Below are positions 1 to 64,000 of a stretch of 64,000 nucleotides of DNA, one piece after another (the stretch's first letter is position 1; the number at the start of each line of letters is the position of its first letter). Made by a program: the position numbers and the translations under genes. The notes under the pieces are model-generated. The model saw only the letters and a program-made list of their open reading frames with translations. It was not told the origin of the DNA and searched no databases. Source of the stretch: an uncultured Clostridia bacterium (GTDB taxonomy: Bacteria; Bacillota; Clostridia; TANB77; CAG-508); NCBI GenBank assembly GCA_944386755.1, contig CALXCF010000007.1, forward strand, positions 1,970-65,969, read 5' to 3'.

Positions 1-127
1 TGTCTGTTATTAATAACAATGCTCCTGTTTTCGCTCTTAATATGCTTTCTAGTCCATCTCTTATAGGTGTTCCTGGAGCTATTAATTTTAGAATTTCTGT
101 AATGTTATCTTCTTTACCTTTTCTCAA
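1..127 (-). CDS. disA: DNA integrity scanning protein DisA, N-terminal fragment (continues off window)
   Basis: Minus-strand reading from TTG at 127 (AAGGTGA 6 nt upstream) gives LRKGKEDNITEILKLIAPGTPIRDGLESILRAKTGALLLIT, a DisA-like N-terminus. radA-disA adjacency is typical of Firmicutes. Confidence 0.6.
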   Translation of the reverse strand, partial: MRKGKEDNITEILKLIAPGTPIRDGLESILRAKTGALLLITD

Positions 128-170
128 AATTCTTCACCTTTTCATTTTAGACTTTACTTATTTATATTTT

Positions 171-1538
171 TTATAATCCGGCTTTCTTCATTGCCTCATT
201 TATATTTCTGACACATATTATATCTAATTTAAACTTATCTTTCAAGTCCCTTTTGTTACTTTCTGGTATTATGCAAGTTTTAAAACCTAATTTCTCCGCT
301 TCTTTAAGCCTTTTTTCAATATTGTTAATTCTTCTAATTTCTCCTGTTAAACCTACTTCTCCCATTATAACCATATCTTTTGGAATTGGTACATTTTTAA
401 AACTTGATGCTGTAACTAAAACAATACCTAAGTCAATTGATGGCTCATTAATTCTTAAACCTCCAACTACATTTAAATATACATCTTGCGAACCTAGTTG
501 TAATCCAACTCTCTTTTCTAATACCGCAATTAATAATGCTAATCTATTATAATCAATACCATTTGCAGTTCTTTTAGGATATCCATATATTGTTTGAGAT
601 GTCAATGCTTGTAATTCTACAAGTATAGGTCTTGTACCTTCCATGCATGATACTATACATGAACCTGCGGGATTATCTTCTCTTTCAGAAATAAGTATAT
701 CTGAAGGATTAGTTATTTCACACATGCCTTCTTCTCTCATTTCAAACATTCCTATCTCATTTGTTGAACCAAACCTATTTTTTACACCTCTTAAAATTCT
801 ATATGTAAAATATCTTTCTCCTTCTAAATATAAAACACAATCCACCATATGTTCTAAAACTCTTGGCCCTGCTATATTTCCTTCTTTTGTTACATGTCCG
901 ATGATTATAGTTGTAATCGCTCTTGATTTACAAACTCTCATTACTTGTGAAGTTATTTCTCTTACTTGGCTTACACTTCCTGCAGCTGCAGTTATTTCTT
1001 CAGAATACATTGTTTGGATGGAATCTATTATTACAAGTTTAGGATTTATATCTATTATTGCTTGATTTACTATATCTATATCTGTTTCACCTAAAAATAG
1101 GATATCATCATTATTAATTCCAAGCCTATCTGCTCTCATTTTTATTTGCTCAGCAGACTCTTCCCCTGAAACATATAAAACTTTGCCTTCTCCTTTGACC
1201 TTATCACAAATTTGTAAAATAAGTGTAGATTTACCAATTCCAGGCTCACCTCCTAAAAGAACCAAAGAACCTTTAACTAATCCTCCACCTAGAACTCTGT
1301 CCAATTCATTAAATCCTGTTGAAGTTCTAATAGTTTCTTTTGCTTGATATGAATTAAGTGTTTGTGGCTTGTTATTTATTTTTTCTGAATTACTTGCATT
1401 TCTGCCACTTGATTTTGTTTCAACTACTTTTTGTTCATAAAATGTGTTCCAACTATTACATGCAGGGCATTTTCCAAGCCATTTGCTGGATTCATTTCCA
1501 CATTCACTACACACAAATATTGTTTTACTTTTTGCCAT
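171..1538 (-). CDS. radA: DNA repair protein RadA/Sms
   Basis: ORF 171..1568 has a Zn-ribbon CSECG..CPAC, Walker A GEPGIGKST and a Lon-like C-terminus. Start moved to ATG 1538 (MAKSKTIFVCSECG) because the first 10 ORF codons are encoded by the inverted repeat. Confidence 0.9.
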   Translation of the reverse strand: MAKSKTIFVCSECGNESSKWLGKCPACNSWNTFYEQKVVETKSSGRNASNSEKINNKPQTLNSYQAKETIRTSTGFNELDRVLGGGLVKGSLVLLGGEPGIGKSTLILQICDKVKGEGKVLYVSGEESAEQIKMRADRLGINNDDILFLGETDIDIVNQAIIDINPKLVIIDSIQTMYSEEITAAAGSVSQVREITSQVMRVCKSRAITTIIIGHVTKEGNIAGPRVLEHMVDCVLYLEGERYFTYRILRGVKNRFGSTNEIGMFEMREEGMCEITNPSDILISEREDNPAGSCIVSCMEGTRPILVELQALTSQTIYGYPKRTANGIDYNRLALLIAVLEKRVGLQLGSQDVYLNVVGGLRINEPSIDLGIVLVTASSFKNVPIPKDMVIMGEVGLTGEIRRINNIEKRLKEAEKLGFKTCIIPESNKRDLKDKFKLDIICVRNINEAMKKAGL

Positions 1539-1594
1539 GTCCGTTTGGGGACGTTTCCGTTTGGACATTTTTGTCCATTCTGGGACACATCTTC
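1537..1594. repeat. Left inverted repeat of the RAYT unit (two GGGAC boxes)
   Basis: atgtccgtttggggacgtttccgtttggacatttttgtccattctgggacacatcttc. Confidence 0.9.
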
Positions 1595-1635
1595 CCCACT
1601 TCCTCCTTCTATTTTAATACTTTTTTATTATATCA

Positions 1636-2418
1636 TTATCTCATCGCTCTTTCTACTATTTTTCTATTCATTCCCAAAACTCTTGCTAATTGTGTTTTTG
1701 TAGTACCTTTTATAATTTCTAATTTCTTTATTTTTTCATTTCTTATTTCTTTACTATATGCACGTAAATCTCTTACATTATTGATTTCTAAGAGTTTTAA
1801 AATTTTTTCTTTTACTTTTTCATCTGATAAATTTTCAATCATTTCGAATTCTATTTCATCATTTATTTCTTCTTTTTCATTACTGTGAAAACTTATAAAT
1901 TTTTTTATTGCATCTCTTTGATTTTTACCAAACAATGAAAGAATAGGTTTTATATCCACAATTTCACTATTATTTGTAATAAAATCTCTGTAACTGCTCC
2001 ATTTATAACTATCTATTTTTGATATTCCTGCTCCCAATGGATTTCTATGAACATATTTGCATACATTAATTAAATATTCCCTCGTTTCAACATTTTTACT
2101 TAGGAATCTATTTTGAAATAAATGTCCCACTTTTTCATATTTTTTTGCAAAATAGCTGGAATAAGCAATGGCTAAACTTTGTATTGCTTTTGAAATTTGC
2201 TCTTCCTTATCATATATAACAAGATGTGTATGATTACTCATTAGACAATACGCATATAGTTTATATTGATATTTTTCTTTAGTTTCTTGAATTTCTTTAA
2301 TAAATTTTTTATAATCTTGTTCATCATAAAATATATCTTGCTTATCGTTGCCTCTTAAAATAATATGATAAACTTTAGTATTACTAATTTGTCGTGCCGA
2401 ACGGGGCATACACTTCAC
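1636..2418 (-). CDS. REP-associated tyrosine transposase (RAYT) / IS200-like HUH Y1 transposase with C-terminal HTH
   Basis: MPRSARQ..YHIILRGN.., HUH motif SNHTHLVI, catalytic Tyr motif KYVHRNPL, C-terminal HTH-like TQLARVLGMNRKIVERA. An alternative ATG lies at 2409. Confidence 0.85.
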   Translation of the reverse strand: MKCMPRSARQISNTKVYHIILRGNDKQDIFYDEQDYKKFIKEIQETKEKYQYKLYAYCLMSNHTHLVIYDKEEQISKAIQSLAIAYSSYFAKKYEKVGHLFQNRFLSKNVETREYLINVCKYVHRNPLGAGISKIDSYKWSSYRDFITNNSEIVDIKPILSLFGKNQRDAIKKFISFHSNEKEEINDEIEFEMIENLSDEKVKEKILKLLEINNVRDLRAYSKEIRNEKIKKLEIIKGTTKTQLARVLGMNRKIVERAMR

Positions 2419-2570
2419 TCCTTAAATTAATATTTTCAGCCCCTAAAAAATATGTTTTGCCCCCAAAACATAAAAAGTATAGCATATATTTATAAATATT
2501 GCTATACTTTTTTTATCAATTCACTAAAAAGTTACATTTTTACGACATATCCATTTCCTATTATGTGAAA

Positions 2571-2628
2571 GAAGATGTGTCCCAGAATGGACAAAAATGT
2601 CCAAACGGAAACGTCCCTAAACGGACAT
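2571..2628. repeat. Right inverted repeat of the RAYT unit
   Basis: gaagatgtgtcccagaatggacaaaaatgtccaaacggaaacgtccctaaacggacat. It abuts the stop codon of the next gene. Confidence 0.9.
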
Positions 2629-2954
2629 TATGCTTGTTCTTTCTTTTTTCCAAAAGAGATTTCTTGGAATAAGAAGTCATGAACTTTTTCCCATGTGATT
2701 TCTTGGTGTAAAAATTCGTTGATTTCATCTTCAACTTTTTGTTGATATGGTGTTAATTCAACTTTTATTTCTTTGTTCCAGTCGATTTCTTGTAACCAGA
2801 ATGCTTTGAATTTGCTCCAGAATCCTTGTTTTACTAATTTGTTGTTTTCTGGTTGTCTGATTGTTCCTGCATTTTCTGGTTCTTTTCCTATATTTTCTAT
2901 TTCTACTCCTCCGAAAACTCCTGATACTTTGTTTTCTTCTCCTAAATCTGCCAT
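2628..2954 (-). CDS. hypothetical protein (108 aa)
   Basis: ORF 2628..2984. Start placed at ATG 2954 behind AAGGAGGAAAAAAC. No recognisable motifs. Confidence 0.5.
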   Translation of the reverse strand: MADLGEENKVSGVFGGVEIENIGKEPENAGTIRQPENNKLVKQGFWSKFKAFWLQEIDWNKEIKVELTPYQQKVEDEINEFLHQEITWEKVHDFLFQEISFGKKKEQA

Positions 2955-3154
2955 GTTTTTTCCTCCTTTGTAGTTATTACACAAATTATTAATTTATTTA
3001 TACTATATATTTTTTTATTTATCAAGTGTTTTCGTTAATTTTTATATTAAATGTTTGTTACAGCAAAATTACATTTTTGTTACATTGTTCCTATTTTTCT
3101 ACTTTTTACCTTTATTTCTATCAATTATTATTTTCTTCTTTGCAGAGATATTGT

Positions 3155-4507
3155 TTATATATCTACTACTATATGGTCTTTTTTTGCTTCTTTGCATATA
3201 GCTTTTGTTATTTTATTTTCTATACCATCTTTTTTATCCGCACTCTCATTGTTACTTGTATATGCTAATATATAGTTTTTTGTATGTCCTTGATAATGTC
3301 CATTTTTTTCTTCTTCCCAAAGAACTTCTACTGTTTTATTTATGTATTGCTTATTATATTCTTCTTCATTTTTGTCTGATAGTTCAATTAATTTCTGACT
3401 TCTCTTTTCTTTTATACTTCCATCAATTTGTCCTTCCATTTGTGCTGCTTTTGTTCCTTTTCTTTGTGAATATTTGAATATGTGCATTTTATAGAATTTT
3501 ATTTCTTTTAGGAATTGATATGTTGTTTCAAATTCTTCTTCTGTTTCTTGTGGGAATCCTACTATTATATCTGTTGTTAAAATCACATCATCATAATTTT
3601 TTCTTAATATATCAACAATATTTTTAAACTGTTCTGTTGTGTATCTTCTATTCATTCTTTTTAAGGTTTCGTCACATCCACTTTGTAAAGATAAGTGAAA
3701 ATGATGGCATATTTTATCTAGTTTTTTAAGTCTTTCTACAAATTGTTCAGTTATCAATAATGGTTCTATTGAACCTAATCTGATTCTTTCGATTCCTTCT
3801 ATTTTGTTTAATTCTTCTAATAAATCGATTAGTTTGTATTCGCTTTTGAAGTCTTTTCCGTATGATGCTATATGTATCCCTGTTATTACAATTTCTTTTA
3901 TGCCTTCTCTTGCTATATCTTGTGCTTCTTCTATAATCTTATCTGGTTTTCTACTTCTGACTCTTCCCCTTGCATATGGTATGATGCAATATGAACAAAA
4001 TCTATCACATCCATCTTGAATTTTGATGGTCGCTCTTGTTTTTGATGTATATGTTACATCTCCTAAGTCTACAAATTCTTTTTGTTGCATAACATCTTGC
4101 GCTATTACATCAAAACTGTTTTTTTGCTCTGTTTTTCCAGAAGTTTTTTTCTCGTAATCTTCTACTATCTCTACAATTTTACTTTTTTCATTATTTCCTA
4201 TTGCTATATCTATTTCCTCTATATTTTCTATTTCTTTTTGTGCAACTTGCACATAACATCCACATGCAACTATTGTTGCATCTTTATTTTGCTCTTTCAT
4301 TCTTCTTATCATTTGTCTTGATTTTCTGTCTGACATATTTGTTACTGTACATGTGTTTATTACATATACGTCAGCTTTTTCATTATGTTCTACTATCTCA
4401 TATCCTTTATTTTTAAATTGCTGTATCATTGCATTTGTTTCATATTGATTTACTTTACAACCTAATGTTACAAAGGCAACTTTTTTTCTATCATTTATTT
4501 TTTCCAT
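3155..4507 (-). CDS. mtaB: tRNA threonylcarbamoyladenosine methylthiotransferase MtaB (MiaB-like radical SAM)
   Basis: VAFVTLGCKVNQYE N-terminus, radical-SAM CDRFCSYC motif, TRAM-like C-terminus. ATG 4507 follows AAGGAAGG. Confidence 0.85.
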   Translation of the reverse strand: MEKINDRKKVAFVTLGCKVNQYETNAMIQQFKNKGYEIVEHNEKADVYVINTCTVTNMSDRKSRQMIRRMKEQNKDATIVACGCYVQVAQKEIENIEEIDIAIGNNEKSKIVEIVEDYEKKTSGKTEQKNSFDVIAQDVMQQKEFVDLGDVTYTSKTRATIKIQDGCDRFCSYCIIPYARGRVRSRKPDKIIEEAQDIAREGIKEIVITGIHIASYGKDFKSEYKLIDLLEELNKIEGIERIRLGSIEPLLITEQFVERLKKLDKICHHFHLSLQSGCDETLKRMNRRYTTEQFKNIVDILRKNYDDVILTTDIIVGFPQETEEEFETTYQFLKEIKFYKMHIFKYSQRKGTKAAQMEGQIDGSIKEKRSQKLIELSDKNEEEYNKQYINKTVEVLWEEEKNGHYQGHTKNYILAYTSNNESADKKDGIENKITKAICKEAKKDHIVVDI

Positions 4508-4530
4508 CAAAATACCTTCCTTACATAATT

Positions 4531-4566
4531 AAATGTCGCATGAGAAACGTCCCCAATACGACATTT
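4531..4566. repeat. GTCCCC-box hairpin (single unit)
   Basis: aaATGTCGcatgaGAAACGTCCCCAATaCGACATtt. It fills the gap between the mreB stop and the mtaB SD. Confidence 0.8.
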
Positions 4567-4568
4567 TT

Positions 4569-5576
4569 TTATTTGCCTCTTCCTTCTAAGGCATCTAAAT
4601 TATCTAAAGCTTTTCCTGTTCCTAATGCTACACATGATACCGTATCTTGTGCTATCATTACGTTTATTCCTGTTTTTTCTTGTAGTAGTTTATCTAATCC
4701 ATCTACTAAGCAGCCTCCACCTGTCATGTATATTCCTTTATCACTTATATCTGCTGCAAGTTCTGGTGGTGTTTTTTCTAATACTGAATGTACTGCATCT
4801 ACAATCATCATTGCTGGCTCGATTAGTGCTTCTAGCATTTCACTTGATTTTATTGTTACTGTTTTTGGTAGTCCTGTAACTAAGTCTCTTCCTCTTACAT
4901 CCATTTCTGCATCTTGAATTTTAGGATATACGCATCCGATATTTACTTTTAAATCTTCTGCAGTTCTTTCTCCTATCATTATATTGTGTTTTTTCTTTAT
5001 ATATTTAACTATATATTCATCAAATCTATCTCCAGCAACTTTTAAAGATGTACTAACTACTGAACCACCTAGTGATATTACTGCAATATCAGTTGTTCCA
5101 CCTCCAATATCAACAACCATATTTCCACATGGCTTTGATATATCTATTCCAGCTCCTATTGCTGCAGCAATTGGTTCTTCTATCAAGTATACTTTTCTTG
5201 CACCTGCTTGTGAAGCTGCATCTATTACTGCCTTTTTTTCAACCTCTGTTACTTGTGAAGGTATACATATCATAATTCTTGGTGCAAATATGAATTTTCC
5301 ACATACTTTATTGATGAAATGTTTTAACATTTTTTCAGTTACGGTATAGTCTGATATTACTCCATCTCTTAAAGGTCTTGTTGCAACAATATTTCCAGGT
5401 GTTCTTCCTAACATTCTTCTTGCTTCTTGTCCAACTGCTAAAACTTCACCTGTGTTGTTATCTACCGCAACAACTGATGGTTCTCTTAATACGATTCCTT
5501 TTCCTTTTACATATGCAATTACCGTCGCTGTTCCTAAATCGATTCCAATATCTTGTCCTAAGCCAAATTTAAACAT
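4569..5576 (-). CDS. mreB: rod shape-determining protein MreB/Mbl
   Basis: DIGIDLGTATVIAY.., actin-fold ATPase motifs, 335 aa. Confidence 0.9.
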   Translation of the reverse strand: MFKFGLGQDIGIDLGTATVIAYVKGKGIVLREPSVVAVDNNTGEVLAVGQEARRMLGRTPGNIVATRPLRDGVISDYTVTEKMLKHFINKVCGKFIFAPRIMICIPSQVTEVEKKAVIDAASQAGARKVYLIEEPIAAAIGAGIDISKPCGNMVVDIGGGTTDIAVISLGGSVVSTSLKVAGDRFDEYIVKYIKKKHNIMIGERTAEDLKVNIGCVYPKIQDAEMDVRGRDLVTGLPKTVTIKSSEMLEALIEPAMMIVDAVHSVLEKTPPELAADISDKGIYMTGGGCLVDGLDKLLQEKTGINVMIAQDTVSCVALGTGKALDNLDALEGRGK

Positions 5577-5758
5577 TTCTATCTTCCCTTCTTTTAAATT
5601 TGTTCTTTTATTACAAATTCGTTACAATTATATTACAATATTGCCATTTTATCAAGGCTTTTGATTGAATTTTTTTATTTTTTATATTATAATAATTATG
5701 GATTTGGTTTATAGGTATTTCCTTTAAAAAACCTAAATTTAATTATAGGATTTTACAT

Positions 5759-6229
5759 ATGGATAAGTTAAATGATAATAATAATTTTGAAATAATTTCA
5801 AATAGTGAAACTGATACTATGGAATTTGCAAAAACTTTAGCTTCTCAGTTAAAAAAAGGTGATGTAGTTGTTTTGACCGGAGAACTTGGTTCTGGTAAAA
5901 CCAAATTTGTTGAAGGTTTTTTATCATATTTTGGTTTGCAAGATGAAATTTCAAGTCCTACTTTCACTATTGTTAATGAATATGATTATAAAGATTTCCC
6001 TATTTTTCATTTTGATGTTTACCGTTTGGAAGATTCTTCTGAATTTTATGAAATTGGTGGAGAAGAATATTTTGAAAAAGGTATTTGTTTAATTGAATGG
6101 GGAGAAATTATACAAGATGCTTTACCTAAAAATTCTATTCATATATCATTCAAAAAAGATGATAATAATGAAAATTCAAGAATTTTGACTGTTTCAAGGA
6201 GGAATAATAATGAAAATTCTAAGTATTGA
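5759..6229 (+). CDS. tsaE: tRNA t6A37 complex ATPase TsaE
   Basis: LTGELGSGKT P-loop, SPTFTIVNEY, 156 aa. Confidence 0.85.
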   Translation: MDKLNDNNNFEIISNSETDTMEFAKTLASQLKKGDVVVLTGELGSGKTKFVEGFLSYFGLQDEISSPTFTIVNEYDYKDFPIFHFDVYRLEDSSEFYEIGGEEYFEKGICLIEWGEIIQDALPKNSIHISFKKDDNNENSRILTVSRRNNNENSKY

Positions 6230-6953
6230 TACTGCAAGTGATATTTGTGGAGTTTCTATTTTAGAAGATGAAAATTTAATTTGCAATTTAGATAGTAATA
6301 CTGGCAGAACTCATTCTGAAAATTTAATGCCGATGGTTGAAAATGCTTTTTCTAAATCTAATTTATCTTTAAAAGATATAGATTTATTGGTCTGTGACAA
6401 AGGTCCTGGTTCTTTTACTGGTATTAGAATTGGTGTTGCAACTGTTATGGCTTTTCATGATAGTTTTGATATTCCATATATTGGTATTAGTTCTTTAGAA
6501 GCTTTAGCTTACAATACAAGAAATGTTGTTAAAAATAATTCTTATGTTTGTAGTATTATTGATTGTAAAAATGATAATTGTTATTTTGCCCTATATGAAA
6601 ATAAAGATGGAATTTTTGAAGAGCTAATTGAACCTCAAGCTGAAAGTATTGAAAGTCTTTTATCTATATTAGATAGCTATTGTAAAGATAGTATTGAAGA
6701 TTTTGAAAATGCTGCTATTACTTTTGTTGGTGATGGTTCTAAAATTTATAAAGGTAAAATACAAGATTATTTTTCAAATGCAATGTTTGTAGATGATGGT
6801 ATGAATGATTTAAATTCATATAGTCTTGGTCTTGCAGGTCTAGTGCATTATAATGAAAACATAGATATTGGAGATGTTTTACCTTTATATTTGAAGAAGC
6901 CTCAGGCTCAAAGATTATTAGAGGAAAAAGAGAAAACGGAAAGTAACAAATGA
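6210..6953 (+). CDS. tsaB: tRNA t6A37 complex dimerisation subunit TsaB
   Basis: MKILSIDTASDICGVSI.., GPGSFTGIRIG. Overlaps the tsaE end. Confidence 0.85.
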   Translation: MKILSIDTASDICGVSILEDENLICNLDSNTGRTHSENLMPMVENAFSKSNLSLKDIDLLVCDKGPGSFTGIRIGVATVMAFHDSFDIPYIGISSLEALAYNTRNVVKNNSYVCSIIDCKNDNCYFALYENKDGIFEELIEPQAESIESLLSILDSYCKDSIEDFENAAITFVGDGSKIYKGKIQDYFSNAMFVDDGMNDLNSYSLGLAGLVHYNENIDIGDVLPLYLKKPQAQRLLEEKEKTESNK

Positions 6954-7018
6954 AATTATCTAATTAGTGTTAATTAATTTATTAAAATTTTATATTATTT
7001 TATGGAGAGTTGTCTATA

Positions 7019-7477
7019 ATGTTGAAAAAGATTGATATACAAGAAATGTCCTTAAATGATTTGGAAAAAATTAAAGATATTCTTATTTCTGATTTTGATG
7101 ATTTTTGGAATTATAATATTTTGAAGGATGAATTGGAAAGTCCTAATTCTAAATATATTATAGCAAAAACCAATGATGGTGAAATCATTGGTTTTGCTGG
7201 AATTAAAATTATTATTAACACTGCTGATATAATGAATATCGTTGTTAAAAAGTCTTGGAGAAATCAAGGTGTTGGTAGTTTGCTCTTAAACAACCTTGTG
7301 TCTATTTGTAAAGATTTAAATTTACTTTCTTTATCTTTAGAAGTTAATGAAGATAATCATCCTGCTATTCATTTGTATGAAAAGTTTGGTTTTAAAAATA
7401 TTGGTTTGAGGAAGAATTATTATAAAAATAACGATGGAATAGTGATGGAATACAGTTTAAATGTGCCAACTGATTAG
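7019..7477 (+). CDS. rimI: ribosomal-protein-alanine N-acetyltransferase RimI (GNAT)
   Basis: GNAT motif WRNQGVGSLLL. Position after tsaE-tsaB. ATG 7019 lies 10 nt after GGAGAG. Confidence 0.8.
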   Translation: MLKKIDIQEMSLNDLEKIKDILISDFDDFWNYNILKDELESPNSKYIIAKTNDGEIIGFAGIKIIINTADIMNIVVKKSWRNQGVGSLLLNNLVSICKDLNLLSLSLEVNEDNHPAIHLYEKFGFKNIGLRKNYYKNNDGIVMEYSLNVPTD

Positions 7478-7832
7478 ATAACATTTGTGCTTGTTCACAT
7501 GTTATTTTTATAATTATCATAGTCTTTTGAAGTGGCAAATCTATGTTGTTTTTCTGAGGTCCATCTGTCTTCATAACCATTAATCCTATAATCCTTAGTA
7601 TAATTTTACATTTCTTTTTCTATATTAGTATAATCGGTGTTAAATGTTGCTGTTGTATATATTGACTTCGGTACTTCTATCCATACCCATTCATTTTCGT
7701 TATTCTCTCCTCTGTTTATTACGGTTTATTTCCACATTTAAATACAAAAAAATACCATGTAATATTTTCTAAAATCTTACATAGTATCTTTTTATTTATA
7801 TATCACAATTATTATAATATCTATTTTTAAAA

Positions 7833-8360
7833 CTAGATTAATTGTAATATTGCCATTTCTGCTCCGTCTCCTCTTCTTGGACCAGCTTTAATGATACGTG
7901 TAAATCCACCTACATTTTTACCAGCATATTTTGGAGCAATTTCGTTAAATAGTTTTGATGGTAAGTCTATATTTTTACCTTCGCTATCTTTAACTTTGTT
8001 TATTTTTCTCATTATTTTTCTTCTTGCATTTAATCTTGATGGCATGTCTTTTTGTCTTTTTTCAGTAGTTTCTTCTTTTACTACTTTTAAATATTCTTTT
8101 CCGTTTTTGCTTTTTACTAGTTCTGTTTCTTTATTTCCTTTTGAATCTAGTTTTGCTTTTACTACTTTAACATCTACCATTTCAAAATTATCTTTTTCTT
8201 TTATTGCAAGTGAAATAATGCTATCAGCTATTGCTTTTACTTCTTTTGCTCTTGCTAATGTTGTTTCAACTTTACCATTTAATATTAAATCTGTTGTTAA
8301 AGTTTTTAACATTGCCATTCTTATGTCAGTAGTTCTTCCTAGTTTTCTATTAGTAGCCAA
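7833..8360 (-). CDS. rplQ: 50S ribosomal protein L17 (enlarged, about 175 aa)
   Basis: [20 protein letters not shown].. and the ..[25 protein letters not shown] termini. TTG 8360 lies 8 nt after AAGGAGGG. Confidence 0.9.
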
Positions 8361-8379
8361 CTTATTTCCCTCCTTCTTT

Positions 8380-8464
8380 TTGACAGGGGACACACCTTTA
8401 CCTCTTGGTCACTTCCACTCAGTTTAAGGAATGTCCCCTCCCCTCGTGAATAGGTGATTCGCCC
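8380..8464 (-). repeat. GBX-RP element copy 1 (85-nt SD-proximal structured repeat, subfamily A)
   Basis: ttgacaggggacacacctttacctcttggtcacttccactcagtttaaggaatgtcccctcccctcgtgaataggtgattcgccc. Confidence 0.9.
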
Positions 8465-8487
8465 ATTTTCTAATTACTTTACTATTT

Positions 8488-9435
8488 TTAATCTTCATCT
8501 TTTGCAAAATCCAATCCTAATGAATGTAGTTTTGCAGTTACTTCGTCAAATGATTTTTTACCTAGATTTCTAACTTTCATCATATCCGCTTCTGTTTTGT
8601 TAGTTAAATCTTCTACTGTTGCAATACCAGCTCTTTTTAAGCAGTTAAATGATCTTACAGATAATTCTAGTTCTTCTATTGACATTTCTAAAACTTTTTC
8701 TTTTTTAGATTCTTCTTTTTCAATCATAACTTGTGTATTTTTTGTAGCTTCTGATAGGTCTATAAATAATTCTAAGTGACCTGTCATTACTTTTGCAGCT
8801 AAACTTAATGCTTCATGTGCTTTTAAGCTACCATCTGTCCATACTTCAATAATCAATTTATCATAGTCTACCATTTGTCCAACTCTAGTGTTTTCAACTT
8901 GATAATTAACTTTCTTTACTGGTGTGTATATTGAATCTATTGGAAGTACAGATATGTCTTGATTTTCTTTTTTATTTTTTTCAGATGAGTTATATCCTCT
9001 TCCTCTATCAGCTGTCATTTCCATTTTTAGGCTTCCACCTTGTGAAACTGTAGCTATATGTAATTCAGGATTTAAAATTTCAACTGTTCCATCTGTTATG
9101 ATGTCACTTGCTGTAACTTCTCCCTCACCTTTGAAATCAATTCTTAATATTTTTTCTTCATTCTCGTTAAATTTTAGTCTTACATTTTTTAAGTTTACTA
9201 TGATTTCTGGTACGTCTTCTACAACATTTGGTATTGTAGAGAATTCATGTAAAACTCCATCTATTTTTACGCTTGTTATGGCACATCCTGGAAGTGATGA
9301 AAGTAATATTCTTCTAAGAGAGTTTCCTATTGTTACTCCATAACCTCTTTCTAATGGTTCGCATACAAATTTTGCATAATTGTTTGCATCATTAACTTCT
9401 AGACATTCAATATTTGGCTTTTCAAATTCTATCAT
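8488..9435 (-). CDS. rpoA: DNA-directed RNA polymerase subunit alpha
   Basis: [10 protein letters not shown].., [15 protein letters not shown]-terminal domain [13 protein letters not shown]. Confidence 0.95.
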
Positions 9436-9530
9436 CTTTACCTCCTAATATTCGAGAATATATCTCAAACTTTTTAAAACCTTTTTTGGTTCTTTAAGTA
9501 AATTGTTTAATGTTTTATATATTTGTTCTA

Positions 9531-10157
9531 TTATTTTGAGTAAAGCTCTACTATTAAATGTTCTTCGATTGGAATATCAATGTCTTCTCTAGCAGCTAAT
9601 CTGATTACTTTACCACTTAATTTTTCACTATCTCTTTCAAGCCATGCTGGAACTGGTCTTTTGCTAGATTCTTCAACATTTATTTTGATAGTAGCGTTAT
9701 CCTTTTTGTTTTCTCTTACTGTAATTACATCTCCTGCTTTTACTAAGTAAGATGGAATATCTACTTTTTTACCATTTACTTCGAATTGTGCATGGTTTAC
9801 AAATTGTCTAGCTTGTGCTCTTGATGTTCCGAAACCTAATCTATAAACAACATTATCTAATCTACTTTCTAATATTTGTAATAAGTTTTCACCTGTTACT
9901 CCTTTTTTATTAGAAGCCATTTCAAAATATTTTCTAAATTGTTTTTCTCCAACTCCATAATATGCTTTTGTTTTTTGTTTTTCTCTTAATTGTGTTCCGT
10001 ATTCAGAAAGTTTTGCTCTTTTTTGTCCGTGTTGTCCTGGTGCATAGTTTCTTCTTGAAATACTACATTTATCTGTGTAGCATCTGTCACCTTTTAAGAA
10101 CAATTTTTGCCCTTCTCTACGGCATATACGACATTGTTCGTCTTTATATCTTGCCAT
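9531..10157 (-). CDS. rpsD: 30S ribosomal protein S4
   Basis: [16 protein letters not shown].. S4 N-terminus plus an S4 RNA-binding domain. The ORF-track extension before 10157 is repeat-encoded. Confidence 0.95.
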
Positions 10158-10185
10158 TTTATATTTTACTCCTTTCTCTCTTTTT

Positions 10186-10270
10186 TTGACAAGGGACACA
10201 CCTTACCTTTTGGTCTTTCCCACTTGGGCTTAAGGAATGTCCCTTACCCTTATGAGAAAATGATTCTCCC
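10186..10270 (-). repeat. GBX-RP element copy 2
   Basis: ttgacaagggacacaccttaccttttggtctttcccacttgggcttaaggaatgtcccttacccttatgagaaaatgattctccc. Confidence 0.85.
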
Positions 10271-10297
10271 TTGTTTTATTTCGTCAATTTTTGAACT

Positions 10298-10693
10298 CTA
10301 TACCCTACGTCTTTTTGGTGGTCTACAACCATTATGTGGTATTGGTGTTACGTCTTTTATAGCACTTATTTCTAGACCTGCTGTTTGAAGTGCACGGATT
10401 GCAGCTTCTCTACCTGAACCAGGTCCTTTTACAAATACTTCTACTGTTTTTAATCCATGTTCCATAGCAGCTTTTGCAGCTGTTTCTGCTACTTGACCAG
10501 CAGCATATGGTGTGCTTTTTCTAGAACCTTTGAATCCTAATCCTCCAGCACTTCCCCATGAAATTGCATTTCCTTGTGTATCTGTAATTGTAACTATTGT
10601 ATTATTGAAACTAGAATGAATATGTGCTGCACCTTTTTCGATGTTTTTTCTATTTCTTCTAGCTACTTTTTTTGTTGTTACATTTTTAGCCAT
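10298..10693 (-). CDS. rpsK: 30S ribosomal protein S11
   Basis: [32 protein letters not shown]... ATG 10693 follows AAGGAGGAAAG. Confidence 0.95.
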
Positions 10694-10785
10694 TTTGCTT
10701 CTTTCCTCCTTACACAAATTTTCACTTTAAATTCTAATTAATTATTATTTTTAGTATATTCTTTAAATTTATGATTATCTACTTA

Positions 10786-10910
10786 TAAATTGATTAAAAG
10801 TAGTAAGATGTGCATTTTTGAAATGGATTACAAGCCGAAGGTGTACATATGTACATCGAGGTTTGGAATACATTACGAAAATGTGCAGATTGCTGCTTTC
10901 AATCGATTTA
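10786..10910 (+). repeat. LH element copy A (125-nt imperfect hairpin abutting the rpsM stop)
   Basis: Arms taaattgattaaaagtagtaagatgtgca.. and ..tgtgcagattgctgctttcaatcgattta around the apex ggtgtac-atat-gtacatc. Near-identical to 18131-18259. Confidence 0.85.
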
Positions 10911-10911
10911 G

Positions 10912-11283
10912 TTATGCTTTTTTGCTTTTGCTAACCAACTTTCTAGGACCTTTTCTTGTTCTAGCATTAGTTTTTGTTCTTTGACCTCTTACTGGAAGAC
11001 CTTTTCTATGTCTTAGTCCTCTATAACATCCAATTTCAGTAAGTCTTTTGATGTTAAGAGCAACTTCTCTTCTTAAATCACCTTCAACAGTATATGATTC
11101 ATCAATTACTTTTCTGATGTCATTTACTTGTTCGTCTGTTAAATCTTTAACTCTAGTATCTGGATTGATTCCAGCTTTTTCTAAGATTTTTCTAGAACTT
11201 GATACTCCTATACCATAGATATATGTAAGTCCTATTTCTACTCTTTTTTCTTTAGGTAAGTCAACTCCTGCTATACGAGCCAT
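10912..11283 (-). CDS. rpsM: 30S ribosomal protein S13
   Basis: [26 protein letters not shown]... ATG 11283 follows GGAGGTG. Confidence 0.95.
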
Positions 11284-11469
11284 GTTTTTTTGCACCTCCA
11301 TTGATTTTTTTATAATTTTTGGTTGTCCTTTATTTTTAAAGGTGAAATGCCACTGGTGTTTACCCCAGTCTCTTTAAAACTTCCAGACATATATATAAAC
11401 ACAAATCTGATATTAGAACTTTTCGTTCTCAGCCGCTACCAAAATTTGTGTTATGAACTTTTTTAAAGA

Positions 11470-11583
11470 CTATCCTTGTCTTTGTTTGTGTTTAGGGTTT
11501 TCACAAATAACTCTAATCACACCTTTTCTTTTTATTACTTTGCATTTGTCACACATTTTTTTAACTGATGGTCTAACTTTCAT
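11470..11583 (-). CDS. rpmJ: 50S ribosomal protein L36
   Basis: Hand translation gives [37 protein letters not shown]. The RBS GAGGAGGTG is upstream. Too short for the ORF track. Confidence 0.9.
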
Positions 11584-11605
11584 TTTTTGCACCTCCTCTT
11601 TTCTA

Positions 11606-11683
11606 AAGACAGGGGACACTCCTTTTTCTTTTCGTCATCCACTCGGGTTAAGGAATGTCCCCTCCCCTTATGATTAAGTGTTT
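11606..11683 (-). repeat. GBX-RP element copy 3 (divergent distal end)
   Basis: aagacaggggacactcctttttcttttcgtcatccactcgggttaaggaatgtcccctccccttatgattaagtgtttac. Confidence 0.8.
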
Positions 11684-11744
11684 ACATTTATTTTTAGTCC
11701 TCTGTACTATATATATTTTTTTTGGGTTAATTTCTAACTTTATC

Positions 11745-11963
11745 CTATTTAGCTCTCCAAGTAATTCTTCCTCTAGTTAAATCATATGGAGAAAGTTCTA
11801 CTTTTACTTTATCTCCTGGTAATATTTTGATATAATTCATCCTTAGCTTTCCTGATATATGTGCTAATATTTGATGTCCATTTTCAAGTTCTACTTTAAA
11901 ATTTGTATTTGGTAAAGTTTCAACAACAGTACCCTCTACTTCAATAACATCCTCTTTTGCCAT
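11745..11963 (-). CDS. infA: translation initiation factor IF-1
   Basis: [30 protein letters not shown].., 72 aa. Confidence 0.95.
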
Positions 11964-12064
11964 TATCTCAACCTCCTTAAAGAGCTATTTTTCTAAGTTT
12001 CTTTCTCTTTTTTTGTGCAAAATAGGGCTATTTTGCATTATAACTACTATAGTATACACTATTT

Positions 12065-12835
12065 TTAAAGTATTGTCAATATTTCTGGCTCTTTTTCTGT
12101 AATTAAAATTGTATTTTCATAATGTGCTGCCAAACTTCCATCTTCTGTTATAATTGTCCAACCATCATCTAATTGTAATATATTGGGTTTTCCTTGTATT
12201 ACCATAGGTTCTATTGCAAGTGTCATACCAGGTTCTAACCTTATTCCTCTTCCTGCTTTTCCATAGTTTGGTATTCCTGGATCTTCATGCATTTCTCTTC
12301 CTATTCCATGACCTTGGAATTCTCTTACTACACTATATCCTTGTGAATGTACATATTCTCCAATTCTATGTGATACATCACCAATTCTATATCCTGGTTT
12401 TGCAAATTTTATTCCTTCAAAAAATGCCTGTTTTGTGACTTGTACTAATCTTTCAGCTTCTTTTGATGCTTTTCCTACTATAAAAGTTCTTGCTGCATCT
12501 CCATTAAATCCATTTTTTAGTGCTACTGTATCAATACTTACAATGTCACCTTCTCTAATTACTTTATTTTTAGATGGTATTCCATGTATAACTTCATCAT
12601 TTATTGAGACACACAAGGTTGCTGGATATGGTGGAACTCCTTTTATTCCTATATTATATCCTTTTTCTGCTGGTATTGCTCCTAAGCTTCTCATTGTTTT
12701 TTCTGCAATTTGGTCTAGCTCCCATGTTGTCATTCCTGGTTTTATTCTTTTTTCTAGTTCTTGATATGTTAGGGCTACTACTTTGCATGCTTCTTTCATT
12801 AGTTCTATTTCTTTTTTTGATTTTATTGTTACCAA
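12065..12835 (-). CDS. map: type I methionine aminopeptidase
   Basis: TIKSKKEIELMKEA.., metal ligands D..D..H..E..E pattern, 256 aa, TTG start. Confidence 0.9.
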   Translation of the reverse strand: MVTIKSKKEIELMKEACKVVALTYQELEKRIKPGMTTWELDQIAEKTMRSLGAIPAEKGYNIGIKGVPPYPATLCVSINDEVIHGIPSKNKVIREGDIVSIDTVALKNGFNGDAARTFIVGKASKEAERLVQVTKQAFFEGIKFAKPGYRIGDVSHRIGEYVHSQGYSVVREFQGHGIGREMHEDPGIPNYGKAGRGIRLEPGMTLAIEPMVIQGKPNILQLDDGWTIITEDGSLAAHYENTILITEKEPEILTIL

Positions 12836-12904
12836 TTTTCTCGTCTCCCTTTTTTTGAAAAATAATTTCTACTAGATTTTAAAATGTTACTAAATTTTAT
12901 TTTT

Positions 12905-13148
12905 GTTACAATCCACAGTCATTTTATACATTCTTTATAGCTAGGATATTATATTAAATAGTTTTGCAGTACCGCGTAGCACCCAAACGAGCTTTGTATA
13001 AAGCGAGTGCGATTGGAGCAACTTTCTTTCTATTAAAAGAAAAATGAATTTTTCTTTTAATAATAGGTCTGTTGCGACAACAAGGTACAAAAAATATTTA
13101 ATAAAATATCCTAGCTAATAAGAAATTGTTTCAACTATGGATTGTAAC
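12905..13148. repeat. 244-nt palindromic MITE-like insertion between map and adk
   Basis: Outer arms gttacaatccacagt.. and ..actatggattgtaac, inner arms ctaggatatt..aatatcctag, central sub-hairpin tattaaaagaaaaatgaatttttcttttaata. Confidence 0.75.
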
Positions 13149-13159
13149 TTATTTTTCAA

Positions 13160-13816
13160 CTAAAACGCTTTTGCTATATCTTCAGCAACATCCTTACCCA
13201 ATCTATTAATATCTTTGCTTACAACTTCTGTTCTTAAATTCCCTTTTTTTGTATAGTATTCTACTAATGGACTTGTTACATTTAAATAATTTTCAAGTCT
13301 CGCTTCTACTGTTTCTCTATTATCATCTTTTCTTTGTATTAATTCACTTCCACATTTGTCGCAAATTCCTTCGACTTTAGGTGGATTTAATATTAAATTA
13401 TATATTGTTTTACATTCTGGATTTGAGCATATTCTTCTGTTTATTATTCTTTCTATTATTTCCTCTTTTGGTGTAGTTAAATTAACTACCATGTCTACTT
13501 TTCTTCCTTGTTCTGCAAGCATTTTATCTAAAGCTTCTGCTTGTACAACAGTTCTTGGGAATCCGTCTAGTATAATTCCGTTTTTTACATCGTCTTCTTG
13601 TAATCTACTTTTTACTAAATCTATTGTTACATCATCTGGTACTAAATGTCCTTTTGATATATATTTATCCGCTAATTTTCCTAGTTCTGTTTGTTCTTTT
13701 ATGTGTTTTCTAAATATATCTCCTGTTGAAACTTGTGGTATTCCTAATTTTTGTGTTAGTATACCTGCAACAGTTCCTTTTCCTGTCCCTGGTGCTCCTA
13801 GCATTATTATTACCAT
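13160..13816 (-). CDS. adk: adenylate kinase (Zn-lid type)
   Basis: MVIIMLGAPGTGKGT P-loop and a CxxC..CxxC lid (CSNPEC..CDKCG). Confidence 0.9.
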   Translation of the reverse strand: MVIIMLGAPGTGKGTVAGILTQKLGIPQVSTGDIFRKHIKEQTELGKLADKYISKGHLVPDDVTIDLVKSRLQEDDVKNGIILDGFPRTVVQAEALDKMLAEQGRKVDMVVNLTTPKEEIIERIINRRICSNPECKTIYNLILNPPKVEGICDKCGSELIQRKDDNRETVEARLENYLNVTSPLVEYYTKKGNLRTEVVSKDINRLGKDVAEDIAKAF

Positions 13817-13939
13817 ACTTTTTAACACTTCCTTTGTTTTAATTTAGATTAAGTAAATATTTTATATCTTTAAAACATTTAATAATCTTTATCATATTTA
13901 TTATTATTAATACACATGATAAAAATTATTAAAATCTTT

Positions 13940-13993
13940 GTGAACTTAAGATTTTTTCGCATTATTAATAATGTAAAATCATCTTAAGTTCAC
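13940..13993. repeat. 54-nt hairpin between secY and adk
   Basis: 13-bp arms gtgaacttaagat / atcttaagttcac enclosing the palindrome cattattaataatg. Confidence 0.7.
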
Positions 13994-14024
13994 TATATTT
14001 TATTATCTATAACTCACAATTTTC

Positions 14025-15347
14025 TTACTTTTCTAAGAAACCTTTATAATGTCTCATTGCTAATTGTGATTCTAATTGTTGTACTGTCTCTAAAGCTACA
14101 CCTACAACGATTAATATTGATGTACCACCAAAAGCAATGTTTAGGTTTGTAAATCTTAATAGCATTGGAAGTATTGCTATCAATGCTAAGAAAAATCCTC
14201 CAAACCATGTTAATTTTGATATTATTGATGATAAATATTGAGTTGTTGGTTTTCCAGCTCTAATTCCTGGAATAAATCCACCATTTTTCTTGATATTATT
14301 TGATACTTCTGCTGGATTAAATGTAGCATAAGTATAGAAAAATGTGAATCCTATAATTAATAGTAAATAAACAATTGCATTTGCTATAGAATATCCAATT
14401 CCTACATTTGACGTTGATGTAGCAATTGAGAAATTATATAGTCCTGCTAAAAATCCTGTTTGATTTGCTATATCTGGTACAAATATTTGGATTATCATTG
14501 CTGGGAATGTCATAAATGATGAAGCAAAGATAACTGGCATAACTCCAGCCATAGCAAGTTTTAATGGTATATGAGTGCTTTGTGCACCAACCATTTTTCT
14601 TCCTACTACTTTCTTTGAATATTGTACAGGTACTCTTCTTTCCGCTTGTTGTACAAATACAACTCCTGCAACTAAGATTATTGCTCCAATTACTATACCA
14701 ATTGCAGTTAATAGTCCTGTTGTACTAAATCCTGATGCTGGCATAATTAAATTCCACAATGTTACTAATCCACTTGGTAAACCTGATATAATACCAATAA
14801 AGATTAATAATGATATTCCATTTCCTATTCCTTTTGCAGTTATTTGCTCTCCTAACCACATTAGGATGGATGTTCCTGTTACTAATCCTGTAACAACTAA
14901 TGCTCCTGTAAGGAATGAATCATCAACAAATATTCCTGCTGATCTATATGATAAATATAATCCAATTCCTTCTACTAAAGCTAATATAATTGTTAATATT
15001 TTTGTATATTTATTGATTTTTTGTCTTCCAACTTCTCCACCTTCTTTAGTTAGTCTTTCTAAAGCTGGTATTATCATTGCTAAAAGTTGGATTACTATTG
15101 ATGCTGTGATATATGGCGTAATTGACATTGCAAATACTGAGAATCTAGAGAACGCTCCTCCAGATATAATATCAATTAATCCTGCAATACCACTATTATT
15201 TCCCATTGCATCACTTAATGCTATGCTGTCTACTCCTGGTACTGTTATATAACATCCAAATCTGAAAACTACTATTAATAATAATGTATATAATAATCTT
15301 TTTCTAACATCTGGTGTTTTAAATGCATTTTTTATAGTTTTAAACAA
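14025..15347 (-). CDS. secY: preprotein translocase subunit SecY
   Basis: 440-aa polytopic membrane protein in the canonical position between rplO and adk. Confidence 0.95.
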   Translation of the reverse strand: MFKTIKNAFKTPDVRKRLLYTLLLIVVFRFGCYITVPGVDSIALSDAMGNNSGIAGLIDIISGGAFSRFSVFAMSITPYITASIVIQLLAMIIPALERLTKEGGEVGRQKINKYTKILTIILALVEGIGLYLSYRSAGIFVDDSFLTGALVVTGLVTGTSILMWLGEQITAKGIGNGISLLIFIGIISGLPSGLVTLWNLIMPASGFSTTGLLTAIGIVIGAIILVAGVVFVQQAERRVPVQYSKKVVGRKMVGAQSTHIPLKLAMAGVMPVIFASSFMTFPAMIIQIFVPDIANQTGFLAGLYNFSIATSTSNVGIGYSIANAIVYLLLIIGFTFFYTYATFNPAEVSNNIKKNGGFIPGIRAGKPTTQYLSSIISKLTWFGGFFLALIAILPMLLRFTNLNIAFGGTSILIVVGVALETVQQLESQLAMRHYKGFLEK

Positions 15348-15782
15348 TTAAATCACCTCAGCCTTTCCACCTAAAGCTTCGATTGCTTCTTTTGCCTTAG
15401 CTGTAAATTTAACGGCTTTAACGTTTAATTTTTTCTCTAATTTTCCAGTTGCTAAAACAACTATTCCATCATTTATTTTTCCGATTATTCCTTCTGCAAG
15501 TAAAGTTTCTGCTGTTACATCTGTTGCTTGTGATTTATTTAGCATTTTTAATGTTACTTCAGTGTAGTTTTTGCTATTAATGTTATTAAATCCTCTTTTT
15601 GGTAGTCTTCTATATAATGGTGTTTGTCCTCCTTCGAAGCCTCTTCTTACTCCTCCACCACTTCTTGCTTTTTGACCTTTATGTCCTCTTCCTGATGTTT
15701 TTCCATTTCCAGATGCAATTCCACGTCCTACTCTGTTTCTTTTTACTTTTTTTACAGCTGGTTTTAATTCGTCTAGCTTCAT
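15348..15782 (-). CDS. rplO: 50S ribosomal protein L15
   Basis: [42 protein letters not shown].. Confidence 0.95.
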
Positions 15783-15804
15783 TTTCGGTTTTCCCTCCTA
15801 ACTT

Positions 15805-15888
15805 TTGTCAAGGGACTTTTCTTTACCCTAGGGACTTTCCACTCTGCATAAAGAGTTTCCCTTCCCCTTGTGAATAACTGATTCGCCC
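15805..15888 (-). repeat. GBX-RP element copy 4 (subfamily B, degenerate stem)
   Basis: ttgtcaagggacttttctttaccctagggactttccactctgcataaagagtttcccttccccttgtgaataactgattcgccc. Confidence 0.85.
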
Positions 15889-15922
15889 TTGCTTTTTTAT
15901 TCTTTTTTTGTTGTACAATTAA

Positions 15923-16408
15923 TTATACTATTTCTTCTACTTTTTTTCCTCTTTTTTTAGCAACTTGTTCTATTGTTTGCATTGATTTTAATCCTTCTAA
16001 TGTAGCATATACAACATTTCTTGGATTGTTTGTTCCTATAACTTTTGTTCTAATGTTTCTGTATCCAGCAAGTTCCATAACTGGTCTAACGCTTCCTCCT
16101 GCGATAATTCCAGTACCTACTGCTGCTGGTTTTAACATAACTTTTGCACTTCCAAACTTTCCTACATATTCATGTGGTACTGTTGTGTCAACTATTGGTA
16201 CTTCTACTAAGTTCTTTTTAGCTTCTTGGATTGCTTTTTTAATAGCATCTGGAACTTCTGCAGCTTTACCATTTCCAACTCCAACATGACCATTTTCGTC
16301 ACCAACTACAACTACTGCGCTGAAACGGAATGTTCTTCCTCCTTTTACAACTTTTGCAACTCTGTTGATGGCAACTACTTTTTCTTTTAATTCTCTTTTA
16401 TCTTCCAT
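15923..16408 (-). CDS. rpsE: 30S ribosomal protein S5
   Basis: ..[27 protein letters not shown].. Confidence 0.95.
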
Positions 16409-16431
16409 TGGTTTTTGTTTTCCCTCCTAAC

Positions 16432-16791
16432 TTAAAATTCTAAACCGCCTTCTCTTGCAGCTTCTGCTAATTCTTTTACAACTCCGTGATATATGTATCC
16501 ACCACGATCAAATACAACAGATTTGATATTTTTTTCCATTGCTCTTTTTGCAATTAATGCTCCAACTTCTTTAGCTGCTGCTTTATTTGAATGTTTAGTT
16601 TTGATTTCTTTATCTAATGTTGATGCTTGTGCTAAAGTTTTTCCTGCTACGTCATCAATTACTTGTACATATATATTGCTGTTGCTTCTATATACACATA
16701 GTCTTGGTCTTTCAGCAGTTCCAGATATTTTTCTTCTAACACGAATATGTCTTCTTGTTCTTTCCATTTTTCTATCTGTTTTCTTAACCAT
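16432..16791 (-). CDS. rplR: 50S ribosomal protein L18
   Basis: ..[35 protein letters not shown].. Confidence 0.95.
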
Positions 16792-16867
16792 TTTTAATTA
16801 CTCCTTTCTAAAAATTGAGCTATACTATTTATTTATAATAAAATTTTTATTTTTAATTATAATTTGA

Positions 16868-16909
16868 ATTTTGATTCAAAATGTGCATATTGCCGTTTTC
16901 AATCAAAAT
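16868..16909 (+). repeat. LH element remnant (right-arm-like) abutting the rplF stop
   Basis: attttgattcaaaatgtgcatattgccgttttcaatcaaaat resembles cgaaaatgtgcagattgctgctttcaatc of LH copies A and B. Confidence 0.6.
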
Positions 16910-16913
16910 TAAT

Positions 16914-17450
16914 TTATTTACCTGTTTTACCTTCCTTACGTCTAATAACTTCATCAGCATATTTAATACCTTTACCTCTATAAACTTCAGGTGGTCTTTT
17001 TGTTCTGATAACAGCTGCTGTTTGACCAACTAATTCTTTATCAATACCATTAACTATTATAGTATTTGCATTAGGTACATCAAAGCTGATTCCTTCAGGT
17101 GCTTCGAATATAACTGGATGTGAATATCCTAATGTTAAATTTAAGTTATTTCCTTGTTTTACAACTCTATATCCAACACCATTGATTTGTAATTCTTTGC
17201 TATAACCAGTTGTTACACCTATAATCATGTTTTGAATTAATGTTCTTGTTAAACCGTGTAAACTTTTGTTAGCTGGTTCGTCATTTATTCTTTTTAATGT
17301 TATAACATTTTCATTCATTTCCATTGTTATGTTTTTATGAATGTTTCTTTCTAATGTTCCTTTAGGTCCTGTTACAGTAATGTGTTGTCCATCTATTTTT
17401 ACTTGTACTTCTGCTGGTACTGTTATAGGTTTGTTTCCTATTCTTGACAT
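16914..17450 (-). CDS. rplF: 50S ribosomal protein L6
   Basis: MSRIGNKPITVPAEVQVKIDG... The ORF-track extension is repeat-encoded. Confidence 0.95.
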   Translation of the reverse strand: MSRIGNKPITVPAEVQVKIDGQHITVTGPKGTLERNIHKNITMEMNENVITLKRINDEPANKSLHGLTRTLIQNMIIGVTTGYSKELQINGVGYRVVKQGNNLNLTLGYSHPVIFEAPEGISFDVPNANTIIVNGIDKELVGQTAAVIRTKRPPEVYRGKGIKYADEVIRRKEGKTGK

Positions 17451-17472
17451 TTTAGTTTTCCCTCCTTCTTGG

Positions 17473-17556
17473 TTGACAAGGGACACTCTTTTACCCTAGG
17501 GACTTTCCACTCTGCTTAAAGAGTGTCCCTTCCCCGTATGAATAACTGATTCGCCC
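17473..17556 (-). repeat. GBX-RP element copy 5a (subfamily B, perfect 12-bp stem)
   Basis: ttgacaagggacactcttttaccctagggactttccactctgcttaaagagtgtcccttccccgtatgaataactgattcgccc. Confidence 0.9.
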
Positions 17557-17576
17557 TTGTTTTTATTTTCTTTTTT

Positions 17577-17630
17577 CACTTCCACTTAGTTTAAGGAATG
17601 TCCCCTCCCCGCGTGAATAGGTGATTGCCC
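17577..17630 (-). repeat. GBX-RP element copy 5b (distal half only, subfamily A)
   Basis: cacttccacttagtttaaggaatgtcccctccccgcgtgaataggtgattgccc, lying 20 nt from copy 5a. Confidence 0.8.
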
Positions 17631-17658
17631 TGCAATCTTATTTCTTCTATATTTATAA

Positions 17659-18057
17659 TTACCAAACGTAAGCTAATACTTCTCCACCAATTCCTAAAGC
17701 TCTTGCTTCTTTATCTGTTTTTAATCCTTTTGATGTAGAAATAATTGCTACTCCTAATCCATTTAATACTCTTGGTAATTCTTCTTTTGAAGCATATACT
17801 CTTAATCCTGGTTTACTGATTCTTTTTAAACCATCAATTACTCTTGTTCCTTTTTCATCATATTTTAATGTTATTCTGATAATACCTTGTGTATCATCTT
17901 TTATTTCTTCAAAAGATTTTATATATCCTTCTTTATATAATATTTCAGCTATTCCTAATTTCATATTTGATGCTGGAATATCAACTGTTTTATGTTTTGA
18001 ACTATTTGCATTTCTAATTCTTGTTAACATATCTGCAATTGGATCTGTAGTATTCAT
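17659..18057 (-). CDS. rpsH: 30S ribosomal protein S8
   Basis: ..[26 protein letters not shown].. Confidence 0.95.
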
Positions 18058-18085
18058 TTAGTTACTAACCTCCTTTTCTTTCTTT

Positions 18086-18108
18086 TTGACAGGGTTAATG
18101 ATTCACCC
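18086..18108 (-). repeat. GBX-RP remnant retaining only both termini
   Basis: ttgacagggttaatgattcaccc equals the TTGACAGGG start joined to the TGATTC(G/A)CCC end of the full element. Confidence 0.65.
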
Positions 18109-18130
18109 TTTTTTTATTTTCATTAATTTG

Positions 18131-18259
18131 TTAAAACTGATTTAAAGTAGTGAGATGTGCATTTTTGTTATTTATTGCAAGCCGAAGGTGTACTATTGTA
18201 CATCGAGGTTTGAAATAAATAGCGAAAATGTGCAGATTGCTGCTTTTAATCTGTTTTAA
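18131..18259 (+). repeat. LH element copy B (129-nt imperfect hairpin abutting the rpsN stop)
   Basis: ttaaaactgatttaaagtagtgagatgtgca..gccgaaggtgtac-tatt-gtacatcgagg..tgtgcagattgctgcttttaatctgttttaa. Confidence 0.85.
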
Positions 18260-18445
18260 TTACCAGCTGGCTTTCTTAACCCCTGGAATCTCTCCCTTAT
18301 GAGCTAATTCTCTAAAACATACACGGCATATACCATATTTTCTAATATATGCATGTGGTCTACCACATAATTTACATCTATTATATTCTCTAGTTTTATA
18401 TTTTTGTGGTCTTGCTTGTTTTACTTTCATTGATTTTTTAGCCAT
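18260..18445 (-). CDS. rpsN: 30S ribosomal protein S14 type Z (zinc-binding)
   Basis: 61 aa, CKLCGR..CRVCFR. Confidence 0.95.
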
Positions 18446-18483
18446 AGTTTACTCCTTTCTTATCACAACTATATTATGTTTGC

Positions 18484-18606
18484 AAAATTAATTTAAAACA
18501 AGTATAACTAGGCAGTCAAGCTAAAAAACCGGAATCGTACTTTGTGTACGATGAGGATTTTTTATGCGTAGACTAACGACGTTAGACGCAGTTTAAAATT
18601 AATTTT
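18484..18606 (+). repeat. LH-like long hairpin overlapping the rplE stop
   Basis: Arms aaaattaatttaaaac.. and ..gtttaaaattaatttt. The apex ccggaatcgtac-tttgt-gtacgatgagg has the same architecture as LH copies A and B. Confidence 0.7.
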
Positions 18607-19138
18607 TAAAAGGCATTCCTAACAACTTTAACAACTCTCTTGATTCTTCATCAGTTTTAGCTGTTGTTACGAATATAATATCCATACCTCTTAATTTGTC
18701 TACTTTATCATATTCTATCTCAGGGAATATTAATTGTTCTTTAACTCCCATTGAGTAGTTTCCTCTTCCATCAAATGAGTTATTAGAAACTCCTCTAAAG
18801 TCTCTTACTCTTGGAAGTGCAACATTAAATAATTTATATGCAAAGTCATACATTTTGTCTGCTCTTAAAGTTACTTTACATCCAATGTTTGCTCCTTCTC
18901 TTAGTTTGAATGCTGCAATTGATTTTTTTGCTTTTGTTATTACTGGTTTTTGACCTGTAATTTGAGCTAAATCATTCATTGCATTTTCTAATGCTTTAGG
19001 ATTTTCTTTTAAATCTCCTAAACCAATGTTTATAACGATTTTGTCAAGTTTTGGTACTTGCATAATTGATTTATAATTGAATTTTTTCATTAATGCTGGG
19101 ATTACTTCATTTACATATTGTTCTCTTAATTTTTCCAT
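18599..19138 (-). CDS. rplE: 50S ribosomal protein L5
   Basis: ..[36 protein letters not shown].. Confidence 0.95.
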
Positions 19139-19159
19139 TATTTAATTAATCCTCCTTCC

Positions 19160-28294: not shown

Positions 28295-28326
28295 GTGTCG
28301 CATTGGGGACGTTTCTCTTGCGACAT
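28295..28326. repeat. GTCCCC-box hairpin (single unit, inverted relative to 26724-26787)
   Basis: gTGTCGCAttGGGGACGTTTCtcTTGCGACAt. Confidence 0.8.
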
Positions 28327-28361
28327 TTTGTTTTATAAAGAAAACTCCTAAATGCAACATA

Positions 28362-28392
28362 CAAAAAGGTGCTATTTTTTTGATAGCACCTT
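28362..28392 (-). terminator. rho-independent terminator after ORF 28404..28763
   Basis: Minus strand reads AAGGTGCTATcaaaaaaATAGCACCTT followed by TTTGT. Confidence 0.6.
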
Positions 28393-28403
28393 CGTATATA
28401 TTG

Positions 28404-28763
28404 CTATATACTTTTTCTTCTTTTAATACGATTACTGTTTTGTTCGTCTTCAATGATTTTGCTTAACATGTTATGAACTTTTATATTGTCTTTCATGATA
28501 ACATCTGGAATTTTTCTCCAAAAGCTCTCTGGTGTGAAATATAGTCCTATAATTTTTTCTTGCTCTTGCAGACGAATCCCATAAATGTTAAAAACCCATG
28601 CTTTTAATATTTCTAGTTCCATTTTACCTTTAGGATGTCTTACTAGTTCCTCTATTTCTGAAATCTCTTTTATTAGGATTTCTTTAGAAATCTTCACTGA
28701 TTTTTCAGCTTTTTCATCACTTAGTTTTACTTCCCCTTCAATCCGACCAACAATTTCAATCAT
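28404..28763 (-). CDS. hypothetical protein (119 aa)
   Basis: ORF track only. No recognisable motifs. Confidence 0.5.
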   Translation of the reverse strand: MIEIVGRIEGEVKLSDEKAEKSVKISKEILIKEISEIEELVRHPKGKMELEILKAWVFNIYGIRLQEQEKIIGLYFTPESFWRKIPDVIMKDNIKVHNMLSKIIEDEQNSNRIKRRKSI

Positions 28764-28909
28764 ATTATTTACCTCCTTATTTGTCTCTATATCTAGAGAC
28801 TTTTTGAATAGTAATATTATTAGTGTATCACTTTATGTTTACATTTTCAACTATTTGACAAAAAATTGTTTAATATTTATAATATTTTAGATGAAAGGAT
28901 GCGATTTTA

Positions 28910-29341
28910 ATGAGTGAAATACTTGAACCTATTTATGAAAGAAAAATTAATTATTATGAAACAGATGGCATGAGAATTGTTCACCATTCTAATTATATAA
29001 GATATTTGGAAGAAGCTAGATGCTATTGGCTTGAAAAATATGGTATGCCATATTCTACTTTCGAAAAAGAAGGTATTAATATTCCAGTTCTAGCTGTTAA
29101 TTGTGAATATAAGCATCATGTAACTTTTGAAGATACTATTTTAATTAAAGTTTTTGTTAAGGAGTATAATGGTGTTAGATTAACTATTGGCTATGATGTT
29201 CGTGATAAAAAAACTGACAAGCCAGTTATTATTGCTGAAACAAAGCATTGTTTTACAGATAAAAATTTGAGAGCTACTAATTTGAAAAAGCACTTGCCTG
29301 AATTTGATAAAAAATTTAGAGATTTAAATAGTAAGATTTAG
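28910..29341 (+). CDS. acyl-CoA thioesterase (hotdog fold, YbgC/4HBT-like)
   Basis: YYETDGMRIVHHSNYIRYLEEAR motif typical of 4HBT thioesterases. Confidence 0.75.
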   Translation: MSEILEPIYERKINYYETDGMRIVHHSNYIRYLEEARCYWLEKYGMPYSTFEKEGINIPVLAVNCEYKHHVTFEDTILIKVFVKEYNGVRLTIGYDVRDKKTDKPVIIAETKHCFTDKNLRATNLKKHLPEFDKKFRDLNSKI

Positions 29342-29364
29342 AAATTCACTTTCTCTATGTATTT

Positions 29365-29402
29365 AAAAAAGTTATTTCTCATTTGTGAAATAACTTTTTT
29401 TG
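29365..29402. terminator. bidirectional terminator hairpin
   Basis: AAAAAAGTTATTTCtcatttgtGAAATAACTTTTTTT. Confidence 0.75.
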
Positions 29403-29430
29403 TTTGTTGATATTTTTTATTATGTACAAA

Positions 29431-29500
29431 GGATACTCTTATATAAAGAATGTCCCTAAATCCCTAAAAGAGGGATTAAAAGAACGTCCCTTAATCCCTC
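29431..29500. repeat. composite GTCCC-box element abutting the rubrerythrin stop
   Basis: GGATACTCTTatatAAAGAATGTCCCtaAATCCCTaaaagAGGGATTaaaagaacGTCCCttAATCCCTC. Confidence 0.85.
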
Positions 29501-30052
29501 TTAGTTAAAATATCTTTTTAATAATCCTTCAAATCCTTTTCCATGACGAGCTTCGTCTTTGCACATTTCATGTACTGTGTCATGTATTGCATCATATCCA
29601 AGTTCTTTTGCTCTTGTTGCAATTGCCTTTTTACCTTCACATGCTCCGTGTTCTGCTTCTGCTCTTAACATTACATTTTTCTTTGTATCAGGATGTACTA
29701 TTTCTCCTAATAATTCTGCAAATTTAGCAGCATGTTCTGCTTCTTCAAATGCATATCTTTTAAATGCTTCTGCTATTTCTGGGTATCCTTCTCTATCTGC
29801 TTGTCTACTCATTGCTAAGTACATTCCAACTTCAGTACATTCTCCTGTAAAGTTTTCTCTTAGTCCTTTTACTATTTCTTCATCTAATCCTTGTGCTACA
29901 CCAATTCTGTGTTCATCTGCATATTGTCTTTCTCCTTCTTCTTCTTTTCTTTCAACAAATGCTTCTTTTCCTGCTCCACATTGTGGGCATCTTTCTGGTG
30001 CTTCTTCTCCAAAGTGTATGTATCCACATACTTTACATACATATGCTTTCAT
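29501..30052 (-). CDS. reverse rubrerythrin (N-terminal rubredoxin-like CxxC..CxxC plus diiron ferritin-like domain)
   Basis: [13 protein letters not shown] at the N-terminus. E..EE.H diiron motifs ([16 protein letters not shown]). Confidence 0.8.
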
Positions 30053-30216
30053 GTTTATTCCTCCTTCTAATTTTTGTTTTTAAACTAGATGTATATTAGC
30101 ATATTTTGATTTAATTGTCAAAAAATTCAAAAACCTCTTTAAATTTCCAAAAATATATGATAAAATACAGTAGATTTTAAAAGAATTTGTCTAAAGATGA
30201 AATGGAGGAAAAGGTT

Positions 30217-30489
30217 ATGGAATTAAACAGATGTAGTAGATGTGGGAGTTTTTATGTATCAGAAGGGAATGTGTGCCCTAAATGTAGCAAAAAAGATGGT
30301 TTTGAATTTTCTACATTCAAACAATATGTTACAGAAAACGGTTTTGAACAGTCTTTAGATACTATTTCTGGAGAAACTGGAATTTCAGTAAAAAACTTAA
30401 ATCGATATTTAGGATATGAAGAAATCCGAAATTTACAAAATGGTTTTAATGGTAATCAAAATAATTTGAATAGTAAAACAATGTTATAA
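30217..30489 (+). CDS. small zinc-ribbon protein, YvyF/TIGR03826-like
   Basis: MELNRCSRCGSFYVSEGNVCPKCSKKDGFEF... ATG 30217 lies 7 nt after GGAGGA. Confidence 0.45.
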   Translation: MELNRCSRCGSFYVSEGNVCPKCSKKDGFEFSTFKQYVTENGFEQSLDTISGETGISVKNLNRYLGYEEIRNLQNGFNGNQNNLNSKTML

Positions 30490-30515
30490 TTTAAATGACG
30501 GAAGGAATGAATTTA

Positions 30516-31733
30516 ATGGAGAATGTTTTTAATATATTAGAAGAAAGAGGATATATTGAGCAAATGACTCATCCTCAAGAAATGAAGGATTTATTTAGCA
30601 AAGAAACAGTTCCTTTTTATATAGGAATAGACCCAACAGCAGATAGCTTACATGTTGGACATTTTGTCTCTTTAATGGTTGCAAGTCATATGCAAAAATG
30701 TGGTCATAAACCTATTATATTAGTTGGTGGAGCAACTGCTTTTATTGGTGATCCTTCATTTAAGAATGATATGAGAAAAATGTTATCACCTGAAGAAATT
30801 AATCATAATGTTGAATGTATCAAAAAACAAGTTGAAAAATTTGTTAGTTTTGATGGTGACAATGGAGCAATTATAGTTAATAACGCTGATTGGTTATTAG
30901 ATTTAAAATTTGTTGAATTTGTACGTGAAATTGGTAGCTTATTTTCAGTTAACAAAATGCTAGCTGCAGAATGTTATAAACAAAGAATGGAAACTGGTTT
31001 AACATTTTTTGAAATGAGCTATATGTTAATGCAATCATATGATTTTCTACATTTATATGAAACTTATGGATGCAAATTACAAATGGGTGGAAATGACCAA
31101 TGGTCTAATATCATTGGTGGAGTTGATTTAATTAGAAAAATTGGAAAAGATGATTCTTATGGTTTAACATTTAAACTTCTTACAACTAAAGAAGGTAAAA
31201 AAATGGGTAAAACTGAAAAAGGTGCTTTATGGCTAAGCCCAGATAAAACTTCACCTTATGAATTTTATCAATATTGGAGAAATATCGAAGATGATAGTGT
31301 TGAAACTGTTTTAAAAATGCTTACATTTTTACCAGTTGAAAAAATAAAAGAATTAACTGCTTATAAAGATGAAAGAATAAATGAAGCTAAAAAAGTTGCT
31401 GCTTTTGAAATCACTAAATTAATTCATGGTGAAGAAGAAGCTAAAAAAGCTGAAGAGGCATCAAATGCATTATTTAATGGTCAAGGTAGCTTAGATAATA
31501 TGCCAACTATAAATCTTGAAAGTTCAGATATTTCTTTATTAGATGCTATTATTCTAACAGGTATTGCACCTTCTAAAGGTCAAGCTAGAACTTTGATTAC
31601 TCAAGGTGGTATTTCCTTAAATGATGAGAAAATTTCTGATGTAAATTATAAATTGTCAGATGGTGATTTTAAAGATGGTTATGCTATTTTGAAAAAAGGT
31701 AAAAAAGTATTTTATAAATTAAACAGGGATTAA
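30516..31733 (+). CDS. tyrS: tyrosine--tRNA ligase
   Basis: HVGH (HIGH) and KMGKT (KMSKS) motifs. C-terminal S4-like domain. Confidence 0.9.
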   Translation: MENVFNILEERGYIEQMTHPQEMKDLFSKETVPFYIGIDPTADSLHVGHFVSLMVASHMQKCGHKPIILVGGATAFIGDPSFKNDMRKMLSPEEINHNVECIKKQVEKFVSFDGDNGAIIVNNADWLLDLKFVEFVREIGSLFSVNKMLAAECYKQRMETGLTFFEMSYMLMQSYDFLHLYETYGCKLQMGGNDQWSNIIGGVDLIRKIGKDDSYGLTFKLLTTKEGKKMGKTEKGALWLSPDKTSPYEFYQYWRNIEDDSVETVLKMLTFLPVEKIKELTAYKDERINEAKKVAAFEITKLIHGEEEAKKAEEASNALFNGQGSLDNMPTINLESSDISLLDAIILTGIAPSKGQARTLITQGGISLNDEKISDVNYKLSDGDFKDGYAILKKGKKVFYKLNRD

Positions 31734-31744
31734 AAATCCCTGTT
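31722..31744. terminator. shared convergent terminator hairpin
   Basis: AACAGGGATTaaaAATCCCTGTT spans the tyrS stop and the stop of ORF 31743..32042. It uses the same AGGGATT word as the GTCCC-box elements. Confidence 0.55.
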
Positions 31745-32042
31745 ATCTGCTTCTTTGTACTATTTCTACTATATCTGCGATGTATTCACCTATAATTGGA
31801 ATATTTAGTGTCACTATTTTTTGCAAAATAATAACTAAAATAGCAGTAATAATTGTTACTCCAATTCCTATTCCTACACCTCTAGAAATTCCTGCAAAGA
31901 AATTTCTAATAAGCATTTCTTTTTTATTTCCTAACAAATAACTTAGCTCTACAAAATTTCCTTCTAGCATTATTTTATTTAATTGGCTTATCGCTTTTTC
32001 TAACAAATTTATTTTATTCTTTTTTACAAACATAAAAACCAC
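31743..32042 (-). CDS. small membrane protein (hypothetical)
   Basis: 99 aa. Glycine-rich hydrophobic segment GISRGVGIGIGVTIITAILVIIL. Confidence 0.55.
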   Translation of the reverse strand: MVFMFVKKNKINLLEKAISQLNKIMLEGNFVELSYLLGNKKEMLIRNFFAGISRGVGIGIGVTIITAILVIILQKIVTLNIPIIGEYIADIVEIVQRSR

Positions 32043-32083
32043 CTTTAATATTTCTTATATTATGGTGGTTTTTTTAGCAATTT

Positions 32084-35008
32084 TTATTCATTACCATTTA
32101 TAAAATTATTTATTGTTTCACTTAAACTTCCACTATTTGTAGATGTTTCATTTTGAGTTGTAATATTTTCTGATACACTATTAGTTTCAGTTTGATTACT
32201 TGATCTTGCATTAAGCTCTTCTCGTTTTTGGTCCTCTTCTGCCTTTAACTCTTCAAGCGAATTAATTAATTCTTGTAATCTTTTTAAATCACTACCCATT
32301 AATTCCCAATCATTGCTGTTGTTTGACTCTGTTAAATTATCATTTGCTTTTATAATTGCATCTATTAATCCATCTATATCTTCAGTATTTTCTACTTCAA
32401 TATCAACAGCATATTGTGAAAGTAGATTTTGTAATGCTCGAGATAGTGTATCTCCTATTGCTACTTTATTTCCAGATGCTACTACAACTTTTTTAAGTAA
32501 TGGTATTTCTGATTCATTTAACATTGTTTGATATATTGGCTCTACATATAATAAAGTGTTGTTTATTGGAACAATTATCATTTGCTTTGTTAATCTTGTT
32601 CCAGTTGTATTAAGTGTTTCTAACTCTGTTGAGATTGCCTCATCTTCTTCTATTTGTTGGTCTAATTGCATTGGTCCAACTATATTGCTATCTGCTGAGA
32701 ATTTATATAATTTTAATTTATTTGAACTTCCATCTGTTGTTCCTACTAAATATGAAATTATATTTTGTTTTTCATCTGGTGTATAAACTTGAATTAGTCC
32801 TAATTTTTCATTTCCATCATCATTTACCATTGTGTAATATGAATCCATATATGTTCCTGTTGACCTTGTATTTCTTACACTATTGTATTTAGCTATATCC
32901 CATAAGTCATCTGCTCTATATAATACATCTGGTTTTACATTATGATATACTTTTAAAACTTCTGCTTGTACATCATATAAGAATTGTGGATATATTAAAT
33001 GCTCTTGTATATCTTGTGGTATTTCTTCTTCTAAATCAACAAATAGTGTTGGATAAATATTTCTGTATGCCATTGCAATTGGGTCTGTTCTATCTGTTAT
33101 ATAGAATGATATTGTTCCGTCATATGCGTCTACTAATACTTTTACTGAGTTTCTAATGTAATTTATATTTTCATGAATTCCATCATGCTCGATTGTTGTA
33201 TATTGTGAATATGGATAACTGCTTGATACTGTATATGCATCTATTACCCAAACTATTCTACCATCATCTGTTACTACCGTATATGGATTTTCATCATATA
33301 TTAGATATGGTAATGCTTTTTTTGCTCTTGTGATAATTTGTCTGTTTATTAATATTTTACTATCATCACTTATTTCATTTGAGAATGCTAAATTTAGATC
33401 TCCTTTTGTGATTCCTAAGACTAATCTATCTAAAAAGTTTAATTGTAATCCAGCTTCTCCACTATATGTTGATGTATGGTCTGTTCCGTCAACATCTGTA
33501 TAGTCATATTCTTGTATATTTTTTGCATTTGTTGCTATTATATCATTAGTCTCTAGTCCAAAATATATACGTGGTTCAGCTATATTTATTGTTTCGTCAC
33601 TACCTGAAATTTCTTTTTGAACATATTGTACATTTCCTGTTTCTGTACTTTGTGAAGCTGATGCTATGATTAGCCCCATTCCATGTGTGTATTCATATGT
33701 TTTGTTTGTATATGTTCTTCCTGAACTTGTGATTTCTCTTGGTGCTATATATACTGTCTGTAGCTGTCCATTTATTTCATAATTTGCAAGGTTTGCATCT
33801 CTATATGAGAAATATCCTGTTTCTGTTTGATTATCTTGTACTGTTTTTAAGACTGCATCTTGCGTGACTATTGGAATATTATTTATTATGTTTTGATTTT
33901 CTGCTACTTCTTCTTCTGTTACTGTTCCTGAATTTTCAAGATTTTTTTCTTCTATTTCAATATTGTATGCACTTTTTGTATTATTTATATTTTCAGCAAT
34001 ATAATTTTTTTCTTTGTCTAGTTCATTGGTGTTTACAAATATTAAATCAAATACTACCATTGCTAAAAATAGTACAACTAGATATCCTGGTATTACTGCT
34101 AAATTTTTTAATACTTTGCTTGTTTTTTCCGCTTTAAATGCTTTTAATGCTCTATATACAAATATTACTATGATAACTGCAAATATTACATATCCCCATA
34201 ATTTTATTGTAGATTCTGTTATTCCTGCACCTACTATATCTATGTCATTATTTACTGTTAAGATTTTTCCTTGCATTATATTTTGTGTATTAACTATTGT
34301 CATTAACGCTATTCCTACTGCAAGTAGCATTATATTTCTAAGTAGTTTTTTCATGAATAGACTTTGTTTAAACATTTTTCCGTCTATTCCATCAAAATAC
34401 ATATTAAATACTATAACATGATATAAAGCCATGTATAATGTTAAGCCTACTACAAATGATATGAAGTATATTAGCATTGTATCAATTATTGGTTTTACAA
34501 ACATATAATATGAAATATCCAAGTTAAATATTGGGTCTTGTATTCCAAATGATGTACTATTCATTACTAACATTATTTTTTGCATTAATACTGCTGAAGC
34601 TATTATACTTACAATTGCAGAAATTACTAATGCTAATGATTTGTTTGGTAATTTTGGCATTTTTTTGTTTTCTTTTTCAAAGAAAGGTTTTAATCCTTTT
34701 TTTATTCCTCTGTTTGTCATGTATATTATAAAATATACTATTACAAAGTTTACTGCCATGATTGTATATCTATAAATTAGGTTTGTGTAAAAGATTTGTA
34801 TGTATTGTTCTCCTAATTCTTGATATTCTAAGTAACTTCCACGTAATTGTATGTAACTAATTACTGCAAATATAGCAATAAAAAGTAATACTAATAACAT
34901 TCTTGTTTTACTTTTACCTTTTCTATTTCTTTCTTTTGTTTCTCTTGTATTTCCAGTTTCTAATATAGTTTCAACTTTTTCATTTGCTTGAGTATTTTCC
35001 TCACTCAC
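32084..35008 (-). CDS. UPF0182-family large membrane protein
   Basis: 974 aa, with multi-TM N-terminal third and a large extracytoplasmic domain. The architecture and length match UPF0182 (COG1615). Confidence 0.65.
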   Translation of the reverse strand: MSEENTQANEKVETILETGNTRETKERNRKGKSKTRMLLVLLFIAIFAVISYIQLRGSYLEYQELGEQYIQIFYTNLIYRYTIMAVNFVIVYFIIYMTNRGIKKGLKPFFEKENKKMPKLPNKSLALVISAIVSIIASAVLMQKIMLVMNSTSFGIQDPIFNLDISYYMFVKPIIDTMLIYFISFVVGLTLYMALYHVIVFNMYFDGIDGKMFKQSLFMKKLLRNIMLLAVGIALMTIVNTQNIMQGKILTVNNDIDIVGAGITESTIKLWGYVIFAVIIVIFVYRALKAFKAEKTSKVLKNLAVIPGYLVVLFLAMVVFDLIFVNTNELDKEKNYIAENINNTKSAYNIEIEEKNLENSGTVTEEEVAENQNIINNIPIVTQDAVLKTVQDNQTETGYFSYRDANLANYEINGQLQTVYIAPREITSSGRTYTNKTYEYTHGMGLIIASASQSTETGNVQYVQKEISGSDETINIAEPRIYFGLETNDIIATNAKNIQEYDYTDVDGTDHTSTYSGEAGLQLNFLDRLVLGITKGDLNLAFSNEISDDSKILINRQIITRAKKALPYLIYDENPYTVVTDDGRIVWVIDAYTVSSSYPYSQYTTIEHDGIHENINYIRNSVKVLVDAYDGTISFYITDRTDPIAMAYRNIYPTLFVDLEEEIPQDIQEHLIYPQFLYDVQAEVLKVYHNVKPDVLYRADDLWDIAKYNSVRNTRSTGTYMDSYYTMVNDDGNEKLGLIQVYTPDEKQNIISYLVGTTDGSSNKLKLYKFSADSNIVGPMQLDQQIEEDEAISTELETLNTTGTRLTKQMIIVPINNTLLYVEPIYQTMLNESEIPLLKKVVVASGNKVAIGDTLSRALQNLLSQYAVDIEVENTEDIDGLIDAIIKANDNLTESNNSNDWELMGSDLKRLQELINSLEELKAEEDQKREELNARSSNQTETNSVSENITTQNETSTNSGSLSETINNFINGNE

Positions 35009-35048
35009 TATCTTATCCTCCTATTAATTTATTTCCCCTAGTTATTTT

Positions 35049-35954
35049 TTAGATAATTGCTCTTGCAAATTCTTCTGGATTGAAGATTTCCATGTCGTCT
35101 ATTTGTTCTCCTACACCAATAAACTTGACTGGTATATTATTTTCTTCTACAATTCCAATTACTACTCCACCTTTTGCTGTTCCATCAAGTTTTGTCAATA
35201 CAAGTCCTGTAATGTCAGCTTCTTCTTTAAATGCTTTTACTTGTGATATTGCATTTTGTCCAGTAGTTCCGTCAATTACTAATAATACTTCTTCATCGCA
35301 ATCTGACATTTCCTTTTGGATTACTTTTTGAATTTTTCTTAATTCATCCATTAAATATTTTTTGTTGTGTAATCTTCCTGCTGTATCAACAATTAGAACA
35401 TCTGCATTTTTTTCTCTTGTTATTTTAATTGCATCATATACAACTGATGCTGGATCAACCCCTTCTTCTCTTTTTACAATGTCTGCTCCTGCTCTATTAG
35501 CCCAGATTTCAAGTTGCTCTACTGCTGCTGCACGGAATGTATCTGCTGCTGCAATTACTACTTGTTTTCCATCTTTTTCTAGTCTGTTTGCTATTTTCCC
35601 TATTGATGTTGTTTTTCCTACTCCATTTACGCCAACAACTAATATGACTGATGGTTTTGTGTTTAGTTTTAGTCCTCTATCTACTTTTGATAGTATTTGT
35701 ATTATTTCTTCTCTTAGTGCTTGTTTTATTTCTTCTTCATCTTGTATTTTTTCTTTTTTTACTCTTTGTCTTAAATTATTCATTATTTTTATTGATGTAT
35801 CCATTCCTATGTCTGACATTATTAGTACTTCTTCTAGTTCATCTAAAAAATCTTCATCTACTTTTTTGAAACTTTTGAATACATTGCTTATTTTTTCATC
35901 AAATGATGTTTTTGTTTTACTCATTCCTTGTTTTAGTTTTTCAAAAAATCCCAT
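35049..35954 (-). CDS. ftsY: signal recognition particle receptor FtsY
   Basis: SRP GTPase motifs GVNGVGKTT, DTAGR, TKLDG. Confidence 0.9.
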   Translation of the reverse strand: MGFFEKLKQGMSKTKTSFDEKISNVFKSFKKVDEDFLDELEEVLIMSDIGMDTSIKIMNNLRQRVKKEKIQDEEEIKQALREEIIQILSKVDRGLKLNTKPSVILVVGVNGVGKTTSIGKIANRLEKDGKQVVIAAADTFRAAAVEQLEIWANRAGADIVKREEGVDPASVVYDAIKITREKNADVLIVDTAGRLHNKKYLMDELRKIQKVIQKEMSDCDEEVLLVIDGTTGQNAISQVKAFKEEADITGLVLTKLDGTAKGGVVIGIVEENNIPVKFIGVGEQIDDMEIFNPEEFARAII

Positions 35955-36080
35955 TTTCTGTTTTCCTTTCGTTTGCTTATTTTTATTTTTTACTTAAATT
36001 TATGGGTATTATATCATATTTTTGTATGTTCGGCAAGTAAAAACAACCTACAAACTTTATAGTTCATAAGTTGTTATGAT

Positions 36081-36156
36081 TGGAGCCACTAAGCAGAATC
36101 GAACTGCTGACCTACGGGTTACGAATCCGTTGCTCTACCAACTGAGCTATAGTGGC
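36081..36156 (-). tRNA. tRNA-Thr (anticodon CGU), CCA encoded
   Basis: Hand-folded cloverleaf of GCCACTATAGCTCAGTTGGTAGAGCAACGGATTCGTAACCCGTAGGTCAGCAGTTCGATTCTGCTTAGTGGCTCCA. It has a 7-bp acceptor stem, a GTTCGATTC T-loop and the anticodon loop TTCGTAA. Confidence 0.9.
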
Positions 36157-36157
36157 A

Positions 36158-37201
36158 TTAAACTTCCTCTGTCATATTTTCATACAGAGGAATTATAAAA
36201 TTCAAATTTGCATCAACAGTATCAGAGCTTTGATAAATTTCAAGCATATTACTTGCTTCAGATTGTGGAGCCATTAAATTTTGCATATATTGATGAGTAT
36301 ACAATTCTCCATCTTGATTAACAACATCAAATTTTTGGAAATATAAAGTGTTTTGTCCAACATTTATATATCCTTCTTTTACAAAATCTACTCCTCCAAT
36401 AATTGCCTTTTCTAAAGTATCCCATCCTTGTTCATAAGCATACTTAGCTGCATTTTCAATTATTTCTTCTGATGAATTTCCTACTGCTCTTATATTAAAA
36501 GGATTGTATACAGTCATTCCATTATACTCATATCCTCTAGATAAAGTTGTTCCATCTCTTCCCTGTTCCTGAATTAATCTTGATGCTATAAAATATGGAT
36601 CAACATTGGCATTTTTTCCTGCTTGTATTAGTGCATTTGAAATATTTTCTCCCTCTAAAAAAGTATCTTCTGTTATTTCATTAATACCTTCTATTGTTTG
36701 TGCATTTTCTACATATGATAGTTCCTTAAATTGAAAAATATTATCTTCATTTAATATATTTCTAGGATCCATTTGACATCTAATTGCTTTGTCTGATGCA
36801 CATAGCCATGTTCCATTGTCATAGGTTTTATCTCTATCTATTTCACATTTCCAGTCTTCTGGATATCGAGATGAATCTGGAACTAAGTTTAAAGGATATG
36901 TTCTATTATCTGAATGACCTTCATTTTCTATTACTTCTTCCCAATCTAATTTAGTATAAAATAATGTAAATGTCCAGTTTGGATGCTGTTCTAGTAATTC
37001 ATCTATTAGTTCTTTATATCCTGGATATTTACTTTCGCTTAAATTTTCTCCATCATATTCTACATATTTTTGCTTTTTACTTTCTTTTACTAATGCAACT
37101 ATTAGAATAATTATTAAAACCAATATTAATATGGCTATTAAAATAACTTTTACTCTCTTAGGTATTTTTCTAATTATATTTCTTACATTCATGTTTTTCA
37201 T
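36158..37201 (-). CDS. membrane-anchored glucosaminidase-domain protein (GH73-like)
   Basis: N-terminal TM segment. C-terminal ..YFIASRLIQEQG..YNPFNI..GW..YFQKF.. is typical of mannosyl-glycoprotein endo-beta-N-acetylglucosaminidase domains. Confidence 0.65.
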   Translation of the reverse strand: MKNMNVRNIIRKIPKRVKVILIAILILVLIIILIVALVKESKKQKYVEYDGENLSESKYPGYKELIDELLEQHPNWTFTLFYTKLDWEEVIENEGHSDNRTYPLNLVPDSSRYPEDWKCEIDRDKTYDNGTWLCASDKAIRCQMDPRNILNEDNIFQFKELSYVENAQTIEGINEITEDTFLEGENISNALIQAGKNANVDPYFIASRLIQEQGRDGTTLSRGYEYNGMTVYNPFNIRAVGNSSEEIIENAAKYAYEQGWDTLEKAIIGGVDFVKEGYINVGQNTLYFQKFDVVNQDGELYTHQYMQNLMAPQSEASNMLEIYQSSDTVDANLNFIIPLYENMTEEV

Positions 37202-37209
37202 TATAACAC

Positions 37210-37236
37210 AAAAGCCTAGATAAAATCTAGACTTTT
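37210..37236 (-). terminator. terminator hairpin after ORF 37252..38133
   Basis: Minus strand reads AAAAGTCTAGATtttATCTAGGCTTTTGTG. Confidence 0.55.
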
Positions 37237-37251
37237 AATGAAAATTTATTT

Positions 37252-38133
37252 TTATTGATTATTTTCTCCTCTTCCTTCTGGAAGTGCTTCTGAATAATCA
37301 AGTACAATTCTAATTTTTGTAATAGCTTTAATAGCTCTAACAAATTTGCTATTTTTAAATCTTTGCCATAGACTTGGTTTAGCTTCAAATGTTGTTTCTT
37401 GAACATATTGTTGTTCTTGTACTTGTTGTTCTTCTGCTACTGCTACTTGTTGTACTTGAACTTGTTCTTGTGGTTGCTCTTCAACAACATTTTGCACTAC
37501 TGGTTCTTCTATTGGTGTAGGTATTGATTTTAATGCATCTGCTACTTCAATTCCTATGTAACTTAATGCTTTTGATCTATCTTCAATTCTTTCCATATCT
37601 ATTTCTATATGTAAATTTGCTTCTAGGTTGTTTATTCTAGCATGTAATAATTTCATAGCATCTTTGTAGTCGTCTGATTCTGTATCTTTTGCTTTTCCAA
37701 CTATTGTTAGAGTTTCTATAATATCTTCTGAAAATACATCTTCTGCTTTTTTTACTTGGTCTTTCCAATCTTTTTCTTTATTTTCTACTGCTTCTAATAT
37801 TTCTTTTAATTGCCCTGCTGTAGCTATATTTTGTTCTCTTTGTCTAATTAATTCTTCTATTTTCTTTGTATTTTCTTCAAATTGATTTGTAGCATATTCA
37901 ACTAGCCCATAAGCAGCTTTGTATACACTTGCTGGGAAGTTTTTCTTTTTTGGATATTCAATTAAATATGTTTTTACTGATTCAATTAAATCCTTAAAGT
38001 ATGTATCATCTTCTAATTGAACGATTTGCTTTTTACTTTTTGGATTTATTAATTTTTGAATTTTATCTATATTTGATAATATTTTTTCTTCTGTGATAAC
38101 CATTCTCACATTTACTATGCCAGATTTAGACAT
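37252..38133 (-). CDS. hypothetical protein (293 aa, Q/E/V-rich linker)
   Basis: ORF track only. RBS AAAGGAGG upstream. Confidence 0.55.
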   Translation of the reverse strand: MSKSGIVNVRMVITEEKILSNIDKIQKLINPKSKKQIVQLEDDTYFKDLIESVKTYLIEYPKKKNFPASVYKAAYGLVEYATNQFEENTKKIEELIRQREQNIATAGQLKEILEAVENKEKDWKDQVKKAEDVFSEDIIETLTIVGKAKDTESDDYKDAMKLLHARINNLEANLHIEIDMERIEDRSKALSYIGIEVADALKSIPTPIEEPVVQNVVEEQPQEQVQVQQVAVAEEQQVQEQQYVQETTFEAKPSLWQRFKNSKFVRAIKAITKIRIVLDYSEALPEGRGENNQ

Positions 38134-38202
38134 TGTAATGTACCTCCTTTATCTTACGCGTGTTTGCTTTTTCGCTATTTCAAATATAATTATACATTAA
38201 CT

Positions 38203-38237
38203 AAAGCCAAACTACAAGTGTGTTTGGCTTTTTTTAT
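38203..38237. terminator. hairpin with T-run (strong on the plus strand, weaker on the minus strand) downstream of the acyl-CoA ligase gene
   Basis: AAAGCCAAACtacaagtgtGTTTGGCTTTTTTTATTTT. Confidence 0.4.
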
Positions 38238-38370
38238 TTTAAGTTTTCATTACAGAAATGTTACAATTTTATTACAAAATCTTTTTTCTTTCGACATTTT
38301 ACCATTTTATTATGCTTTCCATTTCCCTAAGTTTCAACATATTCTGCAATTTGTAACTTTGATGTAATAT

Positions 38371-40095
38371 TTATTTATCATTAAGAACTGTTTTTATTTC
38401 TTCAAATCTTTTGACTTTTTGAGTTGTTGTTTTTATTAATTCTTTATCAGTTACTGTAATTTCTCTAATATATTTATATGCTGGCATTGTTTTGTTTACT
38501 TTTTTAACTTCTTGCCATAACATTTCTTTTAGTTTTTCTGGATCTTCTGTATTATATATATCTTTTACTAATTCTTTGTCATATACTATTTTCGCATGGA
38601 TTTTATAATCCCCATCATCTTCTGGATAGCCATATACAAAACTTTCTTTTACACCTTCTATTTTATTTAATAGTGTTTCTAATTCTTCTGGGTATATATT
38701 TTTTCCATTTTTTAATACTATAACAAATTTCTTTCTTCCAGATATAAAGATATATCCATCTTTATCAATTTTTGCTAAGTCTCCTGTATGTAACCAACCT
38801 TCTTCATCAATTGCTTCTTTTGTTGCTTCTTCATTGTTATAATATCCTAGCATTATTGATGGTCCTTTTACAACTAACTCTCCTATTCCTTCTTCATTTG
38901 GCTCAACTATTTTTGCATCTAGACTTGGAAATGCTTTTCCAATAGAACCTAATCTTTGATATTTATCATCTTCTGCAGCAATTACTGGTGAACTTTCTGT
39001 TAGTCCATATCCTTGATACATTGTAAATCCTAATTCATTAAATCCTTTTTCTGCCTCTGGGTCTAATGCTGCTCCTCCAGCTACAAATAGTCTTACTTTT
39101 CCTCCTAATGTATCATGTATTTCTTTGAATAATTTTTTTCTTATATCAATTCCAAATTTTAATAAGAATTGGCTTATTTTTATTCCTTTTTGTACTGTTT
39201 TTAGCTTTCCTTTTTTCTCTACACTTTTCATTACCTTTTTGTACATACTTTCAAAAAGGATTGGTACTGAAATCATTGCTGTTATTTGATAGTCTTTTAT
39301 ATTTTCTGCTATATGTCTAATTCCCTCACAAAATGCAATTGACCCACCTGTTGATACTGGATATATAAATCCAACTGTACATTCAAAGGTATGATGTAAT
39401 GGTAAAAATGATAAGAATCTGTCTTCTGGAGTTAATTTGATAACTGCTGTTATGTCTTTTAAATTACTACATATATTTTTGTGTGATAACATTACTGCTT
39501 TTGACATTGCTGTTGTACCTGATGTAAATAGCATTATTGACATTTTTTCATTATCTATTTCTGCGTCTAAAAACTCTCTATTTCCTTCTTCTATTAGCTT
39601 TTTACCCTGTTCAATTAGTTCTTTTTCAGAGTAGATGTCATTTTCTTTCTTTTCTAAATCCATTGAAATGAAGTATTTTACTTTTGTTGTTTGTTTTTCT
39701 TTTATTTCTTTCATTACTTCATCATATTTTTTTGAATAGAATATTGCTTCTACTTCTGAACGAATCATTAAATTTTCAATTTCATTGTCAGGTAACGCTT
39801 TGTCCAATGGTACTACAACACCTGTTCCTGTAACAGCTGCAAAATATGCAACTCCCCATTCATATCTATTTTCTGAAATGACTGCTATTCTTTTATCTTT
39901 TAACCCAAGATTTATTAATGCTGTTCCTAAGCTATTTATTTCATCTCTAAATTGTTTGTGAGATATTTCTCTAAATTTTCCTTCTACTTCTGTTTTAAAT
40001 AGATATGCAGGTCTATCTCCAAACTTTTCTCCTGTTTTTTGAAGCATTTCTTTTAAATTACTATATCCTTTGTTCTTGTAAATTTGTTCTCTCAT
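38371..40095 (-). CDS. long-chain fatty acid--CoA ligase (AMP-binding family)
   Basis: AMP-binding motif LFTSGTTAMSKAV, YGLTE, GWLHTGD. Confidence 0.85.
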   Translation of the reverse strand: MREQIYKNKGYSNLKEMLQKTGEKFGDRPAYLFKTEVEGKFREISHKQFRDEINSLGTALINLGLKDKRIAVISENRYEWGVAYFAAVTGTGVVVPLDKALPDNEIENLMIRSEVEAIFYSKKYDEVMKEIKEKQTTKVKYFISMDLEKKENDIYSEKELIEQGKKLIEEGNREFLDAEIDNEKMSIMLFTSGTTAMSKAVMLSHKNICSNLKDITAVIKLTPEDRFLSFLPLHHTFECTVGFIYPVSTGGSIAFCEGIRHIAENIKDYQITAMISVPILFESMYKKVMKSVEKKGKLKTVQKGIKISQFLLKFGIDIRKKLFKEIHDTLGGKVRLFVAGGAALDPEAEKGFNELGFTMYQGYGLTESSPVIAAEDDKYQRLGSIGKAFPSLDAKIVEPNEEGIGELVVKGPSIMLGYYNNEEATKEAIDEEGWLHTGDLAKIDKDGYIFISGRKKFVIVLKNGKNIYPEELETLLNKIEGVKESFVYGYPEDDGDYKIHAKIVYDKELVKDIYNTEDPEKLKEMLWQEVKKVNKTMPAYKYIREITVTDKELIKTTTQKVKRFEEIKTVLNDK

Positions 40096-40181
40096 GGCAA
40101 TCCCCTTTCAAGTATATATTTTATTATTTTTTAATTTTTGCACATTTTGGCATCGAAATCTTTGATTTCGCTAATGCCTAA

Positions 40182-40751
40182 TTATCTTATTTTTAGACCT
40201 TCTATGATTGTATTTTCAAATTCTTTATATAGTTTCATAATGTCAATTTGCCCATCATTTCTTATTTTATATACTAAGCTTGAAGCTATAAGTCCATAAA
40301 TTTCTGATGCTATTATTTGTGGATTTCCTTGTTTTATTTCTTTTTTCTCTATTCCTTGTCTTACTATTTCTTCTATTTTGCTTATATATGCTAATATTTG
40401 CTCCTTACACATTTGGTTTCTTGCTTCATTTCCCCAGAATTGACTTAATAAGATTGTAATTATATCTTCATATTTGTCCACTATTTTTATTTGTATTAAT
40501 ATTATGGCTTTTATTTTGTCTATATAGTTTGGAAATTTTGCAGTTTTTATATCAATACTGTTTTGTAATAATTTTATGCCTTCTTCAACTAAAAAATTAA
40601 AGATTTCTTCTTTGCTAGAAAAATGATAATAAAGTGTTCCTTTTGCAACTCCTACTGTTGCTGTTATTTCTTCTATGCTTGTTGCTTCATATCCTTTTTT
40701 TGCAAATAGTTTCATCGATGTTTCAAATATCTTTCTTTTTGTCTTGTTCAT
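40182..40751 (-). CDS. TetR/AcrR-family transcriptional regulator
   Basis: N-terminal HTH: FAKKGYEATSIEEITATVGVAKGTLYYHF. Confidence 0.85.
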   Translation of the reverse strand: MNKTKRKIFETSMKLFAKKGYEATSIEEITATVGVAKGTLYYHFSSKEEIFNFLVEEGIKLLQNSIDIKTAKFPNYIDKIKAIILIQIKIVDKYEDIITILLSQFWGNEARNQMCKEQILAYISKIEEIVRQGIEKKEIKQGNPQIIASEIYGLIASSLVYKIRNDGQIDIMKLYKEFENTIIEGLKIR

Positions 40752-40889
40752 ATTTAACTCATTCCTTCCTAAGGCATAAATAAATCAAATCCAAATATCA
40801 TAAATTAATTTGTTAAATCATTGTTCTTATTATATACTTATATACTTATTTTTGCAATAGTTTTTGTTGCTTTTGACTCATAGTTCGAA

Positions 40890-40945
40890 TTAAAAAAGAA
40901 TCTCTTATTTCTATCCTATCTTTTTTGGACTTTTTAGAGATTCTT
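40890..40945 (-). terminator. terminator after the coiled-coil repeat gene
   Basis: Minus strand reads AAGAATCTCT-(30 nt)-AGAGATTCTT followed by TTTTTA. Confidence 0.45.
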
Positions 40946-40975
40946 AGTCTGTTTATTCATATGCTATTGAAAAAA

Positions 40976-41677
40976 TTATTTTAATAATTTCAAATTTGGT
41001 GTATTTTTCTTATTTTTTGTTACACTTCCCTCACTTTGCTTATTTTCTCTATTTTCTTTGAATAATAATGCAAAAGTTTCATTTTGTTTTTCTAATATTT
41101 TTGCTATGTTTATTCCGTCTATTCTTTGCCTTTCTTTTATTGTTTCTATGTTTTCTATTATTGTCTCTTGTTGATTTTTCATTATATTTTGTTCTTTTTT
41201 CATTTGTTTCATTTCTTTTCTCAATGCTGTTTGTCCTTTTTGTAGTTTTTTAATGTCTTGTTTCATTTCTTTTTGCTCTTCTTTGATGTTTTTGATGTCT
41301 TGCTTCATTCCTGCCATTTCTTGTTTCATCTCTGCTTGACCTTCTTGCAAATCTTTGATGTCCTGTTTCATTCCTGCCATTTCTTGTTTCATCTCTGCTT
41401 GACCTTCTTGCAAATCTTTGATGTCCTGTTTCATTCCTGCCATTTCTTGTTTCATCTCTGCTTGACCTTCTTGCAAATCTTTGATGTCCTGTTTCATTTC
41501 TTTTTGTTCTTCTTGAAGATTTTTGATGTCTTGTCTCATTTCTTTTTGTCCTTCTTGGATATTTTTGATATCTTGCTTCATTTCAACTTGGTCTTCTTTG
41601 ATTTCATTTACATCCTGTCTTACACCTTTAACTTCTGAATGAATATTTCCAAGTATTGATAAAATCTTCTCTTCCAT
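40976..41677 (-). CDS. coiled-coil tandem-repeat protein (MKQDIKxLQEGQxE repeats)
   Basis: 233 aa, with three identical 21-aa units flanked by degenerate units. Confidence 0.7.
   Translation of the reverse strand: MEEKILSILGNIHSEVKGVRQDVNEIKEDQVEMKQDIKNIQEGQKEMRQDIKNLQEEQKEMKQDIKDLQEGQAEMKQEMAGMKQDIKDLQEGQAEMKQEMAGMKQDIKDLQEGQAEMKQEMAGMKQDIKNIKEEQKEMKQDIKKLQKGQTALRKEMKQMKKEQNIMKNQQETIIENIETIKERQRIDGINIAKILEKQNETFALLFKENRENKQSEGSVTKNKKNTPNLKLLK
41306..41494. repeat. perfect 63-bp x 3 tandem repeat inside the CDS
   Basis: The unit cattcctgccatttcttgtttcatctctgcttgaccttcttgcaaatctttgatgtcctgttt is repeated exactly at 41306, 41369 and 41432. Confidence 0.95.
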
Positions 41678-41998
41678 ATATTTATCACCTCGCTTTCGAT
41701 TATTTTACTACAAGTTAAATATTTCGTCAATAGTTTTTGGATGCTTTTTATTTTTTTCCAGTAGCTTGTTGCTTTAAACCTTGAAAGTTCAATGAATATG
41801 TGGAATATTAATTATTAGAATAAAATACATTGAATAAATTTTCACATATGAATAAAAGCAACATAATATTACCATATTTTTACAATTATTGCAATATTTT
41901 TTACAATTTTTATTAATTATTTCTTTACTTTTTTTATTAAGTAATATAAAATAAACTCGAATTGGATATAATAGAAGAAAAATGATTGGAGGAAACAA

Positions 41999-44398
41999 AT
42001 GAAAAATAAAAATGAATTATCATATAAAGATTTAAAAATGACTTGTAATACCGATTTATTCAAATTCGAAACTACTGAAGAACTAGAATCAATACAAACC
42101 GGGATCGGTCAAGACCGTGGTATAAAAGCACTAGAATTTGGTTTGCAAGTTGATGTAAAAGGATATAACTTATATTTGGAAGGTCCAAGTGGTGTTGGAA
42201 AAACCATGTACACTAAAAATTATTTAGATAAAATTTCTAAAAAGAAAAAAGTTCCTTCTGATTGGTGTTATATTTATAATTTTAATAATCCAAATGAGCC
42301 TATCGCTGTTTCTTTAAATGCTGGACAAGGTAAAGAGTTTAAAGAAGACATGGACGGCTTTATTAAAGAAATCAGAAAAGATATTAAAAAGACATTTAAT
42401 AATGATGATTTTGAAAAGGAAAAAGCATTAATTAAGCAAGAGTTTGAGGCAAAACGTTCAGCTTTATTAGATAAATTAAATCAAGATGCTTCTAAATATA
42501 ATTTTCAAGTAAAAGCTGCTCAAAACGGTATTTATATGATGCCTGTTTTTGAAGGTAGAGCTATTGAAGAAGAAGAATTTGAAAAATTAGATGATAATAT
42601 AAAACAAGAATATGAAGAAAAGTCAGTATTAGTTCAAGAGCAAATTATGAATGTTATTGGTCAAATAAAAGAAATAGAACGTCAATCTGATAAAAAAATT
42701 TCAGAATGGCAATCTAATGTAGCATTATTAACTGTTAATGTTCACATTAATTTCTTAAAATCAAAATATAAGAGAAATAAAAAGATAAATCAATTTTTAA
42801 ATGATGTAAAACAAGATGTATTAAAGAATATTCCTGTTTTCTTAGAAGAAGATACTAAGCCACAGCAATCTCAACAGCAACAAGGTCCTGCAGTTAGAAA
42901 ACCTGACCCATGTTTGAATTATCGTGTTAATCTATTTGTTGATAATTCAAACCTTGACGGTGCACCAGTTATTATGGATTCTAACTATTCATATCATAAT
43001 ATTTTCGGTTCATTGGAATATGAGAATTATTATGGTGCTTTAAAAACTGACCATACAATGTTAAAACCTGGATTACTTCAAAAAGCAAATGGTGGTTATA
43101 TCATTTTTCAAGCTAAGGATTTACTTGCAAATGGTATGTGTTATGAAGCATTAAAAAAAGCTTTACGTATAAAAGAAATAAGTATAGAAAATACTGCTGA
43201 CCAACGTTCATCTTCAATGGTTCTTGTTTCTTTAAAACCTGAGCCTATTCCATTAAATTTGAAAGTAATTTTAATAGGAAATGAACAAATTTATCAGACT
43301 TTACTTGCAATGGATTCTGATTTTAGAAAATTGTTTAAAATAAAAGTTGAGTTTGAATCAGAAGCTCCAATTAATGCTGAAAATTTGAATAAACTTGCTC
43401 AAATAATTCATGGATTTTGTGAACATGAAGAACTACCACATTTAGATAGAAGTGCAATGGGACGTTTGGTTGAATATGCATCAAAACTTGCTGGAAGTCA
43501 TAAAAAAGTATCTACTCGTTTTGATGATTTAATACAGGTCGTAGGTGAAGCTGCAACTTGGGCTAAGATTTCTAAGTCTAAAGTAGTTACTGCGAAATTT
43601 ATTGACAAAGCATTAGAACAAAGAACTGAAAGAGTTAAAAAATATGATACTAAATATTTAGAAATGATAAAAGAAAATTCACTTTTAATTAATACTTCTG
43701 GTTTTGAAGTTGGAGAATTAAATGGTTTAACTGTAATGAGCATTGGGGATTATACTTTTGGTAAACCTGCTAAAATTACTGTTAATACTTATACTGGTAA
43801 AAACGGTGTAGTTAATATAGAAAGAGAAGTCGAAATATCCGGTCCTTCTCATTCTAAAGGTGTATTAATTTTAACTGGATATTTAGGAGAAATGTTTGCA
43901 CAAGATATTCCTCTTTGTTTAACTGCTAGTATTTGTTTTGAACAATTATATAACGGTGTAGATGGAGATAGTGCTTCTAGTACAGAATTATATGGATTAC
44001 TATCTAGTCTTTCTGGAATTCCAATAAATCAATCTATTGCTGTTACTGGTTCTGTTAATCAAAAAGGCCAAATACAACCAATTGGTGGTGTTAATGAAAA
44101 GATTGAAGGATTTTTCCAAATTTGTAAAATGAGAGGTTTAGATGGTTCTCATGGAGTTATGATTCCAATACAAAATGTTGATAATTTGCAATTGTCAGAT
44201 GAAATTGTAGAGGCTGTTAAAAATAAACTGTTTCATATTTATTCTGTTTCTACAATTGAAGAAGGTATTGAAGTTTTAACTGGTGTTCCTGCTGGAAAGA
44301 AGGATAAGAATGGAAAGTTCCCAGCTGGTACTGTTAATTATTTGGTTTATGAAAAATTAAAGAAATATGCAGAAACAGTAAATAAAATAAATTCTTAA
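41999..44398 (+). CDS. Lon-like protease with split AAA+ module (LonC-like, Lon-insertion domain)
   Basis: Walker A GPSGVGKT near residue 65, then a long charged insertion. C-terminal S16 Lon protease domain with ..GDSASSTEL..GSVNQKG.IQPIGG.. Confidence 0.75.
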   Translation: MKNKNELSYKDLKMTCNTDLFKFETTEELESIQTGIGQDRGIKALEFGLQVDVKGYNLYLEGPSGVGKTMYTKNYLDKISKKKKVPSDWCYIYNFNNPNEPIAVSLNAGQGKEFKEDMDGFIKEIRKDIKKTFNNDDFEKEKALIKQEFEAKRSALLDKLNQDASKYNFQVKAAQNGIYMMPVFEGRAIEEEEFEKLDDNIKQEYEEKSVLVQEQIMNVIGQIKEIERQSDKKISEWQSNVALLTVNVHINFLKSKYKRNKKINQFLNDVKQDVLKNIPVFLEEDTKPQQSQQQQGPAVRKPDPCLNYRVNLFVDNSNLDGAPVIMDSNYSYHNIFGSLEYENYYGALKTDHTMLKPGLLQKANGGYIIFQAKDLLANGMCYEALKKALRIKEISIENTADQRSSSMVLVSLKPEPIPLNLKVILIGNEQIYQTLLAMDSDFRKLFKIKVEFESEAPINAENLNKLAQIIHGFCEHEELPHLDRSAMGRLVEYASKLAGSHKKVSTRFDDLIQVVGEAATWAKISKSKVVTAKFIDKALEQRTERVKKYDTKYLEMIKENSLLINTSGFEVGELNGLTVMSIGDYTFGKPAKITVNTYTGKNGVVNIEREVEISGPSHSKGVLILTGYLGEMFAQDIPLCLTASICFEQLYNGVDGDSASSTELYGLLSSLSGIPINQSIAVTGSVNQKGQIQPIGGVNEKIEGFFQICKMRGLDGSHGVMIPIQNVDNLQLSDEIVEAVKNKLFHIYSVSTIEEGIEVLTGVPAGKKDKNGKFPAGTVNYLVYEKLKKYAETVNKINS

Positions 44399-44415
44399 TA
44401 TACAACACACAACTA

Positions 44416-44579
44416 AATAATAAAAATATTTTTTTAATCTCGGCTACCTTTCATGACGTAAAGAACTTCTAAAAATAAAACAATAGGTCCTCCCAAAAAC
44501 AGGACCCACCATTGCTTTATTTTAAGAAGTTCTATTACTACTACAGTCGCATTCGATTTTAAAAAATATTTTTATTATT
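44416..44579. repeat. 164-nt nested hairpin downstream of the Lon-like gene
   Basis: Outer arms aataataaaaatatttttt / aaaaaatatttttattatt. Inner arms agaacttctaaaaataaaacaat / attgctttattttaagaagttct. Apex GGTCCTcccaaaaacAGGACC. Confidence 0.8.
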
Positions 44580-44609
44580 TTTATACTCATTTTTATTTAT
44601 TGTCTTTCA

Positions 44610-45005
44610 TTAAAATATGTTTTGTAAATTAAATTTATATTTATCTTCTATGTGTTCAAGTAAGAAAACACTTTGCTCTAATCTACTCATAACTTCTCCA
44701 TATTCTCCACCTTCAATTTCGCCTTTTAATCCTGTTAAATTTGTTTCAACTTTTTCTAATTCGTCATGTTCAATATAAAAAGCTAACTTTTCATGTCTCT
44801 TTTCCCATTCTTCTTTTAAATTATCAATTTCACTCTCAAGATTACTTATATCTATATTTTCTTTATTATCAAAAATTTCTGTTCTTATGTCGTTGAGTAA
44901 ATTAACCATTTCATTCACAGATTCTGTAGTGTATTTTTGGGTAACACTATTTCCAATAACAATTGTTGTTACAATTGTTATGCAAATAATTATTTCTTTT
45001 AACAT
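44610..45005 (-). CDS. DUF4363-like small protein
   Basis: N-terminal TM segment and 131 aa. Paired downstream of a DUF421 gene, as is common in Firmicutes. Confidence 0.5.
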   Translation of the reverse strand: MLKEIIICITIVTTIVIGNSVTQKYTTESVNEMVNLLNDIRTEIFDNKENIDISNLESEIDNLKEEWEKRHEKLAFYIEHDELEKVETNLTGLKGEIEGGEYGEVMSRLEQSVFLLEHIEDKYKFNLQNIF

Positions 45006-45016
45006 ATTTCAATCTC

Positions 45017-45691
45017 CTATGCACTTTCTTTTTTTTGGCAAAAAATTTGACCTTTTCCATCAATTGTTACAACTAATGCTTCTTCTGGTTTTATTCCAAA
45101 TTTTTCTACTTGTTTTTTTAGCCAGTTATAATTTTTTCCAATTGATTTCAAATTTTTGCTCATAACCTTTCCATCAATCACCAAATCATATGGTATTCCT
45201 TCATAATCGGGTTGTATATTGAAATCTTCTGGTATAGTTCCTCTTTTTTCTGGTTTTTGGATTACTGTTACTTCCCCACTTGTCTCTAAAATTGCATATT
45301 CTACATCTCCTAAATTCACTATGTTATTACTTCTTAATTTTTCTTGCAATTCATTGATTGTAAATCTTTCTTTTTTTAAAATTTTTTCATCTATTTTTCC
45401 TCTATAAATTAGTATTGATGGTTTTCCACAAATTATTTCTCTTCCTTTTAGACTTTTTAAATTTATAATTGATATTATCAGATGCATTAATAATAATCCT
45501 AAAATTGGAATTATTCCATTAAATATAGGTATTCCTGTTTCTGTCATTGGGATTGTTGCTAAGTCTGCTATCATTATTGATATTGCAAGTTCAAATGGCT
45601 GTAACTGCCCTATTTCTCTTTTTCCCATTAATCTCATTACAATTAAAACTATGATGTATAACACTATTGACCTAAAAAATGTAATTAACAT
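45017..45691 (-). CDS. DUF421 (YetF-like) membrane protein
   Basis: ..MRLMGKREIGQLQPFELAISIMIADLA.. is typical of DUF421. Confidence 0.7.
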   Translation of the reverse strand: MLITFFRSIVLYIIVLIVMRLMGKREIGQLQPFELAISIMIADLATIPMTETGIPIFNGIIPILGLLLMHLIISIINLKSLKGREIICGKPSILIYRGKIDEKILKKERFTINELQEKLRSNNIVNLGDVEYAILETSGEVTVIQKPEKRGTIPEDFNIQPDYEGIPYDLVIDGKVMSKNLKSIGKNYNWLKKQVEKFGIKPEEALVVTIDGKGQIFCQKKESA

Positions 45692-45890
45692 TTTAATTCT
45701 CCTAACTTGCGTATTAGTTTTTCTAATTTAGCAAATAGTTTTCAATTTTTATAAATTTCCTTCTTATTTTTTACAAATTTTAACTTTTTTATACGAATTT
45801 TTTTGAATAAATATATTTTTTTAGTTAATAATAATTTTAGAACCTTTAAAAAAATACATGATGAATTTTTAAACTAAGGAGGTTAGACTT

Positions 45891-46265
45891 ATGCAAGAAG
45901 CACAAGGAAGTCAATCAAAAGGTGGAGCTTCTACTGCTTGGCAGGTTATTGGTAGATTAGTTGCCGCTGCCGTAGTATTAGCTATTACTGCATTTTTCAC
46001 ACCTGGATTTACCATTAATAGTATTTGGACTTTAGCTATAGCTGCTGTTGTTTTAACGGCCATAGATTATTTAATTGTTAAATTTACTGGACTACATGCT
46101 AGTCCATTTGGTAAAGGGTTTGTAGGATTTGCATTAGCAGCTATTACATTATATGTCACTCAATTTTTTGTAGCTGGATATTCAATTTCTTGGATTGCTG
46201 CTATTATTGGTGCTTTAATTTATGGTGTAGTTGATTACTTTATTCCTGGAAATCAACAAATGTAG
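45891..46265 (+). CDS. 4-TM membrane protein, holin-superfamily-IV-like
   Basis: 124 aa with four hydrophobic helices. Resembles the PF04020 family. Confidence 0.45.
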   Translation: MQEAQGSQSKGGASTAWQVIGRLVAAAVVLAITAFFTPGFTINSIWTLAIAAVVLTAIDYLIVKFTGLHASPFGKGFVGFALAAITLYVTQFFVAGYSISWIAAIIGALIYGVVDYFIPGNQQM

Positions 46266-46267
46266 TG

Positions 46268-46347
46268 TAAAAACAACTATTGATTATAAAAAATTGGTCC
46301 CCCTTTTAAGGATATCCACCAATTTTTCAAATCAATAGTTGTTTTTA
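46268..46347. repeat. TGC element copy 1 (identical TTGGTCCCCC core within a variable outer stem)
   Basis: taaaaacaactattgatt-ataAAAAAATTGGTCCCCCTTTTAAGGATATCCACCAATTTTTc-aaatcaatagttgttttta. Confidence 0.9.
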
Positions 46348-46374
46348 TTTATATCTCTTTAAATTAATTTCACC

Positions 46375-47040
46375 TTATATTCGATGCACTATCTCATTTT
46401 TATTTTTATAAATGCTTTTCTCTGGTACAACCCCTCTAACAGAAGATAAAGGGTAAATATTAGTATTTTTTCCAATAACTGTTCCTGGATTTAATACACT
46501 ACCACATCCTACTTCAACTTCATCTCCTAACATTGCGCCAAATTTTTTTAATCCTGTTTCTATTTTCTCTTTTCCATTTTTCACAATAACTAATTTTTTG
46601 TCTGATTTCACATTTGAAGTAATTGAGCCTGCTCCCATATGTGATTTGTATCCTAGAATTGAATCTCCTACATAATTATAATGTGGTACTTGAACTTTAT
46701 TAAATAGAATTACATTTTTTAATTCAGTTGAATTTCCAACAACTGCTCCTTCTCCCACAATTGTTTTTCCTCTAATAAAAGCACAATGTCTAATTTCTGC
46801 ATTTTCTCCAATAATTGCTGGCCCATGTATGTATGCAGTTGGCGCTACTTTAGCACTTTTAGCAATCCATACATCTTCTCCTACTTTCTCATATTTTGAT
46901 TCATCTAGTTTATTTCCTAATTCTATAATAAAATCACTAATTTCAGGTAATACTTCCCATGGATAATCGTATTTTTTTAGTAATTCTTTTGCAATTGTTT
47001 CTTCTAAATTATATAAATTTTTTATTTTACATTCTTCCAC
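46375..47040 (-). CDS. hexapeptide-repeat (left-handed beta-helix) transferase-like protein
   Basis: Repeated [LIV]G hexapeptide pattern. GTG start behind GAGGAGG. Lies next to the UDP-sugar pyrophosphorylase gene. Confidence 0.6.
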   Translation of the reverse strand: MEECKIKNLYNLEETIAKELLKKYDYPWEVLPEISDFIIELGNKLDESKYEKVGEDVWIAKSAKVAPTAYIHGPAIIGENAEIRHCAFIRGKTIVGEGAVVGNSTELKNVILFNKVQVPHYNYVGDSILGYKSHMGAGSITSNVKSDKKLVIVKNGKEKIETGLKKFGAMLGDEVEVGCGSVLNPGTVIGKNTNIYPLSSVRGVVPEKSIYKNKNEIVHRI

Positions 47041-47056
47041 TTTTTTTCCTCCTCTT

Positions 47057-47200
47057 GTGGTCAGTTTAGGGACAGGTTCGGACTGACCATTTTTGGCTAC
47101 TTTGGGGACGGCACTTTTTTTCCAGATATATAATTACTTTAAGGTCCGTCCCTAAATCCCTAAAAACAGGGATTTTTAGGACCGTCCCCTAATCCCTGTT
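47057..47200. repeat. composite GTCCC-box element (two two-box units)
   Basis: GTGGTCAGTttaGGGACaggttcggACTGACCAtttttggctactttgGGGACGg ... cCGTCCCtaAATCCCTaaaaacAGGGATTtttaggaccGTCCCCtAATCCCTGtt. Confidence 0.9.
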
Positions 47201-48439
47201 TCTGTTCCAGAATTTTTCATAAAGTTCTTTTGCAGTTCTTGGACTGTCTACACCATCTTTATTTTTTACTGGTGCAAAGTCATCTTCTCTTTTTCCTCTT
47301 AATATTGCTATGTCATCAAAAAATTCAAATGCATCAAAAATAAATGATTCAAATTTATATGAATTTGGTTCTTCTGGTATTACTTCTTTACCATCTTCAT
47401 CTATATATGAATTTTTCTTGAATGCACTATGATACATTAATGTTTCTTTACTAATTTTTTCTATTGCATCTATTGTATATAGATTACACATTATATGTGA
47501 TTCTCCGTATTTAAGTTCTCCATTTTCATCTACTTCTTCAGCCATTTTTTCTGGTAACTCTGCATATTCTATTACTTTTGGGTGTCCATTCATTTTGCAA
47601 AATACTCCTACCTTTTCATGTGGATTTGCTTTTACTACTGATTTTGATGCTATTTGTACACCTTTTTTTACTGCCATTCCTAAAAGCACTGTATCTGCCA
47701 TTTTTAATAGTGCATTATCTACTCCACCAATGAATACCCATTTAATTCCTCTTTCTTTCATGTCTGCTAAACTTCCACTTGCTCTTAATGAAGAATATGT
47801 ACCACCATTGCCATCAGATGCTTCTTTTATTTTCATATCTTTATTTATTAGAAGTTTTCCTTCTGTATCTACTAATGGTAATTCACTTTGTGTAAATATT
47901 ATCACATCATCTTTGTTATATCCAAAGTAATTATTTTTTTCTAAAAATTCTACTGTTTGTTTGTTATTTTCTTTACTTGTCATAATATACCAAGGGATAC
48001 TTACATCGTATTTTTTGTTTGCTTCTTTTAAATTTTCTGCTAATATTTCAAATAAATATTTTCCTTTACCATATACATCTAATTTAAATGTTCCTTTAGG
48101 TCCTGAATGTCCTAATCTTGTTCCTTGACCTCCTGCCATTGTGACTACTGCATATTGATTGTTTTTTATAACTTCTTCTCCTAGTTTTTCGAATTCTTCT
48201 TTTTGTCCTGGTGTTAGTTTTGCTTTATCTAAATATGGTAATGGTTCTATTTTATTTTCTTTTATCTCAATTTCTTTTTTTGTATTATCATATAATTCCA
48301 TAATTTGATGAAAATCTATATGGTTTATTTGTTCAATTAATTCTGCTTTTTGTTCTTCATTTAATTTTTCTAATAATTTTATAATATGTTCTTGATTGTA
48401 CATTTTTAAAATGTCAATTGCATCTTGTACTTTATCCAT
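47189..48439 (-). CDS. UDP-N-acetylhexosamine/UDP-sugar pyrophosphorylase (UDPGP type 1 family)
   Basis: VTMAGGQGTRLGHSGPKGTF motif, 416 aa. The last codons (NRD-stop) lie in the repeat stem. Confidence 0.75.
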   Translation of the reverse strand: MDKVQDAIDILKMYNQEHIIKLLEKLNEEQKAELIEQINHIDFHQIMELYDNTKKEIEIKENKIEPLPYLDKAKLTPGQKEEFEKLGEEVIKNNQYAVVTMAGGQGTRLGHSGPKGTFKLDVYGKGKYLFEILAENLKEANKKYDVSIPWYIMTSKENNKQTVEFLEKNNYFGYNKDDVIIFTQSELPLVDTEGKLLINKDMKIKEASDGNGGTYSSLRASGSLADMKERGIKWVFIGGVDNALLKMADTVLLGMAVKKGVQIASKSVVKANPHEKVGVFCKMNGHPKVIEYAELPEKMAEEVDENGELKYGESHIMCNLYTIDAIEKISKETLMYHSAFKKNSYIDEDGKEVIPEEPNSYKFESFIFDAFEFFDDIAILRGKREDDFAPVKNKDGVDSPRTAKELYEKFWNRNRD

Positions 48440-48569
48440 CCTTTTTTCATCCTTTCAGTCTTATATTGTAATTATTTTTCAACCATTCTTGTATATTATA
48501 TTCAACTCCTACTAATGGTGCTATTTTATCACATATTTTTTTTATTATCAAGTTTTTTAATCAAACTTG

Positions 48570-48597
48570 TCATATTACAAGAAAATGCTCAATATAT
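48570..48597 (+). promoter_or_regulatory. possible sigma-E-type promoter for spoIVA
   Basis: TCATATT-13 nt-CAATATAT resembles the sigma-E consensus (kmATATT / CATACAnT). Weak. Confidence 0.25.
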
Positions 48598-48653
48598 ATT
48601 AACTAAAGTAATTTGTACAAACATTTTATACTGATTATTAAGGAGGTAAATAG

Positions 48654-50132
48654 ATGGAAAATACTAGTTTGTATCAAGACATCGCAAAAAGAACAGATGG
48701 TGATATTTATGTAGGGGTGGTAGGTCCTGTTCGTACTGGTAAATCTACTTTTATAAAGAAATTCATGGATTTATTAGTAATTCCAAACATAGAAAATAAC
48801 TACAAAAAAGAACGTGCAAAAGATGAATTACCACAAAGTGCTGGTGGCAAAACAATAATGACAACAGAGCCTAAATTTGTTCCAAATGAGGCTGTTGAAA
48901 TAACTTTAGATAATAATCTAAAATTTAGAACTAGATTGGTTGATTGTGTTGGATATTTAGTTGATAATGCTATTGGTTATTTAGAAGATGATATGCCAAG
49001 AATGGTTAAAACACCTTGGTCTGATGAGGAAATTCCTTTTGAAACTGCTGCTGAAATTGGAACTAAAAAAGTTATTGAGGAACATTCAACTATTGGCATT
49101 CTAGTTACAACTGATGGTAGCATTACAGATATTCCAAGAGATGACTATATTAAAGCTGAAGAAAGAGTTGTATCTGAATTAAAGGCATTAAACAAACCTT
49201 TTGTAATTTTACTAAATTCATATTCTCCTGAATCTGATTATGCAAAAGAATTGGCCCAAAACTTAAGCGAAAAATATCAAACAACAGTTATTCCAATTAA
49301 TTGTGAATATCTAACAATTGATGATATTAATGAAATATTTTCAAAAATTTTATATGAATTTCCAGCTAGTCAAATTCGTATAAAATTTCCTAAATGGATT
49401 GACGGTTTAGATTTTAGCCACCCATTAAAAGCTGAATTATATAAAGAAATTAAAGATGCATTTTTAGATATTAGAGTTTTGAAAGATGTTTCTAATTGTG
49501 TAAATAAAATATCAACTACTCAAATAATTTCACAAACTAAGATATCTAATATCCAACTAGGTTCTGGTAATGTAAATATTGATATTACTCTAAAAGAGGA
49601 ATTGTTCTATCAAGTATTATCAGAAATTACAGAAGTTCCTGTTTCCAATGAAGGTGACTTATTTAGCATAATTTCAGAACTTTCTAAAACTAAGAAGAAA
49701 TATGACAGAATATCTTATGCATTAGATGAAGTTGAACGTAAAGGCTATGGTATTGTTACTCCTTCAATTGATGATTTAGTTTTAGAAGAACCTGAGATGA
49801 TTAAACAAGGTTCAAGGTTTGGTGTAAAATTAAAAGCAACTGCTCCTTCAATTCATTTAATAAAAACAAATGTAGAAACTGAAGTTTCACCTATTGTAGG
49901 CTCAGAAAAACAATCTGAAGAATTAGTAAATTACTTATTATCTGAATTTGAAAGTAATCCAAAAGAAATTTGGGAATCCAATATTTTTGGAAAGAGTTTG
50001 CATGAGCTTGTAAATGAAGGTTTACAAACTAAACTTGCTAAAATGCCAGAAGAGGCACAAATTAAACTTCAAGAGACTTTAGAGAGAATTGTTAATGAAG
50101 GTAGTGGAGGATTAATTTGTATAATTCTTTAA
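48654..50132 (+). CDS. spoIVA: stage IV sporulation protein A
   Basis: ..IYVGVVGPVRTGKSTFIKKFMD.. Walker A, 492 aa, C-terminal ..GSGGLICIIL. Confidence 0.95.
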   Translation: MENTSLYQDIAKRTDGDIYVGVVGPVRTGKSTFIKKFMDLLVIPNIENNYKKERAKDELPQSAGGKTIMTTEPKFVPNEAVEITLDNNLKFRTRLVDCVGYLVDNAIGYLEDDMPRMVKTPWSDEEIPFETAAEIGTKKVIEEHSTIGILVTTDGSITDIPRDDYIKAEERVVSELKALNKPFVILLNSYSPESDYAKELAQNLSEKYQTTVIPINCEYLTIDDINEIFSKILYEFPASQIRIKFPKWIDGLDFSHPLKAELYKEIKDAFLDIRVLKDVSNCVNKISTTQIISQTKISNIQLGSGNVNIDITLKEELFYQVLSEITEVPVSNEGDLFSIISELSKTKKKYDRISYALDEVERKGYGIVTPSIDDLVLEEPEMIKQGSRFGVKLKATAPSIHLIKTNVETEVSPIVGSEKQSEELVNYLLSEFESNPKEIWESNIFGKSLHELVNEGLQTKLAKMPEEAQIKLQETLERIVNEGSGGLICIIL

Positions 50133-50204
50133 GAGGGATTTAGGGGACGTTCCTAAAAATCCCTCCTTTTAGGGATTTTTAGGAACGTCCCCCTAATCCC
50201 TGTT
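50132..50204. repeat. two inverted GTCCCC-box hairpins between convergent genes
   Basis: AGAGGGATTtaGGGGACGTTCCtaaaAATCCCTCcttttAGGGATTtttaGGAACGTCCCCctAATCCCTgtt. Confidence 0.9.
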
Positions 50205-51317
50205 TAGTGTAGGATAACTAAATACCTTTCCACCTTCTGTAAATTGTCCACTTGGTGTGTGGTCTTGCAAAAATTCACTTGAGCCTTTTAAGAAATATCT
50301 ATATTTAGAACTTTGGCTAACATATCCAGTTGATGATACTGGATCATCCCATGTACAGTCTATTGCATACCAGTTTCCATTTAATTGCACATAGTTCCAA
50401 GCATGGTTTTCTGTTTGTCCTTGTGAATTTGTTCCTGTTCCAATAACTAATGTACAAGGTATTCCTAATTCATCCATCAAATACTTAAAACTCCTTGCAT
50501 ATCCTTCACATACTGCGCTTCCATTTACTAATGCTCCATAAACATTGTAAATATTACTTTGAGATACTGTTGTGTCATATTCAATATTTTCTACTAAATA
50601 ATCATGTACCATTTTTATATCATCATATGCATTTCCGCTTCTATTTTGTAATATTTGATTTTTTACTTGTTCTATCTGACTAATTGCACTTTCCACTTGT
50701 GCTTGTGATGTAAATTCATCTATAAAGTAGTTATTTTCGTTACCATTGTTTATAAATACATTATATGTGACACTATTTCCAACAGTTGTAGTTTCAATAT
50801 TTAGATACATTTTATTTGGACTCAAATAAAATATCTCTGGATTATCATATGTATATGCTTCAATTGCAGATTGATAATATTGTCCTAACAAATCACTACC
50901 ATTTGCTTGATTTAATATATCTGAAAAGCTATTTCCTAATTCTATTTTATAATTTCCGCTTTTCATATTTTCTTTATTACTTTCAAATGCTTTATAAATT
51001 ATTTGTGATGGTTCTTCTAGTTGATTATAAAAATATTTGTCTACTGTTACATTACTATAATCAACATTGACAGCAGAACTTTGACCGCTATCTTGTATTT
51101 GGTCAAATGGATTTTCTATTATTTGTGGTGTTTTTATATCTTGGTCTATTGTATTTCTATTTTGATTTTCAGAAATTACTGTTTGTACACCTTCGACTTC
51201 TGCCACTGATTGAAGGTCTTTAAATTCCTGCCAGAAAATCATTCCGAAAAGTGCAAATACAGCTATTATCAAAACTGTTACAATAGATATAATAAAAGTT
51301 GCAAATCTACTTTTCAT
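50193..51317 (-). CDS. transglutaminase-like domain protein (membrane-anchored)
   Basis: Cys-His-Asp core: AVCEGYARSF..HAWNYVQ..DCTWDD. N-terminal TM segment. The last codons lie in the repeat. Confidence 0.75.
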   Translation of the reverse strand: MKSRFATFIISIVTVLIIAVFALFGMIFWQEFKDLQSVAEVEGVQTVISENQNRNTIDQDIKTPQIIENPFDQIQDSGQSSAVNVDYSNVTVDKYFYNQLEEPSQIIYKAFESNKENMKSGNYKIELGNSFSDILNQANGSDLLGQYYQSAIEAYTYDNPEIFYLSPNKMYLNIETTTVGNSVTYNVFINNGNENNYFIDEFTSQAQVESAISQIEQVKNQILQNRSGNAYDDIKMVHDYLVENIEYDTTVSQSNIYNVYGALVNGSAVCEGYARSFKYLMDELGIPCTLVIGTGTNSQGQTENHAWNYVQLNGNWYAIDCTWDDPVSSTGYVSQSSKYRYFLKGSSEFLQDHTPSGQFTEGGKVFSYPTLNRD

Positions 51318-51405
51318 ATCTTTTGTTCCCTTCTTTTTTTATTATCATTGATTTATATAATATCTATTGGTTGATAATTGATTTCAAATCTTTTTGTATA
51401 TATGT

Positions 51406-51479
51406 GTTCATAATTGTTTCAAAAAAATTGGTCCCCCTTTTAAGGATATCCACCAATTTTTTTGAATTCAATTATGAAC
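51406..51479. repeat. TGC element copy 2
   Basis: gttcataattg-tttcAAAAAAATTGGTCCCCCTTTTAAGGATATCCACCAATTTTTttgaatt-caattatgaac. Confidence 0.9.
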
Positions 51480-51599
51480 GTAAAAATATATTTTAACTTT
51501 GCCTCAAAACTATTATACCATTTTTTTATAACAATTAATAGTATATTTTCCTATATTTTTGAAATACTAAATAAAAATATATTATTTAAGGAAGTGCTT

Positions 51600-53316
51600 A
51601 TGCAAATAAAAAATTTGTGGCAAAAATACTTTGCCTATACACCAATTCAAGAATACGAATTTAATTTAACATCAGATTCTGAGCAAAATTCTCAAGCACA
51701 AGTGGATAACTTAGAAAATCCACAAAAGCAAATTGAGAATATTTTTCCTAGCTTATCTGTTAATTTAGAATACATGAAAACCAGATATAATTTGATGATT
51801 AATAGTGATGTTGTATTAAGAGAATTCACTTTAAATATTAGAGGAAAACAATACAATGCATTTCTATTTTATATAGAAGCTATGGTAGACTCTGTCATCT
51901 TAGATGACTTTGTTTTAAAACCTTTAATGCTTAGAAATAGAAGTAATACTTTTGATGGTCCACAACACAAAGTTGTTTCAGAAGCTGTTACTAATAACAT
52001 TACTGTTAGAAAAGTAAAAAAATTTGACTTAGCTTCATATATCATGAATTGTTTAATGCCTCAAAATAATGTAAAAACTCAAAGCAAATTTTCTGATATT
52101 ATATCTAGTATTAATTCTCGGAAATTGTGCATTATTTATTGATACATTATCAGTTGCTTTTGATATCGAAGTTAAAGGTTTCAAACAACGTAGTGTTGAT
52201 AAACCAGCTAATGAAATCGTTGTAAAAGGTCCACATGAGGCATTTGTAGAAAATATACGTATTAATACTTCACTAATTAGAAGAATTGTAAATTATGAAG
52301 ATTTAGTTATTGAAAATCTTGTTGTTGGAAAGGTTACTCAAACAAAATGTGCAATATGCTATTTATCAGATATAACTAATTCTGATTTAATTGCTGAAGT
52401 TAAATATAGAGTTAATAATTTGGATATAGATTCTTTGCTTTCCTCTGGTCAACTTGAACAACTAATTTCTGACAAAAGCTCTTTGAATGTACCTCAGGTG
52501 TTAGCAACTGAAAGACCTGATAAAGCTAGTAGCTATCTATTAAATGGAAGAGTTGTAGTTTTAGTCAATGGCTCTCCATATGCTTTAATTATGCCTGCAA
52601 TTTTAAATGATTTTTTAAGTTCACCTGATGATATGAATGAAAAATCTCTTTTTGCAAATTTTCTAAAATTCATTAGAGCTTTTGCAACATTTTTAACCTT
52701 GCTTTTACCAGGTCTTTATATTGCAATAACAAGTTTTCATCAAGAGTTATTACCAACAGAACTACTATTTTCTATTTTAGCATCTAGGGAAAACGTACCT
52801 TTTCCAAGTTTTGTTGAAATTTTCTTGCTAGAAATTTCATTTGAATTAATACGTGAAGCAGGACTTCGTGTACCTTCCCCTCTTGGCCCTACAATTGGTA
52901 TTGTTGGAGCTTTAGTGTTGGGACAAGCTGCTGTTTCTGCTGGTGTTGTTAGCCCTATTTTAGTTATAGTTGTTGCAATTACAGGAATTTCATCTTTTGC
53001 TATACCAGATTATTCATTTGGATTACATGTACGTATAACTCGTTTTGTCTTTATATTTTTAGGATATTTATGTGGATTTCTTGGAATTGCATTAGGACTG
53101 TTTGTATATCTATCAATGATGGCTGGAACAACATCATTTGGAGTTCCATACATGACTGGAGTTTCACCATTAGAAAAAGAAAAAGGAAATACGTATTTTC
53201 TTCCTCCTATTTGGAAAAGAGAATATCGTTCAACTTTCCTTCGTTCTAAGAAAGAAAAGAAACAGGCTGATATTTCAATGAAATGGTGCAATGGGGACGG
53301 CCCCAAAATGCACTAA
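51600..53316 (+). pseudogene. GerA-family spore germination protein (GerAA/GerKA-like) with +1 frameshift near 52110
   Basis: Frame A (51600-52142) ends ..DIISSINSRKLCIIY*. Frame B from 52111 continues LILGNCALFIDTLSVAFDIEVKGF.., which is the expected continuation. Confidence 0.7.
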
Positions 53317-53388
53317 ATAATGCAACAGGGACAGATTAGCATGTCACCTTTGCACCATTTGGTGCAAAGTAACACGTCCCCATTGCAC
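53286..53388. repeat. two inverted two-box GTCCC units between gerA-type and gerB-type genes
   Basis: GTGCAatGGGGACGgccccaaaaTGCACtaaataatgcaacaGGGAC...GTCACctTTGCACCAtttGGTGCAAAgtaacacGTCCCCatTGCAC. Confidence 0.85.
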
Positions 53389-53404
53389 TGAAAGGATGAA
53401 AAGA

Positions 53405-54574
53405 ATGAGTAATTCAAGAATTTCTGTTCCAGAAGCTGTTAGTATTATTTTAATAGTTTTGGTGGCACACACTTTAGTTTCTTTACCTAAGAACCTTTTA
53501 AATGTTACTGGTTCTGCAACTCTTATTAATTTATTATATGTTGGTATTATTATGTTTTTCCTTGTTCTTTTAATGGTAAAACTCTTCAAAGGGTTTGCAG
53601 GGCAAGATATTATTGATATTTCCAACTTTCTTGGTGGACCTGTTTTTCAAAAGATAGTAGGTATGATTTTTATTTTCTACTTCATTTTTAGTAGTAGCAT
53701 TTTACTTAGAAATTTTTGTGAGTGTTTAAAAACTGTATATTATCCAATGACTAGCCTTTTCTTTATTTTATTAACTTTTATTATTGCACTTTGTATTTCT
53801 AATAATTTTAACTTTTCTGTTACTGCTAAAATTAATTTAATTATTTTACCTATAATTTTTGTTAGTATATTATTTATATTTTTTGCTAACAACCAAAACT
53901 TATCTTTTGAAAATATGACACCTATACTTGGTAATGGTCTTTTTGATACTTTTGTTACTGGCCTTGGTAACTTAGGTGCATTTGGTGGAATTGTATTTTT
54001 ATATTTTATTCCTCCATATTTAAAAGAACCTAAAAAGTTTAAAAAAGTAGCAATGATTTCGATTTGTCTTTCTATTGTTTATCTTATAATATGTGTTGCT
54101 ATAATTCTTTTGACTTTTACCTTTTTATTAAAAGTTGATGAAATAATGCCTCTTTACTCTGCTGCAAGATATATTGAGTTCGGCTCATTTTTCCAAAGGT
54201 TAGAGTCAATTCTTTTACTAATTTGGATTATTGGTATGGCATGTTACTTTAGTATTACTCTTCATATTGCTATGAATATTTTTAAGAAAATCACTAATAT
54301 TCGTGACTCAAAACCGCTGCTTATTCCTTTTGCTTTATTAATGCTTTCTATTAGCTTACTTCCCTCTAACTACAGTATTTCTAAATATTTAGAAACTGAT
54401 ATATATCCTCGTATTGTTATTTGGATTGGGCTTGTGCTTAGTACATTGATTTTAATACTTGCTTATTTTAAGAAAAGAATTAAGACACTTTCACATAATA
54501 ATTCCCAAGGTCAAAATATTTCATCGACTATTTCAAAAAAGAAAGGATTTATAGGAAATGAAAGTATGGATTAG
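53405..54574 (+). CDS. spore germination protein, GerAB/GerKB-type permease
   Basis: About 10-TM APC-type permease following the gerA-type gene. ATG 53405 lies 8 nt after AAAGGA; an alternative ATG is at 53396. Confidence 0.8.
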   Translation: MSNSRISVPEAVSIILIVLVAHTLVSLPKNLLNVTGSATLINLLYVGIIMFFLVLLMVKLFKGFAGQDIIDISNFLGGPVFQKIVGMIFIFYFIFSSSILLRNFCECLKTVYYPMTSLFFILLTFIIALCISNNFNFSVTAKINLIILPIIFVSILFIFFANNQNLSFENMTPILGNGLFDTFVTGLGNLGAFGGIVFLYFIPPYLKEPKKFKKVAMISICLSIVYLIICVAIILLTFTFLLKVDEIMPLYSAARYIEFGSFFQRLESILLLIWIIGMACYFSITLHIAMNIFKKITNIRDSKPLLIPFALLMLSISLLPSNYSISKYLETDIYPRIVIWIGLVLSTLILILAYFKKRIKTLSHNNSQGQNISSTISKKKGFIGNESMD

Positions 54575-55781
54575 ACGACTTTTTATTTTAATTGTAATGA
54601 TAATATTTTTAGTAGCTTTTTCTGGCTCTTATTCTGCTTTAAGTATTGATAATTTGTCAACTGTTGTTGCAATAGCAATAGATACTTCTGATATAAATAA
54701 GTTGCGAATGAGCTTTCAGTTTACTAATGCCTCTTCTGTTTCAGAATCTGGCTCAACTGAACAATCTCCTTCAATTATTTATAGTATTGATTGTTCTTCA
54801 ATTAGTAATGGAGTTAACTTGATGAATACTTATATCGGAAAAGAACTTAATTTATCACATTGTAAAGTAATAGCTTTTTCTGAAGAATTAGCTATGAATG
54901 GAATTTCAGAGGAAGTTTATACTTTATTTAATAATGCCCAAATTAGACCTTCTACAAATGTTGTTATTACAAAATGTACTGCAAAATATTATTTGGAAAA
55001 TTCTAAACCTTTAGCTGAAAACTTATTAACTAAATATTATGAAATTTTCGCAAATTCTAGTAAATCAACGGGTTATACTGTTAATGCTACTCTTGGAGAA
55101 TTTTTTAGTAGTCTCATTTGCGATTCTTGTGAAGGTTATGCAATTTTAGGTGGTATTAGTTCTGAAGATAGTGAATCAACTACTGGAATAGATTCTCAAA
55201 AGGATTCTTCTAGTAAAGCAAATTCTTCATCTTTATCTGGAAAAATTACAAGTGAAAATATAGGTATGGCAGTTTTTAAAGGTGATAAATTAGTTGGAGA
55301 ATTAAATTCTATTGAAACTTTGTCTTTTTTAGCAACAAGAAATGAAATTTCTAGCTTTCTAGTCTCTGTTCCAGACCCTAATGATAGTAGTTCATATATT
55401 GATATTTATTTAACTCCTATTATAGATTCTAGAATAGATGTAAATATTGTAAATGGTTCACCATATATTGAAGTTTCTTATTCTTTTACTGGACGTATTT
55501 ATTCGATGAAGGCAAATTCTAATTATTTAGATGATGATGTCCTTGATAAAATTTCTGATTCTTGTTCTAATTACTTGGAAACAGTGTTTTCTAACTACTT
55601 ATATAAGACTTCTAAAGATTTGGAATCTGATATTAATGGTTTTGGTAAAAATGCTAAAAGTAAGTTTTTAACGACTCAAGATTTTGAAAATTACGATTGG
55701 CTTGAACATTATTCTGATAGTTTCTTTGATGTGTCTGTTGATGTTTCAATTCGTTCAAGTTATCTATTGACAGAAACTTAA
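54558..55781 (+). CDS. spore germination lipoprotein, Ger(x)C family
   Basis: Signal/lipobox-like N-terminus and 407 aa. Overlaps the gerB-type end, giving the A-B-C order. Confidence 0.8.
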   Translation: MKVWIRRLFILIVMIIFLVAFSGSYSALSIDNLSTVVAIAIDTSDINKLRMSFQFTNASSVSESGSTEQSPSIIYSIDCSSISNGVNLMNTYIGKELNLSHCKVIAFSEELAMNGISEEVYTLFNNAQIRPSTNVVITKCTAKYYLENSKPLAENLLTKYYEIFANSSKSTGYTVNATLGEFFSSLICDSCEGYAILGGISSEDSESTTGIDSQKDSSSKANSSSLSGKITSENIGMAVFKGDKLVGELNSIETLSFLATRNEISSFLVSVPDPNDSSSYIDIYLTPIIDSRIDVNIVNGSPYIEVSYSFTGRIYSMKANSNYLDDDVLDKISDSCSNYLETVFSNYLYKTSKDLESDINGFGKNAKSKFLTTQDFENYDWLEHYSDSFFDVSVDVSIRSSYLLTET

Positions 55782-55815
55782 TTATAAACTTAATATTAAT
55801 GTTTGGAGGTTTGTT

Positions 55816-55995
55816 ATGTTTGATTCTTTACAATTTATTTTATTTATTATTGTTATTATTTCTGTTTTTCTAAAGGTTGTAGCATATGGTTTATATGAAA
55901 TTAGGCAGGAAAATAATAAATTTGGTGGGATTACTGTTATTTTGTTTTCTTTGGTGGTTTCAATACTTAGTATAGTTTCACTGTTTTCAATTTAG
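55816..55995 (+). CDS. small 2-TM membrane protein (59 aa, hypothetical)
   Basis: Hand translation gives MFDSLQFILFIIVIISVFLKVVAYGLYEIRQENNKFGGITVILFSLVVSILSIVSLFSI*. GGAGG lies 6 nt upstream. Confidence 0.5.
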   Translation: MFDSLQFILFIIVIISVFLKVVAYGLYEIRQENNKFGGITVILFSLVVSILSIVSLFSI

Positions 55996-56026
55996 TTAAA
56001 AGTTGATTTTCCTATACAATAAATAA

Positions 56027-56173
56027 TTGTTACTAGTCAGCTTTTAAATTAGATTGCCCTGTTTAACCGTAATTGTTTCAAAAAAATTGGTCCCCCTTTT
56101 AAGGATATCCACCAATTTTTTTGAAATCAATTACTGACGCGGGCTTGAAATTAATATAGCTGACTAGTAACAA
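56027..56173. repeat. TGC element copy 3 with an extra 15-bp outer stem
   Basis: ttgttactagtcagc ... gtaattgtttcAAAAAAATTGGTCCCCCTTTTAAGGATATCCACCAATTTTTttgaaatcaattac ... gctgactagtaacaa. Confidence 0.9.
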
Positions 56174-56193
56174 TTCCTATGTCTATGATAATT

Positions 56194-64000: not shown

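Follow-up and report, generated by a model that had tools for sequence, protein, structure and literature searches.

An orientation-locked family of hairpin modules that folds on the strand antisense to the adjoining gene

The two long hairpins that follow rpsM and rpsN in the window (the whole 64,000-nt stretch of DNA that was analysed), which we refer to as copies A and B, belong to an ancient, widespread family of orientation-locked hairpin modules of ~125 nt, and the fold under selection is that of the template strand, antisense to the adjoining gene. Collected by search pattern and by nhmmer in genome loci and metagenome loci, the family numbers more than 260 copies, from MAGs of gut Clostridia and from cultured Desulfovibrio and Pseudodesulfovibrio, a patchy distribution by phylum. 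Nearly all Clostridia copies lie in ribosomal-protein, EF or RNAP operons, and a 'gene, hairpin, gene, hairpin' layout is repeated in the str, S10, spc and alpha operons; in Desulfovibrio the element adjoins ordinary genes, and the Desulfovibrio-type copies, at 65% GC, keep the architecture unchanged (78-94 bits). An Rfam search, proposed in a preliminary description of this DNA, found no match to the family.

Copies and relatives in the window

The window holds two full copies, one remnant and two diverged relatives. Pfam matches and stop-codon positions bore out the coordinates and gene contexts first given for the hairpins, with S13 (10912-11301), S11, S14 (18260-18445), S8, L5 (18599-19138) and L6 (16914-17486) all on the minus strand. 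Copy A (10786-10910, 130 bits on the plus strand and 65 on the minus) has its strong-folding strand on plus, antisense to rpsM and rpsK, and its base lies 1 nt from the rpsM (S13) stop TAA (10912-10914, minus strand); the two conserved helix halves, TGTGCATTTTT and AAAATGTGCA, occupy 10809-10819 and 10878-10887, and its apex spans 10835-10861. Copy B (18131-18259, 131 bits on plus and 63 on minus) directly abuts the rpsN (S14) stop TAA (18260-18262, minus strand), with helix halves at 18156-18166 and 18225-18234 and its apex at 18182-18208. The two had been called near-identical; both are long hairpins, sharing 87% identity. The remnant noted beside the rplF stop is real: at 16868-16909 on the plus strand, 4 nt from that stop (16914-16916), an outer left arm is fused to a right half (AAAATGTGCATATTGCCGTTTTCAATCAAAAT), with similarity to the family at a blastn E of 0.006 and 21.7 bits by the family model.

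The diverged relative D (18482-18608, plus strand) overlaps the rplE stop (18599-18601) and has kept the outer stem, the middle being replaced. Its apex, CCGGAATCGTAC-TTTGT-GTACGATGAGG, is of the family type, as in copies of loci L125 and L016, and family model R1 scores it at 30.5 bits (E 1.5e-4) on plus and 12.7 bits on minus; blastn found no similarity between D and the family. The kinship first proposed for D stands, as does the overlap with the stop, but the strand asymmetry is absent (-34.3 vs -32.2 kcal/mol). The hairpin outside the operon, first marked at 59581-59666 and here called F (59558-59688, plus strand), is related distantly, at 35 bits (E 1e-5) on plus and 17 on minus; its apex, GAGGCGTGC-TATT-GCACGTTGA, is similar to the L016 subfamily, its outer stem extends over the final codons and TAG stop (59668-59670) of a SAM-methyltransferase gene on the minus strand (59668-60552), and its asymmetry is small (-34.5 vs -29.1). 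The short hairpin E (23682-23740, minus strand), earlier taken for an opposite-orientation relative, sits within the long L23-L2 spacer with no adjoining stop codon and has a family-like apex only, on the sense strand (28.6 bits on minus, 19.2 on plus); it is a weak relative, possibly in opposite orientation, and its membership of the family is uncertain.

Strand-specific folding and covariation

The preliminary description had counted about 7 plus-strand wobbles to 1 A:C in copy A and 8 to 0 in copy B, and had proposed selection on the strand antisense to the ribosomal genes, with a comparison of fold energies on both strands. On the family structure the counts are 8 G:U and 0 A:C in A, and 9 and 0 in B. 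Folded as RNA, A reaches -56.8 kcal/mol on the plus strand vs -24.7 on the minus, and B -62.7 vs -25.9; the asymmetry persists with DNA parameters (A, -24.7 vs -10.3; B, -28.4 vs -16.9). Every copy has an advantage of 20-38 kcal/mol on the antisense strand, and the RNAalifold consensus is -40.8 kcal/mol there vs -11.9 on the mRNA strand. Across 132 distinct copies G:U outnumbers A:C by 974 to 52, or 650 to 52 once columns fixed by the search pattern are left out, with G:U in excess in 131 of the 132; all 27 copies retrieved independently of the search pattern show the same bias. Compensatory changes on both sides were seen at 35 of 47 stem pairs in these 132 copies, 93.7% of cells are paired as against 74.9% in shuffles, and none of 500 shuffles matched the real alignment on any covariation or pairing measure. 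Individual wobbles are conserved as well: U22·G114 is kept in 111 of the 132 copies, a tandem pair (U29·G107/G30·U106) is likewise conserved, and several wobbles take identical positions in both phyla, that is, in genomes of 30% and 65% GC, with C·A mismatches at those same positions in the mRNA copy. The operon of A and B also carries another repeat family, linked to a RAYT-like transposase, that is more stable when folded as the sense strand; this opposite asymmetry means that regional mutation bias does not explain the antisense bias. The family-wide G:U bias and the consensus fold strongly support the proposed selection on the antisense strand.

Placement, turnover and known systems

Orientation is almost invariant. 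Between co-directional genes, each of the 79 copies found by pattern is antisense; so are 155 of the 157 that nhmmer found in genome loci and 106 of 107 in metagenome loci, the three exceptions facing genes 645-1012 nt away. The low-GC (Clostridia) sets yielded no sense-oriented copy adjoining a gene and no convergent or divergent context. Placement beside stop codons, first noted from a handful of hairpins, extends to the family: the model end falls within -14 to +2 nt of the ORF end in 130/153 genome and 94/101 metagenome copies, and the hairpin base lies within a few nt of an upstream stop (TAA, TAG or TGA) in roughly 85-93% of more than 250 copies, 0-6 nt past the stop of the gene to which the module is antisense. 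Among Desulfovibrio-type copies one of the three stops stands 2 nt ahead of GGCTTCC in 8 of 11. The next gene follows at a median distance of 86 nt, some spacers being just 16-30 nt, and a few copies instead directly follow an intrinsic terminator, namely the T-box terminator of a 5' leader. At locus L081 two copies are oppositely oriented, each antisense to its own gene, so orientation follows the gene and not replication; here and at L018 the element, at the ORF 3' boundary, faces incoming convergent transcription. We found no known family of bacterial repeats or RNAs for which the literature describes this placement rule, post-stop with an antisense-strand fold.

Occupancy of these sites turns over, with different subfamilies, remnants and tandem arrays at one and the same site: full, short and remnant states are all present at orthologous sites, stop-proximal remnants analogous to that at 16868-16909 occur in L003, L006 and L008, both subfamilies are present at the same sites, and tandem arrays are found in L120, L104, L051 and L083. 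Element identity tracks flanking-gene identity only weakly. Copies within a locus are no closer (0.674) than copies between genomes (0.664), and so give no sign of recent bursts. Searches around the copies found no clear case of a target-site duplication or clean empty site, no partner gene (transposase, recombinase or other) adjoining any copy, no long element bearing both arms as its ends and no conserved promoter upstream on the folding strand; terminator features (U-tract, GC-rich) were not found, and a terminator scan called neither A nor B.

Integron attC sites are among the closest known systems: imperfect inverted repeats of 57-141 nt, they lie directly after, and often overlap, the stop of the preceding ORF in a single orientation, are recognised by structure over sequence, and are active as the folded bottom strand, antisense to the ORF. 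Post-stop position, one orientation, an antisense folded strand and gene-hairpin alternation all recur in our family; however, the R''/R' core sites (RYYYAAC...GTTRRRY) are absent from its alignment, its conserved blocks are internal, its genes are core ribosomal genes in conserved order rather than cassettes, and no integrase was seen. To our knowledge integrons are essentially absent from Firmicutes. REPINs, ~100-nt long hairpins formed from two inverted REPs, resemble it as multi-copy extragenic hairpins thought to be processed strand-specifically as ssDNA, and the window does contain a RAYT-like gene; but the RAYT-like (HUH) genes (window 1636-2418, and L031 4164-4919) are flanked by the other, GGGGAC-type family, and none was found flanked by the antisense hairpins, whose folding strand is, in co-directional operons, the leading-strand template and whose orientation tracks the gene, not replication. 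ERIC/IRU, Correia/NEMIS and RUP elements share the form of ~100-200 bp imperfect palindromes making one long hairpin with A/T (TA) termini, co-transcription with flanking genes, and presence/absence and decay at orthologous sites. As far as we know, insertions of the ERIC, Correia and RUP families can have either orientation and lie at various places between genes. Each of these families is confined to a genus or a family, whereas the antisense hairpins are orientation-locked, stop-anchored and spread over two phyla, with covarying stems and conserved internal blocks, and lack the target duplication, listed as TA for those families (PMC2229807). The L17 downstream element is likewise structured and lies just 3' of a ribosomal-protein gene, its strand having been assigned by G-U pairs (PMC2864571); it and other r-protein 3'-UTR or intercistronic motifs fold on the mRNA strand and are single-copy and gene-specific, whereas our family folds on the opposite strand and is multi-copy, after many different genes.

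Candidate modes of action

The three mechanisms first put forward, namely antisense RNA, a hairpin-dependent mobile element active through this ssDNA strand, and a weakening of the mRNA fold, are all still live, the last being unlikely on its own since the mRNA of Desulfovibrio copies retains folds of about -60 to -82 kcal/mol. We lean weakly, at a probability of roughly 0.4, towards a non-coding, non-autonomous mobile or recombination element that would be handled as a folded single DNA strand. The strand-specific fold, orientation lock, stop anchoring, site turnover and want of a conserved promoter on the folding strand support it; the missing partner gene, target duplication, clean empty site, long element and recent burst count against it. 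In co-directional operons, moreover, the folding strand is the leading-strand template, a strand that HUH-type ssDNA transposition would not be expected to find exposed. We know of no DNA transposase that can sense a gene-following orientation, nor of a DNA-level mechanism that recognises in-frame stops of all three kinds, and fixed-position G·U pairs, including the 5'-UG-3'/3'-GU-5' tandem, are more typical of RNA.

In a possible, somewhat less likely alternative, the element would work as RNA transcribed from the antisense strand, as a multi-copy structured RNA bound by a conserved protein or as a direction-specific barrier. The barrier would fold only in transcripts that run into the gene from the 3' side, whether spurious antisense transcripts or convergent read-through, causing pausing, RNase III cleavage or decay, and sense transcription would pass since the mRNA copy is crippled. 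G-U content is a standard criterion for assigning the transcribed strand (PMC2864571), and the dominance of G·U at fixed positions in two phyla, the meeting of ORF 3' boundaries with convergent transcription in L018 and L081, the enrichment in the most highly transcribed Clostridia operons and the retention of structure at seemingly vertically inherited sites all fit such an RNA. Against it stand the want of a conserved promoter on that strand, with spacers as short as 16-30 nt, of terminator features and of an Rfam family, and a barrier would need neither anchoring within 0-6 nt of the stop nor conserved sequence blocks.

It is improbable that the family is an ordinary ERIC/Correia-type palindromic MITE with no strand-specific activity of its own, in which host selection against mRNA hairpins in essential operons purges sense-oriented or stop-distant copies and favours transitions disrupting the stem in the mRNA. 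Size, hairpin shape, A/T-rich termini, co-transcription and deletion decay do match bacterial MITEs, and for ERIC the effect on upstream mRNA is reported to depend on orientation and to be influenced by ribosomes nearby (PMC2229807). Yet selection on the mRNA stem alone would accept any mismatch, whereas the 974 G·U pairs are far in excess both of the 337 other mismatches and of the 52 A·C, which means that the stem is positively maintained on the antisense strand; Desulfovibrio copies have an mRNA stem that has not been neutralised, no target-site duplication accompanies the copies, and harmless locations (convergent or divergent contexts, sense orientation) are empty in the Clostridia sets.

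A cis-acting element of the sense mRNA, whether a 3' stabiliser, a processing site, a translation-termination or coupling signal or a C-rich Rho-loading site, is less probable still. Its C·A positions would be conserved internal loops, and it would suit the strict sense-relative orientation, the post-stop position within operons, the enrichment in ribosomal-protein operons, the C-rich, G-poor mRNA of copy A (C27:G14, unlike the purine-rich surrounding sense strand) and the residual mRNA fold of about -25 kcal/mol. Intermediates at variable pairs, however, are antisense-strand G·U (for example 9-127, UG 35; 18-118, UG 27; 61-76, UG 20) with A·C at most 4, the sense-strand consensus fold is weak with no alternative structure found, and the element also occurs after the 5'-leader T-box terminator and by ordinary Desulfovibrio genes. 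Strand-biased mutation of a neutral palindrome, such as transcription-associated deamination, is hardly credible even though the DNA here is very heavily transcribed and strongly skewed in GC and AT, being contradicted by the control family, by flanking plus-strand sequence without transition asymmetry (T/(T+C) and A/(A+G) both ~0.7), by wobbles at fixed positions in 30% and 65% GC genomes, and by the expectation that non-template deamination would make wobbles on the mRNA strand, not the antisense one.

Under the favoured folded-ssDNA reading, a putative trans-acting protein would handle the folded strand by a logic like that of attC sites or REPINs, probably recognising three conserved features: the helix UGUGCAUUUUU/AAAAAUGUGCA, which carries the tandem wobble, internal loops of GA type, and the C-G-N-A-G / GUAC-loop-GUAC / GAGG apex. 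The variable stems would need pairing alone. Targeting to in-frame stops would imply either that the element is coupled to transcription or translation, or that its insertions then undergo strong selection. The wobbles would then preserve the template-strand hairpin while the co-transcribed mRNA hairpin stays weak, which may be what makes the module tolerable inside essential operons.

Two repeat families in the ribosomal operon

In this genome of about 30% GC, the minus-strand S10-spc-alpha ribosomal-protein operon (8.4-26.4 kb; Pfam support for S13, S11, S14, S8, L5, L6 and L2) carries two full copies, 87% identical, of the 125-130-nt hairpin family: copy A (10786-10910) lies 1 nt from the rpsM stop (10912-14) and copy B (18131-18259) abuts the rpsN stop (18260-62). 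Both fold far better on the strand antisense to the adjacent gene (here the plus strand, which we refer to as the folding strand) than on the mRNA strand. RNA folding gave -56.8 (plus) and -24.7 kcal/mol (minus) for A and -62.7 and -25.9 kcal/mol for B; DNA parameters gave -24.7 and -10.3 kcal/mol for A and -28.4 and -16.9 kcal/mol for B, and a covariance model of the family scored both at 130 bits on the plus strand and 63-65 bits on the minus strand. The preliminary description had counted the wobble pairs by hand and essentially correctly, as the family structure assigns eight G:U and no A:C pairs to A, and nine and none to B. Its right-arm remnant beside rplF (16868-16909) is a deletion remnant 4 nt from the rplF stop, and its hairpin outside the operon is a diverged relative (F, 59558-59688) that shares the apex and outer stem of the family and extends over the TAG stop of a minus-strand methyltransferase gene. 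The hairpin it placed at the rplE stop is likewise a diverged relative (D, 18482-18608) with the family apex and outer stem, overlapping the stop, but lacks the strand asymmetry, whilst its opposite-orientation relative (E, 23682-23740) does lie in the other orientation but resembles the family at the apex only, so that its membership is doubtful. On the mRNA strand the full copies are rich in C and poor in G (C27:G14 in A, C27:G13 in B), a reversal of the bias towards purines seen on the sense strand of the operon around them, and such a C-rich, weakly structured stretch directly after a stop resembles a Rho-loading site.

The same operon contains a first repeat family, with about 12 copies in one orientation in the ribosomal spacers, built from GGGGACA...UGUCCCC units (8363-8495, 10169-10301, 11584-11708, 15788-15912, 17456-17662, 19475-19599, 19978-20072, 20378-20502, 21792-21929, 22267-22404 and 26319-26456). 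Each copy terminates in the ribosome-binding site of the following gene (GGGGACAUUCC...GGUGUGUCCCCUGUCAAAAAGAAGGAGG), and the spacers have a modular layout of stop, hairpin, first-family unit and ribosome-binding site. These units are more stable on the sense (mRNA) strand (for example -33 vs. -26 and -36 vs. -25 kcal/mol). It follows that the antisense asymmetry belongs to the hairpin family and not to the region, and the opposite asymmetry of the first family excludes regional mutation bias as its cause.

A minus-strand gene (1636-2418) encodes a 260-aa Y1_Tnp protein (IS200-like, RAYT-type HUH; E 1e-14); on either side of it lies a 58-nt inverted repeat of GGGGACG type (1537-1594 and 2571-2628; 98% complementary), and gene and repeats together look like a REP/RAYT unit. 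The GGGGAC core of the first family resembles these bordering repeats, and a homologue of the gene in another genome (locus L031, 4164-4919) has 55-nt GGGAC-type repeats on both sides; because such repeats border the RAYT-like genes in both places, we assign the first family to a REP/RAYT system. The RAYT-like gene of the window was rejected as the mobiliser of the hairpin family, since its bordering repeats belong to the first family, and the hairpin family is not visibly tied to it. Short palindromic repeats outside the operon are probably more REP-like units (46277-46340, 51411-51474 and 56070-56133; 47138-47196, 50131-50204 and 58329-58387): one family is AAAAATTGGTCCCCCTTTTAAGGATATCCACCAATTTTT, the others are GGGACG(T/G)TCC...AAATCCCT doublets.

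Elsewhere in the window, the L23-L2 spacer (about 23626-24183) is unusually long at about 550 nt, and a minus-strand ORF between rplW and rplB (23857-24165, 102 aa) has a good codon score and no Pfam match; an unannotated 69-aa ORF occupies the same place in loci L008 and L009. A tandem repeat array (41148-41651; period 21/42/63 nt; 10 overlapping 126-nt units of 62-90% identity) lies within a minus-strand ORF (40976-41677), and a plus-strand SpoIVA gene (48654-50132) indicates a spore-forming Firmicute.

A fold maintained on one strand

A scan of GTDB species-representative genomes with the pattern TGTGCATTTTT-N48-72-AAAATGTGCA returned at least 117 stretches; the matches listed were mostly gut metagenome-assembled genomes named uncultured Clostridia or Clostridium sp., with several among them in Desulfovibrio caledoniensis and Pseudodesulfovibrio karagichevae (65% GC). 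A metagenome scan supplied a second, independent set of copies. Ten metagenome contigs with an identical S14 protein carried hairpins after L23, L6, S13 or S14, all in one orientation and with the same fold asymmetry. Four pattern matches in viral contigs were chance, non-folding hits, and a phage origin was rejected. The GC-rich, Desulfovibrio-type copies share the architecture and score 78-94 bits against the family model: their outer and middle stems differ wholly in sequence with pairing kept, yet they retain the A/T-rich helix UGUGCAUUUUU/AAAAAUGUGCA and the apex C-G-N-A-G...GUAC-loop-GUAC...GAGG. On the folding strand the hairpin ends read TAAAATTGATT.../...AATCGATTTTA in Clostridia and GGCTTYC.../...GRAAGCC in Desulfovibrio.

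RNAalifold, applied to an alignment of 132 distinct copies, returned a single long hairpin with compensatory double changes in 33/45 pairs. A 47-pair version of the structure had 93.7% of cells paired, as against 74.9% in shuffled alignments and 37-46% with slid partners, and changes on both sides in 35 pairs; none of 500 shuffles matched any of these measures. Watson-Crick pairs numbered 4825 across the 132 copies, with 974 G:U, 52 A:C and 337 other combinations. After removal of the 11 pairs fixed by the search pattern there were still 650 G:U against 52 A:C; G:U exceeded A:C in 131/132 copies, and also in all 27 copies which lacked the pattern and were found by profile search (175 vs. 17). 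Wobble is the dominant state at U19·G117, U22·G114, G53·U83 and the tandem U29·G107/G30·U106, and both phyla share at least U22·G114 and the tandem. The consensus fold reached -40.8 kcal/mol on the folding strand and -11.9 kcal/mol on the mRNA strand, where it was the same hairpin, broken, and not an alternative conserved structure. These data show that pairing is maintained by selection on the strand which templates the neighbouring gene, and that the co-transcribed hairpin is weakened by C·A mismatches at the corresponding positions.

Placement at the ends of translated reading frames

Genes were called with a codon-usage model, which correctly reproduced the operon. The hairpin was antisense to its gene in 79/79 pattern-found copies between co-directional genes, in 155/157 profile-found copies from GTDB loci and in 106/107 copies from metagenome loci; in the three exceptions the facing genes were 645-1012 nt distant. 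In the loci examined, no Clostridial copy lay inside a gene or between convergent or divergent genes. The end of the family model fell at -14 to +2 nt of an ORF end in 130/153 and 94/101 copies, with TAA or TAG at the junctions 15-24 nt ahead of the conserved core, and copies away from ORF ends were mostly later members (second to fourth) of tandem arrays repeating about every 130 nt. The gap from hairpin to next start codon was broad (median 86 nt, interquartile range 48-151).

Clostridial host genes encode almost exclusively parts of the translation or transcription machinery; judged from size and C-terminal sequence, S14, S13, S12, S7, L6, L5, L14, L23, L11, L10, a probable S2, EF-G and rpoC are among them. 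A further group of copies is placed in a 5' leader and not after a stop codon, directly behind the U-tract of a T-box terminator, with a gene of about 1047 aa 74-130 nt further on (in L031, T-box RF00230 at 308-540 and the hairpin element at 565-696); similar T-box contexts occur in L011, L017, L025, L030, L067, L098, L100 and L107.

Hosts of the Desulfovibrio-type copies are ordinary genes, including a helicase-like gene, transporters and SEL1-like genes. At least eight of these copies abut the stop of an opposite-strand gene, and in 8/11 GGCTTCC follows a stop (TAA, TAG or TGA) at a distance of exactly 2 nt. Since all three stops are used and the offset in Desulfovibrio is fixed, a plain DNA target motif cannot explain the placement; by a rough composition estimate, TRRGC-like pentamers would be about eight times commoner intergenically than at stops, yet 8/11 copies are at stops. 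Locus L081 holds two oppositely oriented copies, each antisense to its own neighbour, so orientation follows the gene and not the direction of replication. A GC-rich metagenome copy (L177) is an exception, lying upstream of pstS in the same orientation. Together these observations show that the position of the hairpin goes with the end of a translated ORF, and its orientation with the direction of that ORF.

Orthologous spacers contain full copies, shortened hairpins with the outer stem only, or stop-proximal remnants. Two main subfamilies, AAGATGTGCA...GCAGATTGC and TATATTGTGCA...GCAAGATGC, are each found after S14 and after L6 in different genomes, and are swapped between the S14 and L6 sites within single loci (L101, L103). 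Mean identity was 0.674 for copies at different sites of the same locus, 0.706 at the same site of different loci and 0.664 at different sites of different loci. Copies within a locus are thus no more alike than others, against recent intragenomic bursts or concerted evolution, and element identity correlates weakly with flanking-gene identity, against simple vertical inheritance; the data are consistent with an old family whose members turn over or are replaced at fixed kinds of site. Tandem arrays of 2-5 units (L120, 4643-5033; L104, 4634-4896; L051, 6759-7295; L083, 3699-3961) share the period of about 130 nt, and at the junctions of the inner L120 units there is a short stretch duplicating the S7 gene end (TTTGGTAA), which suggests unequal recombination including the stop-codon region rather than repeated insertion.

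Known element classes and the nature of the hairpin

The hairpin family is nearest in behaviour to integron attC sites and in structure to ERIC-type MITEs and REPINs, but lacks defining features of each. Like attC, it is an imperfect inverted repeat 3' of an ORF, in fixed orientation and folding on the antisense strand; its ends, however, have no AAC/GTT core, unlike the R'' (RYYYAAC) and R' (GTTRRRY) end cores of attC. Arrays of attC adjoin an intI integrase gene and an attI site; the context here is conserved ribosomal operons. Like an ERIC-type MITE (about 100-200 bp with inverted-repeat arms), it forms one long hairpin, but no gene-adjacent sense copy occurred among 157 and 107 copies, whereas ERIC-type elements occur in either orientation. 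Such MITEs have TA termini, a target-site duplication and clean filled and empty sites; the ends here are A/T-rich (TAAA...TTTA), pairing continues for only 2-3 nt past the modelled stem with no evident direct repeat, and remnants, not clean empty sites, were found at orthologous positions. REPINs consist of two inverted 20-40-nt REP palindromes, whilst the arms here contain no self-folding unit and the only local hairpin is the apex; the GTAG tag (REPs carry GTAG or CGTC) is present in some copies only, and a RAYT gene is typically bordered by its own repeat, which in the window and L031 is the 55-58-nt GGGAC type. IS200/IS605-derived (PATE-like) elements have unlike subterminal hairpins and no long terminal inverted repeat, in contrast to this single long hairpin; their fixed tetra- or pentanucleotide 5' of the left end has no counterpart in Clostridia, and the TRRGC-like flank of Desulfovibrio copies coincides with in-frame stops.

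No target-site duplication or clean empty site was convincing. An autonomous parent with the arms as its ends was rejected, as solo arms across about 1.8 Mb of loci were remnants and none lay kilobases apart. The idea, prompted by relative F, that the outer stem is an inverted copy of the gene 3' end also failed, pairing extending about 2.5 nt past the modelled stem as against 2.1 nt in shuffled sequences, and likenesses to a dif/XerC arm, group II intron domain V and a K-turn each failed on inspection of the aligned sequence. Rfam 15 at gathering score matched only a tRNA gene in the window (36084-36156, minus strand), and its E-value mode returned only generic miRNA-precursor hairpin models far under threshold. 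Literature searches with motif strings and for stop-anchored antisense hairpins, incomplete in coverage, found no account of the hairpin family and no description of a stop-anchored antisense-folding repeat.

Our leading, still tentative reading (probability roughly 0.4) is that the hairpin is a non-autonomous module for mobility or recombination, acted on as a folded single strand of DNA. Its behaviour is attC-like, but as the R-box test fails it is not attC. Conserved internal blocks combined with freely covarying stems in two phyla point to a conserved trans-acting partner.

The main rival, somewhat less probable, is that the element acts as antisense-strand RNA, either as a structured antisense RNA or as a barrier which works in one direction only, against antisense or convergent transcription arriving at gene ends. 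Conserved G·U pairing speaks for such a role; against it, promoter and terminator features are missing and the anchoring to stops is left unexplained. No positional enrichment of -10 or -35 elements was found upstream on the folding strand, and a scan for intrinsic terminators (GC-rich stem and U-tract) called neither A nor B on either strand; the outer stems are A/U-rich and the Desulfovibrio copies have no T-run after the hairpin. A passive MITE shaped by host selection alone is improbable, because G·U pairs are far above other mismatches and the mRNA copies in Desulfovibrio are still very stable. An element working in the sense mRNA is more improbable again, given the pairing statistics of the folding strand and the weak consensus fold (-11.9 kcal/mol) and lack of an alternative structure on the mRNA strand.

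With about the same probability as the antisense-RNA role, the family could represent a new class of bacterial element, common to Firmicutes and Desulfobacterota and dependent on an undiscovered partner protein: a structured, conserved antisense RNA or template-strand ssDNA, installed and renewed specifically where translated ORFs end and oriented according to the gene. Such installation would imply that target choice is coupled to transcription or translation, for example through cDNA- or RNA-mediated installation or a recombination site linked to the stop codon.

The family is a clean natural example of a hairpin confined to one strand, is absent from Rfam, and occurs in cultured Pseudodesulfovibrio and Desulfovibrio strains, so the choice between RNA and ssDNA is directly testable. 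REP, ERIC, Correia and similar hairpin repeats of bacteria are generally regarded as selfish DNA, loosely placed, whose effects on mRNA are incidental. The family described here follows near-absolute rules: it is antisense to the gene, lies within a few nucleotides of the stop, be it TAA, TAG or TGA, and has covarying stems and fixed wobbles. In many uncultured gut Clostridia it is concentrated in the operons with the highest expression, and cultured sulfate reducers have it too. To our knowledge no DNA enzyme can recognise an in-frame stop codon, and the placement therefore implies either an unknown transcription- or translation-coupled mode of installation or a host function which purges all other placements; either would be new biology.
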